Part shown: positions 1 through 64,000 of the stretch, one piece after another
How positions within the stretch are numbered: the first letter of the stretch is position 1
How the letters are laid out: the number at the start of each line of letters is the position of its first letter
Assembly (NCBI RefSeq): GCF_016903815.1
Contig: NZ_CP069973.1
Direction: 5' to 3' (one strand)
Source: Escherichia coli
Lineage (GTDB): Bacteria > Pseudomonadota > Gammaproteobacteria > Enterobacterales > Enterobacteriaceae
Length of the DNA stretch: 64,000 bases
Made by a program: the position numbers and the translations under genes
The notes under the pieces: generated by a model
What the model saw: the letters and a program-made list of their open reading frames with translations, nothing else
Databases searched by the model: none
What the model was told of the DNA's origin: nothing

Positions 1-450
1 CGCCGGTTCGTTAAATGCAATATGACCGTCGTTACCTACACCGCCCATAAACAGATGAATTTTTCCGTAAGAACGGATTTTTTCTTCATACTGGCGGCAC
101 TCGGCGTCGATATCCGGGGCGTTGCCGTTGAGAAGGTTGATGTTTTCTGCTGGAATATCAACGTGATCGAAGAAATTACGGTGCATAAAGCTGTAGTAGC
201 TTTCCGGATGCTCTTTCGGCAGACCGACATATTCGTCCATGTTGAAGGTGACAACGTGCTTAAAGCTGACCTGGCCTGCTTTATGCATTTCGACTAACGC
301 TTTATAGGTGGTCATCGGCGTGCCGCCAGTCGGCAGGCCCAGAACAAACGGACGATCGGCAGTCGGTTTGAACGCATTGATACGATTGACGATATGGCGA
401 GCAGCCCATTTGCCGACCTGTTCAGCGGTAGTCAGGGGGATCAGTCTCAT
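1..450 (-). CDS. nagB: glucosamine-6-phosphate deaminase NagB, N-terminal part; the 3' end lies beyond the window start
   Basis: Reverse-strand translation from the ATG (plus-strand CAT at 448-450) gives [29 protein letters not shown]..., matching NagB from memory; divergent from nagE as in E. coli. Confidence 0.9.
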
Positions 451-607
451 TATTCACCTCAATAAGTAAAATGTAAGCCGTTGGCGGATTAGGCATCTTT
501 AAGCGTAACCTGGATTTGCGCAGACAGGCGTCAATCCGACCTGATTTTTTGAATGATAAAATAAGTTTTCTGGTTTAGCCAGTAAAAGGGAGTGATGATA
601 ACGATAT

Positions 608-625
608 TTGGTGACAAAACTCACA
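608..625. promoter_or_regulatory. CRP-like site (GTGA-N6-TCACA) in the nagB-nagE divergent promoter region
   Basis: Sequence ttggtgacaaaactcaca read directly; close to the TGTGA-N6-TCACA consensus; the nag divergent region is known to be CRP/NagC controlled. Confidence 0.45.
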
Positions 626-782
626 AAAGACACGCGTTTAATTTGCGATACGAATTAAATTTTCACACACTCTGTAGCAGATGATCTAACAATCTGATTA
701 CAGAACATCGGCAGTACAATTTGCAGCAAAATAAAAATACGGCTTTAAACGAGCCAAATAGGGTTCTCGTAGGGGGAATAAG

Positions 783-2729
783 ATGAATATTTTAGGTTTT
801 TTCCAGCGACTCGGTAGGGCGTTACAGCTCCCTATCGCGGTGCTGCCGGTGGCGGCGCTGTTGCTGCGATTCGGTCAGCCAGATTTACTTAACGTTGCGT
901 TTATTGCCCAGGCGGGCGGTGCGATTTTTGATAACCTCGCATTAATCTTCGCCATCGGCGTGGCATCCAGCTGGTCGAAAGACAGCGCAGGTGCGGCGGC
1001 ACTGGCGGGTGCGGTAGGTTACTTTGTGTTAACCAAAGCGATGGTGACCATCAACCCGGAAATTAACATGGGTGTACTGGCGGGTATCATTACCGGTCTG
1101 GTCGGTGGTGCAGCCTATAACCGTTGGTCCGATATTAAACTGCCGGACTTCCTGAGCTTCTTCGGCGGCAAACGCTTTGTGCCGATCGCCACCGGCTTCT
1201 TCTGTCTGGTGCTGGCGGCCATTTTTGGTTACGTCTGGCCGCCGGTACAGCACGCTATCCATGCAGGCGGCGAGTGGATCGTTTCTGCGGGCGCGCTGGG
1301 TTCCGGTATCTTTGGTTTCATCAACCGTCTGCTGATCCCAACCGGTCTGCATCAGGTGCTGAACACCATCGCCTGGTTCCAGATTGGTGAATTCACCAAC
1401 GCGGCGGGAACGGTTTTCCACGGTGATATCAACCGCTTCTATGCCGGTGACGGCACCGCGGGGATGTTCATGTCCGGCTTCTTCCCGATTATGATGTTCG
1501 GTCTGCCAGGTGCGGCGCTGGCGATGTACTTCGCAGCACCGAAAGAGCGTCGTCCGATGGTTGGCGGGATGCTGCTTTCTGTTGCTGTTACTGCGTTCCT
1601 GACCGGTGTGACTGAGCCGCTGGAATTCCTGTTCATGTTCCTTGCGCCGCTGCTGTACCTCCTGCACGCACTGCTGACCGGTATCAGCCTGTTTGTGGCA
1701 ACGCTGCTGGGTATCCACGCGGGCTTCTCCTTCTCTGCGGGGGCTATCGACTACGCGTTGATGTATAACCTGCCGGCCGCCAGCCAGAACGTCTGGATGC
1801 TGCTGGTGATGGGTGTTGTCTTCTTCGCTATCTACTTCGTGGTGTTCAGTTTGGTTATCCGCATGTTCAACCTGAAAACGCCGGGTCGTGAAGATAAAGA
1901 AGATGAGATCGTTACTGAAGAAGCCAACAGCAACACTGAAGAAGGCCTCAATCAACTGGCGACCAACTATATTGCTGCGGTTGGCGGCACTGACAACCTG
2001 AAAGCAATTGACGCCTGTATTACTCGTCTGCGCCTGACCGTGGTTGACTCGGCTCGCGTCAACGATGCGATGTGTAAACGGCTGGGTGCTTCTGGGGTAG
2101 TGAAACTGAACAAACAGACTATTCAGGTGATTGTTGGCGCGAAAGCGGAATCCATTGGCGATGCAATGAAGAAAGTTGTTGCCCGTGGTCCGGTAGCCGC
2201 TGCGTCAGCTGAAACTGCGCCTGCAACTGCCGCGCCTGTAGCAAAACCGCAGGCTATACCAAACGCGGTGTCTGTCGCGGAGCTGGTATCGCCGATTACC
2301 GGTGATGTTGTGGCACTGGATCAGGTTCCTGACGAAGCATTCGCCAGCAAAGCGGTGGGTGACGGTGTGGCGGTGAAACCGACAGATAAAATCGTCGTAT
2401 CACCAGCCGCAGGGACAATCGTGAAAATCTTCAACACCAACCACGCGTTCTGTCTGGAAACCGAAAAAGGCGCGGAGATCGTCGTCCATATGGGTATCGA
2501 CACCGTAGCGCTGGAAGGTAAAGGCTTTAAACGTCTGGTGGAAGAGGGCGCGCAAGTAAGCGCAGGGCAACCGATTCTGGAAATGGATCTGGATTACCTG
2601 AACGCTAACGCCCGTTCGATGATTAGCCCGGTGGTTTGCAGCAATATCGACGATTTCAGCGGCTTGATCATTAAAGCTCAGGGCCATGTTGTGGCGGGTC
2701 AAACACCGCTGTATGAAATCAAAAAGTAA
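783..2729 (+). CDS. nagE: PTS N-acetylglucosamine-specific EIICBA component
   Basis: 648 aa ORF; membrane EIIC N-terminal half, EIIB Cys motif (DACITRLR) and C-terminal EIIA domain; recognised as NagE. Confidence 0.95.
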   Translation: MNILGFFQRLGRALQLPIAVLPVAALLLRFGQPDLLNVAFIAQAGGAIFDNLALIFAIGVASSWSKDSAGAAALAGAVGYFVLTKAMVTINPEINMGVLAGIITGLVGGAAYNRWSDIKLPDFLSFFGGKRFVPIATGFFCLVLAAIFGYVWPPVQHAIHAGGEWIVSAGALGSGIFGFINRLLIPTGLHQVLNTIAWFQIGEFTNAAGTVFHGDINRFYAGDGTAGMFMSGFFPIMMFGLPGAALAMYFAAPKERRPMVGGMLLSVAVTAFLTGVTEPLEFLFMFLAPLLYLLHALLTGISLFVATLLGIHAGFSFSAGAIDYALMYNLPAASQNVWMLLVMGVVFFAIYFVVFSLVIRMFNLKTPGREDKEDEIVTEEANSNTEEGLNQLATNYIAAVGGTDNLKAIDACITRLRLTVVDSARVNDAMCKRLGASGVVKLNKQTIQVIVGAKAESIGDAMKKVVARGPVAAASAETAPATAAPVAKPQAIPNAVSVAELVSPITGDVVALDQVPDEAFASKAVGDGVAVKPTDKIVVSPAAGTIVKIFNTNHAFCLETEKGAEIVVHMGIDTVALEGKGFKRLVEEGAQVSAGQPILEMDLDYLNANARSMISPVVCSNIDDFSGLIIKAQGHVVAGQTPLYEIKK

Positions 2730-2743
2730 TCTGCTTTATACCT

Positions 2744-2767
2744 GATGCGACACGGCAGCGTCGCATC
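2744..2767. repeat. REP-like palindromic hairpin immediately downstream of nagE
   Basis: gatgcgacacggcagcgtcgcatc forms an inverted repeat directly after the nagE stop codon. Confidence 0.4.
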
Positions 2768-2789
2768 CAACAATGACAAGCGGTGGAGA

Positions 2790-3520
2790 TCTTCTCTGCC
2801 GCTTTTTTTGTGCACAGAAAACCCCCAGCTAGGCTGGGGGTTCCGGAAAGCTTTCAGCTTTAAGCCAGTTATTAAAACCCCTTTTGATTTGTTAAAACAC
2901 CTTGCGGTCTGGCAACTGCAAGTGTCAAACAAGAAATCAAAAGGGGGTCCCAATGGGGAACGAAAAGAGCTTAGCGCACACCCGATGGAACTGTAAATAT
3001 CACATAGTTTTTGCGCCAAAATACCGAAGACAGGTGTTCTACAGAGAGAAGCGTAGAGCAATAGGCAGTATTTTGAGAAAGCTGTGTGAGTGGAAAAGTG
3101 TACGGATTCTGGAAGCTGAATGCTGTGCAGATCATATCCATATGCTTGTGGAGATCCCGCCCAAAATGAGCGTATCCGGCTTTATGGGATATCTGAAAGG
3201 GAAAAGCAGTCTGATGCTTTACGAGCAGTTTGGTGATTTGAAATTCAAATACAGGAACAGGGAGTTCTGGTGCAGAGGGTACTACGTCGATACGGTGGGT
3301 AAGAACACGGCGAAGATACAGGATTACATAAAGCACCAGCTTGAAGAGGATAAAATGGGAGAGCAGTTATCGATTCCCTATCCGGGCAGCCCGTTTACGG
3401 GCCGTAAGTAACGAAGTTGGATGCAAATGTCAGATCGTGTGCGCCTGTTAGGGCGCGGCTGGTAAGAGAGCCTTATAGGCGCATTTGAAAAACCTCCGGC
3501 TATGCCGGAGGATATTTATT
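2790..3520 (+). mobile_element. IS200 (IS200/IS605 family) insertion sequence, boundaries approximate
   Basis: Perfect hairpin cccccagctagctggggg (about 2822-2843), a second long stem-loop ccccttttgatt...aatcaaaagggggt spanning the tnpA ribosome-binding site, a 152 aa Y1 transposase and a right-end hairpin (cctccggctatgccggagg); the nagE-glnS spacer is about 0.7 kb longer than I recall for K-12. Confidence 0.85.
2953..3411 (+). CDS. tnpA: IS200 transposase TnpA (HUH/Y1 family)
   Basis: Translation MGNEKSLAHTRWNCKYHIVFAPKYRRQVFY...HIHMLVEIPP... with the HxH (HUH) motif; near-identical to Salmonella IS200 TnpA as I recall it. The ORF-track entry starts upstream at 2902; the ATG at 2953 is the homologous start. 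Confidence 0.9.
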   Translation: MGNEKSLAHTRWNCKYHIVFAPKYRRQVFYREKRRAIGSILRKLCEWKSVRILEAECCADHIHMLVEIPPKMSVSGFMGYLKGKSSLMLYEQFGDLKFKYRNREFWCRGYYVDTVGKNTAKIQDYIKHQLEEDKMGEQLSIPYPGSPFTGRK

Positions 3521-3643
3521 TTTCATCAATCATCCCCATAATCTCAGTGAGATTTTCGATTTTCACTAACTAACAGTTGTCAGCCTGTCCCGCTTATAAG
3601 ATCATACGCCGTTATACGTTGTTTACGCTTTGAGGAATCCACG

Positions 3644-5308
3644 ATGAGTGAGGCAGAAGCCCGCCCGACTAACTTTATTCGTCAGATCATCGATGAAGAT
3701 CTGGCCAGTGGTAAGCACACCACAGTACACACCCGTTTCCCGCCGGAGCCGAATGGCTATCTGCATATTGGCCATGCGAAATCTATCTGCCTGAACTTCG
3801 GGATCGCCCAGGACTATAAAGGCCAGTGCAACCTGCGTTTCGACGACACTAACCCGGTAAAAGAAGATATCGAGTATGTTGAGTCGATCAAAAACGACGT
3901 AGAGTGGTTAGGTTTTCACTGGTCTGGTAACGTCCGTTACTCCTCCGATTATTTTGATCAGCTCCACGCCTATGCGATCGAACTGATCAATAAAGGCCTG
4001 GCGTACGTTGATGAACTGACACCGGAACAGATCCGCGAATACCGCGGCACCCTGACGCAGCCGGGTAAAAACAGCCCGTACCGCGACCGCAGCGTTGAAG
4101 AGAACCTGGCGCTGTTCGAAAAAATGCGTACCGGTGGTTTTGAAGAAGGTAAAGCCTGCCTGCGTGCGAAAATCGACATGGCGTCGCCATTTATCGTAAT
4201 GCGCGATCCGGTGCTGTACCGCATTAAATTTGCTGAACACCACCAGACTGGCAACAAGTGGTGCATCTACCCGATGTACGACTTCACCCATTGCATCAGC
4301 GATGCGCTGGAAGGTATTACGCACTCTCTGTGTACGCTTGAGTTCCAGGACAACCGTCGCCTGTACGACTGGGTGCTGGACAACATCACCATTCCTGTTC
4401 ACCCGCGCCAGTACGAATTCTCGCGCCTGAATCTGGAATACACTGTGATGTCCAAGCGTAAGCTGAACCTGCTGGTGACCGACAAGCACGTTGAAGGCTG
4501 GGATGACCCGCGTATGCCGACCATTTCCGGTCTGCGTCGTCGTGGTTACACTGCGGCTTCTATTCGTGAGTTCTGCAAACGCATCGGTGTGACCAAGCAG
4601 GACAACACCATTGAGATGGCGTCACTGGAATCCTGCATCCGTGAAGATCTCAACGAAAATGCGCCGCGCGCAATGGCGGTTATCGATCCGGTGAAACTGG
4701 TTATCGAAAACTACCATGGCGAAGGCGAAATGGTCACCATGCCGAACCATCCGAACAAACCGGAAATGGGGAGCCGTCAGGTGCCGTTTAGCGGTGAGAT
4801 TTGGATCGATCGCGCCGATTTCCGCGAAGAAGCTAACAAGCAGTACAAACGTCTGGTGCTGGGTAAAGAAGTGCGTCTGCGTAATGCTTACGTCATTAAG
4901 GCTGAACGCGTGGAGAAAGATGCCGAAGGCAATATCACCACCATCTTCTGTACTTATGACGCCGACACCTTAAGCAAAGATCCGGCAGATGGTCGTAAAG
5001 TCAAAGGTGTTATTCACTGGGTGAGCGCGGCACATGCGCTGCCGGTTGAAATCCGCCTGTACGATCGTCTGTTCAGCGTGCCGAACCCAGGTGCTGCGGA
5101 TGATTTCCTGTCGGTGATTAACCCGGAATCGCTGGTGATCAAACAGGGCTTTGCTGAACCGTCTCTGAAAGACGCGGTTGCGGGTAAAGCATTCCAGTTT
5201 GAACGTGAAGGTTATTTCTGCCTCGACAGCCGCCATTCCACTGCCGAAAAACCGGTATTTAACCGCACCGTAGGGCTGCGTGATACCTGGGCGAAAGTAG
5301 GCGAGTAG
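3644..5308 (+). CDS. glnS: glutaminyl-tRNA synthetase
   Basis: 554 aa; class I HIGH motif (LHIGHAKS) and VMSKR (KMSKS-type) motif present in the translation. Confidence 0.95.
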
Positions 5309-5324
5309 TTTTAAGTTCTACCAG

Positions 5325-5357
5325 GCCGGGTGAGGTATTCACGCCGCATCCGGCAAG
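5325..5357. repeat. REP (repetitive extragenic palindrome) element
   Basis: tcacgccgcatccggca is the reverse complement of the GCCGGATGCGGCGTGA REP core. Confidence 0.6.
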
Positions 5358-5374
5358 AAATATGCAAACAATCC

Positions 5375-5403
5375 AAAACGCCGCGTTCAGCGGCGTTTTT
5401 TCT
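5375..5403 (+). terminator. Rho-independent terminator downstream of glnS
   Basis: Hairpin aacgccgcgttcagcggcgtt followed by a T-run. Confidence 0.7.
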
Positions 5404-5755
5404 GCTTTTCTTCGCGAATTAATTCTGCTTCGCAATTTATCCATAAAATAAATTTAAAATCACAAAACATAATTAAATAAAATGTAACCGCTTTCATCTT
5501 GCTGGAAATTCACGCTTTTATTCTTCTGCAAGCCTTTCAACCGCAAACTTAAGCCTTGTAACAAAAATCATCAAAATATGTGCGGTTGCTCATGTTCTTA
5601 CATTCTGGTTACAGAAAGAGATTGATAATTCGCGTCGCGAAAAATAGTCTGTTCCTGTAGTCAGCGAGACTTTTCTCAACGCTACTTTTTTAATTTTTAT
5701 TTTTTTCGCTGTTCACCTTTGGTGCAGCAATTTATACGTCAAAGAGGATTAACCC

Positions 5756-7162
5756 ATGCGTACGTTTAGTGGCAAACGTAGTACGCTGGCGCTGGCTATC
5801 GCCGGTGTTACAGCAATGTCGGGCTTTATGGCAATGCCGGAGGCTCGCGCCGAAGGATTTATCGACGATTCAACCTTAACCGGCGGTATCTATTACTGGC
5901 AGCGTGAACGCGACCGTAAAGATGTTACCGACGGCGACAAATACAAAACCAACCTTTCTCACTCCACCTGGAACGCCAACCTCGATTTTCAGTCTGGTTA
6001 TGCTGCTGATATGTTCGGCCTTGATATTGCTGCGTTTACGGCGATTGAAATGGCGGAAAACGGTGACAGCTCTCACCCGAACGAAATCGCGTTTTCAAAA
6101 AGCAATAAAGCCTATGACGAAGACTGGTCCGGCGACAAAAGCGGTATAAGCCTGTATAAAGCAGCGGCCAAATTTAAATACGGTCCGGTGTGGGCGAGGG
6201 CAGGTTACATTCAGCCAACTGGTCAGACGCTGTTAGCGCCGCACTGGAGCTTTATGCCGGGTACTTATCAGGGGGCGGAAGCCGGGGCGAATTTTGATTA
6301 CGGCGATGCTGGTGCGTTGAGTTTCTCCTACATGTGGACCAACGAATACAAAGCACCGTGGCATCTGGAAATGGATGAGTTTTATCAGAACGATAAAACC
6401 ACCAAAGTTGATTATCTTCACTCCATCGGTGCGAAATACGACTTCAAAAATAACTTCGTACTGGAAGCGGCATTTGGTCAGGCGGAAGGGTATATCGATC
6501 AATATTTTGCCAAAGCCAGCTACAAATTTGATATCGCCGGTAGCCCGTTAACCACCAGTTACCAGTTCTATGGTACGCGCGATAAAGTTGACGATCGCAG
6601 CGTCAACGATCTTTATGACGGCACCGCCTGGCTGCAAGCGTTGACCTTTGGTTACCGGGCGGCTGACGTAGTGGATTTGCGCCTCGAAGGCACCTGGGTT
6701 AAGGCTGACGGTCAGCAGGGATACTTCCTGCAACGTATGACTCCAACCTACGCTTCCTCCAACGGCCGCCTGGATATCTGGTGGGATAACCGTTCCGACT
6801 TCAACGCTAACGGCGAAAAAGCGGTCTTCTTCGGTGCGATGTATGACCTGAAAAACTGGAATCTTCCAGGCTTCGCCATCGGCGCTTCCTACGTTTACGC
6901 ATGGGATGCTAAACCCGCTACCTGGCAGAGCAATCCGGATGCGTACTACGACAAGAACCGGACTATTGAAGAGTCTGCATATAGCCTGGATGCGGTTTAC
7001 ACCATTCAGGACGGCCGCGCCAAAGGCACGATGTTCAAACTGCACTTCACCGAATACGACAACCACTCCGACATCCCAAGCTGGGGCGGTGGTTACGGCA
7101 ACATCTTCCAGGATGAGCGTGACGTGAAATTTATGGTAATCGCACCATTCACCATCTTCTGA
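5756..7162 (+). CDS. chiP: chitoporin (OprD-family outer membrane porin) ChiP/YbfM
   Basis: 468 aa with signal peptide and C-terminal aromatic residue typical of a beta-barrel porin; SD agagga upstream; recognised as ChiP. Confidence 0.9.
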
Positions 7163-7211
7163 TGCCCGACGCGGCAGGTTTTGTGCCTGCCGCACGTTTG
7201 AGGAATTTGCT

Positions 7212-7538
7212 ATGAAAAAACTGATTCTCATCGCCATGATGGCATCGGGGCTGGTGGCTTGTGCGCAATCAACCGCGCCACAGGAAGACAGCCGTCTGAA
7301 AGAGGCATACAGCGCCTGTATCAACACCGCACAAGGTTCGCCAGAAAAAATTGAAGCCTGCCAGAGCGTGTTAAACGTGCTGAAGAAAGAGAAACAACAT
7401 CAGCAGTTTGCCGACCAGGAAAGTGTACGCGTACTGGATTATCAGCAGTGTCTGCGCGCAACGCAAACCGGAAATGATCAGGCGGTAAAAGCCGACTGTG
7501 ATAAGGTCTGGCAGGAAATTCGCAGTAATAACAAATAA
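7212..7538 (+). CDS. chiQ: lipoprotein ChiQ/YbfN
   Basis: 108 aa with lipobox (LVAC); immediately downstream of chiP as in E. coli. Confidence 0.85.
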   Translation: MKKLILIAMMASGLVACAQSTAPQEDSRLKEAYSACINTAQGSPEKIEACQSVLNVLKKEKQHQQFADQESVRVLDYQQCLRATQTGNDQAVKADCDKVWQEIRSNNK

Positions 7539-7577
7539 GTGAGAGCTGTAACTCTCGCTTTTCTTATTTCCCGTGTA

Positions 7578-7610
7578 TAAAAAAGCCAACCCGCAGGTTG
7601 GCTTTTCTCG
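7578..7610. terminator. bidirectional Rho-independent terminator between chiQ and fur
   Basis: Hairpin agccaacccgcaggttggct flanked by an A-run and a T-run. Confidence 0.7.
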
Positions 7611-7621
7611 TTCCGGCTGGC

Positions 7622-8068
7622 TTATTTGCCTTCGTGCGCGTGCTCATCTTCGCGGCAATCGCCTTCGGCACAGTGACCGTAAAGATAGAGACTGTGGTTA
7701 GTCAGGCGAATGCCATGTTTTGCGGCAATTTCACGCTGACGCGCTTCGATGGAATCATCACTAAATTCGATTACCTTGCCGCAGTCGAGGCAGATCAGGT
7801 GATCGTGGTGATGTTGCTGTGTCAGTTCAAATACGGATTTACCGCCTTCAAAATTGTGGCGGGTGACGATACCAGCGTCGTCAAACTGGTTCAGTACGCG
7901 ATATACCGTAGCCAGACCAATTTCTTCACCCATATCGATCAGACGTTTGTATAAATCTTCCGCACTGACGTGATGGTTGTCCGGCTCCTGAAGAACTTCC
8001 AGGATTTTTAAACGAGGAAGCGTTACTTTCAGGCCAGCTTTCTTTAGGGCGGTATTGTTATCAGTCAT
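7622..8068 (-). CDS. fur: ferric uptake regulator Fur
   Basis: 148 aa MTDNNTALKKAGLKVTLPRLKILEVLQEP...; metal-binding HHDH and Cys motifs; recognised as Fur. Confidence 0.95.
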   Translation of the reverse strand: MTDNNTALKKAGLKVTLPRLKILEVLQEPDNHHVSAEDLYKRLIDMGEEIGLATVYRVLNQFDDAGIVTRHNFEGGKSVFELTQQHHHDHLICLDCGKVIEFSDDSIEARQREIAAKHGIRLTNHSLYLYGHCAEGDCREDEHAHEGK

Positions 8069-8147
8069 GCGGAATCTGTCCTGTTACTAAGCGGTTCACT
8101 TCATTAGGAGAAGTGACAGAATTTGCTCTTGAGATAATGCGTATCAT
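8061..8147 (-). CDS. uof: uof, 28-codon upstream ORF translationally coupled to fur
   Basis: Direct translation of the reverse strand gives MIRIISRANSVTSPNEVNRLVTGQIPHD, with the TGA overlapping the fur ATG (ATGACTGA). Too short for the ORF track, which shows it only as the tail of a longer reading frame. Confidence 0.75.
   Translation of the reverse strand: MIRIISRANSVTSPNEVNRLVTGQIPHD
8123..8140. promoter_or_regulatory. Fur-box-like operator (fur autoregulation)
   Basis: gataatgcgtatcattat matches about 15 of 19 positions of the Fur-box consensus GATAATGATAATCATTATC; it overlaps the uof start. Confidence 0.55.
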
Positions 8148-8325
8148 TATAGAATTGCCACGCCTAAATGAAAACCACAAGTCCCTGGCAAATATTGTTA
8201 ATAAAAACGTGGCACAGCTTACATTTACAACGGCAAGGCCACTTGAACACCGGGACATTGTACAGGTACAACAGCAAAAGTTACAAATTTGTAGCAATTA
8301 TTTTGATTGGCATTATCTATTAATA

Positions 8326-8349
8326 CGGCGTAGACATGAGTCTACGCCG
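8326..8349 (-). terminator. hairpin downstream of fldA (partial terminator before uof-fur)
   Basis: cggcgtagacatgagtctacgccg, a perfect 10 bp stem. Confidence 0.45.
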
Positions 8350-8356
8350 CATCACA

Positions 8357-8887
8357 TCAGGCATTGAGAATTTCGTCGAGATGCAACTCTTCAGAAATCT
8401 GTTTAACCCATTTTTCTACACGTTCAGCGGTCAGTTCCGGCTGACGGTCTTCGTCGATAGCCAGACCGACAAAGTGGTCGTCATCTGCCAGACCTTTTGA
8501 TGCTTCGAAATGATAGCCCGCAGTTGGCCAGTGACCAACAATGGTTGCACCGCGCGGTTCAATGATGTCGCGGATGGTGCCCAATGCGTCACAGAAGTAT
8601 TCAGCGTAATCTTCCTGGTCACCACAACCAAACAGCGCAACCAGTTTGCCATTGAAATCAATCTCTTCGAGAGTCGGAAAGAAGTCATCCCAGTCACACT
8701 GCGCTTCGCCGTAATACCAGGTTGGGATGCCCAGCAGCAGAATGTCATATGCTTCCAGATCTTCTTTGCTGCTTTTTGCAATGTCATGGACATCGGCAAC
8801 GTCTTTACCAAGCTGTTTTTGAATCATTTTTGCGATATTTTCGGTATTACCGGTGTCGCTGCCGAAAAAGATGCCAGTGATAGCCAT
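8357..8887 (-). CDS. fldA: flavodoxin 1
   Basis: 176 aa [23 protein letters not shown]... with the flavodoxin FMN-binding signature. The ORF-track entry extends upstream to 9004; I place the start at the homologous ATG. Confidence 0.95.
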
Positions 8888-9026
8888 GAGTGAAATAACC
8901 TCTTGAAACTTATTGAAATGGGGGTGGAAAATTGCCCACGGATAAAGGCAATCATAGCAGAACAGGCAGTCTTGCGGAATCAGCAAACGAGCAGGACTGC
9001 ACACTGTGCTACATGAAAGTGGAAAT

Positions 9027-9320
9027 TTAAACGATGCCCTGACTACGCAGCGCCGCCAGTTGCTGCATTAACATCTCTTCGATCAGTTCGCTACGGCTCA
9101 TATTGCGCGATTCCGCCAGCTCGTTCAGCGCCTCGACAGCTTCCGCGTTCAGCTTCAGTTCGACACGCTTAAGGCCACGTACTTTATCGCGTTTTAGCTG
9201 GTTGCGTTTATTAATACGCAGCTGTTCATCGCGCGAAAGCGGATTAGTTTTCGGTCGTCCCGGTCGACGCTCGTGCGCGAACAGATCTAATGTCGTACGG
9301 TCCGTTTGTTCTTTGGCCAT
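9027..9320 (-). CDS. ybfE: LexA-regulated protein YbfE (CopB-like)
   Basis: 97 aa [38 protein letters not shown]...; the open frame continues upstream to 9389, so the start is uncertain. Confidence 0.8.
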
Positions 9321-9459
9321 GATCTTGGTGACTTCGGGGGAAACAATCAGCCAGGCCTCTGCCCGGATGGATAGCGCGCCATAATACATCAGCGCGATGA
9401 GTCACGCCAACGCCCACGCGCGGAAAGCGACGCGGACGCTGGGTTTTTAATCAGTTGCG

Positions 9460-10224
9460 TTAATCATTGAGATAGCGACGGATAGCGCGTAATACCGCAT
9501 CCGGTTTTTCAGCATGGACCCAGTGACCCGCGCCTGCAATCACATGCGCCCGTGCCTGTGGAAATTGTGCCAGTAAATCATCGCGGTACTGCTCGCTAAC
9601 ATACGGAGAATTGCCGCCAGGGATAAACAGGGCAGGGTGATCCCATGCCGGGATTTTCTCCCAACCCACAATATGCGGATACTGATCCCACAATACCGGC
9701 ACGTTAAAGCGCCACTCCCCGTCAACAAAAGATTTCAGCAGAAACTGAATCACCCCTTCTTCATTAAGATGCTGGCGCATTATTGCCGCTGCTTGCTGGC
9801 GAGTTTGTGCGTCCGATTCACTGACTGCGTTGATGGCCGCGAAAATCTCATCATGCCGGCGAACGTGATAATCGACCGGAGCAATATCAATTGCCACCAG
9901 CTTGTCAATCCGATCGGGGGCCAGTGCAGTAAGTGCCATTACCGCTTTACCGCCCATGGAGTGACCGATAAATGTTGCTTTGTCGATCTGCAGTGCATCC
10001 AGGGTATCAACAAGATCCTGGGCCATCGCCGGGTAATTCATTACCGGATCTCTCGGTGAAAGACCGTGGTTACGCATATCAACCTGGATGATATTGTGAT
10101 CGTTTACCAGATCGCGAGCCAGTACGCCAAGGTTGTCTAGGCTACCAAACAGACCATGGACAAGAACGATGGGAGAATTATTGTGCTGGTTTTGTGCAGT
10201 TTGCGCGCGGATATTCAATTTCAT
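9460..10224 (-). CDS. ybfF: esterase YbfF (alpha/beta hydrolase)
   Basis: 254 aa; GHSMGG nucleophile-elbow motif in the translation. Confidence 0.9.
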   Translation of the reverse strand: MKLNIRAQTAQNQHNNSPIVLVHGLFGSLDNLGVLARDLVNDHNIIQVDMRNHGLSPRDPVMNYPAMAQDLVDTLDALQIDKATFIGHSMGGKAVMALTALAPDRIDKLVAIDIAPVDYHVRRHDEIFAAINAVSESDAQTRQQAAAIMRQHLNEEGVIQFLLKSFVDGEWRFNVPVLWDQYPHIVGWEKIPAWDHPALFIPGGNSPYVSEQYRDDLLAQFPQARAHVIAGAGHWVHAEKPDAVLRAIRRYLND

Positions 10225-10408
10225 GGCAAAGTTCTTTTTTTCGCGTTGTCGGGTTAGGGTATTATGTTGACCATTGTGCCACAGGGCTGCAACAAATAAG
10301 GTTTATTCCGAGTTTTTCTGCAAGCCAGGCTTGACGCTATCCGCTGCCGGGATTTATTCATATACTCCTGGCGACTTGTATTCAGCTAAGACACTGCACT
10401 GGATTAAG

Positions 10409-10954
10409 ATGAAAACGATTGAAGTTGATGATGAACTCTACAGCTATATTGCCAGCCACACTAAGCATATCGGCGAGAGCGCATCCGACATTTTACGGCG
10501 TATGTTGAAATTTTCCGCCGCATCACAGCCTGCTGCTCCGGTGACGAAAGAGGTTCGCGTTGCGTCACCTGCTATCGTCGAAGCGAAGCCGGTCAAAACG
10601 ATTAAAGACAAGGTTCGCGCAATGCGTGAACTTCTGCTTTCGGATGAATACGCAGAGCAAAAGCGAGCGGTCAATCGCTTTATGCTGCTGTTGTCTACAC
10701 TATATTCTCTTGACGCCCAGGCGTTTGCCGAAGCAACGGAATCGTTGCACGGTCGTACACGCGTTTACTTTGCGGCAGATGAACAAACGCTGCTGAAAAA
10801 TGGTAATCAGACCAAGCCGAAACATGTGCCAGGCACGCCGTATTGGGTGATCACCAACACCAACACCGGCCGTAAATGCAGCATGATCGAACACATCATG
10901 CAGTCGATGCAATTCCCGGCGGAATTGATTGAGAAGGTTTGCGGAACTATCTAA
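10409..10954 (+). CDS. seqA: replication initiation negative regulator SeqA
   Basis: 181 aa [33 protein letters not shown]...; the ORF-track entry starts upstream at 10274. Confidence 0.95.
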
Positions 10955-10979
10955 AACGTTGCAGACAAAGGACAAAGCA

Positions 10980-12620
10980 ATGGCAATCCACAATCGTGCA
11001 GGCCAACCTGCACAACAGAGTGATTTGATTAACGTCGCCCAACTGACGGCGCAATATTATGTACTGAAACCAGAAGCAGGGAATGCGGAGCACGCGGTGA
11101 AATTCGGTACTTCTGGTCACCGTGGCAGTGCAGCGCGCCACAGCTTTAACGAGCCGCACATTCTGGCGATCGCTCAGGCAATTGCTGAAGAACGTGCGAA
11201 AAACGGCATCACTGGCCCTTGCTATGTGGGTAAAGATACTCACGCTCTGTCCGAGCCTGCGTTCATTTCCGTACTGGAAGTGCTGGCAGCGAACGGCGTA
11301 GATGTTATTGTGCAGGAAAACAATGGCTTCACTCCGACGCCTGCCGTTTCCAATGCCATCCTGGTTCACAATAAAAAAGGTGGCCCGCTGGCAGACGGTA
11401 TCGTGATTACACCGTCCCATAACCCGCCGGAAGATGGTGGTATCAAGTACAATCCGCCAAATGGTGGCCCGGCTGATACCAACGTCACCAAAGTGGTGGA
11501 AGACAGGGCCAACGCACTGATGGCCGATGGCCTGAAAGGCGTGAAGCGTATCTCCCTCGACGAAGCGATGGCATCCGGTCATGTGAAAGAGCAGGATCTG
11601 GTGCAGCCGTTCGTGGAAGGGCTGGCCGATATCGTTGATATGGCGGCGATTCAGAAAGCGGGCCTGACGCTGGGCGTTGATCCGTTGGGCGGTTCCGGTA
11701 TCGAATACTGGAAGCGCATTGGCGAGTATTACAACCTCAACCTGACCATCGTTAACGATCAGGTCGATCAAACCTTCCGCTTTATGCACCTCGATAAAGA
11801 CGGTGCGATCCGTATGGACTGCTCCTCCGAGTGTGCGATGGCGGGCCTGCTGGCACTGCGTGATAAGTTCGATCTGGCGTTTGCTAACGACCCGGATTAT
11901 GACCGTCACGGTATCGTCACTCCGGCAGGTTTGATGAATCCGAACCACTACCTGGCGGTGGCGATCAACTACCTGTTCCAGCATCGTCCGCAGTGGGGCA
12001 AAGATGTTGCTGTCGGTAAAACGCTGGTTTCATCTGCGATGATCGACCGTGTGGTCAATGACTTGGGCCGTAAGCTGGTAGAAGTCCCGGTAGGTTTCAA
12101 ATGGTTTGTTGATGGTCTGTTCGACGGCAGCTTCGGCTTTGGCGGCGAAGAGAGCGCAGGGGCTTCCTTCCTGCGTTTCGACGGCACGCCGTGGTCCACC
12201 GACAAAGACGGCATCATCATGTGTCTGCTGGCGGCGGAAATCACCGCTGTCACCGGTAAGAACCCGCAGGAACACTACAACGAACTGGCAAAACGCTTTG
12301 GTGCGCCGAGCTACAACCGTTTGCAGGCAGCTGCGACTTCCGCACAAAAAGCGGCGTTGTCTAAGCTGTCTCCGGAAATGGTGAGCGCCAGCACCCTGGC
12401 AGGTGACCCGATCACCGCGCGCCTGACTGCGGCACCGGGCAATGGTGCTTCTATCGGCGGTCTGAAAGTGATGACTGACAACGGCTGGTTCGCCGCGCGT
12501 CCGTCAGGCACGGAAGACGCGTACAAGATTTATTGCGAAAGCTTCCTCGGTGAAGAGCATCGCAAGCAGATCGAGAAAGAAGCGGTTGAGATTGTTAGCG
12601 AAGTTCTGAAAAACGCGTAA
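10980..12620 (+). CDS. pgm: phosphoglucomutase
   Basis: 546 aa [12 protein letters not shown]...; active-site TSGHR (TPSHNP family) motifs; seqA-pgm arrangement as in E. coli. Confidence 0.95.
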
Positions 12621-12633
12621 ACACATTAAATAA

Positions 12634-12667
12634 GAAAAAGGGCGGTCGGAAGATCGCCCTTTTTTGC
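12634..12667. terminator. bidirectional terminator between pgm and potE
   Basis: Hairpin aagggcggtcggaagatcgccctt flanked by A- and T-runs. Confidence 0.7.
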
Positions 12668-12676
12668 TTTTCTTAA

Positions 12677-13996
12677 TTAACCGTGTTTATTTTTCAGTTC
12701 AAAGCGTGGTGAGACCAGACCATACAGTGTCCAACCGAGGAAGGTCACGATGGAACCGTATAGCATGGCTTCTTCCCCGGATGAGTACAGCGCATAAAAG
12801 CTGTACATCGCGCCAACAAAAGCAACAAAGTTTGCAACTTTCGCTTTTGAGGGGGGCACATTAGCGACCTTCTGAATAATGACTAATGCCGCCATTGACA
12901 GAATATACGGAATGATATTGGTCACCACGGCCAGGTTAACCAGCACGTTGAACTGACTGTTTAGCGACGGGCTAATCGTCATCAGCGCCAACCCGCTCTG
13001 GATAATCACAATGGTCAACATTCCCTGCACCGGTGCATCCACTTTGGTTACACGGGAGAAAATTTTAGGGAAGTAGCCTTCATCAGATGAAGATTTAAAC
13101 ACCTGGGCAATGGTGAACTGCCAGCCAAGCAGCGAACCGCAGCAGGACATCACCATCAGCGCCATAATGACTTTACCCACTTCTGGCGTGAACATCTGTG
13201 CGAAGGCCAGGCCAAATGGTGCCGTTGAATTTGCCAGCTCCATATTAGGCACAATCCCTGCAATCACGTTGGTGGAGACGATATAAATCACCGCCGCACC
13301 TAACGTACCGCCGAGTACCGCGATTGGCACATTACGTTCCGGGTTTTCCACTACATCAGTATTCGCACACGCAGACTCCAGACCAAGAAAAGCCCACAGC
13401 GTCATAGCGATGGAAGAACCTACCGCACTGAAGAACGGTGCATGATGCGGATTCCAGGAATCAACGTAAAGCGTCGGGCTAAACCAGAACCAGCCGATAA
13501 CGCACAGGCCTACCACCGGAATAATGACCCCCCACACGGTAATGCTACTGATTTGCCCGGTAATGCGCGCACCACCAAAGTTAGCCACGGTACAAATCCA
13601 CAGCACCCCGATGGTCGCAAGACCAATCTGCACTGGCGACAAACTCGCGCCGAGCAGTTCGGTGCCGTAACCAACCGCCGAAATAGCAATCGCGACGTTA
13701 GCAATTAGCAGTGAGACGCCGTAGGTATAGTTCGCCATAAAGTTCCCGGATTTACCGAAAGCATACTCCGCATAACCGCCCATACCGCCTGATTTACGGC
13801 TGAACATACCGCATTTTGCGAATGCCCATGCCAGTGCCATTGAGCCTACGGCTGTCACCAGCCAGGAAATAATTGAGATTGTCCCGACTTCGGCAAGCTT
13901 TGTCGGCAGCATGATGATACCGGAGCCCATCATGTTGACCATCGTCAGTATGGTTAACTGAACGACGCCCATTTTGTTCGATTTAGCCTGACTCAT
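12677..13996 (-). CDS. potE: putrescine-ornithine antiporter
   Basis: 439 aa polytopic APC-family transporter; its start overlaps the speF stop (ATGA). Confidence 0.95.
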   Translation of the reverse strand: MSQAKSNKMGVVQLTILTMVNMMGSGIIMLPTKLAEVGTISIISWLVTAVGSMALAWAFAKCGMFSRKSGGMGGYAEYAFGKSGNFMANYTYGVSLLIANVAIAISAVGYGTELLGASLSPVQIGLATIGVLWICTVANFGGARITGQISSITVWGVIIPVVGLCVIGWFWFSPTLYVDSWNPHHAPFFSAVGSSIAMTLWAFLGLESACANTDVVENPERNVPIAVLGGTLGAAVIYIVSTNVIAGIVPNMELANSTAPFGLAFAQMFTPEVGKVIMALMVMSCCGSLLGWQFTIAQVFKSSSDEGYFPKIFSRVTKVDAPVQGMLTIVIIQSGLALMTISPSLNSQFNVLVNLAVVTNIIPYILSMAALVIIQKVANVPPSKAKVANFVAFVGAMYSFYALYSSGEEAMLYGSIVTFLGWTLYGLVSPRFELKNKHG

Positions 13997-16191
13997 AATT
14001 TTTCCCCTTTCAACAGGGTGCTTTGCGCATCACGAGGCTTGATGACATAGCACCAAACTTGCTTACGACCATCATGTTCTTCGATATAGACACCCTGCAG
14101 CTCCGGTGCAAAACCTGGCAGCAGGTTGATCCCTTCTTCCAGAGCGCTGAAGTAACGCAAAACAGCACCACCCCAGATTTCACCCGGAACAACACACAGC
14201 ACACCCGGAGGATAAGGAAGCGCACCTTCGGCAGCGATACGGCCTTCTGCATCCGGCAGACGAACCAGCTCCACTTCACCGCGTAAATAGGCGTAGTTAG
14301 CTTCTTGCGGATTCATGCTGACGCGTGGGAAGTGTTCCTTACGGAACATCTCTTTTTGCAGTTGTTTCACGTTGTGGCGGGCATACAAATCATGCATTTC
14401 CTGGCACAACTGACGAAGGGTATAACCGGCGTAGCGCTCTTCATGCTGTTTGTAGATGGAAGGTAGCACTTCCGCCAGCGGCGCATCAGATTCCAGCAGT
14501 TTTTCGAAGCGTACCAGCAGGGCAACAAGTTGCTGAAGTTTGGCCATATCCTCCGCCGGAGTCAGCAGGAAGAGGATGGAGTTAAGATCGCATTTTTCCG
14601 GCACTACGCCATTTTCGCGCAGGAAGTTAGCAAGAATCGTCGCGGGTACACCGAATGTTTCATATTCGCCGTTACGTGCATCAATACCTGGGGTTGTCAG
14701 CAACAGTTTGCAAGGATCGACAAAGTATTGATTCTCTGCATAGCCTTCAAAAGAATGCCAGTGTTCCCCTGGTACAAACTGGAAGAAGCGCAGATCAACC
14801 GCAATTTGCGCTGTTTCATACGACTGCCAGGGTTTACCATCCACCAGTTCAGGTACGAACGGACGAATATGCTGACAGTTATCGAGGATCAGTTTGCGGG
14901 CATTAATGCCATTTACCACACAATCCATCCACATATTACGACCGCTGACACCTTCATGCATTTTGGCGTTGATATCCAGTGCGGCAAACAGCGGATAGAA
15001 CGGGCTGGTGGAGGCGTGCATCATAAAGGCGTTGTTCATGCGTTTGTGCGGTACATAACGCTGTTGCCCTTTGATGTGGCTGTCTTTTTTATGGATTTGT
15101 GAAGTTTGAGAAAAACCAGCCTGCTGTTTATGTACGGATTGCGTAACCAGAATACCCGGATCGTTCTCATTAAGATCCAGCAACAGCGGCGAACAGTCAG
15201 CCATCATCGGGATAAATTGCTCATAGCCGACCCATGCGGAGTCAAACAGAATGTAGTCACACAGATGACCAATTTTATCCACCACCTGGCGGGCGTTATA
15301 AATCGTACCGTCGTAGGTGCCTAACTGAATCACAGCGAGGCGGAAAGGACGAGCCTCTTTTGCCCGCTGCGGTGCGACTTCCGCGATCAGCTCACGCAGG
15401 TAACTTTCTTCAAAACAATGCGCATCAATGCCACCGATAAAGCCATACGGGTTACGTGCCGTTTCCAGATAAACCGGTGTTGCACCAGCCTGTAGCAACG
15501 CTCCGTGGTGGTTAGATTTGTGGTTATTGCGATCAAACAGCACCAGATCACCCGGTGTTAGCAGGGCGTTTAAAACCACTTTGTTAGAAGATGAAGTGCC
15601 ATTTAGAACGAAGTATGTTTTATCGGCATTAAACACTTTTGCCGCATGTTGCTGTGCAATGCATGGCGCGCCTTCGTGAATCAGCAGATCGCCCATTGCC
15701 ACATCCGCGTTGCATAAGTCGGAACGGAACAGCGTTTCTCCGAAGTACTCCACGAACTGATTCCCTGCCGGATGACGACGGAAAAACTCACCTCCCTGAT
15801 GACCCGGGCAGTCAAAAGCGCTATTGCCCTGATTGACATAATCGACCAGTGCGCGGAAGAAGGGCGGGCGCAGTTGCGTTTCATAATGGCTAGCAGCGGT
15901 TTCTAACTGACGTCCATAAAACTCTTTCCGTGATTCGCAATGCTCGAAGACACCAGAAATACGTGGCAGATATTCTGCTGGTACACGTTCTTCATTTGCC
16001 GTTGCAATAAAAACAGGAATGCCATAGCCAGTAGCGTCTATTTCATCGAGTTTTCCACGTTCAACATCATTGACTGATAAAATAATGGCGGCAACGTCAA
16101 TATAATTACTTTCGTCAATATTCACGCATGCACGATGAGTGGAAAAACAATCCGGGCAAGAACGGCTAACGGCAATTTTTAATTCTGACAT
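13993..16191 (-). CDS. speF: inducible ornithine decarboxylase
   Basis: About 732 aa PLP-dependent decarboxylase (start MSELKIAVS...); an in-frame ATG three codons upstream (16200) is an alternative start. Confidence 0.92.
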   Translation of the reverse strand: MSELKIAVSRSCPDCFSTHRACVNIDESNYIDVAAIILSVNDVERGKLDEIDATGYGIPVFIATANEERVPAEYLPRISGVFEHCESRKEFYGRQLETAASHYETQLRPPFFRALVDYVNQGNSAFDCPGHQGGEFFRRHPAGNQFVEYFGETLFRSDLCNADVAMGDLLIHEGAPCIAQQHAAKVFNADKTYFVLNGTSSSNKVVLNALLTPGDLVLFDRNNHKSNHHGALLQAGATPVYLETARNPYGFIGGIDAHCFEESYLRELIAEVAPQRAKEARPFRLAVIQLGTYDGTIYNARQVVDKIGHLCDYILFDSAWVGYEQFIPMMADCSPLLLDLNENDPGILVTQSVHKQQAGFSQTSQIHKKDSHIKGQQRYVPHKRMNNAFMMHASTSPFYPLFAALDINAKMHEGVSGRNMWMDCVVNGINARKLILDNCQHIRPFVPELVDGKPWQSYETAQIAVDLRFFQFVPGEHWHSFEGYAENQYFVDPCKLLLTTPGIDARNGEYETFGVPATILANFLRENGVVPEKCDLNSILFLLTPAEDMAKLQQLVALLVRFEKLLESDAPLAEVLPSIYKQHEERYAGYTLRQLCQEMHDLYARHNVKQLQKEMFRKEHFPRVSMNPQEANYAYLRGEVELVRLPDAEGRIAAEGALPYPPGVLCVVPGEIWGGAVLRYFSALEEGINLLPGFAPELQGVYIEEHDGRKQVWCYVIKPRDAQSTLLKGEKL

Positions 16192-16500
16192 TTTGTTCAT
16201 CTCTTTATTTCAGGTAATAGCAGGTCCTCAATTTCTCAAAGGAGAAATTGATCACGCCGGAAAAAAGCAAAACCCCACCGCTGATAAATAAATCAGTAGT
16301 TTGCTTTTTGTAGATGCAATAACCCAGACCAGCCCGGTAACTGGCTATACTCGTCATACCTCAAGTTGCAAGTGCTGCGACTCGAATTATTTAGAGTTTA
16401 AAAGGGTTAGCAGTATATGAGCACCGAGGAATACAGGTATTAACCTGTAATGCTTAAAGTCAGGGAGACCTGTACGTTGGGGTGCCCTTTAGTCAGAAGA

Positions 16501-16605
16501 CTAGCGGGCATTAAAGAAATGAAAGTCAAAACTATTACGATGGGCAAACTTCATGATATGGGTTGTCCGCCTTATATGAGGCATTAAGCGGTTATTATTT
16601 TCCAT
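16501..16605 (-). CDS. speFL: speFL, ornithine-sensing ribosome-arrest leader peptide of the speF-potE operon
   Basis: Direct reverse-strand translation: MENNNRLMPHIRRTTHIMKFAHRNSFDFHFFNAR (34 aa), closely matching the leader peptide I recall (HIRRTTHIMKFAHRNSFDFHFFNAR core); about 300 nt upstream of speF. Absent from the ORF track because it is under 60 aa. Confidence 0.85.
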   Translation of the reverse strand: MENNNRLMPHIRRTTHIMKFAHRNSFDFHFFNAR

Positions 16606-16799
16606 TTACCTTTACCTCTTGCTGTGTCAGTTGAAGGTAGAGTTATTCTATCCATGAAATGGCTATAATCTGTGAAGAAGATCAACAAAAAACGATCATA
16701 CCCCAGATAATAAATCATTAATTATGAATATTGCCATATTAGATGCTGTTTTGTTACTTAAATGTTGTAATTTTGTGTTTTATATTTGCGTTAAGAAAT

Positions 16800-16836
16800 T
16801 AAACCTGCCAAATAATAATATTTGGAGCAGGTTTAA
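16800..16836 (-). terminator. imperfect hairpin downstream of kdpE
   Basis: aaacctgcc...ggagcaggttt inverted repeat in an AT-rich spacer. Confidence 0.35.
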
Positions 16837-16879
16837 TAATAAATTAATCACTATTAAAGCGAATTTATTGAATAACAAT

Positions 16880-17557
16880 TCAAAGCATAAACCGATACCC
16901 AATACCGGTTTCAGTAATGAAATGGCGGGGGCGAGCGGGATCCTGTTCCAGTTTTTGTCGCAGATGTCCCATATAAATACGCAAATAATGACTGTGTTCG
17001 ACCGCGTTTGGCCCCCACACCTGGTTAAGGAGCTGGCGCTGGGTGAGCACTTTTCCGGCATTGTTGAGCAGCACCGCCAGCAGGCGAAACTCAATTGGTG
17101 TGAGATGCACCTCTTCCTCACCGCGATGGATCACGCGGGCGGCTAAATCGACGGTAACATCGGAAAATTTCACCAGCGGATCGGGCGCAGCGGTGGCGGA
17201 GTGGCGACGTAAAGCGACGCGCAGACGGGCCTGCAATTCGCCAATGCCAAACGGCTTACTCAGGTAATCATCCGCTCCGGCATCCAGCGCGGCGATTTTG
17301 TCGCTCTCTTCGCTGCGTGCGGAAAGCACAATCACTGGCACTGCGCTCCACTGGCGCAGGTCGCGGATAAACTCAATCCCATCACCATCGGGCAGGCCGA
17401 GATCGAGAATAATCAAATCTGGCTTACGGGTAGCCGCTTCCAGCAAGCCGCGTTGCAGCGTTTCGGCCTCATAGACGCGCATCCCGTCGCCCTCCAGCGC
17501 CGTGCGCAGAAAGCGACGAATAGCCTGTTCATCTTCAACAATCAGAACGTTTGTCAC
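16880..17557 (-). CDS. kdpE: two-component response regulator KdpE (OmpR family)
   Basis: 225 aa; receiver domain (VEDEQ...DLGLPDGDG) plus winged-helix output domain. Confidence 0.95.
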   Translation of the reverse strand: MTNVLIVEDEQAIRRFLRTALEGDGMRVYEAETLQRGLLEAATRKPDLIILDLGLPDGDGIEFIRDLRQWSAVPVIVLSARSEESDKIAALDAGADDYLSKPFGIGELQARLRVALRRHSATAAPDPLVKFSDVTVDLAARVIHRGEEEVHLTPIEFRLLAVLLNNAGKVLTQRQLLNQVWGPNAVEHSHYLRIYMGHLRQKLEQDPARPRHFITETGIGYRFML

Positions 17558-20238
17558 ATATCCTCATGAAATTCTTCAAGTTCAGGGGCTGTTTGCTGGG
17601 GAAGTGTAACACGAAAACAGGCACCACCTTCCGGTCGGTTGAATGCGGTAATGGTGCCGCCGTGTACATCCACTATCGCCCGACAAATTGCCAACCCAAG
17701 CCCTACACCCGGTACCGCCGACTCTTTATTCCCGCGAGCAAACTTATCAAATATCGTCTGCTCCTGGCCTGGTGGAAGACCGGGGCCGTTATCCCAGACA
17801 TCCAGTTGTAGATTTTCGCCCTCAACGTGGGCATTGATACCAATTTCGGCCTGCGCCCCCGCGTATTTCACCGCGTTCTCCAGCAGATTAATCAGCACCC
17901 GTTCAAAGAGTGGCCCGTCAACGTGGATTAAGGTCAGCGGTTCTGGCAGAGAAAGATTGATGGTCGACGATAAACCCGGTTCCAGCATTTGCAGCGCGCT
18001 GCCGACCACTTCTTCCAGCGTTAACCACTCTTTCTTCAAATTAAAGCCGCCGGACTGAATTCGTGCCATATCCAGTAGATTATTCACCAGTCGGGTGGTG
18101 TTCAGCACATGCTGACGAATCTCGCTGGCCTGGCGGGCGTGGGGCGATCCTTCGCTCGCCAGATCGAGCGTTAAGATTTCTGCCTGACCGAACAGCACCG
18201 TGAGCGGAGTGCGTAAATCATGCGAAAGCGCCGCCAGCAGGGCGTTGCGGATCTGTTCACGTTCGCTTGCCATCCGCGCCTGTTCTTCGCTGGCGGTCAG
18301 TGTCAGCCGCTCAAGGGCATTGGCGACTAACAACGTAAATGTCTCCAGCAGGCGCTGCTGTTCCGGGATCATCAACTGGCGCAGATTCCCCGGTTCCACC
18401 ACCACCAGTCCGTAGGTTTTCTCGCCGCTTTTTAGCGGCAAAATCTGGTACGGTACACCGGGTAACGTGTCGGTGCCCGCGCCCGCAGGCAGACCTTTAT
18501 CAAAACTCCACTGCGCGATGGCATCGTCCCACGGGGTCATTCCTTGCGGATGTGTTAACGGCTGCAATTTACCGTTGTCATCGGGTAACAGCACCTGACT
18601 GCGGGCATGAAACGTGGAGGCAATAAACTGTTCGCTGGTGGCGGCGATGTCCTGCGGACTGCGGCCCACCGCCAGAGCTTTCGACATTTCATATAAGTGC
18701 CGTGTGCGTTGCTCGCGGTAACGGGCTACCCGCGCCTGATAACGCACGCCCGCAGTAAGGTTCCCGATCACCAGCCCGACGGTTAACATCACCGCGAAGG
18801 TCAGCAGATATTGCACATCAGAGACGGCAAGCGTGCCGCGTGGGGCGATAAAAAAGAGATCGAAACTCACCACATTAATGACGGTGGCGACCACCGAAGG
18901 CCAGCGCCCATAAAACAGTGCCACCACCACCACGCCAAGCAGATACAGCATCACCAGGTTGGCGGCATCAAACGCCATCAGCCACTGCATGGCAATTAAG
19001 GTGATAACGGCGCATAACGCGGCGGCAACCACGCATCCCTGAATCTGTACCCGCCACTTGTCTTTAAAAGAGCGGCTATCCGGCGCGTTGTTAATCGTGC
19101 GGGCGGGTGGTTCATCAAGCGCGACCAGCACCTGATCGAGATCGGGGGCGATGCGCGCCAGTCGGTCAGCAAACGTTTCCCGACGCCACCAGCGGCGCGA
19201 GGCTGGGCGACCGAGAATAATCTTGCCGAGATTATGTTCACGGGCATAACGCACTACCGCTTTCTCTTCCGCTGGATCAGAAAGTGTTGCCGTCTCTGCG
19301 CCCAGCTCCTGCGCCAGACGTAAGGCGCTGAGAATTGCCCGACGTTTTTTCTCCGGTAAGCGATGCAGGGTAGGGGTTTCAACATACACCGCGTGCCAGA
19401 CGCTACCCAGCCGTGACGCCAGCCGCGCCGCCGCGCGGACCAGTTTCTCACTACCAGTGTTATGGCCGATGCATAAAAGGATCGCGTCGCGCGTGTGCCA
19501 GACTTTCTCTTCGCCAGGATGCCCCCGCCAGGCGCGCATTTGCTCATCTACGCGATCGGCAGTACGGCGCAGTGCCAATTCGCGCAGGGCGATCAGATTA
19601 CCTTTACGAAAAAAATGTTCAATGGCGCGTTCCGCCTGCCCGGCAATATAGACTTTACCTTCTTTCAGCCGTTGACGCAGATCGTCCGGGGGCAAGTCCA
19701 CCAGCACCACGTCGTCGGCGGCATCGAAAAAAGGATCGGGCACGGTTTCTCGTACCTGAATTCCGGTGACGCCACTGACCACATCATTCAGGCTTTCCAG
19801 ATGCTGAACGTTGACGGTAGTGAAAACATCAATGCCCGCTTCCAGCAGTTCTTCGATGTCCTGCCAGCGTTTAGGATGACGAGAACCTGGCGCATTACTG
19901 TGCGCCAGTTCGTCCATTAAGATCAGCGCCGGACGGCGGGCGAGGGCGGCATCGAGATCAAACTCGCTGATATGCCGCCCACGGTACGCCTGGCGTTTGG
20001 GCGGCAGAACAGCCAGCCCTTCCAGCATTGCGGCGGTATCTTTCCGCCCGTGGGTTTCAACCACGCCAACCACAATATCCAGCCCTTGCGCCCGCAGTCG
20101 CTGGGCCTCTGCCAGCATCGCCCAGGTCTTTCCGACGCCTGCGCAGGCACCGAAGAAAACTTTCAGCTTCCCCCGATGCGGCGCGGCAGTTTGTTCCAGC
20201 AGACGATCGGGGTCGGGACGTAAAGGTTCGTTATTCAT
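17554..20238 (-). CDS. kdpD: sensor histidine kinase KdpD
   Basis: 894 aa from [16 protein letters not shown]...; N-terminal Kdp sensor/Usp domain, four transmembrane segments, HisKA (HDLRTPL) and HATPase domains; overlaps kdpE (ATGA) and kdpC. Confidence 0.95.
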
Positions 20239-20803
20239 CAAGTTTATCCAGCGCCAGATTGAGTTCGACAATGTTGACGACCGGCTGGCCGATATATTTC
20301 ACCAGCGGTTGTTGGCTGTATTTTGCGATCAGCTGCGTGAGCTGTTCAACGCTGAGATTGCGCGCTTTCGCCACGCGTGGGATCTGCCAGGCTGCCGCTT
20401 GCGGGGTGATGTTATTGTCCAGCCCGCTTGCCGATGCCGTCACCAGTTCAACCGGAACGTTCGCGCTGGCATCCGGGTTAGCGGCCCGTAATGCAGCAAC
20501 GCGTGCGGCTATTAGTTTATCCAGCTCAGGGTTACTGACCGCCAGGTTGCTCCCGCCAGAAGCCTGTGGATTATAGGGCATTTCTGCCGTTGCCGACGGG
20601 CGACCCTGAAAATAGCCGTTGCCGGTAAAATTCTGCCCGATTAATGCCGAACCGCGCACCGTATCACCTTCACGAATCAACGAACCGTTGGCCTGCCAGG
20701 GAAACCACCATTGCCCCAGCACGGTGGTTAGCAGCGGGTAAACGCCGCCAGTAATCAATAACAGAAAGAGAAATGTCGATAATGTCGGACGTAATCCACG
20801 CAT
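20231..20803 (-). CDS. kdpC: K+-transporting ATPase subunit KdpC
   Basis: 190 aa from [25 protein letters not shown]...; 8 bp overlap with the kdpD start. Confidence 0.9.
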
Positions 20804-20811
20804 GGTAAACC

Positions 20812-22860
20812 TCACACCAGACCGCAAACGGTCAGCAGTAAATCAATGACTTTGATACCGATAAACGGCACCAGCAGCCCACCCAGACCGTAAATCCATA
20901 AGTTACGGCGCAACATGGCAGAAGCGGTAAGCGGTTTATAACTCACGCCTTTTAACGCTAGGGGAATCAAAAAGACGATAATCAAGGCGTTGAAAATCAC
21001 CGCACTGAGGATTGCGGAGTCGGGCGAATGCAGGCGCATGATGTTCAGCGCATTTAACTGTGGATACGTTGCCGCGAACGCCGCCGGAATAATGGCGAAG
21101 TATTTCGCCACATCGTTGGCAATGCTGAAGGTGGTCAGCGAGCCACGGGTCATCAGCATCTGTTTGCCAATATGTACCACCTCGATCAACTTGGTCGGGT
21201 TAGAGTCGAGATCCACCATATTGCCCGCTTCTTTCGCCGCCTGAGTACCGGAGTTCATCGCCACCGCGACATCTGCCTGCGCCAGCGCCGGAGCATCGTT
21301 GGTGCCATCGCCGGTCATCGCCACTAAACGGCCTTCTGCCTGATACTGACGAATCAATGCCAGCTTGGCTTCTGGTGTCGCTTCGGCGAGGAAATCATCG
21401 ACGCCCGCTTCCGCAGCAATGGCGGCGGCAGTCAGACGGTTATCGCCGGTAATCATCACCGTTTTAATGCCCATTTTGCGCAGTTGGGCGAAGCGCTCTT
21501 TAATACCGCCTTTGACGATATCTTTTAGCGCAATAACGCCCAACACGCGGGAACCTTCCACCACGACCAGCGGTGTTGCCCCCAGGCGTGCTACTTGATC
21601 GACTTTTTGATCGACGTCGGCAGGGAAGTGACCACCATTAGCCTCAACATGGCGGCGAATGGCATCGACAGAACCTTTACGGATCATGCGGTTGTCGATG
21701 TTGATCCCGCTCATCCGGCTTTGCGCAGTAAACGGTACAAAGGTGGCATGGAGCGACTGCACATCGCGCTCGCGCAGGTTAAAACGCTGCTTGGCGAGGA
21801 TCACAATACTGCGGCCTTCCGGCGTTTCATCAGCCAGTGAAGCCAGTTGTGCGGCGTCAGCCAGCGTTTTTTCATCCACGCCCTGCGCGGGGATAAGCTC
21901 CGACGCCTGACGGTTACCGAGTGTGATGGTGCCGGTTTTATCCAGTAGCAGAACGTCAACGTCACCTGCCGCTTCAACTGCACGTCCGCTGGTGGCAATC
22001 ACATTCGCGCCCAGCATCCGACTCATCCCGGCGACGCCGATCGCTGACAACAGGCCGCCAATAGTGGTTGGGATCAGACAGACCAGCAGCGCCACCAGTA
22101 CCGTTACACTCACTGCATTACCGCCCCACGCGGAAAACGGCCACAGCGTGGCGGTTGCCAGTAAAAAGACGATAGTCAGGGCAATCAGGAGAATGGTCAG
22201 GGCAATCTCGTTCGGCGTTTTGCGTCGCTGTGCGCCTTCCACCATCGCGATCATCCTATCCAGAAATGTCTCGCCGGGGTTAACGCTGCACTCAATCACC
22301 AGCCAGTCAGAAAGAATACGCGTGCCGCCAGTGACGGAGGCAAAATCGCCGCCGGATTCACGGATCACCGGTGCCGATTCCCCGGTGATGGCGCTTTCAT
22401 CGACCGATGCGCCCCCTTCAATGACTTCACCATCGCAGGGGATAATATCGCCAGCTTCTACCAGTACGATATCGCCTTTACGCAGTTGATCGGCGGGAAC
22501 TTTGTCCGCCGCAGCGCCATATTTCGGCTCACACAGCTTGCGGGCAAAGGCAGTTTTTTTCACCCCTTTCAGGCTGTTGGCCTGCGCTTTACTGCGGCCT
22601 TCTGCCAGCGCCTCGGCGAAATTAGCGAACAGTACGGTGATCCACAGCCAGCCGCTAATGGCCGCGCTAAACAGCGCATTGCCAGGCATCGCACCGCTTG
22701 CCATCGCGATGCTAATACAGGTGGTCAGCAGACTGCCGATCCAGACGATAAACATCACCGGATTGCGCCATTGCGCCTGCGGGTTTAATTTTTTCACCGC
22801 TTCTTTCAGCGCCTGAACGACAAGTGTTGGTTCGAATAGCGCCAGTTGTTTACGACTCAT
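20812..22860 (-). CDS. kdpB: K+-transporting P-type ATPase catalytic subunit KdpB
   Basis: 682 aa; P-type ATPase motifs DKTGT and TGDN/GDGTND present. Confidence 0.95.
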
Positions 22861-22882
22861 ATTCAGTGCTCACTCAATATCA

Positions 22883-24556
22883 TCAGGAGAGATATTCCGC
22901 CACCGGACCAAGCGCCAGGGCAGGGATAAAGGTCAGTGCGCCAACCAGCAACACGGTGCCGATTAACAGGCCAACAAACAGCGGGCCGTGCGTTGGCAGC
23001 GTGCCGGAGCTGGCGGGTTGGCTCTTTTTACTCACCAACGAACCGGCAATTGCCATCACCGGGATAATCACCCCGAAGCGACCGACAAACATGCAGAACG
23101 CCAGTAAACAGTTCCAGAATGGGGAGTTGGCGCTTAATCCGGCAAAGGCGCTGCCGTTGTTGTTAGCGGCGGACGACACGGCGTACAGCACTTCGCTAAA
23201 ACCATGCGGGCCAGGGTTGAGCATGGCGCTACGTCCGGCGTCGGTCATCATTGCCAGCGCCGCGCCCATCAGCACCAGTGTTGGAGTAACCAGAATCGCC
23301 AGTGCAGTCAGTTTCATCTCGCGTACGTCGATTTTTTTACCCAGATATTCCGGTGTACGACCAATCATCAGCCCGGCAATAAACACCGCCAGCAGAACAA
23401 ACAGCATCATGCCGTAAAGACCAGAACCGACACCGCCGAATACCACTTCACCAATTTGCATCAGCCACATCGGCACCATGCCACCGAGAGCGGTAAACGA
23501 ATCATGCATCGCAATCACCGCGCCACAGGACGCCGCCGTAGTCACGACCGCAAACAGGCTACTGACCAGCACGCCGAAACGGCTCTCTTTACCTTCCATA
23601 TTGATGCTGCTGTCCGCACCCAGCGCCAGCAGATGAGGATTACCCTGAACTTCTGCCCACATCACCACGCCTACGCAGATGACAAAAATCACTGACATCG
23701 CCCACAGCAACATGCGCCCCTGGCGGCGATCGCCCGTCACTTCACCAAAGGCAAAGCACAGCGCTGTTGGGATCAAGAAGATCGCCAGCATCTGCACGAA
23801 GTTGGTCAGTGCGGTTGGGTTTTCAAACGGATGCGACGAGTTGGCATTAAAGAAGCCACCGCCGTTAGTACCGAGCATCTTGATCGCTTCCTGAGAAGCC
23901 ACCGGACCCATGGGTAACAGCTGTTGCGCTCCTTCAACGGTATTCACCGCCTGATAGGGCAGAAAGTTTTGCAGTGCACCTTGTTGAATAAAAAACAGTG
24001 CGATCAACAACGCCACAGGGACTAGCACCCATAACGTGATGCGTAGCAGATCGACCCAGGCATTCCCGAGTGTGCTCATGCTCTGGCGGGTAAATGCACG
24101 GATGAGGGCAAAAATCACCGCAATCCCGCTGGCGGCAGAAAGAAAGTTTTGCACCGTTAAGCCCGCCATCTGGCTGAAATAGCTCAACGTGGTTTCACCG
24201 CTATAAGATTGCCAGTTGGTATTGGTGACAAAGCTGACGGCGGTATTCAGCGCCAGATCCCACGACAGCCCTGGCAACTGCTGTGGATTAAGCGGCAGAT
24301 AGTGCTGACCGAGCAACATAAAAAACAGCACCGCCAGCCCCAGCATGTTCAGGCCGAGAATGGCAGAGAGATACTGCTTCCAGTTCATCTCACTGTCAGA
24401 GACGCCAGGTAAACGAAAAAGTACGCGTTCAACACCCGCTGTACCGGGAAGAGGTATGTCGTTAATCAGCCGCGCCAGCCCGCTGCCTAAAGGACGCGCC
24501 AGCACCATTAACACCAGTAAAAACGTGGCAATCAGTAAGAACCCTTGCGCAGCCAT
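22883..24556 (-). CDS. kdpA: K+-transporting ATPase channel subunit KdpA
   Basis: 557 aa from [16 protein letters not shown]...; the ORF-track entry extends upstream to 24751, which would read through kdpF. Confidence 0.95.
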
Positions 24557-24645
24557 CAGAACGCCTCCGCATTGATCAGGGCATAAACCAGATAACCCAG
24601 TAATAAAAACACCAGCAACACGCCGGCTATCACGTCTGCACTCAC
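24556..24645 (-). CDS. kdpF: K+-transporting ATPase small subunit KdpF (29 aa)
   Basis: Direct translation (V/M)[28 protein letters not shown] with a GTG start preceded by GGAGG at 6 nt spacing; stop TGA overlaps the kdpA ATG (TGATG). Confidence 0.75.
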
Positions 24646-24956
24646 AGTGCACCTCCAGTGGCCTAAAAGTGATACCGGAAGGGTAGAATTCTGGCTGCAA
24701 AGATTTCGCAAAAATCTTCGGGCGGGATGTAAAAAAAGTATAAAATGGCAAAAGCCATGATTTAACTGATGGTTAGTATTAATTTAACTTTTGTGTAACT
24801 TAATTACACGATGAATGTAAATAAACCATCAATAAGCAAAAATAAGTGGTCGGATGAGTAGTAAAATTACACAAAAGGCGGTACTATTTTCATCAGATAA
24901 ACAAATTCATTTTTCCGGTGCCATTCACCGGGTAGATACAAAAGGGGGAGAAAAGT

Positions 24957-25163
24957 ATGGAACTCTACAGAGAATATCCTGCATGGCTTATCTTTTTACG
25001 CCGTACTTATGCGGTTGCAGCGGGCGTTCTGGCGCTGCCTTTCATGCTTTTCTGGAAAGACCGCGCCCGCTTTTACAGCTACCTGCACCGCGTCTGGTCG
25101 AAAACCAGCGAGAAACCGGTGTGGATGGATCAGGCAGAAAAGGCAACTGGTGATTTTTACTGA
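24957..25163 (+). CDS. ybfA: small membrane protein YbfA (DUF2517)
   Basis: 68 aa [40 protein letters not shown]...; recognised as YbfA. Confidence 0.85.
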
Positions 25164-25190
25164 TTGCTAAATATTACGTTCAAAGAAAAG

Positions 25191-25224
25191 AAAACCGCCA
25201 GCGGAAACGCTGGCGGTTTTTTTG
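25191..25224 (+). terminator. Rho-independent terminator downstream of ybfA
   Basis: Hairpin ccgccagcggaaacgctggcgg followed by a T7 run. Confidence 0.75.
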
Positions 25225-25410
25225 TCGGGAAGACGTTCAGGTAAGTATTTATACATCGCATTACCCAACCGAAATATATATTCATGAAATATATATAAAT
25301 ATTTTCCTAATTGTTCTTATCTGACAGATATCTCACTTAAGGCTTTCTTATAAATCTGTAGGGTTTCGCCTGTCAGCAGACAAATAACCCGATAAAACAA
25401 GGATGAGCAG

Positions 25411-28400
25411 ATGAGTGGAAAACCGGCGGCGCGTCAGGGCGACATGACGCAGTATGGCGGTAGCATTGTCCAGGGTTCAGCCGGGGTGCGCATCGGTGCC
25501 CCCACCGGCGTGGCCTGTTCGGTGTGCCCCGGCGGGGTGACGTCCGGCCATCCGGTCAATCCGCTGCTCGGCGCGAAGGTCCTTCCCGGAGAAACCGACC
25601 TTGCCCTGCCCGGCCCGCTGCCGTTCATCCTCTCCCGCACCTACAGCAGTTACCGGACAAAAACGCCCGCGCCGGTGGGGAGCCTCGGCCCCGGCTGGAA
25701 AATGCCTGCGGATATCCGCTTACAGCTGCGCGATAACACACTGATACTCAGTGATAACGGCGGCAGAAGCCTGTATTTTGAGCACCTGTTTCCCGGTGAG
25801 GACGGTTACAGCCGCAGCGAGTCACTCTGGCTGGTGCGCGGCGGTGTCCTGAAACTGGATGAAGGTCACCGGCTGGCCGCACTCTGGCAGGCGCTGCCGG
25901 AAGAACTCCGCTTAAGTCCGCATCGTTATCTGGCGACGAACAGTCCGCAGGGGCCGTGGTGGGTACTCGGCTGGTGTGAGCGGGTGCCGGAGGCGGATGA
26001 GGTGCTGCCTGCGCCGCTGCCGCCGTACCGGGTACTGACCGGGCTGGTGGACCGCTTCGGGCGCACACAGACGTTCCACCGTGAGGCTGGCGGCGAAATC
26101 ACCGGCGTGACGGATGGTGCCGGGCGTCACTTCCGGCTGGTACTGACCACGCAGGCGCAGCGGGCAGAAGAAGCCCGGCAGCAGGCCTCTTCCGGCGGGA
26201 CGGAACCGTCCGCTTTTCCTGATACCCTGCCGGGTTACACCGAATATGGCCGGGACAACGGCATCCGTCTGTCTGCCGTGTGGCTGACGCACGACCCGGA
26301 ATACCCGGAGAATTTACCTGCCGCGCCGCTGGTGCGCTATGGCTGGACGCCACGCGGCGAACTGGCGGCGGTGTATGACCGCAGCAATACACAGGTGCGC
26401 AGCTTTACTTACGATGATAAATACCGGGGCCGGATGGTGGCGCACCGTCACACGGGCCGGCCGGAAATCCGTTACCGTTACGACAGCGACGGGCGGGTGA
26501 CAGAACAGCTAAACCCGGCAGGCTTAAGCTACACGTATCAGTATGAGAAAGACCGCATCACCATCACCGACAGTATGGACCGCCGTGAAGTGCTGCACAC
26601 GCAGGGCGAAGGCGGGCTGAAGCGGGTGGTGAAAAAGGAACACGCGGACGGCAGCGTCACGCAGAGTCAGTTTGATGCGGTGGGCAGGCTTAAGGCACAG
26701 ACGGATGCCGCAGGCCGGACGACTGAGTACAGCCCGGATGTGGTGACGGGACTCATCACGCGCATCACCACACCGGATGGCAGGGCATCGGCATTTTACT
26801 ATAACCACCACAACCAGTTAACGTCAGCCACCGGGCCTGACGGGCTGGAAATACGCCGGGAATATGATGAATCCGGCCGTCTGATTCAGGAAACCGCACA
26901 CAACGGCGATATCACCCGCTACCGTTATGATAATCCACACAGTGACTTACCCTGCGCAACGGAAGATGCCACCGGCAGCCGGAAAACCATGACATGGAGC
27001 CGTTACGGTCAGTTGCTGACCGTCACTGACTGTTCCGGTTATGTAACCCGTTATGACCATGACCGTTTTGGTCAGGTGACGGCGGTGCACCGCGAGGAAG
27101 GGCTGAGTCAGTACCGCGCATACGACAGCCGTGGACAGTTAATTGCGGTGAAAGACACGCAGGGCCATGAAACGCGGTATGAATACAACGCCGCCGGTGA
27201 CCTGACCGCCGTCATTGCCCCGGACGGCAGCAGAAACGGGACACAGTACGATGCGTGGGGAAAGGCCATCCGTACCACACAGGGCGGTCTGACGCGCAGT
27301 ATGGAATACGATGCTGCCGGACGGGTCATCCGCCTGACCAGTGAAAACGGCAGCCACACCACCTTCCGTTACGATGTACTCGACCGGCTGATACAGGAAA
27401 CCGGCTTTGACGGCCGCACACAGCGTTATCACCACGACCTGACCGGCAAACTTATCCGCAGCGAGGATGAGGGGCTGGTCACCCACTGGCACTATGACGA
27501 AGCAGACCGCATCACACAGCGAACGGTGAATGGTGAAACCGCAGAACAGTGGCGGTACGACGAACGCGGCTGGCTGACACAAATCAGCCATCTCAGCGAA
27601 GGCCACCGGGTGACGGTGCATTACGGGTATGATGAGAAAGGCCGCCTGACCGGTGAGCGCCAGACGGTGCATCACCCGCAGACGGAAGCACTGCTCTGGC
27701 AGCATGAAACCAGACACGCTTACAACGCGCAGGGACTGGCGAACCGCTGTATACCGGACAGCCTGCCCGCCGTGGAATGGCTGACTTACGGCAGCGGCTG
27801 GCTGGCAGGCATGAAACTCGGCGACACACCGCTGGTGGATTTCACCCGCGACCGCCTGCACCGGGAAACGCTGCGCAGCTTCGGCCGTTATGAACTCACC
27901 ACCGCTTATACCTCTGCCGGGCAGTTACAGAGCCAGCACCTGAACAGCCTGCAGTATGACCGCGATTACACCTGGAACGACAACGGCGAACTCATCCGCA
28001 TCAGCAGCCCGCGCCAGACCCGGAGTTACAGCTACAGCGACACCGGCAGGCTGACCGGCGTCCACACCACGGCAGCGAACCTTGATATCCGCATCCCGTA
28101 TGCCACGGACCCGGCGGGCAACCGCCTGCCCGACCCGGAGCTGCACCCGGACAGCCCCCTCAGCGCATGGCCGGATAACCGTATCGCCCGTGACGCGCAC
28201 TATCTTTACCGGTATGACCGTCACGGCAGGCTGACGGAGAAAACCGACCTCATCCCGGAAGGGGTTATCCGCACGGATGATGAGCGGACTCACCGGTACC
28301 ATTACGACAGCCGGCACCGGCTGGTGCACTACACGCGGACACAATATGCAGAGCCGCTGGTCGAAAGTCGCTATCTTTACGACCTGCTGGGCCGCAGGGT

Positions 28401-29550
28401 GGCAAAACGGGTATGGCGGCGTGAACGGGACCTGACGGGCTGGATGTCGCTGTCATGGAAACCGGAAGTGCCCTGGTACGGCTGGGACGGCGACCGGCTG
28501 ACCACAATACAGAACGACAGAACCCGCATCCAGACGGTTTATCAGCCGGGGAGCTTCACGCCACTCATCAGAGTTGAAACTGCCACCGGTGAGCTGGCGA
28601 AAACGCAGCGCCGCAGCCTGGCGGATGCGCTTCAGCAGTCCGGCGGTGAAGACGGTGGCAGTGTGGTGTTCCCGCCGGTGCTGGTGCAGATGCTCGACCG
28701 GCTGGAAAGTGAAATCCTGGCTGACCGGGTGAGTGAGGAAAGCCGCCGCTGGCTGGCATCGTGCGGCCTGACGGTGGAGCAGATACAAAACCAGATGGAC
28801 CCGGTGTACACGCCGGCGCGAAAAATCCACCTGTACCACTGCGACCATCGCGGCCTGCCGCTGGCGCTTGTCAGCACGGAAGGGGCAACAGAATGGTGCG
28901 CAGAATACGATGAATGGGGCAACCTGCTGAATGAAGAGAACCCGCATCAGCTGCAGCAGCTCATCCGCCTGCCGGGTCAGCAGTATGATGAGGAGTCCGG
29001 CCTGTATTACAACCGCCACCGCTATTATGACCCGCTGAAGGGGCGGTATATCACTCAGGATCCGATTGGACTGAAGGGGGGATGGAATTTTTATCAGTAT
29101 CCGTTAAATCCGATCTCAGAGATAGACCCACAAGGGTTAAATCCGTTAATTCTTAGTGTTGTAGCACTGATGAGTTGCGGTTTGTTTTCATCAGGTGGTG
29201 TTATCCAAAGTGGGCAACAACGCAGAGATCAATATGGCCGTAAAGTTAATCCAGAAGCCGACAAATTAACAGATGAACATAAGTCAGGTGTAAATCCTGG
29301 TGGTAACTGTAGTCCCCAGAACCTGAGTGACTTACAAAATGAAAAAAACAGATTATGTAACCAGTCTAGAGCTTGCGCTCCTCAGATGCTGAGAAAAGAA
29401 ATATTGAGACGGTACGAGATAAATTTGGCGTGCGCTTCGGTCAGAAAGCAGATTAATAATCAGTGCTTTGGTGGTGGAGATAAGGCCCATATGGAAGAAG
29501 AGAATAAAGCATATAAAACAGCAGCTGATTGCAGTGGCTTAATAAAATGA
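25411..29550 (+). CDS. rhsC: Rhs-family polymorphic toxin: YD-repeat shell, PxxxxDPxGL core boundary, variable C-terminal tip
   Basis: 1379 aa; GC-rich YD/RHS repeat core with an N-terminal region close to K-12 RhsC as I recall it; core ends at ...[14 protein letters not shown] (about 29139), followed by a roughly 136 aa AT-rich tip. Confidence 0.9.
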
Positions 29551-30050
29551 AAAAAATAATTTTCTCTAACGAGAGTGCAGTCTATGATGAACTTATGATT
29601 CATTTCCCATGCCAGCCATTACCTCATATTTCAAATGATATTACAGGGCTGGAGGAACTGGATATTGTATATAATTTTTTCCAAAAGAAACAATGGAATG
29701 AAATAGCCAACAATTTTAAAATAAAGGATGACTCTTATGCTTTAGAGTTAGGAATTACATTCCTCCCTGAGAAAGTATTCTGCTATTACATCCCTCTGTA
29801 TATTTATGCCTCGTTGTTTAATAAGAATGATTTTTGGGTTTTTGAATCCGATTTTATTCAACAATATTTATGTCCTGAGTATCGGGATCACGATGATTTT
29901 TTGAATTTTGTTTTTAATTTTTCAGATATACAACTATCTATTATTGCACAGTTTATGTCTTATGAATCAGACGCTGGATTCTTTTATGCAAGTAAAGCTT
30001 GTATGGATTTTTGGGAAGATTATTCACCTCTATTACATAAGAAAATTTAA
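29547..30050 (+). CDS. putative cognate Rhs immunity protein
   Basis: 167 aa ORF ([20 protein letters not shown]...) whose ATG overlaps the rhsC stop (ATGA); AT-rich like the toxin tip; the position and coupling are typical of rhsI genes. An in-frame ATG at 29529 is an alternative start. Confidence 0.6.
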
Positions 30051-30102
30051 TCGTAAAAGGTATAAATGGTTTAATAAAAAACTTGTCTACTCGTTGGAGT
30101 AG

Positions 30103-30720
30103 ATGAAAAATAAGATGACGTTGGCATATAGATCACTGCGAATAATCCACCTCTACCACTGCGACTATCGCGGCCTGCCGCTGACGCTTATCAGCCCTGA
30201 CGGGGCAACAGAATGGTGCGCAGAATATGATGAATGGGGCAACCTGCTGACTGAAGAGAACCCGCAGCACCTGCAGCAGCTTATCCGTCTGCCGGGGCAG
30301 CAGTATGATGAGGAGTCCGGCCTGTATTACAACCGCCACCGCTATTATGACCCGCTGCAGGGGCGGTGTATCACTCAGGATCCGATTGGGCTGGAAGGCG
30401 GGTGGAATCAGTATGTATATGCTTCCATACATCCAACCTATTCTATTGATCCGCTGGGCTTAATTGATAAACCTGCTCCAGTATTCAATCGAGAACTAAA
30501 TTCAGATGCGTATTATCTTGCCGTAAATAATTGCTATTCATATGCTCTAAATAGGTATGGAAATCCTGGGAGTAGGATTTTTGGCGGCGGAGGATTACAA
30601 CCTGGAGAATTATCTGGAAAAGAGTTTTCTAAACTCACTTGTAGTAGTATTTTTGAAGCGTCAAAAAATGATGGTGCCAAGGACAGGGAAAGATCATCAG
30701 AAGTACACTTTTTGTACTAA
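30103..30720 (+). other. orphan Rhs C-terminal tip fragment (core-end homology plus an alternative toxin domain); lacks the Rhs core and a credible start of its own
   Basis: Translation ...[35 protein letters not shown]...[17 protein letters not shown]...IDPLGL then an unrelated 85 aa tail; nucleotides 30141-30408 are about 92% identical to rhsC 28821-29088 by eye. Confidence 0.8.
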
Positions 30721-30759
30721 ATAATTCGCATTTTATGTTTAAAAATTGAGATATTCCTC

Positions 30760-31700
30760 ATTACCTGAAGCTGTTTTTTATTGCTTATACATGATCAAAT
30801 ACTCCTTACATAATTAAGGAGAACAAAATGGAACTTAAAAAATTGATGGAACATATTTCTATTATCCCCGATTACAGACAAGCCTGGAAAGTGGAACATA
30901 AATTGTCGGATATTCTACTGTTGACTATTTGTGCCGTTATTTCTGGTGCAGAAGGCTGGGAAGATATAGAGGATTTTGGGGAAACACATCTCGATTTTTT
31001 GAAGCAATATGGTGATTTTGAAAATGGTATTCCTGTTCACGATACCATTGCCAGAGTTGTATCCTGTATCAGTCCTGCAAAATTTCACGAGTGCTTTATT
31101 AACTGGATGCGTGACTGCCATTCTTCAGATGATAAAGGCGTCATTGCAATTGATGGAAAAACGCTCCGGCACTCTTATGACTAGAGTCGCCGCAGGGGAG
31201 CGATTCATGTCATTAGTTCGTTCTCAACAATGCACAGTCTGGTCATCGGACAGATCAGGACGGATGAGAAATCCAATGAAATTACAGCTATCCCTGAACT
31301 TCTTAACATGTTGGATATTAAAGGAAAAATTATCACAACTGATGCGATGGGTTGCCAGAAAGATATCGCAGAGAAGATACAAAAACAGGGCGGTGATTAT
31401 TTATTCGCTGTAAAAGGAAACCAGGGGCGGCTAAATAAAGCCTTTGAGGAAAAGTTTCCGCTGAAAGAATTAAATAATCCAGAGCATGGCAGTTACGCAA
31501 TGAGTGAAAAGAGTCACGGCAGAGAAGAAATCCGTCTTCACATTGTTTGCGATGTCCCTGATGAACTTATTGATTTCACGTTTGAATGGAAAGGGCAGCC
31601 ATGGACAGAAACTACCTGACGTCAGTCCTTGCGGGGAGCGGGCTTTCGTAATCTTGCCCTGCTACAACAGGATTAACTTCACAAATATCATTTCCCAACG
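30760..31700 (+). mobile_element. H-repeat (ISAs1-family) element remnant, boundaries approximate
   Basis: Encodes an H-repeat-associated transposase-like protein ([57 protein letters not shown]...), as found beside Rhs elements in E. coli. Confidence 0.75.
30828..31619 (+). pseudogene. H-repeat-associated (ISAs1 family) transposase, disrupted
   Basis: Two same-frame ORFs (30828-31184 and 31230-31619) separated by an in-frame TAG at 31182-31184; the 3' part is shortened relative to full-length H-rpt proteins as I recall them, with the conserved C-terminal MDRNYL...SVLAGSGLS segment in a different frame after 31610. Confidence 0.75.
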
Positions 31701-31736
31701 TCTACACTTACTCCTGTAAACCGTTCAGGAGCAGTA

Positions 31737-32246
31737 ATGAATCAGCAACGATTTGATGACAGCACCCTAATCCGTATCTTCGCCCTTCATGAGTTACATC
31801 GACTGAAAGAACATGGCTTAACGCGCGGGGCACTCAACGATTATCACAGCCGCTATAAACTCGTCTTTCTGGCCCATTCCCAGCCCGAGTACCGCAAACT
31901 TGGCCCGTTTGTGGCTGATATTCACCAGTGGCAAAATCTGGATGACTATTACAACCAGTACCGCCAACGCGTAATTGTTTTGCTTTCTCACCCTGCCAAC
32001 CGGCGTGATCATACTAACGTTTTGATGCACGTTCAGGGATATTTTCGCCCACATATTGATTCCACAGAACGCCAGCAGCTGGCGGCGCTTATCGACAGTT
32101 ATCGCCGTGGCGAGCAACCGCTTCTTGCGCCGCTGATGCGTATCAAACACTATATGGCGTTTTATCCTGACGCCTGGCTTTCAGAGCAGCGTTATTTCGA
32201 ACTTTGGCCGCGTGTGATTAACTTGCGCCATGCAGGAGTTTTATGA
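31737..32246 (+). CDS. ybgA: DUF1722 protein YbgA
   Basis: 169 aa; overlaps the phr start (ATGA); recognised as YbgA. Confidence 0.9.
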   Translation: MNQQRFDDSTLIRIFALHELHRLKEHGLTRGALNDYHSRYKLVFLAHSQPEYRKLGPFVADIHQWQNLDDYYNQYRQRVIVLLSHPANRRDHTNVLMHVQGYFRPHIDSTERQQLAALIDSYRRGEQPLLAPLMRIKHYMAFYPDAWLSEQRYFELWPRVINLRHAGVL

Positions 32247-33661
32247 CTACCCATCTGGTCTGGTTTCGCCAGGATTTACGTCTGCACGATAATTTCGCAC
32301 TGGCTGCCGCTTGCCGCTATTCGTCTGCACGCGTGCTGGCGTTGTATATCGCTACACCACGCCAGTGGGCGGCGCATAATATGTCGCCGCGTCAGGCTGA
32401 ATTTATCAATGCACAACTGAACGGGCTACAAATCGCGCTGGCGGAAAAAGGCATTCCTTTGCTGTTTCATGAAGTGGATGACTTTGCCGCCAGCGTCGAA
32501 ATAGTTGAACAGGTGTGCGCGGAAAATCGTGTTACCCATCTGTTTTATAACTATCAGTATGAGGTGAATGAGCGGGCGCGGGATGTGCAGGTTGAGAGAA
32601 CGCTGCGTAACGTGGTGTGTGAAGGATTTGATGACAGCGTGATCCTGCCGCCTGGCGCGGTGATGACTGGCAATCATGAGATGTACAAAGTCTTTACGCC
32701 TTTTCAAAATGCCTGGCTGAAACGGCTGCGAGAAGGGATGCCGGAGTGCGTCGCTGCGCCAAAAGTACGTAGTAGCGGAATGATAGAACCCGCGCCATCC
32801 ATTACGCTGAATTATCCTCGTCAGCCTTTCGATACTGCGCATTTCCCGGTGGAAGAAAAAGCGGCGATTGCGCAATTACGCCAGTTTTGCCAGAACGGTG
32901 CCGGAGAGTATGAGCAACAAAGAGATTTTCCGGCTGTTGAAGGTACCAGCCGTTTGTCCGCCAGCCTGGCAACGGGCGGGTTATCGCCTCGCCAGTGTCT
33001 GCATCGCCTGTTGGCGGAACAGCCGCAGGCGCTGGACGGTGGGGCCGGTAGTGTCTGGCTTAGTGAGCTGATCTGGCGCGAGTTCTACCGTCATCTGATG
33101 ACGTATTACCCCTCGTTGTGTAAACATTGTCCGTTTATTGCCTGGACGGATCGTGTGCAGTGGCAGAGCAATCCCGCACATTTACAGGCCTGGCAGGAAG
33201 GCAAAACGGGATACCCGATTGTCGATGCTGCCATGCGTCAGCTTAACAGCACTGGCTGGATGCATAACAGGCTACGGATGATTACAGCCAGTTTTCTGGT
33301 GAAAGATTTGTTGATCGACTGGCGCGAAGGCGAGCGATATTTCATGTCGCAGCTGATTGATGGTGATTTGGCAGCTAATAACGGTGGCTGGCAGTGGGCC
33401 GCTTCAACCGGAACCGATGCAGCGCCGTATTTTCGTATTTTTAACCCGACAACCCAGGGCGAGAAATTTGACCGCGAAGGCGAGTTTATCCGCCAGTGGC
33501 TACCGGAACTGCGCGATGTGCCAGGGAAAGTGGTGCATGAGCCGTGGAAGTGGGCGCAGAAAGCAGGTGTGACGCTGGATTATCCGCAACCGATAGTTGA
33601 TCACAAAGAGGCAAGGCTGCGAACGCTGGCAGCGTACGAAGAAGCGAGGAAAGGAGCCTGA
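32243..33661 (+). CDS. phr: deoxyribodipyrimidine photolyase
   Basis: 472 aa MTTHLVWFRQDLRLHDN...; photolyase FAD-binding domain motifs (WREFY, GWMHNRLRM). Confidence 0.95.
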   Translation: MTTHLVWFRQDLRLHDNFALAAACRYSSARVLALYIATPRQWAAHNMSPRQAEFINAQLNGLQIALAEKGIPLLFHEVDDFAASVEIVEQVCAENRVTHLFYNYQYEVNERARDVQVERTLRNVVCEGFDDSVILPPGAVMTGNHEMYKVFTPFQNAWLKRLREGMPECVAAPKVRSSGMIEPAPSITLNYPRQPFDTAHFPVEEKAAIAQLRQFCQNGAGEYEQQRDFPAVEGTSRLSASLATGGLSPRQCLHRLLAEQPQALDGGAGSVWLSELIWREFYRHLMTYYPSLCKHCPFIAWTDRVQWQSNPAHLQAWQEGKTGYPIVDAAMRQLNSTGWMHNRLRMITASFLVKDLLIDWREGERYFMSQLIDGDLAANNGGWQWAASTGTDAAPYFRIFNPTTQGEKFDREGEFIRQWLPELRDVPGKVVHEPWKWAQKAGVTLDYPQPIVDHKEARLRTLAAYEEARKGA

Positions 33662-33686
33662 TAAAACGCAGCGAGCGTTTTATCAG
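33662..33686. terminator. bidirectional terminator between phr and dtpD
   Basis: Hairpin aaaacgcagcgagcgtttt between convergent genes. Confidence 0.5.
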
Positions 33687-33703
33687 GCATCGGTGCTGGC
33701 CTG

Positions 33704-35368
<1,665 letters not shown>

Positions 35369-35455
35369 TTAATATGTCAAAAGATTGGCTATCGACGAAC
35401 AGGCGAGGTAACGCTATGTTAACGGTGTAGCTATCAGAATACGGAAGGCGCGAAG

Positions 35456-36199
35456 ATGAAAAACACCGAACTGGAACAACTGATTAACGAAAAACTGAAC
35501 AGCGCGGCGATTAGTGATTACGCGCCGAATGGTTTGCAGGTGGAAGGCAAAGAGACGGTGCAAAAAATTGTTACCGGTGTCACTGCCAGCCAGGCTTTGC
35601 TCGATGAGGCAGTGCGTCTGGGCGCGGATGCGGTCATTGTGCATCATGGCTACTTCTGGAAAGGCGAATCTCCGGTCATTCGCGGAATGAAGCGTAACCG
35701 TTTAAAAACGTTGCTGGCAAATGATATCAACCTGTATGGCTGGCATTTGCCGCTTGACGCACATCCTGAGCTGGGCAATAACGCACAGCTGGCGGCGTTA
35801 CTGGGGATCACGGTCATGGGCGAAATTGAGCCGTTGGTGCCGTGGGGCGAACTGACCATGCCTGTGCCGGGACTGGAGCTGGCTTCCTGGATTGAAGCGC
35901 GTCTGGGACGTAAGCCGTTATGGTGTGGCGATACCGGACCTGAGGTGGTCCAGCGCGTTGCCTGGTGCACGGGCGGCGGGCAGAGTTTTATCGATAGCGC
36001 CGCGCGTTTTGGCGTGGATGCTTTTATTACTGGCGAAGTTTCTGAACAGACCATTCATTCAGCCCGCGAGCAGGGATTGCATTTTTATGCTGCGGGTCAC
36101 CATGCCACTGAACGCGGTGGTATTCGCGCATTGAGCGAGTGGCTGAATGAAAATACCGATCTTGATGTGACCTTTATTGATATTCCTAATCCTGCATAA
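35456..36199 (+). CDS. ybgI: Nif3-family metal-binding protein YbgI (GTP cyclohydrolase 1 type 2 homologue)
   Basis: 247 aa MKNTELEQLINEKLNSAAISDYAPNGLQVEG...; recognised as YbgI. Confidence 0.9.
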   Translation: MKNTELEQLINEKLNSAAISDYAPNGLQVEGKETVQKIVTGVTASQALLDEAVRLGADAVIVHHGYFWKGESPVIRGMKRNRLKTLLANDINLYGWHLPLDAHPELGNNAQLAALLGITVMGEIEPLVPWGELTMPVPGLELASWIEARLGRKPLWCGDTGPEVVQRVAWCTGGGQSFIDSAARFGVDAFITGEVSEQTIHSAREQGLHFYAAGHHATERGGIRALSEWLNENTDLDVTFIDIPNPA

Positions 36200-36221
36200 C
36201 GAATAATCAGAGGGATCGAAA

Positions 36222-36878
36222 GTGCAACGAGCGCGTTGTTATCTGATAGGTGAAACGGCGGTAGTGCTGGAGCTGGAACCGCCGGTGACGCTGGCTAGCC
36301 AGAAACGGATCTGGCGACTGGCACAGCGTCTGGTGGATATGCCGAATGTGGTTGAAGCCATTCCCGGCATGAACAATATCACGGTGATTTTGCGTAATCC
36401 TGAGTCGCTGGCGCTGGATGCCATAGAGCGTTTGCAACGCTGGTGGGAGGAGAGTGAGGCGCTGGAGCCGGAGTCTCGCTTTATTGAAATTCCGGTGGTT
36501 TACGGTGGCGCAGCCGGACCGGATTTGGCGGTGGTCGCGGCGCATTGTGGATTGAGCGAAAAACAGGTTGTTGAATTGCACTCCTCCGTGGAATACGTGG
36601 TCTGGTTTTTAGGTTTTCAACCGGGCTTCCCGTATCTCGGGAGTTTGCCGGAACAACTACATACGCCACGGCGCGCTGAACCGCGCTTGCTCGTTCCGGC
36701 AGGTTCTGTCGGGATCGGCGGGCCGCAGACTGGTATTTATCCGCTGGCAACGCCGGGTGGCTGGCAGTTGATTGGTCATACCTCACTCAGCCTGTTTGAT
36801 CCGGCGCGTGACGAACCCATCTTATTACGACCGGGAGACAGCGTGCGCTTTGTACCGCAGAAGGAGGGAGTATGCTGA
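36222..36878 (+). CDS. pxpB: 5-oxoprolinase subunit B (allophanate hydrolase subunit 1 family)
   Basis: 218 aa; GTG start with SD gaggg upstream; overlaps pxpC. Confidence 0.85.
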
Positions 36879-37804
36879 AGATTATTCGTGCGGGCATGTA
36901 CACCACTGTGCAGGATGGCGGTCGTCACGGTTTTCGCCAGTCGGGTATCAGCCACTGCGGCGCACTGGATATGCCCGCGTTACGCATTGCTAACCTACTG
37001 GTGGGTAATGACGCCAATGCCCCCGCGCTGGAGATCACGCTCGGTCAGTTAACGGTTGAGTTCGAAACTGATGGGTGGTTTGCTCTGACGGGGGCCGGTT
37101 GCGAAGCGCGGCTGGATGATAACGCCGTCTGGACCGGCTGGCGATTGCCGATGAAAGCAGGCCAGCGTTTAACGCTTAAACGCCCGCAGCACGGGATGCG
37201 CAGTTATCTGGCGGTCGCGGGTGGTATTGATGTTCCGCCGGTAATGGGGTCATGCAGTACCGATCTCAAAGTGGGGATTGGTGGGCTGGAAGGCCGTTTA
37301 CTGAAGGATGGTGACCGACTCCCGATGGGTAAATCGAAGCGTGATTTTATGGAAGCGCAGGGCGTTAAACAGTTGCTGTGGGGCAACCGCATTCGCGCCT
37401 TGCCGGGGCCGGAATATCATGAGTTCGATCGCGCCTCGCAGGATGCATTCTGGCGTTCGCCCTGGCAGCTTAGTCCGCAAAGTAACCGTATGGGCTATCG
37501 CTTACAGGGGCAAATTTTAAAACGCACCACCGATCGCGAACTGTTATCTCACGGTTTGTTGCCGGGTGTGGTGCAAGTGCCGCATAACGGCCAGCCGATT
37601 GTATTGATGAACGACGCACAGACCACCGGTGGTTATCCGCGTATTGCCTGTATCATTGAGGCTGATATGTACCATCTGGCGCAAATTCCGCTCGGTCAGC
37701 CGATTCATTTTGTCCAGTGTTCACTGGAAGAGGCACTGAAAGCACGGCAAGATCAGCAACGTTATTTCGAACAATTAGCGTGGCGGCTGCACAATGAAAA
37801 TTGA
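36872..37804 (+). CDS. pxpC: 5-oxoprolinase subunit C (allophanate hydrolase subunit 2 family)
   Basis: 310 aa; overlaps both neighbours (translationally coupled). Confidence 0.9.
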
Positions 37805-38528
37805 CCTGAACGCCGATCTGGGCGAAGGCTGCGCCAGCGACGCAGAGCTATTAACGCTGGTTTCCTCTGCCAATATTGCTTGTGGATTTCATGCAGGCAA
37901 TGCGCAAACCATGCAGGCTTGCGTGCGTGAAGCAATAAAAAATGGTGTCGCGATTGGCGCTCACCCGAGTTTTCCCGACAGGGAAAATTTTGGTCGCAGC
38001 GCCATGCAGCTGCCGCCAGAAACCGTTTACGCCCAGACGCTGTATCAAATTGGCGCGCTGGCAGCGATTACCCGTGCGCAAGGCGGCGTAATGTGTCATG
38101 TCAAACCGCACGGCATGTTATACAACCAGGCGGCGAAAGAGGCACAACTGGCAGACGCCATCGCCAGAGCGGTATACGCTTGCGATCCGGCATTGATTCT
38201 CGTCGGGCTGGCAGGAAGCGAGCTGATTCGTGCAGGCAAGCAATATGGCCTGACAACGCGCGAGGAAGTGTTTGCCGATCGCGGTTATCAGGCAGACGGT
38301 TCGCTGGTGCCGCGAAGCCAGCCAGGCGCGTTGATTGAAAACGAAGAACAGGCGCTGGAGCAAACGTTGGAGATGGTGCAACACGGCAGAGTCAAAAGCA
38401 TCACCGGCGAATGGGCAACGGTCACGGCGCAAACGGTCTGCCTGCATGGAGATGGCGAGCACGCACTGGCGTTCGCCCGCCGACTACGCTCTACATTTGC
38501 CGAAAAGGGGATTGTTGTCGCAGCATAA
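37794..38528 (+). CDS. pxpA: 5-oxoprolinase subunit A (LamB/YcsF family)
   Basis: 244 aa [35 protein letters not shown]... Confidence 0.9.
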
Positions 38529-38563
38529 CCCCGCTTAATAAAGAATGAAAAAAGGATATCACC

Positions 38564-39355
38564 ATGCCTGAAGGCCCGGAGATCCGCCGTGCAGCGGATA
38601 ACCTGGAGGCGGCGATCAAAGGCAAACCACTAACTGATGTCTGGTTTGCCTTCCCGCAGTTAAAATCTTATCAATCACGACTTATCGGTCAACACGTTAC
38701 CCATGTGGAAACGCGTGGTAAGGCGTTGTTAACTCATTTTTCCAACGACTTAACGCTCTACAGCCATAATCAGCTTTACGGCGTCTGGCGCGTGGTTGAA
38801 ACCGGCGAAGAGCCGCAGACCACGCGAGTATTGCGGGTAAAACTGCAAACGGCTGACAAAACCATTCTGCTTTATAGCGCCTCGGATATTGAGATGTTGA
38901 CCCCGGAACAACTGACCACGCATCCGTTTTTACAACGCGTTGGTCCAGATGTGCTGGATCCGAATCTGACGCCAGAGGTGGTAAAGGAACGATTATTGTC
39001 GCCGCGCTTTCGTAACCGTCAGTTTGCTGGATTACTGCTCGATCAGGCGTTTCTGGCAGGACTTGGCAATTATTTGCGGGTGGAGATCCTCTGGCAGGTG
39101 GGGTTAACCGGCAATCATAAAGCGAAAGATCTCAGTGCGGCGCAACTGGATGCACTCGCAGACGCGTTACTGGATATTCCTCGACTTTCTTACGCTACGC
39201 GGGGGCAGGTGGATGAGAATAAACATCATGGGGCGTTGTTTCGCTTTAAGGTTTTTCATCGTGATGGCGAACCGTGTGAACGCTGTGGCAGCATCATTGA
39301 GAAAACCACGCTGTCATCTCGCCCGTTTTACTGGTGTCCGGGCTGCCAGCACTAG
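38564..39355 (+). CDS. nei: endonuclease VIII (Fpg/Nei family DNA glycosylase)
   Basis: 263 aa starting MPEGPEIRR (N-terminal Pro nucleophile) with a C-terminal zinc finger CERCG...CPGCQ. Confidence 0.95.
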
Positions 39356-40398
39356 GCCGACCGTTTCGGCGCATAGGTTGAAATAAACCGCGCAATGGCT
39401 GGCCCCGTCAGCAAAATACTGAACAGGCGCAGGGTTTGCATCGCCATAATGAGCGCCATATCGGCATTGCTCCCTGCGGCGATGACCGCCACGGTATCAA
39501 GCCCGCCGGGGCTGGTGGCGAGGTAGGCAGTCATAAAATCAATGTGCATAAATCGGGTCAGTCCCCACGCCATACCCGCACAAATAGCCAGCAGAGCAAA
39601 AATCGACAGCAGGATTTGCGGTAGCGGGCGCAATGCCCGCAGTAAGATTTGTTTATCGAAACCAAGACCAATCCGCCAGCCAATTGCCATATACGCCATC
39701 GCCAGCAGCCATTCCGGTAGTTCGATGGTGATGAGCTGACCAGACTGGAGCACTGCGCCCGCCAGCATCGGGATGAGCATCGTGCCGGAAGGAAGACGTA
39801 GCAAGCATCCCGCCGTACCGGCAACGACTGCGAGCAAAATCGTAAGCAGGAGATTAATGCTCACTGGCGGGAACCAGACGATCTGCTGGTTAACCGCTTC
39901 AGCGTTATCATCCAGCATCATGCGGGTGACCAGAACAGCGGCCCCCGCGACGAACAGCACTCGCAGATATTGCATAAACGCCACCAGGCGAATATCTGCG
40001 CCGTAATCTTGCGCCATAGCGACCATTGCCGCCGCGCCGCCAGGAGAAGAACCCCAGGCACCAGTATTTCCAGGCAATGAGCTATAGCGCACCAATAACC
40101 AACCCACGATGGCGCTGGAAAGCAGCGTTACCAGTAAAATTGCAAGCACGATCGGCCAGTTGACGGCCAGGGTGGTGAGAATCGAACCAGTGAGGTTTTG
40201 CGCAATCATGCAGCCAAGAATGGCCTGGGCGGCGAGAAAAGCGGAGCGGGGGAGTTGTAAAGTAATTCCGCGCATACTAAAGATGATCCCGGCGATCATC
40301 GGTCCAAGTAATAGCGCCGCCGGGAGATGTAATCCGAGGAAGCCAATAGAAAGGAGAAGTGAGAGCACACATAACATTCCCCACTGCAAAACTGGCAT
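39352..40398 (-). CDS. abrB: AbrB-family membrane protein (putative regulator/transporter) YbgN
   Basis: About 348 aa polytopic membrane protein from [16 protein letters not shown]...; the ORF-track entry extends upstream to 40476. Confidence 0.85.
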
Positions 40399-40550
40399 CC
40401 TTCGCTCCCTCATTATTTTTTCTTTGGTGTATCGATACAGCATAAAGAAAGCCGGGCCAGGAAAAAATAACAGCAATCAAGGAAAAGGGGAAAATCAGCA
40501 ATTTTCTGAAAGAGAGGCCCTTTACTGACTGCAAAGGGCATCATGATAAA

Positions 40551-41612
40551 TTAGTTATAGTTAATCTTAAAAAGCACCACTGTATCGAAGGGACCCGCTT
40601 CGATGGGGGTGCCGGGAATGGACGAAAGTTCAGCCGTATAGGTTTTTTCGTAGATCAGCATATCGCTGGTGAAATCAGCATATTCGCTGTATTTGTTGAA
40701 AGTATAGGGTGAAGAATTTTCATCCAGCAAACGTAGCTTCAGTCCATTACCAATCAGCAGTGCTTTATCCTCTTCAATCAATGTTTCTTCGGTATAAAAC
40801 GAAGAGCTGACCTTAAATCCGTCGGTGCACTGGTCATTTTGTGATTTTGTCGTCTTAATACTGAATGTTTTCGACATTGTGTGGCGGCGAATATCCAGCA
40901 GGTTAAATTTACCAAAATCAATCACCTGTGTTTCTGGTGAAATAGAAAAATTGACGCTGCAATCCAGTACACGAATGTTTTCCAGACCAGTAATATGGTA
41001 TTTCAGGTTTTGGGCGGTAGGGTCTTCGTTAACGCTACCGGCACCATCAAATTGCACGACGATGTAGTCGCTAAGCGTACTTTGATAATCATGCGGCGGT
41101 ATTTCGCGAATCTTAACGTATAACCGCATACGAGCAAGAAAGGTTCGCGACATGTGAATATTAGCGGGGTCACCCGAGCATATTTTGTTCTGCCAGCCCA
41201 TCGCGATAATCTGCTCAGGGGTATAAATGTTAATGTTCTTACTGTCGATACACTGGTTGGTGTCGATGCGGCTTTTCCCCAGACTGGCATCGTAATCGAC
41301 ACCATTGTATGTCACGCCGAGTTGATAATAACGATCCTGTACCCCCGGGTAGGGGTTTACCCATGCGTAGACATGTTCGCTTTCAAAGTTGCCGTTGGTA
41401 TTGTTGTCACAATAGACGGGAATTTTAATATCGTCAGATTCCCAGATCTTATCGCCGGGTTTGGCATTACCTGGCACAGCAAAGGGTTGAATCGCTTCCG
41501 ATTTTTCTACCGTTCCGCCGGAAGTACCAAAATAGCAGTTCAGCGCTAGCGCAGACTTCAATGGCAGAAATAACAGACAGATGACGAGCAACAATCCTTT
41601 GCCAGTACTCAT
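40551..41612 (-). CDS. ybgO: putative fimbrial adhesin/tip subunit YbgO
   Basis: Signal peptide [23 protein letters not shown]; last gene of the chaperone-usher cluster; start overlaps the ybgP stop (ATGA). Confidence 0.8.
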
Positions 41613-42340
41613 TTCTTCGCCTCCACTGCTTGTAAACGGCAATGTCCGTTGCAATTGAGCGTCGTCATGCGTAACGCGCCGTAATCATCCATATAACCGA
41701 GATAAAACTGACTGCCGCTATAACTTCCGGTGTTTGTAATTACTGTACTAAAAGGCGCAACCATCACGGTTTTGAAGCCCGGGAGAACACCTTGCTCATT
41801 TCGTCCCAGGTAGGCGATTGTCAGGTAATAGCCGGTCGGGTTTTTTAAGTTAAGTTGATTGCCCTGCTGGCTGACCTGTAACTGCAGTTCGACCTTTTCT
41901 CCTGCTTTCTTGCGTAATGCAGCCGGTCGCCAGAATACCTTGATACGACTCTGAATGGCGACTTGCAGAACGGCATGGTCGCTATTTTTTTCCGGGGCGG
42001 GAGGAATTTCACGCATATTGTAGAAAAATAGCGTTTCGCGATCGCCCGGTAATTTTGTGGTCGAGGCTTGCTTTACTATCCGTACCTGCGTTGTTGCTTT
42101 CGGTTCCAGACGTTGTATCGGTGGCAGGGCAACCAGAAGATCATCGTTTTTCTCCCCTTTTTCATTTTCGAGCCAGGAATAAGCGAGGTAGGGGAGTTTA
42201 TCGCTACGATTATCCACGCGCAGACTGGTAGCTTTATCATTAGCGTTAAACACAATACGAGTGCGATCGGGTTGTAGTGCAGCGTGGCTGCACAGACTGG
42301 CAACCAACAACAAAAGGGGTAGTCCTTTCATAAATGTCAT
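41609..42340 (-). CDS. ybgP: fimbrial periplasmic chaperone (PapD-like)
   Basis: 243 aa with signal peptide; chaperone position within the cluster. Confidence 0.85.
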
Positions 42341-42355
42341 TTTTCATTTCCTTAA

Positions 42356-44815
42356 TTAATGACAAGGTAAAATCAGGCGATTTGCGGTGTCTTCCATATG
42401 TTCAGGAAGATGGATCGAGCAACGCTGGCTATCACCCCAGATCACGGTAAATTGTTGATTTTCAGCGACTCCACTTAACCAGGCGTGTCCTTCCTCGCCA
42501 ACCATTCCCACGCTAATGCCGCTATCCTCCTGGCGGATATCCGCACCGAGGGGGGGGAGCTGACCGCTGGCGTTGCGAATGATGACGTTAACGTCTTTAC
42601 CGGAACGGGAAGCCAGCGATTTGTAACCTATCGCGCCTTCAATCCACGTTTCTTTGATAACGTTATCTGCCACTGTTACGCCGTCGGGTAAATCATTCAT
42701 GTTCACCGCCACGGTGGAAGGCTGGTAACTGGAAATCAACGGCACCACCGCAATGCCAAAATGGTTGGTGTAGTCGAGATTGCCCTGAACCGGAATATCT
42801 GCCACGCCATCGGTGCTGACCATCAGGCGTGGTTCATTGGTGGAGCTGCGACGATGGAACGCCGCACCATATTGGGTTGCTGTGAAAGAACCGCTCCAGC
42901 TGCTGCTGACGGAACTGTAATCATTGGCGGCATAGGTACCAGAAATATCCCACTCACCCGCTGAACTCAGGTGCTGATAGTTACCGCTCACCTGGGCTCC
43001 ATTATCCGGACGGTCGGATTGCAGTCCGGTAGACATGCCCCAGCTATTACGTTCATCTAACGTATCATTCCACGACATGCGGTGCGTGGTGCTGTGACTA
43101 CTGTTTTGCATGTCATAACCGACCCGCCCCCCATTACCGAAGGGGAGCGAAATCGACAGGTAAATCTGATTGTCGCGATCTTTATCTTCGTAATGGGTTG
43201 TATTGAATGATGTCGAGATCGAGATATCTCTCCAGTTACCAATATCAACATTAAAACCCGCCGTGATGTTGGCGGTCGTGGAGGCGTCTGCATTCCACCA
43301 GGTTTGATGCAGCAGGTTGGCGTAAAGATTGAGGTTTAGTGGGGTAATCGGTTGGCCCACGGATAAGCTGATCGTCTGTTTTTCGTCCTGCGCATCGTTG
43401 TCGTTGTATTTGTGATCCAGATAGTTGGCGTAGCTGTGAAAATGACGATCTGAGAAGCGATAAGCGGCGAGCGAAATCGTGCTGTTAGTGGCATCCACTT
43501 GTTTGCTGTAATTAAAGCGGTAACTTAAGCCCCGCTCGTCCTGCTGAGTATCAAACTGACTACTGGCCCAGGTGACATCAAACGACAATGCACCAAGCCA
43601 GAGCATATTTTGCCCGATACCCATTGCGGCTGAATGGTAGTCGTCACCCGAAATCAGCAGGCCGCCGTACAGTGAGGTATTTGACAGCATCCCCCAGGAA
43701 ACTTCATTGCTAAAAAAGGTTTCATTTTCAGTTTGATGAGACATGGAGGGCCGTGGCTGACCCGCGGCCAATTTATAGCGAACCTGTCCCTGGCGAGTCA
43801 GGAAGGGAGTCGATGCTGCCGAAACCTGGAAATTGTTCACCCGACCATCTTCTTCCGTCACTTTGACATCCAACGTACCCTGGACGGACTGATTAAGGTC
43901 ATCAATGATAAACGGACCTGGTGGGACTTTTTTCTGGTAAATAACTCGCCCTGAGTGACTCACGGTGACGGTGGCGTTGGTTTGTGCAATGCCGCTGATT
44001 TGTGGGGCGTAGCCGCGTAGCTCCCACGGTAACATCCGATCGTCACTTGCCAGTGCCGCGCCGGTATAAGAAAAGCCGTCGAAAATATTGGAACTGAAAT
44101 CCGTTTCACCAAGGGTTAATTTTGAACCTAATTGCGGTAATGGACGAAAAAGATAGGTGCGTGATATTTCGCCTGACTGTTCATGGTTATCATCGCTATC
44201 GGTCTGATTCAATTGGTAATCACTGCGTAAACGCCATGCTCCCGCGTTAATTCCGGCTGTTCCATAGGCGTTCAGGTTAGTGCTGTTGCTACCATCCTGT
44301 GGGCGGTAGCTGCTGGCAAACAGGTTGTAGTCCATCAGGACGCCGGCGACACCTTCTTTCCATGTTGAGGGGGGAGTCCAGTTATCTGAGTGCCACGCCA
44401 GCCAGGCTTGTGGAATAGTGATATTCAGTTGCTGGCTAGCCTGATCAAAAATGAAGAGAATTTCAGGCCGGGAGCTAAAATCGACGCACTGGTTTAACCG
44501 TGGTAACGACTGACGAACTTCAGGTTTTAAACCAAATTTATCTACCAGTAAATCATTAATACACGGAATGGTTTGGTCACCGTTCTTTTTCCAGTCAATT
44601 TTTTGTCCATTACTGATTTGGTTGTTATTTACTGCAACGCTAACAAAATATTCACCGGGAGCAATGCCCCCTTTTTCCTTTAATAATGAAATATCAATGC
44701 GATCTCGCATCGATTTATCGAGGACATTCAGGTTGAATTCGACCGCCAATGCGGAAGGTATCGCCATGACCAGGCAGGATATAAAAGAGAGTCGATAAAT
44801 ATTCACGGTGTCCAT
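42356..44815 (-). CDS. ybgQ: fimbrial outer-membrane usher
   Basis: About 819 aa usher-sized protein with an N-terminal signal peptide (MDTVNIYRLSFISCLVMAIPSALA); start chosen at the ATG at 44815, though the open frame extends to 44857. Confidence 0.85.
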   Translation of the reverse strand: MDTVNIYRLSFISCLVMAIPSALAVEFNLNVLDKSMRDRIDISLLKEKGGIAPGEYFVSVAVNNNQISNGQKIDWKKNGDQTIPCINDLLVDKFGLKPEVRQSLPRLNQCVDFSSRPEILFIFDQASQQLNITIPQAWLAWHSDNWTPPSTWKEGVAGVLMDYNLFASSYRPQDGSNSTNLNAYGTAGINAGAWRLRSDYQLNQTDSDDNHEQSGEISRTYLFRPLPQLGSKLTLGETDFSSNIFDGFSYTGAALASDDRMLPWELRGYAPQISGIAQTNATVTVSHSGRVIYQKKVPPGPFIIDDLNQSVQGTLDVKVTEEDGRVNNFQVSAASTPFLTRQGQVRYKLAAGQPRPSMSHQTENETFFSNEVSWGMLSNTSLYGGLLISGDDYHSAAMGIGQNMLWLGALSFDVTWASSQFDTQQDERGLSYRFNYSKQVDATNSTISLAAYRFSDRHFHSYANYLDHKYNDNDAQDEKQTISLSVGQPITPLNLNLYANLLHQTWWNADASTTANITAGFNVDIGNWRDISISTSFNTTHYEDKDRDNQIYLSISLPFGNGGRVGYDMQNSSHSTTHRMSWNDTLDERNSWGMSTGLQSDRPDNGAQVSGNYQHLSSAGEWDISGTYAANDYSSVSSSWSGSFTATQYGAAFHRRSSTNEPRLMVSTDGVADIPVQGNLDYTNHFGIAVVPLISSYQPSTVAVNMNDLPDGVTVADNVIKETWIEGAIGYKSLASRSGKDVNVIIRNASGQLPPLGADIRQEDSGISVGMVGEEGHAWLSGVAENQQFTVIWGDSQRCSIHLPEHMEDTANRLILPCH

Positions 44816-44865
44816 ACCTGATAAATATTTGAAGAAAGGCGGCGATGACGCCGCCAAAGTGATAC

Positions 44866-45432
44866 TTATTTATAATCCAGTACGTAGGTCGCATTCGCCG
44901 TAACTGCGCCTGGTGTTACGGGCGTAGCCTGATCAATTTGTTCCATCCACGCAAAGAAATTTAACGTTTGTTCGCTGGAGGTTGGTGCCAGGTCGATATC
45001 TGGAGTAGCGGTGCCTAAAACGATATTGCTTTGATCTTTATTCATTAAACGCACGCCGACACCGGTCGCTTCACCCGTGCTGGTGTTGTTGAGAATCGGA
45101 TCTGCGCCGGTGGTTTTCGCTGAGCTGTCAAAGGTGACTGCAACTTTAGAAATCTTGCCGCCGGAACCGTTGTTGGAGTTTTCCAGATCGCAGTTGACTA
45201 AGCGCAGGTCGACAGCAACGGCATCGCTGTGATGCGACTGATTAATGTGGCTGGTGGTCACCTGACCGAGTTCAACCTCTTTATCAATATCATCCTGATG
45301 TATTTCACACGGTGCTTCAATAACTTCACCTTTAAAGTGAATTTCACCGGATCCTTCATCAGCCGCATAAACAGGTGCAGTGAACAGCAGAGATACGGCC
45401 AGTGCGGCCAATGTTTTTTGTCCTTTAAACAT
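44866..45432 (-). CDS. ybgD: fimbrial major subunit
   Basis: 188 aa from MFKGQKTLAALAVSLLFTAPVYA... (signal peptide), with SD aagga 8 nt upstream; first gene of the ybgDQPO cluster. Confidence 0.85.
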   Translation of the reverse strand: MFKGQKTLAALAVSLLFTAPVYAADEGSGEIHFKGEVIEAPCEIHQDDIDKEVELGQVTTSHINQSHHSDAVAVDLRLVNCDLENSNNGSGGKISKVAVTFDSSAKTTGADPILNNTSTGEATGVGVRLMNKDQSNIVLGTATPDIDLAPTSSEQTLNFFAWMEQIDQATPVTPGAVTANATYVLDYK

Positions 45433-45762
45433 AGCTGAGTCCTTTAAATAATGAGATAGAGTGTTGCGAGGCAAGAATATATTAACTGACAGTTGAATGT
45501 ATTTGGTTTTATTTAACAATATTAAAAAGCTTGTTATAGAAAGAATGGAATAATTGAGTGCATAAATTTATTGTTTAATGAGATGAAAGATGGGGTGGGA
45601 TGGATATGCATAATTTTCATTGGGTTAACAATGCTACCGGCAGGAAAGTATAAAAATAAACTTATCATTCTGCTCAGTATGTGACTTGTCACATTTTTTC
45701 ATCTTATTAATGGGTATTTGCATCTGGTTTAATTTTTACAATTTATTATGTTCAGCCATATA

Positions 45763-45800
45763 AAAAAGAACCCGCTCTATTAAAGGCGGGTCCGGAAAGT
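45763..45800 (-). terminator. gltA terminator
   Basis: Hairpin gaacccgc...gcgggtcc followed on the minus strand by a T-run. Confidence 0.6.
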
Positions 45801-45821
45801 AAACGGCTTAGCAATCAACCA

Positions 45822-47105
45822 TTAACGCTTAATGTCGCTTTTAAAGTCGCGTTTTTCATATCCTGTATACAGTTGACGCGGACGGGCAATCTTCATACCG
45901 TCACTGTGCATTTCGCTCCAGTGGGCGATCCAGCCAACGGTACGTGCCATAGCGAAGATCACGGTGAACATAGAAGACGGAATACCCATCGCTTTCAGGA
46001 TGATACCAGAGTAGAAATCGACGTTCGGGTAGAGTTTCTTCTCGATAAAGTACGGGTCGTTCAGCGCGATGTTTTCCAGCTCCATAGCCACTTCCAGCAG
46101 GTCATCTTTGGTACCCAGCTCTTTCAGCACTTCATGGCAGGTTTCACGCATTACGGTGGCGCGCGGGTCGTAATTTTTGTACACGCGGTGCCCGAAGCCC
46201 ATCAGGCGGAAAGAGTCATTTTTGTCTTTCGCACGACGAACAAATTCCGGAATGTGTTTAACGGAGCTGATTTCTTCCAGCATTTTCAGCGCCGCTTCGT
46301 TAGCACCACCGTGCGCAGGTCCCCACAGTGAAGCAATACCTGCTGCGATACAGGCAAACGGGTTCGCCCCCGAAGAGCCAGCGGTACGCACGGTGGAGGT
46401 GGAGGCGTTCTGTTCATGGTCAGCGTGCAGGATCAAAATACGGTCCATAGCACGTTCCAGAATCGGATTAACTTCATACGGTTCGCACGGCGTGGAGAAC
46501 ATCATATTCAGGAAGTTACCAGCATAGGAGAGATCGTTGCGCGGGTAAACAAATGGCTGACCAATGGAATACTTGTAACACATCGCGGCCATGGTCGGCA
46601 TTTTCGACAGCAGGCGGAACGCGGCAATTTCACGATGACGAGGATTGTTAACATCCAGCGAGTCGTGATAGAACGCCGCCAGCGCGCCGGTAATACCACA
46701 CATGACTGCCATTGGATGCGAGTCGCGACGGAAAGCATGGAACAGACGGGTAATCTGCTCGTGGATCATGGTATGACGGGTCACCGTAGTTTTAAATTCG
46801 TCATACTGTTCCTGCGTCGGTTTTTCACCATTCAGCAGGATGTAACAAACTTCCAGGTAGTTAGAATCGGTCGCCAGCTGATCGATCGGGAAACCGCGGT
46901 GCAGCAAAATACCTTCATCACCATCAATAAAAGTAATTTTAGATTCGCAGGATGCGGTTGAAGTGAAGCCTGGGTCAAAGGTGAACACACCTTTTGAACC
47001 GAGAGTACGGATATCAATAACATCTTGACCCAGCGTGCCTTTCAGCACATCCAGTTCAACAGCTGTGTCCCCGTTGAGGGTGAGTTTTGCTTTTGTATCA
47101 GCCAT
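45822..47105 (-). CDS. gltA: citrate synthase
   Basis: 427 aa [35 protein letters not shown]...; recognised as GltA. Confidence 0.95.
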
Positions 47106-47813
47106 TTAAGGTCTCCTTAGCGCCTTATTGCGTAAGACTGCCGGAACTTAAATTTGCCTTCGCACATCAACCTGGCTTTACCCGTTTGTTATTTGGCTCG
47201 CCGCTCTGTGAAAGAGGGGAAAACCTGGGTACAGAGCTCTGGGCGCTTGCAGGTAAAGGATCCATTGATGACGAATAAATGGCGAATCAAGTACTTAGCA
47301 ATCCGAATTATTAAACTTGTCTACCACTAATAACTGTCCCGAATGAATTGGTCAATACTTCCACACTGTTACATAAGTTAATCTTAGGTGAAATACCGAC
47401 TTCATAACTTTTACGCATTATATGCTTTTCCTGGTAATGTTTGTAACAACTTTGTTGAATGATTGTCAAATTAGATGATTAAAAATTAAATAAATGTTGT
47501 TATCGTGACCTGGATCACTGTTCAGGATAAAACCCGACAAACTATATGTAGGTTAATTGTAATGATTTTGTGAACGGCCTATACTGCCGCCAGGTCTCCG
47601 GAACACCCTGCAATCCCGAGCCACCCAGCGTTGTAACGTGTCGTTTTCGCATCTGGAAGCAGTGTTTTGCATGACGCGCAGTTATAGAAAGGACGCTGTC
47701 TGACCCGCAAGCAGACCGGAGGAAGGAAATCCCGACGTCTCCAGGTAACAGAAAGTTAACCTCTGTGCCCGTAGTCCCCAGGGAATAATAAGAACAGCAT
47801 GTGGGCGTTATTC
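47106..47813. promoter_or_regulatory. gltA-sdhC divergent control region including the long sdhC 5' leader
   Basis: 708 bp AT-rich spacer between divergent TCA-cycle genes; in E. coli this region carries the gltA and sdhC promoters with ArcA/CRP/Fnr sites and the small-RNA-targeted sdhC leader. Confidence 0.6.
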
Positions 47814-48203
47814 ATGATAAGAAATGTGAAAAAACAAAGACCTGTTAATCTGGACCTACAGACCATCCGGTTCCCCATCACGGCGATAGCGTCCATTCTC
47901 CATCGCGTTTCCGGTGTGATCACCTTTGTTGCAGTGGGCATCCTGCTGTGGCTTCTGGGTACCAGCCTCTCTTCCCCTGAAGGTTTCGAGCAAGCTTCCG
48001 CGATTATGGGCAGCTTCTTCGTCAAATTTATCATGTGGGGCATCCTTACCGCTCTGGCGTATCACGTCGTCGTAGGTATTCGCCACATGATGATGGATTT
48101 TGGCTATCTGGAAGAAACATTCGAAGCGGGTAAACGCTCCGCCAAAATCTCCTTTGTTATTACTGTCGTGCTTTCACTTCTCGCAGGAGTCCTCGTATGG
48201 TAA
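47814..48203 (+). CDS. sdhC: succinate dehydrogenase cytochrome b556 subunit
   Basis: 129 aa from [15 protein letters not shown]... Confidence 0.95.
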
Positions 48204-48544
48204 GCAACGCCTCCGCATTAGGACGCAATGGCGTACATGATTTCATCCTCGTTCGCGCTACCGCTATCGTCCTGACGCTCTACATCATTTATATGGTCGG
48301 TTTTTTCGCTATCAGTGGCGAGCTGACATATGAAGTCTGGATCGGTTTCTTCGCCTCTGCGTTCACCAAAGTGTTCACCCTGCTGGCGCTGTTTTCTATC
48401 TTGATCCATGCCTGGATCGGCATGTGGCAGGTGTTGACCGACTACGTTAAACCGCTGGCCTTGCGCCTGATGCTGCAACTGGTGATTGTCGTTGCTCTGG
48501 TGGTTTACGTGATTTATGGATTCGTTGTGGTGTGGGGTGTGTGA
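48197..48544 (+). CDS. sdhD: succinate dehydrogenase membrane anchor subunit
   Basis: 115 aa; overlaps sdhC and sdhA. Confidence 0.95.
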
Positions 48545-50310
48545 TGAAATTGCCAGTCAGAGAATTTGATGCAGTTGTGATTGGTGCCGGTGGCGCAGGT
48601 ATGCGCGCGGCGCTGCAAATTTCCCAGAGCGGTCAGACCTGTGCGCTGCTCTCTAAAGTCTTCCCGACCCGTTCCCATACCGTTTCTGCGCAAGGCGGCA
48701 TTACCGTTGCGCTGGGTAATACCCATGAAGATAACTGGGAATGGCATATGTACGACACCGTAAAAGGTTCGGACTATATCGGTGACCAGGACGCGATTGA
48801 ATATATGTGTAAAACTGGGCCGGAAGCGATTCTGGAACTGGAACATATGGGCCTGCCGTTCTCGCGTCTTGATGATGGTCGTATCTATCAACGTCCGTTT
48901 GGCGGTCAGTCGAAAAACTTCGGCGGCGAGCAGGCGGCACGCACTGCGGCGGCTGCTGACCGTACCGGTCACGCACTGTTGCACACGCTTTATCAGCAGA
49001 ACCTGAAAAACCACACCACTATTTTCTCCGAGTGGTATGCGCTGGATCTGGTGAAAAACCAGGATGGCGCGGTGGTGGGTTGTACTGCACTGTGCATCGA
49101 AACTGGTGAAGTGGTTTATTTCAAAGCCCGCGCTACCGTGCTGGCGACTGGCGGGGCAGGGCGTATTTATCAGTCCACCACTAACGCCCACATTAACACT
49201 GGCGACGGTGTCGGCATGGCTATCCGTGCAGGCGTACCGGTGCAGGATATGGAAATGTGGCAGTTCCACCCGACCGGTATTGCAGGTGCGGGCGTCCTGG
49301 TCACCGAAGGTTGCCGTGGTGAAGGCGGTTATCTGCTGAACAAACATGGCGAACGCTTTATGGAGCGTTATGCGCCGAACGCCAAAGACCTGGCGGGCCG
49401 TGACGTGGTGGCGCGTTCCATCATGATCGAAATCCGTGAAGGTCGCGGCTGTGATGGTCCGTGGGGGCCACACGCAAAACTGAAACTTGACCATCTGGGT
49501 AAAGAAGTTCTTGAATCCCGTCTGCCGGGTATCCTGGAACTCTCCCGCACCTTCGCTCACGTTGATCCGGTGAAAGAGCCGATTCCGGTTATCCCAACCT
49601 GTCACTACATGATGGGCGGAATTCCGACTAAAGTGACCGGTCAGGCGCTGACGGTGAACGAGAAAGGCGAAGATGTGGTGGTTCCGGGGCTGTTCGCGGT
49701 AGGTGAAATTGCCTGCGTATCGGTACACGGCGCTAACCGTCTTGGCGGTAACTCGCTGCTGGACCTGGTGGTCTTTGGTCGCGCAGCGGGTCTGCATCTG
49801 CAAGAGTCTATTGCCGAGCAGGGCGCACTGCGCGATGCCAGCGAGTCTGATGTAGAAGCGTCTCTGGATCGCCTGAATCGCTGGAACAACAACCGTAACG
49901 GTGAAGATCCGGTGGCGATCCGTAAAGCACTGCAAGAATGTATGCAGCATAACTTCTCGGTCTTCCGTGAAGGTGATGCGATGGCGAAAGGGCTTGAGCA
50001 GTTGAAAGTTATCCGCGAGCGTCTGAAAAATGCCCGTCTGGATGACACTTCCAGCGAGTTCAACACCCAGCGTGTTGAGTGCCTGGAACTGGATAACCTG
50101 ATGGAAACGGCGTATGCAACAGCTGTTTCTGCCAACTTCCGTACCGAAAGCCGTGGCGCGCATAGCCGCTTCGATTTCCCGGATCGTGATGATGAAAACT
50201 GGCTGTGCCACTCCCTGTATCTGCCAGAGTCGGAATCCATGACGCGCCGAAGCGTCAACATGGAACCGAAACTGCGCCCGGCATTCCCGCCGAAGATTCG
50301 TACTTACTAA
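48544..50310 (+). CDS. sdhA: succinate dehydrogenase flavoprotein subunit
   Basis: 588 aa from [24 protein letters not shown] (FAD-binding GxGxxG); ATG overlaps the sdhD stop (TGATG). Confidence 0.95.
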
Positions 50311-50325
50311 TGCGGAGACAGGAAA

Positions 50326-51042
50326 ATGAGACTCGAGTTTTCAATTTATCGCTATAACCCGGATGTTGATGATGCTCCGCGTATGCAGGATTACACCCTG
50401 GAAGCGGATGAAGGTCGCGACATGATGCTGCTGGATGCGCTTATCCAGCTGAAAGAGAAAGATCCCAGCCTGTCGTTCCGCCGTTCCTGCCGTGAAGGTG
50501 TGTGCGGTTCCGACGGTCTGAACATGAACGGCAAGAATGGTCTGGCCTGTATTACCCCGATTTCGGCACTCAACCAGCCGGGCAAGAAGATTGTGATTCG
50601 CCCGCTGCCAGGTTTACCGGTGATCCGCGATTTGGTGGTAGACATGGGACAATTCTATGCGCAATATGAGAAAATTAAGCCTTACCTGTTGAATAATGGA
50701 CAAAATCCGCCAGCTCGCGAGCATTTACAGATGCCAGAGCAGCGCGAAAAACTCGACGGGCTGTATGAATGTATTCTCTGCGCATGTTGTTCAACCTCTT
50801 GTCCGTCTTTCTGGTGGAATCCCGATAAGTTTATCGGCCCGGCAGGTTTGTTAGCGGCATATCGTTTCCTGATTGATAGCCGTGATACCGAGACTGACAG
50901 TCGCCTTGACGGTTTGAGTGATGCATTCAGCGTATTCCGCTGTCACAGCATCATGAACTGCGTCAGTGTATGTCCGAAGGGGCTGAACCCGACGCGCGCC
51001 ATCGGGCATATCAAGTCGATGTTGTTGCAGCGTAATGCGTAA
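50326..51042 (+). CDS. sdhB: succinate dehydrogenase iron-sulfur subunit
   Basis: 238 aa with Cys clusters for the 2Fe-2S, 4Fe-4S and 3Fe-4S centres. Confidence 0.95.
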   Translation: MRLEFSIYRYNPDVDDAPRMQDYTLEADEGRDMMLLDALIQLKEKDPSLSFRRSCREGVCGSDGLNMNGKNGLACITPISALNQPGKKIVIRPLPGLPVIRDLVVDMGQFYAQYEKIKPYLLNNGQNPPAREHLQMPEQREKLDGLYECILCACCSTSCPSFWWNPDKFIGPAGLLAAYRFLIDSRDTETDSRLDGLSDAFSVFRCHSIMNCVSVCPKGLNPTRAIGHIKSMLLQRNA

Positions 51043-51241
51043 TTAAATGTTGATGCCGGGGAAATCCCCGGCTATTCAGGAAATCTTTAAAAACTGCCCC
51101 TGACACTAAGACAGTTTTTAAAGGTTCCTTCGCGAGCCACTACGTAGACAAGAGCTCGCAAGTGAACCCCGGCACGCACATCACTGTGCGTGGTAGTATC
51201 CACGGCGAAGTAAGCATAAAAAAGATGCTTAAGGGATCACG

Positions 51242-54043
51242 ATGCAGAACAGCGCTTTGAAAGCCTGGTTGGACTCTTCTTACCTCTCTGGCGCAAACCA
51301 GAGCTGGATAGAACAGCTCTATGAAGACTTCTTAACCGATCCTGACTCGGTTGACGCTAACTGGCGTTCGACGTTCCAGCAGTTACCTGGTACGGGAGTC
51401 AAACCGGATCAATTCCACTCTCAAACGCGTGAATATTTCCGCCGCCTGGCGAAAGACGCTTCACGTTACTCTTCAACGATCTCCGACCCTGACACCAATG
51501 TGAAGCAGGTTAAAGTCCTGCAGCTCATTAACGCATACCGCTTCCGTGGTCACCAGCATGCGAATCTCGATCCGCTGGGACTGTGGCAGCAAGATAAAGT
51601 GGCCGATCTAGATCCGTCTTTCCACGATCTGACCGAAGCAGACTTCCAGGAGACCTTCAACGTCGGTTCATTTGCCAGCGGCAAAGAAACCATGAAACTC
51701 GGCGAGCTGCTGGAAGCCCTCAAGCAAACCTACTGCGGCCCGATTGGTGCCGAGTATATGCACATTACCAGCACCGAAGAAAAACGCTGGATCCAACAGC
51801 GTATCGAGTCTGGTCGCGCGACTTTCAATAGCGAAGAGAAAAAACGCTTCTTAAGCGAACTGACCGCCGCTGAAGGCCTTGAACGTTACCTCGGTGCAAA
51901 ATTCCCTGGCGCAAAACGCTTCTCGCTGGAAGGCGGTGACGCGTTAATCCCGATGCTTAAAGAGATGATCCGCCACGCTGGCAACAGCGGCACCCGTGAA
52001 GTGGTTCTCGGGATGGCGCACCGTGGTCGTCTGAACGTGCTGGTGAACGTGCTGGGTAAAAAACCGCAAGACTTGTTCGACGAGTTTGCCGGTAAACATA
52101 AAGAACACCTCGGCACGGGTGACGTGAAATACCACATGGGCTTCTCGTCTGACTTCCAGACCGATGGCGGCCTGGTGCATCTGGCGCTGGCGTTTAACCC
52201 GTCTCACCTTGAGATTGTCAGCCCGGTAGTTATCGGTTCTGTTCGTGCCCGTCTGGACAGACTCGATGAGCCGAGCAGCAACAAAGTGCTGCCAATCACC
52301 ATCCACGGTGACGCCGCAGTGACCGGGCAGGGCGTAGTTCAGGAAACCCTGAACATGTCGAAAGCGCGTGGTTATGAAGTTGGCGGTACGGTACGTATCG
52401 TTATCAACAACCAGGTTGGCTTCACCACCTCTAATCCGCTGGATGCTCGTTCTACACCGTACTGTACTGATATCGGTAAGATGGTTCAGGCACCGATTTT
52501 CCACGTAAACGCGGATGATCCGGAAGCCGTTGCTTTTGTGACCCGTCTGGCGCTCGATTTCCGTAACACCTTTAAACGTGATGTCTTTATCGACCTGGTA
52601 TGCTACCGCCGTCACGGCCACAACGAAGCCGACGAGCCGAGCGCAACCCAGCCGCTGATGTATCAGAAAATCAAAAAACATCCGACGCCGCGCAAAATCT
52701 ACGCTGACAAGCTGGAGCAGGAAAAAGTCGCGACGCTGGAAGATGCCACCGAGATGGTTAACCTGTACCGCGATGCGCTGGATGCTGGCGATTGCGTAGT
52801 GGCAGAGTGGCGTCCGATGAACATGCACTCTTTCACCTGGTCGCCGTACCTCAACCACGAATGGGACGAAGAGTACCCGAACAAAGTTGAGATGAAGCGC
52901 CTGCAGGAACTGGCTAAACGCATCAGCACGGTGCCGGAAGCAGTTGAAATGCAGTCTCGCGTTGCCAAGATTTATGGCGATCGCCAGGCGATGGCAGCCG
53001 GTGAGAAACTGTTCGACTGGGGCGGCGCGGAAAACCTTGCTTACGCCACGCTGGTTGACGAAGGCATTCCGGTTCGCCTGTCGGGTGAAGACTCCGGTCG
53101 CGGTACCTTCTTCCACCGCCACGCGGTGATCCACAACCAGTCTAACGGTTCCACTTACACGCCGCTGCAACACATCCATAACGGCCAGGGCGCGTTCCGT
53201 GTCTGGGACTCCGTACTGTCTGAAGAAGCAGTGCTGGCGTTTGAATACGGTTATGCCACCGCAGAACCACGCACTCTGACTATCTGGGAAGCACAGTTCG
53301 GTGACTTCGCTAACGGTGCTCAGGTGGTTATCGACCAGTTCATCTCCTCTGGCGAGCAGAAATGGGGCCGGATGTGTGGCCTGGTGATGTTGCTGCCGCA
53401 CGGTTACGAAGGGCAGGGACCGGAGCACTCCTCCGCGCGTCTGGAACGTTATCTGCAACTTTGCGCTGAGCAAAACATGCAGGTGTGCGTACCGTCTACC
53501 CCGGCACAGGTTTACCACATGCTGCGTCGTCAGGCGTTGCGCGGGATGCGTCGTCCACTGGTCGTGATGTCGCCGAAATCCCTGCTGCGTCATCCGCTGG
53601 CGGTATCCAGCCTCGAAGAACTGGCGAACGGCACCTTCCTGCCAGCCATCGGTGAAATCGACGAGCTTGATCCGAAGGGCGTGAAGCGCGTAGTGATGTG
53701 TTCTGGTAAGGTTTATTACGACCTGCTGGAACAACGTCGTAAGAACAATCAACACGATGTCGCCATTGTGCGTATCGAGCAACTCTACCCGTTCCCGCAT
53801 AAAGCGATGCAGGAAGTGTTGCTGCAGTTTGCTCACGTCAAGGATTTTGTCTGGTGCCAGGAAGAGCCGCTCAACCAGGGCGCATGGTACTGCAGCCAGC
53901 ATCATTTCCGTGAAGTGATTCCGTTTGGGGCTTCTCTGCGTTATGCAGGCCGCCCGGCCTCCGCCTCTCCGGCGGTAGGGTATATGTCCGTTCACCAGAA
54001 ACAGCAACAAGATCTGGTTAATGACGCGCTGAACGTCGAATAA
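51242..54043 (+). CDS. sucA: 2-oxoglutarate dehydrogenase E1 component
   Basis: 933 aa; recognised as SucA. Confidence 0.95.
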
Positions 54044-54057
54044 ATAAAGGATACACA

Positions 54058-55275
54058 ATGAGTAGCGTAGATATTCTGGTCCCTGACCTGCCTGAATCCG
54101 TAGCCGATGCCACCGTCGCAACCTGGCATAAAAAACCCGGCGACGCAGTCGTACGTGATGAAGTGCTGGTAGAAATCGAAACTGACAAAGTGGTACTGGA
54201 AGTACCGGCATCAGCAGACGGCATTCTGGATGCGGTTCTGGAAGATGAAGGTACAACGGTAACGTCTCGTCAGATCCTTGGTCGCCTGCGTGAAGGCAAC
54301 AGCGCCGGTAAAGAAACCAGCGCCAAATCTGAAGAGAAAGCGTCCACTCCGGCGCAACGCCAGCAGGCGTCTCTGGAAGAGCAAAACAACGATGCGTTAA
54401 GCCCGGCGATCCGTCGCCTGCTGGCTGAACACAACCTCGACGCCAGCGCCATTAAAGGCACCGGTGTGGGTGGTCGTCTGACTCGTGAAGATGTGGAAAA
54501 ACATCTGGCGAAAGCCCCGGCGAAAGAGTCTGCTCCGGCAGCGGCTGCTCCGGCGGCGCAACCGGCTCTGGCTGCACGTAGCGAAAAACGTGTGCCGATG
54601 ACTCGCCTGCGTAAGCGTGTGGCAGAGCGTCTGCTGGAAGCGAAAAACTCCACCGCTATGCTGACCACGTTCAACGAAGTCAACATGAAGCCGATTATGG
54701 ATCTGCGTAAGCAGTACGGTGAAGCGTTTGAAAAACGTCACGGTATTCGTCTGGGCTTTATGTCCTTCTACGTGAAAGCGGTGGTTGAAGCCCTGAAACG
54801 TTACCCGGAAGTGAACGCGTCTATCGACGGCGATGATGTGGTTTACCACAACTATTTCGACGTCAGCATGGCGGTTTCTACGCCGCGCGGCCTGGTGACG
54901 CCGGTACTGCGTGATGTCGATACCCTAGGCATGGCAGACATCGAGAAGAAAATCAAAGAGCTGGCAGTTAAAGGCCGTGACGGCAAGCTGACCGTTGAAG
55001 ATCTGACCGGTGGTAACTTCACCATCACCAACGGTGGTGTGTTCGGTTCCCTGATGTCTACGCCGATCATCAACCCGCCGCAGAGCGCAATTCTGGGTAT
55101 GCACGCTATCAAAGATCGTCCGATGGCGGTGAATGGTCAGGTTGAGATCCTGCCGATGATGTACCTGGCGCTGTCCTACGATCACCGTCTGATCGATGGT
55201 CGCGAATCCGTGGGCTTCCTGGTAACGATCAAAGAGTTGCTGGAAGATCCGACGCGTCTGCTGCTGGACGTGTAG
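54058..55275 (+). CDS. sucB: dihydrolipoyllysine-residue succinyltransferase (E2)
   Basis: 405 aa; lipoyl domain (ETDKVVLEV), Ala/Pro linker and catalytic domain (DHRLIDG). Confidence 0.95.
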
Positions 55276-55368
55276 TAGTTTAAGCTTCACCTGCACTGTA
55301 GACCGACGTGGATAGGGTGTCGGTCTACGGTTTAAAAGATAACGATTACTGAAGGATGGACAGAACAC

Positions 55369-56535
55369 ATGAACTTACATGAATATCAGGCAAAACAACT
55401 TTTTGCCCGCTATGGCTTACCAGCACCGGTGGGTTATGCCTGTACTACTCCGCGCGAAGCAGAAGAAGCCGCTTCAAAAATCGGTGCCGGTCCGTGGGTA
55501 GTGAAATGTCAGGTTCACGCTGGTGGCCGCGGTAAAGCGGGCGGTGTGAAAGTTGTAAACAGCAAAGAAGACATCCGTGCTTTTGCAGAAAACTGGCTGG
55601 GCAAGCGTCTGGTAACGTATCAAACAGATGCCAATGGCCAACCGGTTAACCAGATTCTGGTTGAAGCAGCGACCGATATCGCTAAAGAGCTGTATCTCGG
55701 TGCCGTTGTTGACCGTAGTTCCCGTCGTGTGGTCTTTATGGCCTCCACCGAAGGCGGCGTGGAAATCGAAAAAGTGGCGGAAGAAACTCCGCACCTGATC
55801 CATAAAGTTGCGCTTGATCCGCTGACTGGCCCGATGCCGTATCAGGGACGCGAGCTGGCGTTCAAACTGGGTCTGGAAGGTAAACTGGTTCAGCAGTTCA
55901 CCAAAATCTTCATGGGCCTGGCGACCATTTTCCTGGAGCGCGACCTGGCGCTGATCGAAATCAACCCACTGGTCATCACCAAACAGGGCGATCTGATTTG
56001 CCTCGACGGCAAACTGGGCGCTGATGGCAACGCACTGTTCCGCCAGCCTGATCTGCGCGAAATGCGTGACCAGTCGCAGGAAGATCCGCGTGAAGCACAG
56101 GCTGCACAGTGGGAACTGAACTACGTTGCGCTGGACGGTAACATCGGTTGTATGGTTAACGGCGCAGGTCTGGCGATGGGTACGATGGACATCGTTAAAC
56201 TGCACGGCGGCGAACCAGCTAACTTCCTGGACGTTGGCGGCGGCGCAACCAAAGAACGTGTAACCGAAGCGTTCAAAATCATCCTCTCTGACGACAAAGT
56301 GAAAGCCGTTCTGGTTAACATCTTCGGCGGTATCGTTCGTTGCGACCTGATCGCTGACGGTATCATCGGCGCGGTAGCGGAAGTGGGTGTTAACGTACCG
56401 GTCGTGGTACGTCTGGAAGGTAACAACGCCGAACTCGGCGCGAAGAAACTGGCTGACAGCGGCCTGAATATTATTGCAGCAAAAGGTCTGACGGATGCAG
56501 CTCAGCAGGTTGTTGCCGCAGTGGAGGGGAAATAA
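55369..56535 (+). CDS. sucC: succinyl-CoA synthetase beta subunit
   Basis: 388 aa [18 protein letters not shown]... Confidence 0.95.
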
Positions 56536-57404
56536 TGTCCATTTTAATTGATAAAAACACCAAGGTTATCTGCCAGGGCTTTACCGGTAGCCAGGGGACT
56601 TTCCACTCAGAACAGGCCATTGCATACGGCACTAAAATGGTTGGCGGCGTAACCCCAGGTAAAGGCGGCACCACCCACCTCGGCCTGCCGGTGTTCAACA
56701 CCGTGCGTGAAGCTGTTGCTGCTACTGGCGCTACCGCTTCTGTTATCTACGTACCAGCACCGTTCTGCAAAGACTCCATTCTGGAAGCCATCGATGCAGG
56801 CATCAAACTGATTATCACCATCACTGAAGGCATCCCGACGCTGGATATGCTGACTGTGAAAGTGAAACTGGACGAAGCTGGCGTTCGTATGATCGGCCCG
56901 AACTGCCCAGGCGTTATCACTCCGGGTGAATGCAAAATCGGTATCCAGCCTGGTCACATTCACAAACCGGGTAAAGTGGGTATCGTTTCCCGTTCCGGTA
57001 CACTGACCTATGAAGCGGTTAAACAGACCACGGATTACGGTTTCGGTCAGTCGACCTGTGTTGGTATCGGCGGCGATCCGATCCCTGGCTCTAACTTTAT
57101 CGACATTCTCGAAATGTTCGAAAAAGATCCGCAGACCGAAGCGATCGTGATGATCGGTGAGATCGGCGGTAGCGCTGAAGAAGAAGCGGCTGCGTACATC
57201 AAAGAGCACGTTACCAAGCCAGTTGTAGGTTACATCGCTGGTGTGACTGCGCCGAAAGGCAAACGTATGGGCCACGCAGGTGCCATCATTGCCGGTGGTA
57301 AAGGGACTGCGGATGAGAAATTCGCTGCTCTGGAAGCCGCAGGCGTGAAAACCGTTCGCAGCCTGGCGGATATCGGTGAAGCACTGAAAACTGTTCTGAA
57401 ATAA
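56535..57404 (+). CDS. sucD: succinyl-CoA synthetase alpha subunit
   Basis: 289 aa; ATG overlaps the sucC stop (TAATG). Confidence 0.95.
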
Positions 57405-57504
57405 ATATCTGTAATAAGAAATAGCCCTCGCCGCTTCCCTCTACAGGAATGGCGAAGGGCTGTCGGTTTCGACATGGTTGGCCATCGTATGATGGCCTTT
57501 TTTA
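57405..57504 (+). ncRNA. sdhX: SdhX (RybD) small RNA derived from the sucD 3' UTR
   Basis: About 100 nt from the sucD stop to an intrinsic terminator (ggccatcgtatgatggcc plus T-run); position matches the known 3'-UTR sRNA of the sdh-suc operon. Exact ends not determinable from sequence. Confidence 0.6.
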
Positions 57505-57507
57505 TGC

Positions 57508-58230
57508 TTATCGCGATGATTTTCGCTGCGCTATCAGGGTAAATTTATAGTCATCAGTATTAAAAGCGTTGCGGCTATATTCAAACACCCGGCCATCAAC
57601 TAAATATCCACGCGATACTTTTTCAAGAATCGGCTTAGACTGGCTGATATTAAGCAGACGGCTCATCTCTTCGGTTGGCATCAGAGGAATGATTTCCTGT
57701 TCGCTACGATCGATAACCATTTTCTTCACTTCTTCAATAAAGTGATATTTCGAATTTTCCATAACCTGCCAGGTGAGATCCGGGAACAACGCAAGCGGCA
57801 TCCAGGTTTCTTCCAGCGCCATTGGCTTTTGCTTGCGATAGCGCACGCGCTTCACATGCCACACACGATCCTGCGCGATGATTTGTAGCTGTTGCTGAAG
57901 AAAATCGTCAGCCGGAATCACTTCAAATATCAGAACTTCACTGTGTGTATCGACGTGACGGTCCGACAGTTTTTCATCAAAACTGGTTAACTGAAAAATA
58001 TCGTAATTGACCCGCTCTTCTTTGACGTAAGTCCCGCTGCCCTGAATGCTTTCGAGGATCTGTTGCTCGACTAGCTGGCGCAAAGCCTGACGCACCGTAA
58101 CCCGGCTGACGCCAAACTTTGTTTGCAATGCCGATTCGGTAGGTAACGCATCGCCAGGTTTTAGCTCGCCACGCGCAATTTGCTCACGAATGCGATCGGC
58201 AATCTGTCGATATAAGGGTTTCCGTCCCAT
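57508..58230 (-). CDS. mngR: GntR/HutC-family transcriptional repressor MngR (FarR)
   Basis: 240 aa; N-terminal winged helix-turn-helix (VSRVTVRQAL) and UTRA effector domain. Confidence 0.9.
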   Translation of the reverse strand: MGRKPLYRQIADRIREQIARGELKPGDALPTESALQTKFGVSRVTVRQALRQLVEQQILESIQGSGTYVKEERVNYDIFQLTSFDEKLSDRHVDTHSEVLIFEVIPADDFLQQQLQIIAQDRVWHVKRVRYRKQKPMALEETWMPLALFPDLTWQVMENSKYHFIEEVKKMVIDRSEQEIIPLMPTEEMSRLLNISQSKPILEKVSRGYLVDGRVFEYSRNAFNTDDYKFTLIAQRKSSR

Positions 58231-58345
58231 TATTTAGCATCTCATTAATACGAATTTAGCCATTATGCACGATAAATTCATCCTGTAAATAATACAAATA
58301 CAATACAAATAATTTCAATCAAGTGAAATTGATCACATAATAGTA

Positions 58346-60316
58346 TTGTTTTATCGGGCACACTGGCGCGACTATAAAAACGATCAAGTGAGGATCATGA
58401 TGAACCTGACGACTCTGACCCACCGCGATGCGTTGTGTCTGAATGCGCGCTTTACCAGCCGTGAAGAGGCCATCCACGCGTTGACTCAACGTCTTGCTGC
58501 TCTGGGGAAAATTTCCAGTACTGAGCAATTTCTGGAAGAAGTGTATCGCCGTGAAAGCCTTGGCCCGACCGCCTTAGGTGAAGGGTTGGCTGTGCCGCAT
58601 GGTAAAACTGCTGCGGTAAAAGAAGCAGCGTTTGCCGTTGCGACACTGAGTGAGCCGCTTCAGTGGGAAGGCGTGGATGGCCCGGAAGCGGTTGATTTAG
58701 TGGTGTTGCTGGCGATTCCCCCCAATGAAGCGGGTACTACGCACATGCAACTGCTGACAGCGCTGACCACGCGCCTGGCGGATGATGAGATACGGGCGCG
58801 TATACAGTCGGCGACGACGCCTGATGAATTGCTTTCGGCGCTGGATGACAAGGGAGGCACGCAACCCTCAGCTTCTTTTTCCAACGCGCCAACTATCGTC
58901 TGCGTAACGGCCTGCCCGGCGGGTATTGCTCACACCTATATGGCTGCGGAATATCTGGAAAAAGCCGGACGCAAACTCGGCGTGAATGTCTACGTTGAAA
59001 AACAAGGCGCTAACGGTATTGAAGGGCGTTTAACGGCAGAGCAACTCAATAGTGCAACCGCCTGTATTTTTGCGGCTGAAGTCGCCATCAAGGAGAGTGA
59101 GCGTTTTAACGGCATTCCCGCGCTTTCAGTGCCTGTTGCCGAGCCGATTCGCCATGCTGAAGCGTTGATCCAACAAGCACTGACCCTCGAGCGTAGCGGT
59201 GAGACGCGTACCGTACAGCAAGATACGCAACCGGCGAAAAGCGTCAAAACGGAGCTGAAACAGGCGCTGTTAAGCGGGATCTCTTTCGCCGTGCCGTTGA
59301 TTGTCGCGGGGGGTACGGTGCTGGCGGTTGCGGTATTACTGTCGCAAATCTTCGGGCTACAAGATCTATTTAATGAAGAAAACTCCTGGTTGTGGATGTA
59401 CCGCAAACTGGGCGGCGGGATGCTCGGGATTTTGATGGTGCCGGTGCTGGCAGCCTATACCGCCTATTCGCTGGCAGATAAACCGGCGTTAGCGCCGGGC
59501 TTTGCGGCTGGACTTGCCGCCAACATGATCGGTTCCGGGTTTCTCGGCGCGGTCGTTGGCGGATTGATAGCCGGTTATCTGATGCGCTGGGTGAAAAATC
59601 ACTTACGTCTTAGCAGTAAATTCAATGGATTCCTGACTTTTTATCTCTACCCGGTGCTCGGTACGTTGGGAGCGGGCAGTCTGATGCTGTTTGTGGTGGG
59701 GGAACCTGTCGCCTGGATCAATAACTCGCTTACCGCCTGGCTGAACGGTCTGTCAGGAAGTAACGCGCTGTTGCTGGGTGCCATTCTCGGTTTTATGTGT
59801 TCCTTTGACCTTGGAGGGCCAGTGAACAAAGCCGCTTATGCATTCTGCCTGGGCGCAATGGCGAACGGCGTTTACGGCCCGTATGCCATTTTCGCCTCCG
59901 TCAAAATGGTTTCGGCATTTACCGTAACCGCTTCCACGATGCTCGCACCGCGCCTGTTTAAAGAGTTTGAAATTGAGACCGGGAAATCCACCTGGCTGTT
60001 AGGGCTGGCAGGTATTACCGAAGGGGCGATCCCGATGGCGATTGAAGATCCGCTGCGGGTTATTGGTTCGTTTGTGCTGGGCTCTATGGTAACGGGCGCT
60101 ATTGTCGGCGCGATGAATATCGGCCTTTCGACACCCGGTGCCGGCATTTTCTCGCTCTTTTTACTTCATGATAATGGCGCGGGCGGTGTTATGGCGGCAA
60201 TTGGCTGGTTTGGTGCGGCATTGGTGGGGGCTGCAATCTCGACTGCAATTCTCCTGATCTGGCGGCGTCACGCGGTTAAGCATGGCAACTATCTGACTGA
60301 TGGCGTAATGCCATAA
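58346..60316 (+). CDS. mngA: PTS 2-O-alpha-mannosyl-D-glycerate-specific EIIABC component
   Basis: About 650 aa with EIIA, EIIB ([15 protein letters not shown]) and EIIC domains; alternative in-frame ATGs at 58397 and 58400 follow a GAGGA motif, so the start is uncertain. Confidence 0.85.
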
Positions 60317-60333
60317 ACAAAAAGGAAACGACG

Positions 60334-62967
60334 ATGAAAGCGGTATCTCGCGTTCACATCACCCCGCATATGCACTGGGATCGGGAGTGGTATTTCACCA
60401 CCGAAGAGTCACGCATTCTGCTGGTCAATAATATGGAAGAGATCCTGCGCCGACTGGAACAGGACAACGAATACAAATATTACGTACTCGACGGGCAAAC
60501 GGCGATCCTCGAAGATTATTTCGCGGTGAAACCGGAAAACAAAGAGCGCGTGAAGAAACTGGTAGAAGCCGGTAAGTTGATTATCGGCCCCTGGTATACC
60601 CAGACCGATACCACGATTGTTTCTGCGGAATCCATCGTCCGTAATCTGATGTACGGAATGCGTGACTGCCTCGCGTTTGGCGAGCCGATGAAAATAGGTT
60701 ATTTACCAGATTCCTTTGGCATGTCCGGGCAACTGCCGCATATTTACAATGGATTTGGCATTACCCGCACCATGTTCTGGCGCGGATGTTCTGAGCGCCA
60801 CGGTACTGATAAAACCGAGTTTTTGTGGCAAAGCAGTGATGGTAGCGAAGTGACGGCGCAGGTGCTGCCGCTGGGCTACGCCATCGGTAAGTACTTACCT
60901 GCCGACGAAGACGGATTACGCAAACGTCTCGACAGTTATTTTGACGTGCTGGAAAAAGCGTCAGTAACCAAAGAAATTTTATTGCCGAATGGTCATGATC
61001 AGATGCCATTGCAGCAAAATATCTTCGAAGTGATGGAGAAACTTCGCGAAATTTATCCTCAACGAAAGTTTGTGATGAGCCGCTTTGAAGAGGTATTCGA
61101 GCAGATTGAAGCGCAGCGAGATAATCTGGCGACCCTCAAAGGTGAATTTATCGATGGCAAATATATGCGCGTGCATCGCACCATCGGTTCCACGCGCATG
61201 GATATCAAAATTGCCCACGCGCGTATTGAAAATAAGATTGTTAATCTGCTGGAACCGCTGGCAACACTGGCCTGGACTTTAGGTTTTGAATACCACCACG
61301 GCTTGCTGGAGAAAATGTGGAAAGAGATCTTAAAAAATCATGCCCACGACAGTATCGGTTGTTGTTGCAGTGACAAAGTTCATCGCGAAATCGTCGCCCG
61401 CTTCGAACTGGCTGAAGACATGGCGGATAATCTGATTCGTTTCTACATGCGCAAAATTGCCGATAACATGCCACAGAGTGATGCCGACAAACTTGTGCTG
61501 TTTAACCTGATGCCCTGGCCGCGGGAAGAAGTGATCAACACCACTGTGCGGCTGCGCGCTAGCCAGTTTAATTTGCGGGACGATCGCGGTCAGCCTGTAC
61601 CGTATTTTATTCGCCATGCCCGTGAGATCGATCCTGGCCTAATCGATCGGCAAATCGTTCATTACGGTAATTACGATCCCTTTATGGAGTTTGATATTCA
61701 GATCAACCAGATTGTCCCTTCTATGGGCTATCGCACGCTTTATATCGAAACGAATCAGCCTGGCAACGTGATTGCGGCAAAAAGTGACGCTGAAGGGATA
61801 CTGGAAAATGCTTTCTGGCAAATTGCGCTCAATGAGGATGGAACGCTACAACTGGTAGATAAAGACAGCGGTGTGCGCTATGACCGGGTATTGCAAATTG
61901 AAGAAAGCTCTGATGATGGTGATGAATATGACTATTCACCTGCAAAAGAAGAGTGGGTAATTACTTCGGCGAATGCGAAACCGCAATGCGAGATTATTCA
62001 TGAGGCCTGGCAGAGCAGGGCTGTTATCCGCTATGACATGGCGGTGCCGCGTAATCTACAAGAACGCAGCGCACGGCAATGCACGGGTAGAGTAGGGGTG
62101 GAGTTGGTTGTCACTCTGAGTGATAACAGCAGGCGCATTGATGTGGTTATCAACCTTGATAACCAGGCTGACGATCATCGCCTTCGCGTCCTGGTCCCTA
62201 CACCTTTCAACACCGACAATGTTCTGGCCGATACCCAGTTTGGTTCGCTAACGCGCCCGGTGAGCGACAGTGCGATGGATGTCTGGCAACAAGAAGGCTG
62301 GAAAGAAGCGCCTGTTCCGGTGTGGAATATGCTCAACTATGCTGCCTTACAGGAAGGGCGTAACGGTCTGGCTGTCTTTAGCGAAGGGCTACGTGAATTC
62401 GAAGTCATCGGTGAAGAGAAGAAAACCTTTGCCATTACGTTGCTGCGTGGCGTGGGCTTACTGGGGAAAGAAGATCTGCTTTTAAGGCCTGGACGTCCTT
62501 CGGGTATAAAAATGCCGGTGCCCGATTCACAATTACGTGGCTCCTTTAGCTGCCGTCTGAGCTTATTTAGTTATACAGGTACGCCTTCGACCGCCGGTGT
62601 AGCCCAGCAGGCGCGTGCATGGCTGACGCCAGTACAGTGTTACAACAAAATCCCGTGGGATGCGATGAAGTTAAATAAAGCCGGATTCAATGTGCCGGAA
62701 AGCTATAGCTTGCTGAAAATGCCCCCTGTGGGATGCCTGATTAGCGCTCTTAAAAAAGCGGAAGACCGGCAAGAAGTGGTATTGCGACTGTTTAATCCGG
62801 CAGAATCGACAACCTGTGAGGCAACTGTCGCGTTCAGTCGTGAGGTGATTTCATGTACGCAAACGATGATGGATGAAAGCATCAGCACAGCGGAAAGAGA
62901 TAATTTAAAGGAACTGGGGGCATTTTTACCGGGGCAGTCACGGACATTTAGCTACCGCCTTGGCTGA
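60334..62967 (+). CDS. mngB: alpha-mannosidase (mannosylglycerate hydrolase, GH38)
   Basis: 877 aa; recognised as MngB. Confidence 0.95.
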
Positions 62968-63007
62968 TTATTGCGCTAAAAGTGTATCTAAGGGGGGCAA
63001 TAATTTC

Positions 63008-63033
63008 AGGCCATCTTCGGATGGCCTGAGATT
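63008..63033. terminator. terminator hairpin between mngB and the convergent rtcB-like gene
   Basis: caggccatcttcggatggcctg, a perfect 9 bp stem with tetraloop. Confidence 0.5.
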
Positions 63034-63111
63034 GTTGATAAACAAGTTTGTTAGCTTACGCAGATACCAGATTTGACCTGCGTGAGAACCGCAGGCCATT
63101 TATCATTTCAG

Positions 63112-64000
63112 TTACCCCTTAAACGTTAACCACGGTCGAAATCTGACCGCTGGCTGAATTAATCCGGCTTCTTGTTGGGCTTCGATAACCGGACCAATAT
63201 CTTTATAAGCCGCTGGCGCTTCTTCAAGACGTCGTTCTTCACGCAATGTGACGCATTGCCACGGCAGCGTTGACTCTTCAGTCGCGCTTGAGCGCATGGC
63301 CTGTCGACGCTGGCTGCGTCCTGCTCCGTGACTGCATGACCACAGCCACTCCGGGTTGCCGCAACCGACTGCAAGCCACGAATAATCGCCCATTGAACCG
63401 GGGATTAATGCCAGATCGCCCACTCGTGCCGGTGTTGCACCTTTGCGATGAATATTCATTTCATGCTCGCGAAGGATGATGTTATGTGGTACATCCACCA
63501 CCAGATGCGAATTGTCCTGATGAAAGAGATTGGCGAGACATACGCGCACCATTTCGGCAATTGTGACGCGATTTAACCACGCGTAACGCGCCGCCATTCC
63601 TATCGCTTGTAGATATTCCTCCGCCAGTCCGCCTGCCAGACCATATAACCCGCTTTGTGGATGTTTATGTCCGGTGGGCCATTCAGCACGGGCGCGATCC
63701 ATCCAGCGTCTTCCGACGTAAAAGCCAACATCTCGCGATCCACTGTGGATCATCACCACAATATCGCCTGTTTTCAGCCCTTGTTGCCAGGCTACATGGC
63801 GATCAACCACGCTATCAACGACCTGAAGTTCAATAAAATGATTACCTGAACCCGGCGTACCCAGACAAGGATCGCGGAGTAATGCGCGGTCCGTTGCCAG
63901 CAGGGCGGGTGGGGCATAACGCGAATGACTGTTATGCTCGTTAAGCCCAATGCAGCGGTCAATCTCTTGTACCATTCGGGGGATATTCGTGCGTGTCCAG
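63112..64000 (-). CDS. RtcB-family RNA ligase paralogue, C-terminal part; the N-terminus lies beyond the window end
   Basis: Translation contains RtcB signatures GSGNHF, HSGSR, IPGSMG and CSHGAGR and ends ...RPWLTFKG, parallel to canonical E. coli RtcB as I recall it; the minus-strand frame is open to the window edge. Confidence 0.75.
   Translation of the reverse strand, partial: WTRTNIPRMVQEIDRCIGLNEHNSHSRYAPPALLATDRALLRDPCLGTPGSGNHFIELQVVDSVVDRHVAWQQGLKTGDIVVMIHSGSRDVGFYVGRRWMDRARAEWPTGHKHPQSGLYGLAGGLAEEYLQAIGMAARYAWLNRVTIAEMVRVCLANLFHQDNSHLVVDVPHNIILREHEMNIHRKGATPARVGDLALIPGSMGDYSWLAVGCGNPEWLWSCSHGAGRSQRRQAMRSSATEESTLPWQCVTLREERRLEEAPAAYKDIGPVIEAQQEAGLIQPAVRFRPWLTFKG

Follow-up and report, generated by a model that had tools for sequence, protein, structure and literature searches.

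The stretch of DNA analysed here, referred to as the window, comprises 64,000 nucleotides from Escherichia coli (contig NZ_CP069973.1), and near its right end the last cistron of the sdhCDAB-sucABCD operon converges on mngR. The sucA-sucB-sucC-sucD reading frames precede sdhX in the list of open reading frames, the sucD stop codon occupies 57402-57404, and the base next to it, 57405, is the first base of sdhX; the sucD 3'UTR is SdhX. The mngR gene is read from the opposite strand, its stop codon TAA appearing as TTA at 57508-57510 of the plus strand, and in the MG1655 annotation it lies two bases beyond the sdhX ncRNA gene. The features of this junction are as follows.

56535 to 57404, plus strand: sucD, last cistron of sdhCDAB-sucABCD, a reading frame of 289 amino acids annotated in K-12 and in other E. 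coli
57405 to 57505, plus strand: the full-length form of sdhX, about 101 nt, mapped onto the window from K-12 b4764 (765050-765150)
57423 to 57461, plus strand: the SdhX 5' hairpin, from folds of both strands
57462 to 57473, plus strand: a small hairpin of SdhX, from folding
57467 to 57503, plus strand: the short processed SdhX of about 38 nt, approximate (PMC6393394, PMC9438474), with a presumptive 5' end in E. coli
57468 to 57478, plus strand: the SdhX seed UUCGACAUGGU, named as such in PMC6393394 and invariant in 11 of 11 aligned species
57480 to 57497, plus strand: the terminator stem-loop GGCCAUC-GUAU-GAUGGCC, with 7 pairs of which 5 are G-C, from scan, fold and covariation
57498 to 57503, plus strand: the U tract (T6), with a mapped 3' end at 57503
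57508 to 58230, minus strand: mngR, 240 amino acids, encoding a GntR-family repressor of mngAB, from reading frame and annotation, convergent on sucD and sdhX
57959 (K-12 765604), plus strand: a Rho-dependent termination region, inside mngR and antisense to it (as given in PMC7815308 supplementary file 2)

The RNA downstream of sucD is the E. coli SdhX sRNA, already annotated and already known. Its sequence (57405-57505) is identical to MG1655 sdhX (b4764) at 100 of 101 bases, the single mismatch (A in the window, G in MG1655) being at 57504 and past the U tract, and 321 bases around sdhX find a match with 95-100% identity in 5425 of 5426 complete E. coli genomes. Folding of the 101-nt RNA gives z = -4.67, and none of 200 shuffled sequences folds as well. 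SdhX is processed by RNase E from the operon mRNA into forms of about 101 and about 38 nt, binds Hfq, and represses ackA, fdoG and katG (PMC6393394, PMC9438474); the 5' end of the short form is taken here from the description of Salmonella SdhX2, and its place in E. coli is presumptive. The region of the 5' hairpin is Escherichia-specific and variable and contains the sequence that pairs with katG (PMC6393394), and the seed UUCGACAUGGU sits immediately before the terminator stem. The first-pass annotation had stated that SdhX is retained at this place and had suggested alignment with annotated sdhX as a check; the alignment agrees with it almost to the base. For sRNA biologists SdhX is a textbook case, and its presence in the window adds nothing.

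Rfam searches of the whole window at gathering scores, and of 57300-57650 at permissive ones, gave no match to an SdhX family, and Rfam apparently contains no SdhX model; the only weak match near sdhX, to isrD (17 bits, E = 0.53), is a generic terminator resemblance. The one match above gathering score in the window is to STnc490 (146 bits; 2820-2943, plus strand), and the reading frame that follows it from 2954, beginning MGNEKSLAHTRWNCKYHIVFAPK, has the look of an IS200-type transposase. Together they are probably an IS200 copy that is absent from K-12 at that place.

An ordinary one-way intrinsic terminator, consisting of the stem-loop at 57480-57497 and the six U residues that follow, generates the 3' end of SdhX. 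The T run and the mngR stop codon are separated by a spacer of four bases (ATGC, 57504-57507), and the distance from the stem to the stop codon is 10 nt. A consensus terminator scan of 57000-58600 reported this single site, on the plus strand, against 1.4 expected in shuffled sequences, which is not significant; the scan is blind to bulged stems, and its silence on the minus strand is uninformative. The stem is paired in all 11 aligned species, and 3 of its 7 pairs show double compensatory changes (the variants include ATC/GAT, GCC/GGC, GCT/AGC and ACC/GGT), and 100% of alignment cells are paired as compared to at most 64% for slid registers. In K-12 a very strong plus-strand 3' end is listed by Term-seq at 765148 in three growth conditions (PMC7815308 supplementary file 1), which converts to 57503, the last U of T6, and an independent analysis, TRS, lists 765144-765154 as a terminus labelled 'Primary sucD,sdhX' (PMC10687069). 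K-12, rather than the strain of the window, is the source of all the experimental data used here, and the two sequences are identical save at 57504. Coordinates and Term-seq alike bear out the earlier claim of a strong terminator hairpin 4 bp from the mngR stop codon. The Rho-dependent region inside mngR is probably a backstop for read-through of the SdhX terminator, and its position at about 57959 suggests that some sucD-strand read-through is stopped before the mngR promoter and mngA.

Complete E. coli genomes differ in what lies beyond this terminator. In 1544 of 5426 of them homology stops at window positions 57505-57510; in O157 mngRAB gives way to an island that carries LysR, cobO, a class I fumarate hydratase (fumarase), a dicarboxylate symporter and other genes, and in other mngR-less E. 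coli a TPR protein gene followed by cydA is found at the junction. SdhX is unchanged up to GGCCTTTTTTAT in the strains where other DNA takes the place of mngR, and since the terminator is unchanged without mngR it belongs to the sdh-suc operon, independently of mngR. We also considered whether the Escherichia-specific 5' hairpin came in along with mngRAB, and this was rejected: mngR-less strains keep the hairpin unchanged, and the homology break is at the SdhX 3' end and not 5' of the hairpin. A natural disruption of sdhX is present in E. coli FDAARGOS_944 (L004, 6170-6960), where an IS1 element interrupts the SdhX seed and is accompanied by a 9-bp duplication, TCGACATGG, leaving a sucD-side seed without terminator and a terminator-proximal copy severed from the operon.

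The proximity of mngR had led the first-pass annotation to propose that the terminator acts bidirectionally and is shared with mngR, whose transcripts it would also end. The shortness of the spacer speaks for such an arrangement, as does its absence elsewhere. Among 38 loci with MngR relatives from other genera, 20 have sucD convergent on mngR (including Kluyvera, Pseudocitrobacter, Citrobacter braakii, several Enterobacter, Atlantibacter, Leclercia and Lelliottia), and in 16 of these 20 other species the mngR stop codon overlaps the T run, its TAA being made up of the two final T of the SdhX U tract and an A (GGCCTTTTTTA) with no spacer at all; E. coli mngR has two extra codons relative to the species whose stop codon lies in the U tract. 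The junction between sucD and mngR is fixed across loci L008-L038, and indels abound in the 5' part of the 3'UTR.

The two strands of the hairpin are nevertheless very different as termination signals. On the minus strand what comes after the stem is AACCAUGUCGAAAC, complementary to the invariant seed, and not a U tract; the minus-strand tail AACCAUGU (AACCAUGUCGAAACC) has 2 U in its first 8 nt, and the d-score of the hairpin at 57480-57497 is +30.7 on the plus strand versus -53 on the minus strand. These d-scores were computed with a formula of the d'Aubenton-Carafa 1990 type, combined with modern energies, and are approximate, with the plus-strand terminators as positive control. The same holds for the other genera: the plus-strand terminator has a positive d in 19 of 19 scored loci (+27 to +59), the minus-strand reading of the same hairpin has d no higher than -30 in every one of these loci for which the scan gave it, and a U tract is missing from that reading in all 20 enterobacterial species examined, its position being taken by the complement of the seed. 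A symmetric terminator has an A tract before the stem as well as a T tract after it, and here the upstream flank is ACATGGTT. No A tract lies 5' of the stem because the invariant seed occupies that place, and a canonical symmetric terminator is excluded because the seed is needed for the function of the sRNA.

The published K-12 maps of 3' ends on both strands, which had been named as a further check, give an SdhX end at 57503 on the plus strand and no mngR end at the hairpin on the minus strand. In the tables of Adams Term-seq (PMC7815308) and in the parts of the TRS tables (PMC10687069) that were examined, no terminus is listed between K-12 positions 765100 and 765139, and as tabulated the convergent 3' ends map apart (57503 on the plus strand, 57416-57418 on the minus strand), with some 60 nt between the hairpin and the minus-strand end. 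A collision mechanism, as proposed for convergent genes by Wang et al. (and reportedly by Ju et al. 2019), would need no U tract, and a hairpin can pause RNAP (bioRxiv 10.1101/2022.10.23.513370); at this junction a very heavily transcribed sdh-suc operon faces a weakly transcribed mngR (Table S1 values, PMC7373196). Against it, a minus-strand 21-mer recovered from cells (see below) spans the 5' arm of the hairpin together with the seed (57465-57485), and minus-strand RNA runs on past the hairpin. A ribosome stopped 10 nt upstream would also hamper folding of the hairpin. We consider it very improbable that 57480-57497 is a bidirectional terminator of sucD/SdhX and mngR, whether intrinsic or by collision, and for detectable RNA the idea is largely refuted already.

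The features that bear on the fate of the mngR-strand RNA are the following.

57416 to 57507, minus strand: the mngR-strand 3'UTR, about 91 nt, antisense to SdhX over almost its entire length (from the TRS termini as listed)
57416 to 57422, minus strand: the tail AUUUCUU, after the minus-strand hairpin
57465 to 57487, both strands: a p19 duplex of 21-nt strands with 2-nt 3' overhangs (PMC7373196 Table S3)
58262 to 58318, minus strand: two promoter-like sites upstream of mngR, as consensus matches only

A minus-strand terminus at K-12 765059-765068, with peaks at 765061-63, appears in three of the TRS lists under the label 'Antisense sdhX', with the upstream sequence ACCGACAGCCCUUCGCCAUUCCUGUAGAGGGAAGCGGCGAGGGCUAUUUCUU and a hairpin of -24.2 kcal/mol (PMC10687069). 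The peaks convert to window positions 57416-57418, about 60 nt beyond the SdhX terminator hairpin and 5-7 nt past the stem formed by the SdhX 5' hairpin (57423-57461) in reverse complement. The consensus scan passed over this long hairpin on account of its bulge, and as a termination signal with AUUUCUUAUU it is borderline, with d ranging from -8.8 when the stem is two bases shorter (tail UAUUUCUUAUU) to -21 with the full stem. The curated tables of Adams Term-seq list no minus-strand end at sdhX/mngR (PMC7815308), probably as a result of weak mngR expression and thresholded lists, and the SMRT-Cappable-seq supplements hold nothing for mngR or for the sdhX/mngR coordinates.

The explanation that we think likely is that the two 3' ends are staggered, with SdhX ending at a one-way terminator and the mngR RNA reading through it to about 57417. 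The mngR RNA would cross the entire SdhX region and end about 91 nt after its own stop codon, at 57416-57418, where the end would follow the reverse complement of the SdhX 5' hairpin and then AUUUCUU. The locus would in this way consist of two staggered 3'-end signals facing in opposite directions and enclosing a zone of about 87 bp that is transcribed on both strands. The minus-strand RNA is most simply understood as the tail of the mngR mRNA; with less certainty, its end appears to arise either by weak intrinsic termination or by trimming that a hairpin stabilises, and 3'-end maps look the same for both.

That the antisense RNA is the mngR tail is argued by the minus-strand promoter-like matches in 57000-58600, the only ones being the two upstream of mngR (58262-58318), and by a second p19 duplex within the mngR coding region (57525-57545; PMC7373196). 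It might instead be a separate transcript with its own promoter near the mngR 3' end, since the TRS pipeline classes the terminus as an orphan 'Antisense sdhX' and not as a primary mngR terminus in the lists concerned, and p19 minus-strand reads are numerous for a gene of such weak expression. The TRS label, however, follows from annotation priority rules, no minus-strand promoter-like site is present between 57000 and 58260, and the duplex at 57525-57545 fits one continuous transcript, and we regard a separate promoter as quite improbable.

A rival account of the end itself, possible if doubtful, is that 57416-57418 is not a site of termination, and that mngR-strand transcription enters sucD, is stopped there by Rho or by collision, and is followed by exonuclease trimming back to the hairpin. 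Untranslated RNA, such as that past a stop codon, is favourable to Rho. The signal scores poorly as a canonical terminator, a minus-strand hairpin plus U tract is missing from most other genera that share this gene order, and mngR orthologues located away from sucD (loci L005-L041) likewise have no canonical intrinsic terminator within 160 nt. In the other direction, an end 5-7 nt after the stem with a tail in which 5 of 7 residues are U has the geometry of intrinsic termination, and Citrobacter braakii has a canonical minus-strand terminator at the homologous spot (CAGCCCUUGACU...AGUCAGGGCUG then UUUUUUUCUUA, d = +30.7). Supplementary file 2 of PMC7815308 gives no minus-strand Rho region at this place, its only entry for mngR being on the plus strand.

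A conserved minus-strand terminator wherever mngR faces sucD was also considered and rejected, as it is clear only in C. braakii and borderline in E. coli. The C. braakii locus (L011) is a mirror image, with the minus-strand U tract overlapping the sucD stop codon and the SdhX U tract overlapping the mngR stop codon, and its two 3'UTRs are completely interleaved. Several of the mngR orthologues away from sucD abut apparent terminators of convergent genes that have an A tract before the hairpin.

With 3' ends at 57503 on the plus strand and about 57417 on the minus strand, SdhX and mngR-strand RNAs overlap by about 87 nt in the public K-12 data as listed. Perfectly paired duplexes of 21-22 nt with 2-nt overhangs have been captured in E. 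coli with p19 (Table S3 of Huang et al. 2020, PMC7373196), and one of them falls in this overlap, with strands that are recovered very asymmetrically: the plus strand UUUCGACAUGGUUGGCCAUCG has 259 reads and the minus strand AUGGCCAACCAUGUCGAAACC has 11,844 (PMC7373196). The plus-strand 21-mer maps to 57467-57487 and the minus-strand one to 57465-57485, over the seed and the 5' arm of the terminator, and because the minus-strand 21-mer cannot come from SdhX itself an antisense RNA must cross the hairpin. The duplex over the seed is an RNase III-type product and shows that cis-antisense pairing occurs in vivo. In the staggered arrangement the mngR 3'UTR and SdhX (or the sucD 3'UTR) would form dsRNA across the zone of about 87 bp, which RNase III would cut. 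The 5' end of the plus-strand 21-mer, 57467, coincides with the expected RNase E-made 5' end of the SdhX form of about 38 nt, and one edge of the duplex may come from RNase E instead of RNase III.

The earlier suggestion that the mngR 3' end is complementary to SdhX and might act in cis is thereby strengthened beyond what was proposed, the overlap taking in about 87 nt and not just the 3' region of SdhX, with a p19 duplex over the seed. The RIL-seq partner list of RybD/SdhX does not contain mngR, and in the full-text literature searched no paper was found with both SdhX and mngR, nor with both mngR and sucD. Public 3'-end and p19 data that have never been discussed for this locus indicate that in cells the mngR tail covers the SdhX seed, which is cut by RNase III.

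As to consequences, Table S1 of PMC7373196 gives about 1,600 for sucD versus about 15 for mngR, if its pairs of values, read here without a header, are sense and antisense total-RNA counts, and on that reading the SdhX-strand RNA is about 100-fold above the mngR RNA. If the mngR RNA is that scarce, its tail cannot titrate SdhX, and any effect of pairing would be expected to act on mngR and not on SdhX; it would run via loss of the 3' hairpin after RNase III cleavage. We think it unlikely that the overlap is a functional cis-antisense switch conserved in the Enterobacteriaceae. If it were, high expression of the TCA operon would lead SdhX or the sucD 3'UTR to pair with the tail of every mngR mRNA, RNase III would strip the mRNA of its protective 3' hairpin, MngR would fall, and the mannosylglycerate PTS encoded by mngAB would become easier to induce, such that the activity of the TCA cycle would be linked to the utilisation of a carbon source derived from an osmolyte. 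The overlap between mngR stop codon and SdhX U tract, conserved in many genera, would then represent selection for the coupling. A link between the TCA cycle and mannosylglycerate utilisation is a hypothesis that can be tested cheaply, and a caution follows for such work in that deletions of sdhX change the mngR 3'UTR as well.

Comparison with known systems places the two elements of the locus in different classes. The RNA of the window has the same position after sucD, the same seed and the same terminator as SdhX (RybD; De Mets et al. 2019; Miyakoshi et al. 2019, PMC6393394), with no difference in the RNA itself. All four features looked for in the window, namely the position next to sucD, the seed, the U-tract terminator and the sequence identity, were found.

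Bidirectional terminators between convergent E. coli genes are said to have been described by Ju, Li and Liu in 2019. The sdhX/mngR locus is like them in having convergent genes, an overlap that encodes a hairpin, and sharply defined 3' ends on either strand, but differs in that there are two hairpins about 60 nt apart, each tied to the end of one strand, and in that the plus-strand element is a normal intrinsic terminator. sdhX shows why the terminator of a 3'UTR-derived sRNA cannot be a bidirectional intrinsic one, as the seed lies where the A tract must sit.

The overlap of SdhX and mngR is rather an undescribed but unsurprising instance of overlapping convergent 3'UTRs. As in the RNase III-processed examples (Lasa et al. 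2011; PMC7373196; reviewed in PMC7821165) the 3' ends pass each other, and as in that class the dsRNA gives rise to duplexes of about 21 nt with 2-nt overhangs (PMC7373196). Both features looked for, 3' ends that pass and a duplex of about 21-22 nt recovered in vivo, are present at sdhX/mngR. The locus is unlike the usual members in that one partner is a characterised trans-acting sRNA with the duplex over its seed, and in an abundance gap of about 100-fold (from Table S1 columns interpreted without a header).

The cis-antisense partner of an Hfq-dependent sRNA has a precedent in SraC/RyeA, which lies opposite SdsR/RyeB and in which RNase III is involved. The mngR tail is like SraC/RyeA in being fully complementary to an Hfq-dependent sRNA from the opposite strand, with involvement of RNase III; it is unlike SraC/RyeA in being the tail of an mRNA and far scarcer than the sRNA, which makes a role as a sponge unlikely.

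Follow-up and report, generated by a model that had tools for sequence, protein, structure and literature searches.

In Escherichia coli the genes mngR and mngA diverge from a 166-bp spacer in which tandem ATACAA repeats stand beside a GTGA...TCAC motif with inverted ends, and in which the reading frame of mngA is open well upstream of two adjacent ATG codons. The question raised by this locus is which of the two motifs serves as the operator of the MngR repressor, what the other one does, and at which codon the translation of mngA begins. All positions given below are those of the window, i.e. the whole stretch of 64,000 nucleotides (64 kb) that was analysed.

The mngR-mngA locus and its distribution

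The spacer (58231-58396) begins at 58231, the complement of the mngR start codon being 58228-58230. According to RefSeq the gene order is sucCD, mngR (minus strand, 57508-58230), mngA, mngB and an RtcB-family gene. Pfam profiles assign GntR and UTRA domains to the regulator (HutC-type) and identify the transporter as an EIIA_2/IIB/EIIC PTS permease. Annotation and domain composition thus bear out the divergent mngR-mngA regulatory region that had been proposed in an earlier, sequence-only reading of this DNA, and everything that this reading had said about the letters themselves (repeats, GTGA...TCAC, GAGGA, ATG codons and open frame) was found in place. The region 58231-58396 is an already studied control region that serves mngR in one direction and mngAB, the operon for mannosylglycerate uptake, in the other. 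The MngR regulon was reportedly defined by Sampaio et al. in 2004 (J Biol Chem 279:5537).

57508-58230, minus strand: coding sequence of mngR (farR), a GntR/HutC-family repressor (open reading frame, RefSeq annotation, Pfam GntR and UTRA)

A 366-bp query (58131-58496) matches E. coli strain 7/2, in which mngR and mngA are annotated on both sides of the spacer, at 100% identity and K-12 at about 96%; a few substitutions and a single 1-nt indel set the K-12 spacer apart. When the same segment was compared with 5426 complete E. coli genomes, the spacer was found in 3867 of them. It is unusually polymorphic within the species, with identity bands at ~96% and ~91%, and a pangenome paper reports that mngRAB is missing from B2 sequence types except ST131. 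For comparison outside E. coli we used 38 mngR-mngA loci from other Enterobacterales, from Citrobacter to Edwardsiella, with MngR identities of 63-84%; the divergent arrangement is present in 38/38 of these related loci. Conservation counts given below refer to 41 spacer sequences.

In E. coli 1217KP (locus L004) about 160 bp equivalent to window positions ~58210-58368 are deleted, which takes away the first mngR codons and, of the elements described below, every operator copy, the CRP-like site and the predicted mngA -10 hexamer. The mngB gene of this strain has an internal stop, and its mng system appears to be decaying. Downstream of mngB the window carries the RtcB-family gene (63112-63975, minus strand) at a place where K-12 continues to cydA. 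On the other side of the locus, the sucD 3' UTR (57406-57506) is the counterpart of the sRNA gene sdhX annotated in MG1655 and contains, at 57480-57497, a hairpin that resembles a terminator; when 57300-58500, a segment that includes this sdhX-equivalent region, was scanned with Rfam, no match was obtained.

The ATACAA repeats as the MngR operator

FarR (= MngR) is described as an exception among HutC regulators in that it binds direct repeats of the form TGTATTAWTT. Its primary site is said to cover 21 bp and to contain two imperfect repeats of 10 bp each, and the repeats were implicated by footprinting in 1994 (Quail, Dempsey & Guest, FEBS Lett 356:183, in the form in which that work is quoted in PMC4494728 and bioRxiv 10.1101/2025.08.21.671446). 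The tract aaatacaaatacaatacaaataa (58289-58311), in which the sequence-only reading saw short tandem repeats next to a possible operator, is the reverse complement of this published site. Because the minus strand of 58287-58307 matches two TGTATTAWTT repeats in 21 bp, we identify the ATACAA repeats, judged by their sequence, as the published FarR/MngR operator. The repeats are indeed present and non-random, but their role is that of the operator itself and not that of its mere neighbour.

58287-58307, minus strand: primary MngR/FarR operator, TGTATTGTAT-T-TGTATTATTT, two 10-bp TGTATTAWTT repeats in 21 bp (consensus match, conservation)

The repeat at 58287-58296 matches the consensus at 10/10 positions and is the sole perfect TGTATTAWTT in the 64-kb window; the other (58298-58307), separated from it by 1 nt, matches at 8/10. 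Conserved 9-mers AATACAAAT are located at 58291-58299 and 58302-58310, with scores of 17.7 and 18.8 bits. The arrangement AATACAAAT-nn-AATACAAAT is kept in all 38 other Enterobacterales loci, each of the 41 spacers has exactly two copies with an 11-bp period, and TRF reports period 11, 1.9 copies and 100% match. This suggests ATTTGTATT, a 9-mer recurring every 11 bp, as the conserved operator unit, and we take the biological unit to be a repeat of 9-10 bp, with the same period, in two copies. The impression of a triple ATACAA stems from the dinucleotide AC between the copies, which is limited to E. coli and a small number of other lineages. Counted on both strands, the exact 9-mer AATACAAAT has three occurrences in the window, of which two are those in the operator, 11 bp apart; the third lies inside mngB (60470-60478) and is probably due to chance.

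TRF also offers a period-6 reading with 3.7 copies, as would befit a slippage-prone simple-sequence tract that switches expression through its varying copy number. Such a tract is extremely unlikely, however, in view of the invariant pair of 9-mers at 11-bp period in all spacers and of the copy number, which is constant among the aligned E. coli sequences. The repeats need no new explanation; the regulatory region is already known.

Promoters and leader of mngR

58289-58318, minus strand: mngR promoter P1, -35 TTGAAA (58318-58313), 18-nt spacer, -10 TATTAT (58294-58289) (promoter scan, Shimada 2014)
58234-58281, minus strand: 15-codon uORF at the 5' end of the mngR mRNA, ATG 58281-58279, TAA 58236-58234 (PMC4965119 and sequence)
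58262-58289, minus strand: candidate second mngR promoter, -35 TTTACA (58289-58284), 16 nt, -10 CATAAT (58267-58262) (scan, conservation)

The hexamer pair TTGAAA/TATTAT found for P1 is the same as that given for mngR by Shimada 2014. In K-12 the 5' end of the mngR mRNA lies 1 nt before an AUG, and the 15-codon uORF has its stop 2 nt before the mngR ATG (PMC4965119). Since this geometry puts the AUG at 58281-58279, the mngR transcription start site (TSS) would be 58282. With respect to this start the operator spans -25 to -5 of the mngR promoter, a position that implies autorepression by occlusion. The uORF is translated and lowers mngR expression (PMC4965119); its conservation is absent in other genera.

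The TTTACA and CATAAT hexamers of the candidate second promoter are both conserved across genera, and the pair may constitute another mngR promoter. As the main mngR promoter it was demoted, given that the published 5' uAUG geometry puts the TSS at 58282.

The GTGA-N6-TCAC palindrome as a predicted CRP site

58319-58340, no strand assigned: CRP-like site TCAAGTGAAATTGATCACATAA, core AGTGA-N6-TCACA, centre 58329.5, containing GTGA...TCAC (consensus match, conservation)

The GTGA...TCAC motif, gtgaaattgatcac at 58323-58336, had been regarded as a possible GntR-type operator. Its extended core, AGTGA-AATTGA-TCACA, agrees with the CRP consensus TGTGA-N6-TCACA at 9/10 positions. The right half TGATCACA is almost invariant across genera and the left half drifts (GTGA, GAGA, GCGA, TTGA). 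GTGA-N6-TCAC has five occurrences in the window versus 0.79 expected per 64 kb, and the expectation for the 166-bp spacer is ~0.002. On these grounds GTGAAATTGATCAC is most likely a cAMP-CRP site. What counts against CRP is the conservation of the motif's interior (GAAAnTGATC), which exceeds that commonly found in the spacer of a CRP site. The mngR/mngA spacer is absent from the CRP genomic-SELEX paper (Shimada 2011) and its supplements as well as from the CRP ChIP-exo supplements of Latif 2018, the supplementary files being possibly incomplete in both cases.

The assignment can also be reversed, with MngR binding GTGAAATTGATCAC as a GntR-type operator and the ATACAA repeats being incidental AT-rich simple sequence: symmetry of the GT...AC kind is frequent in GntR-family operators (PMC4494728), and 38/38 loci show strong conservation of the motif beside mngR. 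The repeats, however, are conserved equally well, and the passages quoted from Quail et al. explicitly except FarR by assigning to it the direct repeats, i.e. the ATACAA region. Moreover, palindromes of the HutC type (NyGTMTAKACNy) have GT and AC 4 nt apart (PMC4494728), whereas in GTGAAATTGATCAC they are 10 nt apart. This reversed assignment is therefore very unlikely; the GntR-type interpretation of the palindrome is not supported, and CRP fits much better.

Several other factors were considered for this part of the spacer and rejected. Sigma-54 was dismissed for CTGGCAC-N5 because its GG is not kept across genera (TGTCAC, TGCCAC, TGCGAC), Cra/FruR for TGAAAnTGATCA because none of the sequences has the central C/G diagnostic of Cra sites, and FNR for TTGAT because its first T is variable and the right half fails to match. 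A CRP site serving the mngR promoter was discarded as well, its centre being at -47.5 from TSS 58282, which is not canonical.

Two GATC (Dam) sites were noted, one inside the CRP-like palindrome (58331-58334) and conserved as part of TGATCAC in 41/41 spacers, the other in the mngA leader (58381-58384). Two of the other four GTGA-N6-TCAC matches in the window (611-624 and 47505-47518) fall into the nagB/nagE and gltA/sdhC intergenic regions, which we take to be classic CRP-controlled regions.

The predicted mngA promoter

58359-58364, plus strand: predicted mngA -10 hexamer CACACT (fixed offset from the CRP-like site, conservation)

Downstream of the CRP-like site, and separated from it by a stretch free of indels in 41/41 spacers, lies a -10-like hexamer that keeps A at position 2 and T at position 6 in 41/41 spacers and is preceded, one nucleotide upstream, by TG in 31/41. 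In most genera the hexamer is CACAAT, which gives the extended -10 signature TGnCACAAT; in the E. coli window GG stands in place of the TG and the hexamer is CACACT, which is weak. Placing 58359-58364 at -12 to -7 puts the TSS at ~58371 and the palindrome centre (58329.5) at exactly -41.5. From this geometry we infer a class II mngA promoter of the extended -10 type with its TSS at ~58371. The leader downstream of the predicted TSS varies between 27 and 59 nt across the spacers, and the upstream block stays rigid. A measured mngA TSS was not found in the Cappable-seq or Kim 2012 supplements.

E. coli also has a better-looking hexamer, TATAAA at 58373-58378, which matches the consensus at 5/6 positions and has TTTATC 17 bp upstream. 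It would place the mngA TSS at ~58385 and the CRP-like centre near -55.5, and the palindrome might then bind another factor, act from a non-canonical position or be a repressor site. The same would apply to a start far upstream, for which Shimada 2014 gives a different mngA hexamer pair (TTAATA-19-GATAAA) together with an H-NS mark on the spacer. Published work further reports that SlyA overproduction raises mngAB 3.4-fold, and Shimada 2011 and the supplements of Latif 2018 furnished no data on CRP binding for this spacer. Nevertheless, TATAAA is specific to E. coli, its position and sequence drifting in other genera, and the Shimada hexamers, which would have to be 19 nt apart, fall where the intergenic sequence is conserved least. 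The CACAAT-type hexamer is the only one in which A2 and T6 are kept throughout at a fixed distance from the palindrome. We regard the alternative promoters as unlikely and retain the class II promoter with CACACT as its predicted -10.

In 12 other genera (loci L009, L010, L023, L025, L027, L028, L032, L034, L035, L036, L040 and L041) a predicted mngA leader of 40-59 nt forms a stable hairpin (-9 to -18 kcal/mol), sometimes followed by a T-run; the predicted E. coli leader has 29 nt and is unstructured. These predicted hairpins may represent an extra regulatory layer outside Escherichia.

Further operator-like copies

58243-58252, minus strand: weaker operator-like copy CGTATTAATG (8/10) in the mngR leader, 44 bp from the first repeat (consensus match, 12.5 bits)
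58342-58351, plus strand: inverted operator-like copy AGTATTGTTT (8/10) (consensus match, positional conservation)

Comparison of the spacers suggests two further weak copies of the operator. The score of the copy in the mngR leader corresponds to about the 95th percentile of shuffles, and its TAATAC core is conserved. The inverted copy is flanked by the CRP-like site and the -10 hexamer and would occupy -29 to -20 relative to the predicted mngA TSS. It scores just 7 bits in the window strain, and the case for it is its positional conservation: at least 15 species have it at an identical offset, its GTATT core is nearly invariant, and in Citrobacter it reads TGTATTATTT. In a synthetic-promoter survey MngR was among the strongest repressors and repressed from +1, -53 and -103, a pattern compatible with MngR acting from both distal and proximal sites.

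The translation start of mngA

58390-58394, plus strand: Shine-Dalgarno sequence GAGGA of mngA (sequence, conservation)
58397-58399, plus strand: first ATG, 3 nt after GAGG
58400-60316, plus strand: mngA coding sequence from the most likely start, 638 aa (PGAP, conservation, Pfam)
58340-58348, plus strand: ATA GTA TTG, in which ATA takes the place of the K-12 ATG used for the 658-aa annotation and TTG opens a 656-aa open reading frame

The ambiguity of the mngA start, already pointed out from the sequence, is real: PGAP places it at the second ATG (58400, 638 aa) in both the window strain and BW25113, and the MG1655 RefSeq protein has 658 aa, with a start 60 nt upstream that corresponds to window position 58340. 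We could also confirm that the in-frame ATGs at 58397 and 58400 are adjacent and follow GAGGA, and that the frame extends upstream to TTG 58346, from which a 656-aa open reading frame runs; it is open back to the TAA at 58310-58312.

Conservation argues for the second ATG. Position 58400 has ATG in 40/41 spacers, at 5-6 nt from GAGG across the spacers (6 nt in the window), and the EIIA_2 profile starts ~4 residues after this Met, profile position 6 being residue 28 of the 656-aa frame. Position 58397 has ATG in 18/41 spacers and a non-start codon in 15/41, hence it is probably not the main start. In many species the upstream frame is interrupted or has no start codon, and both TTG 58346 and the K-12 long-form ATG lie upstream of the predicted TSS. 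Within E. coli the exact K-12 haplotype with the long-form ATG is found in 2715 genomes and the exact window haplotype, with ATA at 58340, in 106; the 582 genomes of the 90-95% identity band have no in-frame ATG at the equivalent of 58340, as judged from one example (AVS0655).

An alternative start, be it 58397, both ATGs together, or TTG 58346 or the K-12 ATG (with a protein of 656 or 658 aa), could appeal to the location of both ATGs after GAGGA, to the RefSeq annotation of MG1655 and to the large number of genomes with the K-12-type haplotype. However, just 3 nt separate 58397 from GAGG, and a non-start codon often stands in its place. The long extension is unconserved, lies outside the EIIA_2 domain and begins upstream of the predicted TSS; its ATG is ATA in the window, and TTG 58346 has no preceding Shine-Dalgarno sequence. 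As a whole these alternatives appear improbable to us: some use of ATG 58397 is improbable too, and use of a long-form start far more so. By sequence, translation of mngA most probably starts at ATG 58400. Thus, the 658-aa model of MG1655 mngA probably carries 20 spurious N-terminal residues, and there is a case for trimming these 20 codons.

A model of the control region

Combining the conserved sequence matches with the operator consensus and the mngR 5' end known from publications, we derive a joint model with the MngR operator repeats, a CRP site of a class II mngA promoter and a translation start at 58400, which we consider probable. MngR bound at the two direct repeats would cover the -10 and the spacer of the mngR promoter and shut off its own gene. 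Relative to the mngA promoter the same repeats would span about -84 to -64, and MngR could also occupy the inverted weaker copy at -29 to -20 and the other weak copy in the mngR leader, so that its sites would bracket the activator site. Occupancy of the operator would block RNA polymerase until an inducer releases MngR; phosphorylated mannosylglycerate is thought to have this role and probably is the inducer. Bound at -41.5, cAMP-CRP would activate the predicted extended -10 promoter of mngA (CACACT at 58359-58364, TSS ~58371), an input that would tie this PTS operon to catabolite control. Translation would then begin at ATG 58400, 6 nt after GAGG, and the open frame upstream would be untranslated spacer.

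A bolder version, to which we give somewhat less than even credence, is that mngAB is under previously undescribed class II CRP control, with MngR acting as an anti-activator or loop-former that brackets the CRP site, as NagC does at nagE-nagB, in a layout conserved from Escherichia to Edwardsiella. It is probable that mngAB receives an input from CRP which none of the sources searched records. The conserved class II CRP geometry, the bracketing MngR sites and the trimming of the MngA model are possibly new, and the outcome amounts to corrections of a regulatory-database entry and of an annotation rather than to a discovery.

Comparison with known systems

The closest relative of the region is the K-12 FarR/MngR operator at the same locus, which is identical in its 21-bp element, in the TGTATTAWTT consensus and in its position between mngR and mngA; nothing essential differs.

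The predicted mngA promoter resembles class II CRP promoters with an extended -10, of which galP1 is an example, in that the palindrome is centred 41.5 bp upstream of the deduced start, there is no recognisable -35, and most genera show the TGn-hexamer signature. It differs from them in that the role of CRP and the TSS are predictions at mngA, and in that E. coli has GG for TG and a weak hexamer.

The regulator itself shares its GntR + UTRA architecture with the HutC subfamily, whose operators include NyGTMTAKACNy palindromes such as the dre sites of NagR/DasR, but MngR uses direct repeats rather than a palindrome, and GTGA-N6-TCAC does not suit the GT-AC spacing of that subfamily.

In its layout the locus recalls the divergent nagE-nagB region (~450-783 of the same window), in which NagC operators flank a CRP site. 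Both are control regions of divergent sugar-PTS genes with repressor sites on both sides of a CRP-type palindrome. The repressor belongs to the ROK family at nagE-nagB and to the GntR/HutC family at mngR, where looping or anti-activation by MngR is a conjecture.

Follow-up and report, generated by a model that had tools for sequence, protein, structure and literature searches.

A stand-alone third RtcB paralogue of Escherichia coli with a conserved structured leader predicted to cover its start codon

Results

An RtcB-family gene at the right-hand end of the window

The window analysed here is a 64,000-nt stretch of E. coli DNA (contig NZ_CP069973.1), the right-hand end of which carries the larger part of a gene that we call rtcB3. 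The name 'RtcB3-type' is a label of this report and is unrelated to the Myxococcus protein so named. The features of the region are listed below, with positions above 64000 given as window-equivalent coordinates taken from an identical genome (L001).

60334..62967, plus strand: mngB, the left neighbour (from the open reading frame list and the annotation of the identical genome), with mngR and mngA further left
62968..63111, no strand assigned: spacer separating mngB from the convergent rtcB3; homology to the ST648 modules ends at 63117
63007..63028, no strand assigned: perfect 9-bp hairpin with a TTCG loop (CAGGCCATC TTCG GATGGCCTG), read directly from the sequence
63112..64000, minus strand: 3′ two-thirds of rtcB3, residues 171–465 and the stop codon (63112–63114); by sequence identity, L001 12213–13100 in the identical genome
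63117..63155, minus strand: last ~39 coding bases of rtcB3, the deletion-scar piece that is the sole remnant of the gene in ~400 genomes, e.g. strain 042
up to 64509 (window-equivalent), minus strand: 5′ part of rtcB3, past the window edge, from the identical genome
~64510–64617 (window-equivalent), minus strand: leader as far as the −10 box; the −35 box lies immediately outside it (L001 13611–13740)

On the minus strand, 63112–63999 translates without interruption into 295 residues followed by the stop codon, and the frame is open to the window edge; the remaining two minus-strand frames are full of stops. The original prediction had read this region as the C-terminal ~290 aa of an RtcB-like protein on the minus strand with the motifs GSGNHF, HSGSR, IPGSMG and CSHGAGR, and all four are indeed found in the window part of the translation. 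The 3′ 888 nt of rtcB3 in E. coli strain 7/2 and in many other genomes have exactly this sequence. The complete gene is 1398 nt long and encodes a protein of 465 aa (WP_001522602.1, annotated as 'RtcB family protein'). The Pfam RtcB family (PF01139) matches residues 63–465 over model positions 7–426 of 426 (E = 5.6e-95), that is, as a full-length domain, and solved RtcB structures (PDB chains) match the protein with E-values of 3e-43 to 9e-35. Judged by these Pfam and structure matches, the assignment to the RtcB family is far beyond chance.

The spacer towards mngB (62968..63111) is context-specific, because homology with the rtcB3 modules of the other lineage (ST648) stops at 63117. The hairpin that it contains lies between the two convergent genes and may act as a shared transcript end or as a stabiliser; it was not called by the terminator scan because it has no T-run.

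RtcB3 retains the RtcB active site

Residues 40–464 of RtcB3 align in one continuous stretch with residues 30–480 of Pyrococcus horikoshii RtcB (PH1602), the residue roles of which are well established. In this alignment D104, C107, N223/H224, H255, H342 and H394 of RtcB3 correspond to P. horikoshii D95, C98, N202/H203, H234, H329 and H404; these residues are invariant across 15 orthologues, and N223/H224, H255, H342 and H394 lie in the window part of the protein. The ligands of the two metals (P. horikoshii D95, C98, H203, H234 and H329) are matched by D104, C107, H224, H255 and H342. The nucleophilic histidine, which forms the His-GMP intermediate of RtcB, is matched by H394 (in SCSHGAGR), which aligns with both P. 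horikoshii H404 and E. coli RtcB H337. On these alignments RtcB3 is a full-length RtcB in which all of the metal-binding residues and the nucleophilic histidine are present.

Because of this family membership, we infer RtcB-type ligase chemistry for the protein. RtcB3 would seal breaks in RNA bearing 2′,3′-cyclic phosphate or 3′-phosphate and 5′-OH ends by the usual Mn2+- and GTP-dependent RtcB route, in which His394 would first be guanylylated, GMP would be passed to the RNA 3′-phosphate and the 5′-OH would then attack.

RtcB3 is distinct from both RtcB1 and the RtcB2–PrfH module

RtcB3 (465 aa) shares 30% identity with K-12 RtcB (RtcB1, 408 aa) with 18% gaps, and 29% identity with an intact E. 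coli RtcB2 (379 aa, 86 residues shorter than RtcB3), while RtcB1 and RtcB2 are 28% identical to each other, matching the published value (PMC9304027). By these identities RtcB3 is a third E. coli paralogue that is equally distant from RtcB1 and RtcB2; it does not qualify as an orthologue of K-12 RtcB, and the earlier proposal that the gene is distinct from canonical rtcB is upheld by the alignment.

Since its Pfam family and catalytic residues are the same, rtcB3 could in principle be a relocated copy of the canonical stress-induced rtcB of the rtcBA–rtcR operon. Beyond the 30% identity, this reading is contradicted by the gene neighbourhood: neither a downstream rtcA nor a divergent rtcR adjoins rtcB3, as they would in the canonical operon, and the same strain carries an intact rtcA-rtcB-rtcR locus elsewhere, at malT–glpR. 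The canonical identity is refuted by these results, and we assign it essentially no probability.

A second reading, advanced in the original prediction, is that rtcB3 represents the RtcB2 half of an RtcB2–PrfH ribosome rescue/repair module, with prfH lying just past the window edge. Pairing with PrfH is known for E. coli RtcB paralogues (PMC9304027, PMC9223846), and the four motifs found in the window, being common to all RtcB proteins, are compatible with it. However, when the sequence is extended past the edge, the 5′ neighbour of rtcB3 is a divergent LysR regulator gene, located beyond a 590-bp AT-rich spacer. In the annotation of the identical genome no PrfH-like ORF is present in this spacer, and no prfH is adjacent to rtcB3, its neighbours being mngB and the divergent LysR gene. 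RtcB3 scores 167.9 bits with TIGR03073 (release-factor-H-coupled RtcB; cut-off 271.8) and 203.6 with NF007153 (cut-off 407), below both. Furthermore, degraded rtcB2/prfH remnants occupy the usual yafP–pepD site of the same genome, the prfH remnant being ~510 kb from rtcB3, so that rtcB3 coexists in one strain with the rtcA-rtcB-rtcR locus and with what is left of rtcB2/prfH. Together with the 29% identity to RtcB2, the neighbourhood and the HMM scores refute an RtcB2–PrfH identity; the anticipated PrfH partner is not there, and the module reading is left with only a sliver of probability.

rtcB3 is an accessory gene that travels as a self-contained unit

In K-12, mngB is directly followed by cydA across an 846-bp spacer and rtcB3 is absent, which agrees with the original prediction, where this position was taken to be unoccupied in K-12; in the source strain, ~15.9 kb separate mngB from cydA. 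Of 5426 complete E. coli genomes, 289 (~5%) have the whole gene and 4857 have the canonical rtcB1. Megablast returned matches in 690 genomes, including the 289 with the whole gene, and ~400 retain only a 39-bp scar: among the matches listed, all partial ones cover only query positions 218–256, which correspond to window positions 63117–63155. In strain 042 this scar is flanked by sucD and the LysR gene.

The gene is found in two contexts in E. coli. In ST405-type genomes its neighbours are mngB and the LysR/methylaspartate genes, and in ST648-type genomes, which match only from query position 218 on, it abuts sucD and has the hut operon as its other neighbour. The ST405 and ST648 versions are homologous only over the stretch that begins at the stop codon and ends ~108 nt upstream of the ATG; a weaker −35-like box immediately past this point is also shared. 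rtcB3 travels as a ~1.5-kb self-contained unit, comprising promoter, leader and gene, in the mosaic sucD–cydA interval. Outside E. coli, orthologues at roughly 55–67% identity are stand-alone genes of Beta- and Gammaproteobacteria, and more distant relatives are found in cyanobacteria and myxobacteria. In nine contexts read in other genera, prfH, rtcA, rtcR and any shared neighbour were absent; in none of the genera examined is a protein-coding neighbour of rtcB3 conserved. A comparison of RtcB3 with the defence-system models of PADLOC-DB 2.0 gave no family at E ≤ 0.01.

Since rtcB3 adjoins a methylaspartate/glutamate fermentation island in the source strain, with the LysR gene running divergently from it, it might be a functional part of that island or be LysR-regulated. 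We consider this very unlikely: the ST648-type gene and its leader stand beside the hut operon with neither LysR nor methylaspartate genes, strain 042 retains both the island and the LysR gene though rtcB3 has been deleted, the two contexts cease to be homologous immediately upstream of the promoter, and the neighbours of orthologues in other genera are unrelated.

The loss of rtcB3 from ~400 genomes and its retention in so few could also be explained if the gene were a decaying remnant heading for loss that no longer has a role in E. coli. However, the 465-codon frame is intact across lineages 4% apart, the catalytic residues are all invariant and, among the matches listed, the retained copies are all annotated as full-length proteins. 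For rtcB3, dN/dS is 0.18 among E. coli sequences and 0.08 in the comparison with an 86%-identical relative; by this measure rtcB3 is under purifying selection and is a functional gene, and decay is a highly improbable account of its distribution.

A predicted structured leader with an invariant loop lies upstream of rtcB3

The leader lies beyond the window edge, and its sequence was taken from the identical genome. A sigma-70-type promoter is proposed for rtcB3 from −35 and −10 boxes that are conserved in position across genera; simple promoter and terminator scans gave nothing above chance. The discriminator is rich in GC, which would be consistent with stringent control. The sigma-54 consensus TGGCAC-N5-TTGC did not fit the conserved upstream block when compared by eye, and we infer that rtcB3 is not controlled by RtcR/sigma-54. 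Between the promoter and the gene lies a conserved structured leader of ~100 nt with a hairpin loop that carries an invariant GCUGCUG, located 61–76 nt before the start codon in most Beta- and Gammaproteobacteria and cyanobacteria. Rfam 15 gave no match at E ≤ 1 over the E. coli leader or over the leader position of five other loci.

In every lineage examined the GCUGCUG loop is complementary to the translation start region. Duplexes between the loop and the start region have a median energy of −15.8 kcal/mol, with 42 of 80 significant against shuffled start regions, and the flanks of the duplex covary, as in CGCUGCUG/CAGCAGCG, UGAUGCUG/CAGCAUCA, UUGGCUGCU/AGCAGCCAA and CUGCUGAAA/UUUCAGCAG. 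When 37 leaders are folded one by one, most of them show the motif paired with the start region. The loop partner tracks the start codon even into the coding sequence, for example in cyanobacteria with AUGCAGCC. The register of the pairing slips by one CUG unit between lineages, and a fixed-register test of the helix was weakly above controls. In E. coli, where the start-region partner is UCAGGACAGC, a GA bulge interrupts the pairing, which taken by itself does not reach significance (p about 0.06); the predicted fold of this leader beats shuffled sequences by only a small margin (z −1.88). Alternative leader folds exist and are near-isoenergetic. The invariance of the GCUGCUG core would not be needed if pairing were the sole constraint, and is left unexplained by the model.

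RNAalifold returned an empty structure for a plain MAFFT alignment of the leaders because the stems are out of register in that alignment; we therefore turned to helix searches in each sequence against shuffled nulls, to structural alignments padded with N and to covariance models. On the structural alignment, which was fitted to the proposed structure, 82.6% of the cells of hairpins P1 and P2 are paired, compared to 60.5% in shuffles, and all 20 P1/P2 pairs show compensatory changes. With an unbiased null the P1 helix score was 5.54 versus 3.69, with 21 of 46 leaders at p ≤ 0.05; the P1 z-scores of individual sequences are modest (median −1.1), and Xanthomonadales leaders are mostly without a clear P1. 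The stems flanking the motif are fully replaced in sequence between lineages while their complementarity is kept (CUUUCC/GGAAAG, GCGCGC/GCGCGC, GAGAC/GUCUC, CCUCU/AGAGG). In 871 kb of sequence the covariance model gave 47 hits at E < 0.1, every one of them immediately 5′ of an rtcB3-type gene. A match of the first covariance model in an lfhA pseudogene (L011 36168–36268) was rejected as a false positive, because the site lacks the motif and the match was gone with the second model.

Some of these observations would also be expected if the conserved upstream block were a DNA-level promoter/operator or a chance CTG/CAG repeat with no functional RNA structure: the motif core is a short trinucleotide repeat, sliding the partners by three columns still leaves 50–56% of the cells paired, RNAalifold found nothing on the MAFFT alignment and the statistics specific to E. 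coli are weak. What speaks for an RNA structure is that the flanking stems change sequence between lineages and remain complementary, that the loop partner follows the start codon, that the spacing to the start codon is conserved and that the covariance model is specific. We thus regard a purely DNA-level or repeat origin as unlikely.

Discussion

The best overall explanation of our results, to which we assign a probability of about 0.75, is that rtcB3 encodes a stand-alone, intact third RtcB ligase with a structured leader that covers its start site. In this model a sigma-70-type promoter would be followed by the ~100-nt leader, and the GCUGCUG loop of its 5′-terminal hairpin would pair with the ribosome-binding site and start codon region. 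Since the loop is complementary to the start region, the default leader fold would hide the start site, and some signal would have to open this fold for rtcB3 to be translated.

A more speculative extension, which we think unlikely to be correct, is that the leader is a self-resetting RNA-damage sensor coupled to RtcB3. The GCUGCUG loop would by default keep the start codon region shut, and the leader would be opened either by an endoribonuclease that cuts the exposed loop or by exposed or fragmented 16S rRNA that competes for it. The RtcB3 then translated would seal broken RNAs and, in the case of the cleavage route, its own leader too, thereby shutting off its own expression. The 530-loop of 16S rRNA, CAGCAGCCGCGG (positions 519–530), is an exact complement of the leader loop over 7 nt in all lineages and over 10–12 nt in cyanobacteria, a Xanthomonad, an alphaproteobacterial MAG and a myxobacterium; for E. 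coli the complementarity is not significant. In cyanobacteria and the myxobacterium it is suggestive, and we put it forward as a hypothesis. If true, the sensor would link RNA damage to an RNA repair enzyme independently of any protein, and would do so across several bacterial phyla.

RtcB ligases are foremost among the enzymes that 'seal' RNA, and the two bacterial arrangements that are understood are rtcBA under RtcR, the sigma-54 activator with a CARF domain that belongs to the canonical operon, and rtcB2-prfH, which acts on colicin E3-cut ribosomes. The stand-alone ligase proposed here has the PF01139 domain, the Asp/Cys/His metal ligands and the nucleophilic histidine in common with RtcB1, and probably also GTP/Mn2+-dependent sealing of 2′,3′-cyclic-phosphate/5′-OH RNA ends. 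Unlike RtcB1, it has neither the RtcA cyclase nor an RtcR/CARF regulator, carrying a sigma-70-like promoter and a structured leader instead, and it is accessory (289 versus 4857 of 5426 genomes). Similar to RtcB2, which together with PrfH constitutes a repair module for colicin E3-damaged ribosomes (PMC9304027, PMC9223846), RtcB3 is an accessory E. coli paralogue with all catalytic residues present and may likewise be dedicated to a particular class of damaged RNA; unlike RtcB2, it has no adjacent PrfH, occupies another chromosomal site and scores below the family cut-offs. The full-length 'long-form' architecture and the aligned active-site residues are shared with archaeal and human RtcB/RTCB (PH1602; human RTCB), although the similarity is low (about 124–151 bits with phmmer) and no archease or other complex subunits adjoin rtcB3. 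Also unlike the archaeal and human setting, the bacterial host lacks tRNA introns that are spliced by proteins. As in translational-repression leaders and riboswitch expression platforms, whose upstream part base-pairs with the ribosome-binding site, a single-stranded segment upstream in the rtcB3 leader is complementary to the SD/start codon and there are alternative near-isoenergetic folds; unlike in these systems, the leader matches no Rfam family and the sequestering element is an invariant heptamer in a hairpin loop, found across several phyla.

A 'third RtcB' of E. coli, distinct from RtcB1 and RtcB2, has been mentioned in one sentence as present in about 60 strains (PMC9304027). rtcB3 is most probably this gene, an equation that is indirect because the text of that paper gives no sequence; the mention there comes without locus, context, regulation or activity. 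In the literature that we searched, no study of an RtcB3-type ligase was found beyond this sentence. A Pseudomonas aeruginosa 'RtcB' virulence paper was set aside as a precedent, as it concerns PA4583, which is of the RtcB1 type.

Collectively, our results point to a third arrangement of bacterial RtcB: a stand-alone ligase whose sole conserved companion is a structured leader that can cover the start codon. The arrangement is widespread, occurring in Beta- and Gammaproteobacteria, cyanobacteria and myxobacteria, and within E. coli it is found in the clinically important lineages ST405 and ST648. For annotation, it should be borne in mind that E. coli proteins labelled 'RtcB family protein' comprise three non-interchangeable paralogues, and that coupling to PrfH is not to be assumed. 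The leader would provide a handle on the RNA damage to which RtcB3 responds and on how damage may be sensed without RtcR.

A third RtcB paralogue in E. coli

Translation of the right edge of the window gave one open minus-strand frame, the other two minus-strand frames of 63112-63999 containing stops throughout.

63112-63999, minus strand: 3′ part of rtcB3, 295 codons in one uninterrupted frame that runs off the window edge
63112-63114, minus strand: rtcB3 stop codon, from the translation

All four RtcB motifs named in the original prediction (GSGNHF, HSGSR, IPGSMG and CSHGAGR) are present in this frame, and megablast found identical DNA (100%) in many complete E. coli genomes, annotated as 'RtcB family protein'. 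In strain 7/2 (NZ_CP023820.1, locus L001) the full gene, which we call rtcB3, is 1398 nt long for a product of 465 aa, and its 3′-terminal 888 nt match the window fragment exactly. Since window coordinates equal L001 coordinates + 50899, the gene would start at window-equivalent 64509. A shorter form of 398 aa without the first 67 residues, annotated in 189 database copies (protein cluster P0004), is probably a start-site mis-call, because an AGGA Shine-Dalgarno sequence and full-length alignment to orthologues back the 465-aa start.

The gene had been thought distinct from canonical rtcB, and alignment bears this out. RtcB3 shares 30% identity with K-12 RtcB (RtcB1, 408 aa) and 29% with an RtcB2 of E. 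coli that is intact (379 aa, encoded in an ST131 rtcB2-prfH operon); RtcB1 and RtcB2 share 28%, as also published in PMC9304027. RtcB3 stays below the thresholds of two NCBIfam models, scoring 167.9 against TIGR03073 ('release_rtcB', curated cut-off 271.8) and 203.6 against NF007153 (curated cut-off 407), both short RtcB models. In strain 7/2 the rtcA-rtcB-rtcR locus between malT and glpR is intact, and truncated, frameshifted rtcB2/prfH remnants lie between yafP and pepD (L011 40942-41496). These remnants resemble ykfJ/prfH of K-12 in pattern, but their alignment to K-12-type genomes falls into 2-3 pieces, and the deletions therefore differ from those of K-12. Given identities of ~30% and separate rtcB1 and rtcB2 loci in the same strain, rtcB3 is a genuine third E. 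coli paralogue, and a barely noticed one: no paper characterising it was found in the literature searched. A third RtcB in about 60 E. coli strains, mentioned in PMC9304027, is, we infer, rtcB3. Of 5426 complete E. coli genomes, 4857 carry canonical rtcB and 569 lack it.

RtcB3 as a predicted RNA ligase

The Pfam RtcB domain (PF01139) matches residues 63-465 (E 5.6e-95), and the solved structures most similar to RtcB3 are those of Thermus TTHA1785, Pyrococcus horikoshii RtcB and human RTCB, with E values of 3e-43 to 9e-35. The alignment with P. horikoshii RtcB is unbroken (RtcB3 40-464 versus residues 30-480); counted along it, RtcB3 D104, C107, N223/H224, H255, H342 and H394 correspond to D95, C98, N202/H203, H234, H329 and H404, which make up the two-metal site and the GMP-carrying histidine. 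These RtcB3 positions also align with their counterparts in E. coli RtcB, none of them varies among 15 orthologues, and nothing in the sequence suggests an inactive enzyme. RtcB3 is very probably an RNA 3′-P/5′-OH ligase which, as a family member, would act through His-GMP and RNA-3′pp5′G followed by 5′-OH attack. The protein alone is an ordinary member of the RtcB family.

Genomic context and distribution

It had been suggested that a prfH partner may lie just beyond the window. Extension of the sequence 5′ of rtcB3 revealed a 590 bp AT-rich spacer and a divergent LysR-family regulator, beyond which the L001 annotation lists cobO, a class I fumarase, a dicarboxylate symporter, DUF4387 and AtuA-like genes, then methylaspartate ammonia-lyase, glutamate mutase (glmE/L/S), two hypothetical genes and cydA. 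This stretch contains no prfH. With an upstream gene unrelated to prfH, we rejected coupling to PrfH; that interpretation is wrong, and the gene finding is real. Between the convergent mngB and rtcB3 lies a 9-bp perfect hairpin with a TTCG loop (63007-63028) and no T-run on either side, which might serve both genes as an RNA end or stabiliser.

The gene had also been regarded as a likely strain-specific insertion after mngB. K-12 indeed lacks it, having only 846 bp between mngB and cydA where this strain has about 15.9 kb, but the sucD-cydA interval (window 57508-64000, L001, L003 and L004) is, on sequence comparison, a mosaic hot spot and not the product of one insertion. Its parts (mngRAB, rtcB3, LysR with the methylaspartate genes of glutamate fermentation, and the hut operon) are combined differently by lineage. 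In ST648-type genomes rtcB3 directly follows sucD, without mngRAB, and faces the hut operon, and in strain 042 all that separates sucD from the LysR/methylaspartate genes is a piece of the rtcB3 3′ end, 39 bp long (window 63117-63155). This piece, a shared deletion scar adjoining sucD or the LysR gene, occurs alone in about 400 of 5426 complete genomes, and the whole unit in 289, always as one chromosomal copy. ST405-type and ST648-type copies are homologous over a stretch bounded by ~4 nt inside the stop codon on one side and ~108 nt upstream of the ATG on the other; a weaker -35-like box just outside the latter limit is also shared. These limits define a conserved unit of ~1.5 kb consisting of promoter, leader and gene. 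The dN/dS ratio is 0.18 between ST405 and ST648 alleles (dS 0.12) and 0.08 against an 86%-identical relative on a metagenome contig, where hut is again a neighbour. Retained rtcB3 copies are under purifying selection.

Relatives of full-length RtcB3 number in the thousands. Among the named ones, the closest (55-67% identity, 462-470 aa) belong to Beta- and Gammaproteobacteria and include Burkholderia, Ralstonia, Variovorax, Janthinobacterium, Chitinimonas, P. aeruginosa, Xenorhabdus, Pectobacterium, Gilliamella and Xanthomonadales; Massilia, P. chlororaphis, Nostocales, Oscillatoriales and Myxococcota have relatives at 40-48%. The flanking genes in nine rtcB3-type neighbourhoods, taken from precomputed Pfam hits, were unrelated each time (among them nuo operon and methyltransferase, NmrA/LysR, DMSO-reductase-type operon, reverse transcriptase, FIST, Rhs toxin), and rtcA, rtcR, prfH, archease and Ro were absent from all nine. 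PADLOC defence models gave no match to RtcB3. In Pseudogulbenkiania (L018 1-4689) and Ralstonia (L016 1-218) the orthologue adjoins an Rhs toxin followed by a small ORF, or a large reverse-transcriptase gene, which hints at conflict-system neighbourhoods in those two genera, a pattern that is not conserved. An unrelated tandem glycine riboswitch (RF00504, 57 and 40 bits) adjoins the downstream neighbour of the Variovorax orthologue (L017 7828-8035, minus strand).

A conserved promoter and leader

The leader lies outside the window and was studied in L001 and 80 other loci by comparing the 200 nt upstream of orthologues. A conserved promoter and structured leader precede the RtcB3 subfamily in several phyla.

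L001 13611-13740 (window-equivalent ~64510-64640), minus strand: promoter and ~100-nt leader; also in L004, L005, L007, L008, L014 and L016-L094
L001 about 13706-13712 and, for example, L027 2905-2915: GC-rich block

The predicted sigma-70-like promoter has a fixed position (-35 TTTACA/TTGACN, 17 nt, TAnAAT-like -10; TTGTAA-17-TACACT in E. coli). In most proteobacterial loci the -10 box is separated from the first hairpin, P1, by a GC-rich block (CCGCGC; ACGCGCG in E. coli) that is reminiscent of the GC-rich discriminators that belong to stringently controlled promoters. P1 stems vary by lineage (E. coli CUUUCC/GGAAAG, Burkholderia CCUUCCU/AGGAAGG, Variovorax CUUUCUUG/CAAGAAAG, Xanthomonad GCGCGC/GCGCGC, Nostocales GAGAC/GUCUC, Undibacterium CCUCU/AGAGG), and the 12-17 nt loop always contains the motif GCUGCUG. 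The second hairpin, P2, is variable and GC-rich, and a U-run often follows. The leader ends with a start region that is complementary to the loop of P1, with 61-76 nt from motif to start codon in most taxa. In proteobacteria the partner of the loop immediately precedes the ATG, and in cyanobacteria and a myxobacterium it spans the start codon. In E. coli GCUG-CUGA pairs with UCAG-GA-CAGC, the bulged GA completing the AGGA Shine-Dalgarno sequence.

P1 loops and their start-region partners (loop/partner)
Burkholderia: CGCUGCUG/CAGCAGCG-AUG
Comamonas: UGAUGCUG/CAGCAUCA
Massilia: UUGGCUGCU/AGCAGCCAA
Xanthomonadales: CUGCUGAAA/UUUCAGCAG
P. aeruginosa: GUGCUGCU/AGCGGCAC
Nostocales: GGCUGCUGAACCCA/AUGGAGUUUUCAUGCAGCC
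Oscillatoriales: GGCUGCUG/AUG-CAGCAGCC

The leaders of bee-gut Gilliamella (Gammaproteobacteria) and Snodgrassella (Betaproteobacteria) are almost identical and the proteins equally related (L028-L034, L043, L067), suggesting recent transfer of the whole module.

Support for the leader structure

Loop to start-region duplexes had a median RNAduplex energy of -15.8 kcal/mol, with 42 of 80 leaders beating 95% of shuffled start regions, and most of 37 proteobacterial leaders fold, as single-sequence MFE structures, with the motif paired to the start region. When more 5′ sequence is included, the E. coli MFE fold forms P1 and P2 instead, at nearly equal energy (-29.6 versus -29.2 kcal/mol), which suggests that the two predicted folds are mutually exclusive. 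The long-range helix was weakly positive in a fixed-register test, since lineages differ in register by one CUG unit.

For P1, the best-helix score averaged 5.54 versus 3.69 on shuffled flanks (p<=0.05 in 21 of 46 leaders), and compensatory changes were found at 8 of 9 pairs on an N-padded, fitted alignment; Xanthomonadales leaders mostly lack P1. Covariance models of P1 and P2 were built and run in two rounds. All 47 matches of the second model at E<0.1 in 871 kb of sequence, including E. coli (23.5 bits) and P. aeruginosa, lie directly 5′ of RtcB3-type genes, and none fell in the window, K-12 loci, rtcBA or rtcB2-prfH in these 871 kb. In a 39-leader alignment fitted to the model, 82.6% of cells were paired versus 60.5 +/- 1.2% in shuffles, double changes occurred at 20 of 20 pairs, and the covariation score was 0.563 versus 0.234 in shuffles and 0.10-0.19 with partners slid. 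RNAalifold on a plain MAFFT alignment of the leaders found no structure, per-sequence z-scores were modest, and Rfam 15 gave no match to the leaders at E<=1.

Proposed regulation of rtcB3

We consider it somewhat likely (probability about 0.6) that the leader represses rtcB3 translation. In this model, the P1 loop would pair with the start region, repressing translation by default, until some signal relieves the pairing. The invariance of GCUGCUG goes beyond what pairing alone explains, and something else probably reads the loop or its partner. In all lineages the loop is an exact complement of 16S rRNA 519-525 (compared with K-12 rrsH, L101 272-1813), part of the universally conserved 530-loop strand. 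The complement reaches 519-529 in Nostocales and an alphaproteobacterial MAG (matched by 19 of 2000 shuffles) and 519-530 in a myxobacterium (5 of 2000); the partner CAGCAGCC equals 16S 519-526. The 16S complementarity of the loops may be chance. In E. coli it extends over 8 nt and is not significant. The Massilia loop is also complementary to 16S 348-357.

Taken at the level of sequence, we have shown RtcB3 to be an intact stand-alone RtcB that is under selection, is catalytically complete by its predicted residues and has a promoter and leader of its own. The novelty lies in the system of ligase and leader, not in the protein, and a stand-alone ligase whose conserved leader putatively masks the start, where other RtcB systems have RtcR or PrfH, is worth experimental follow-up.
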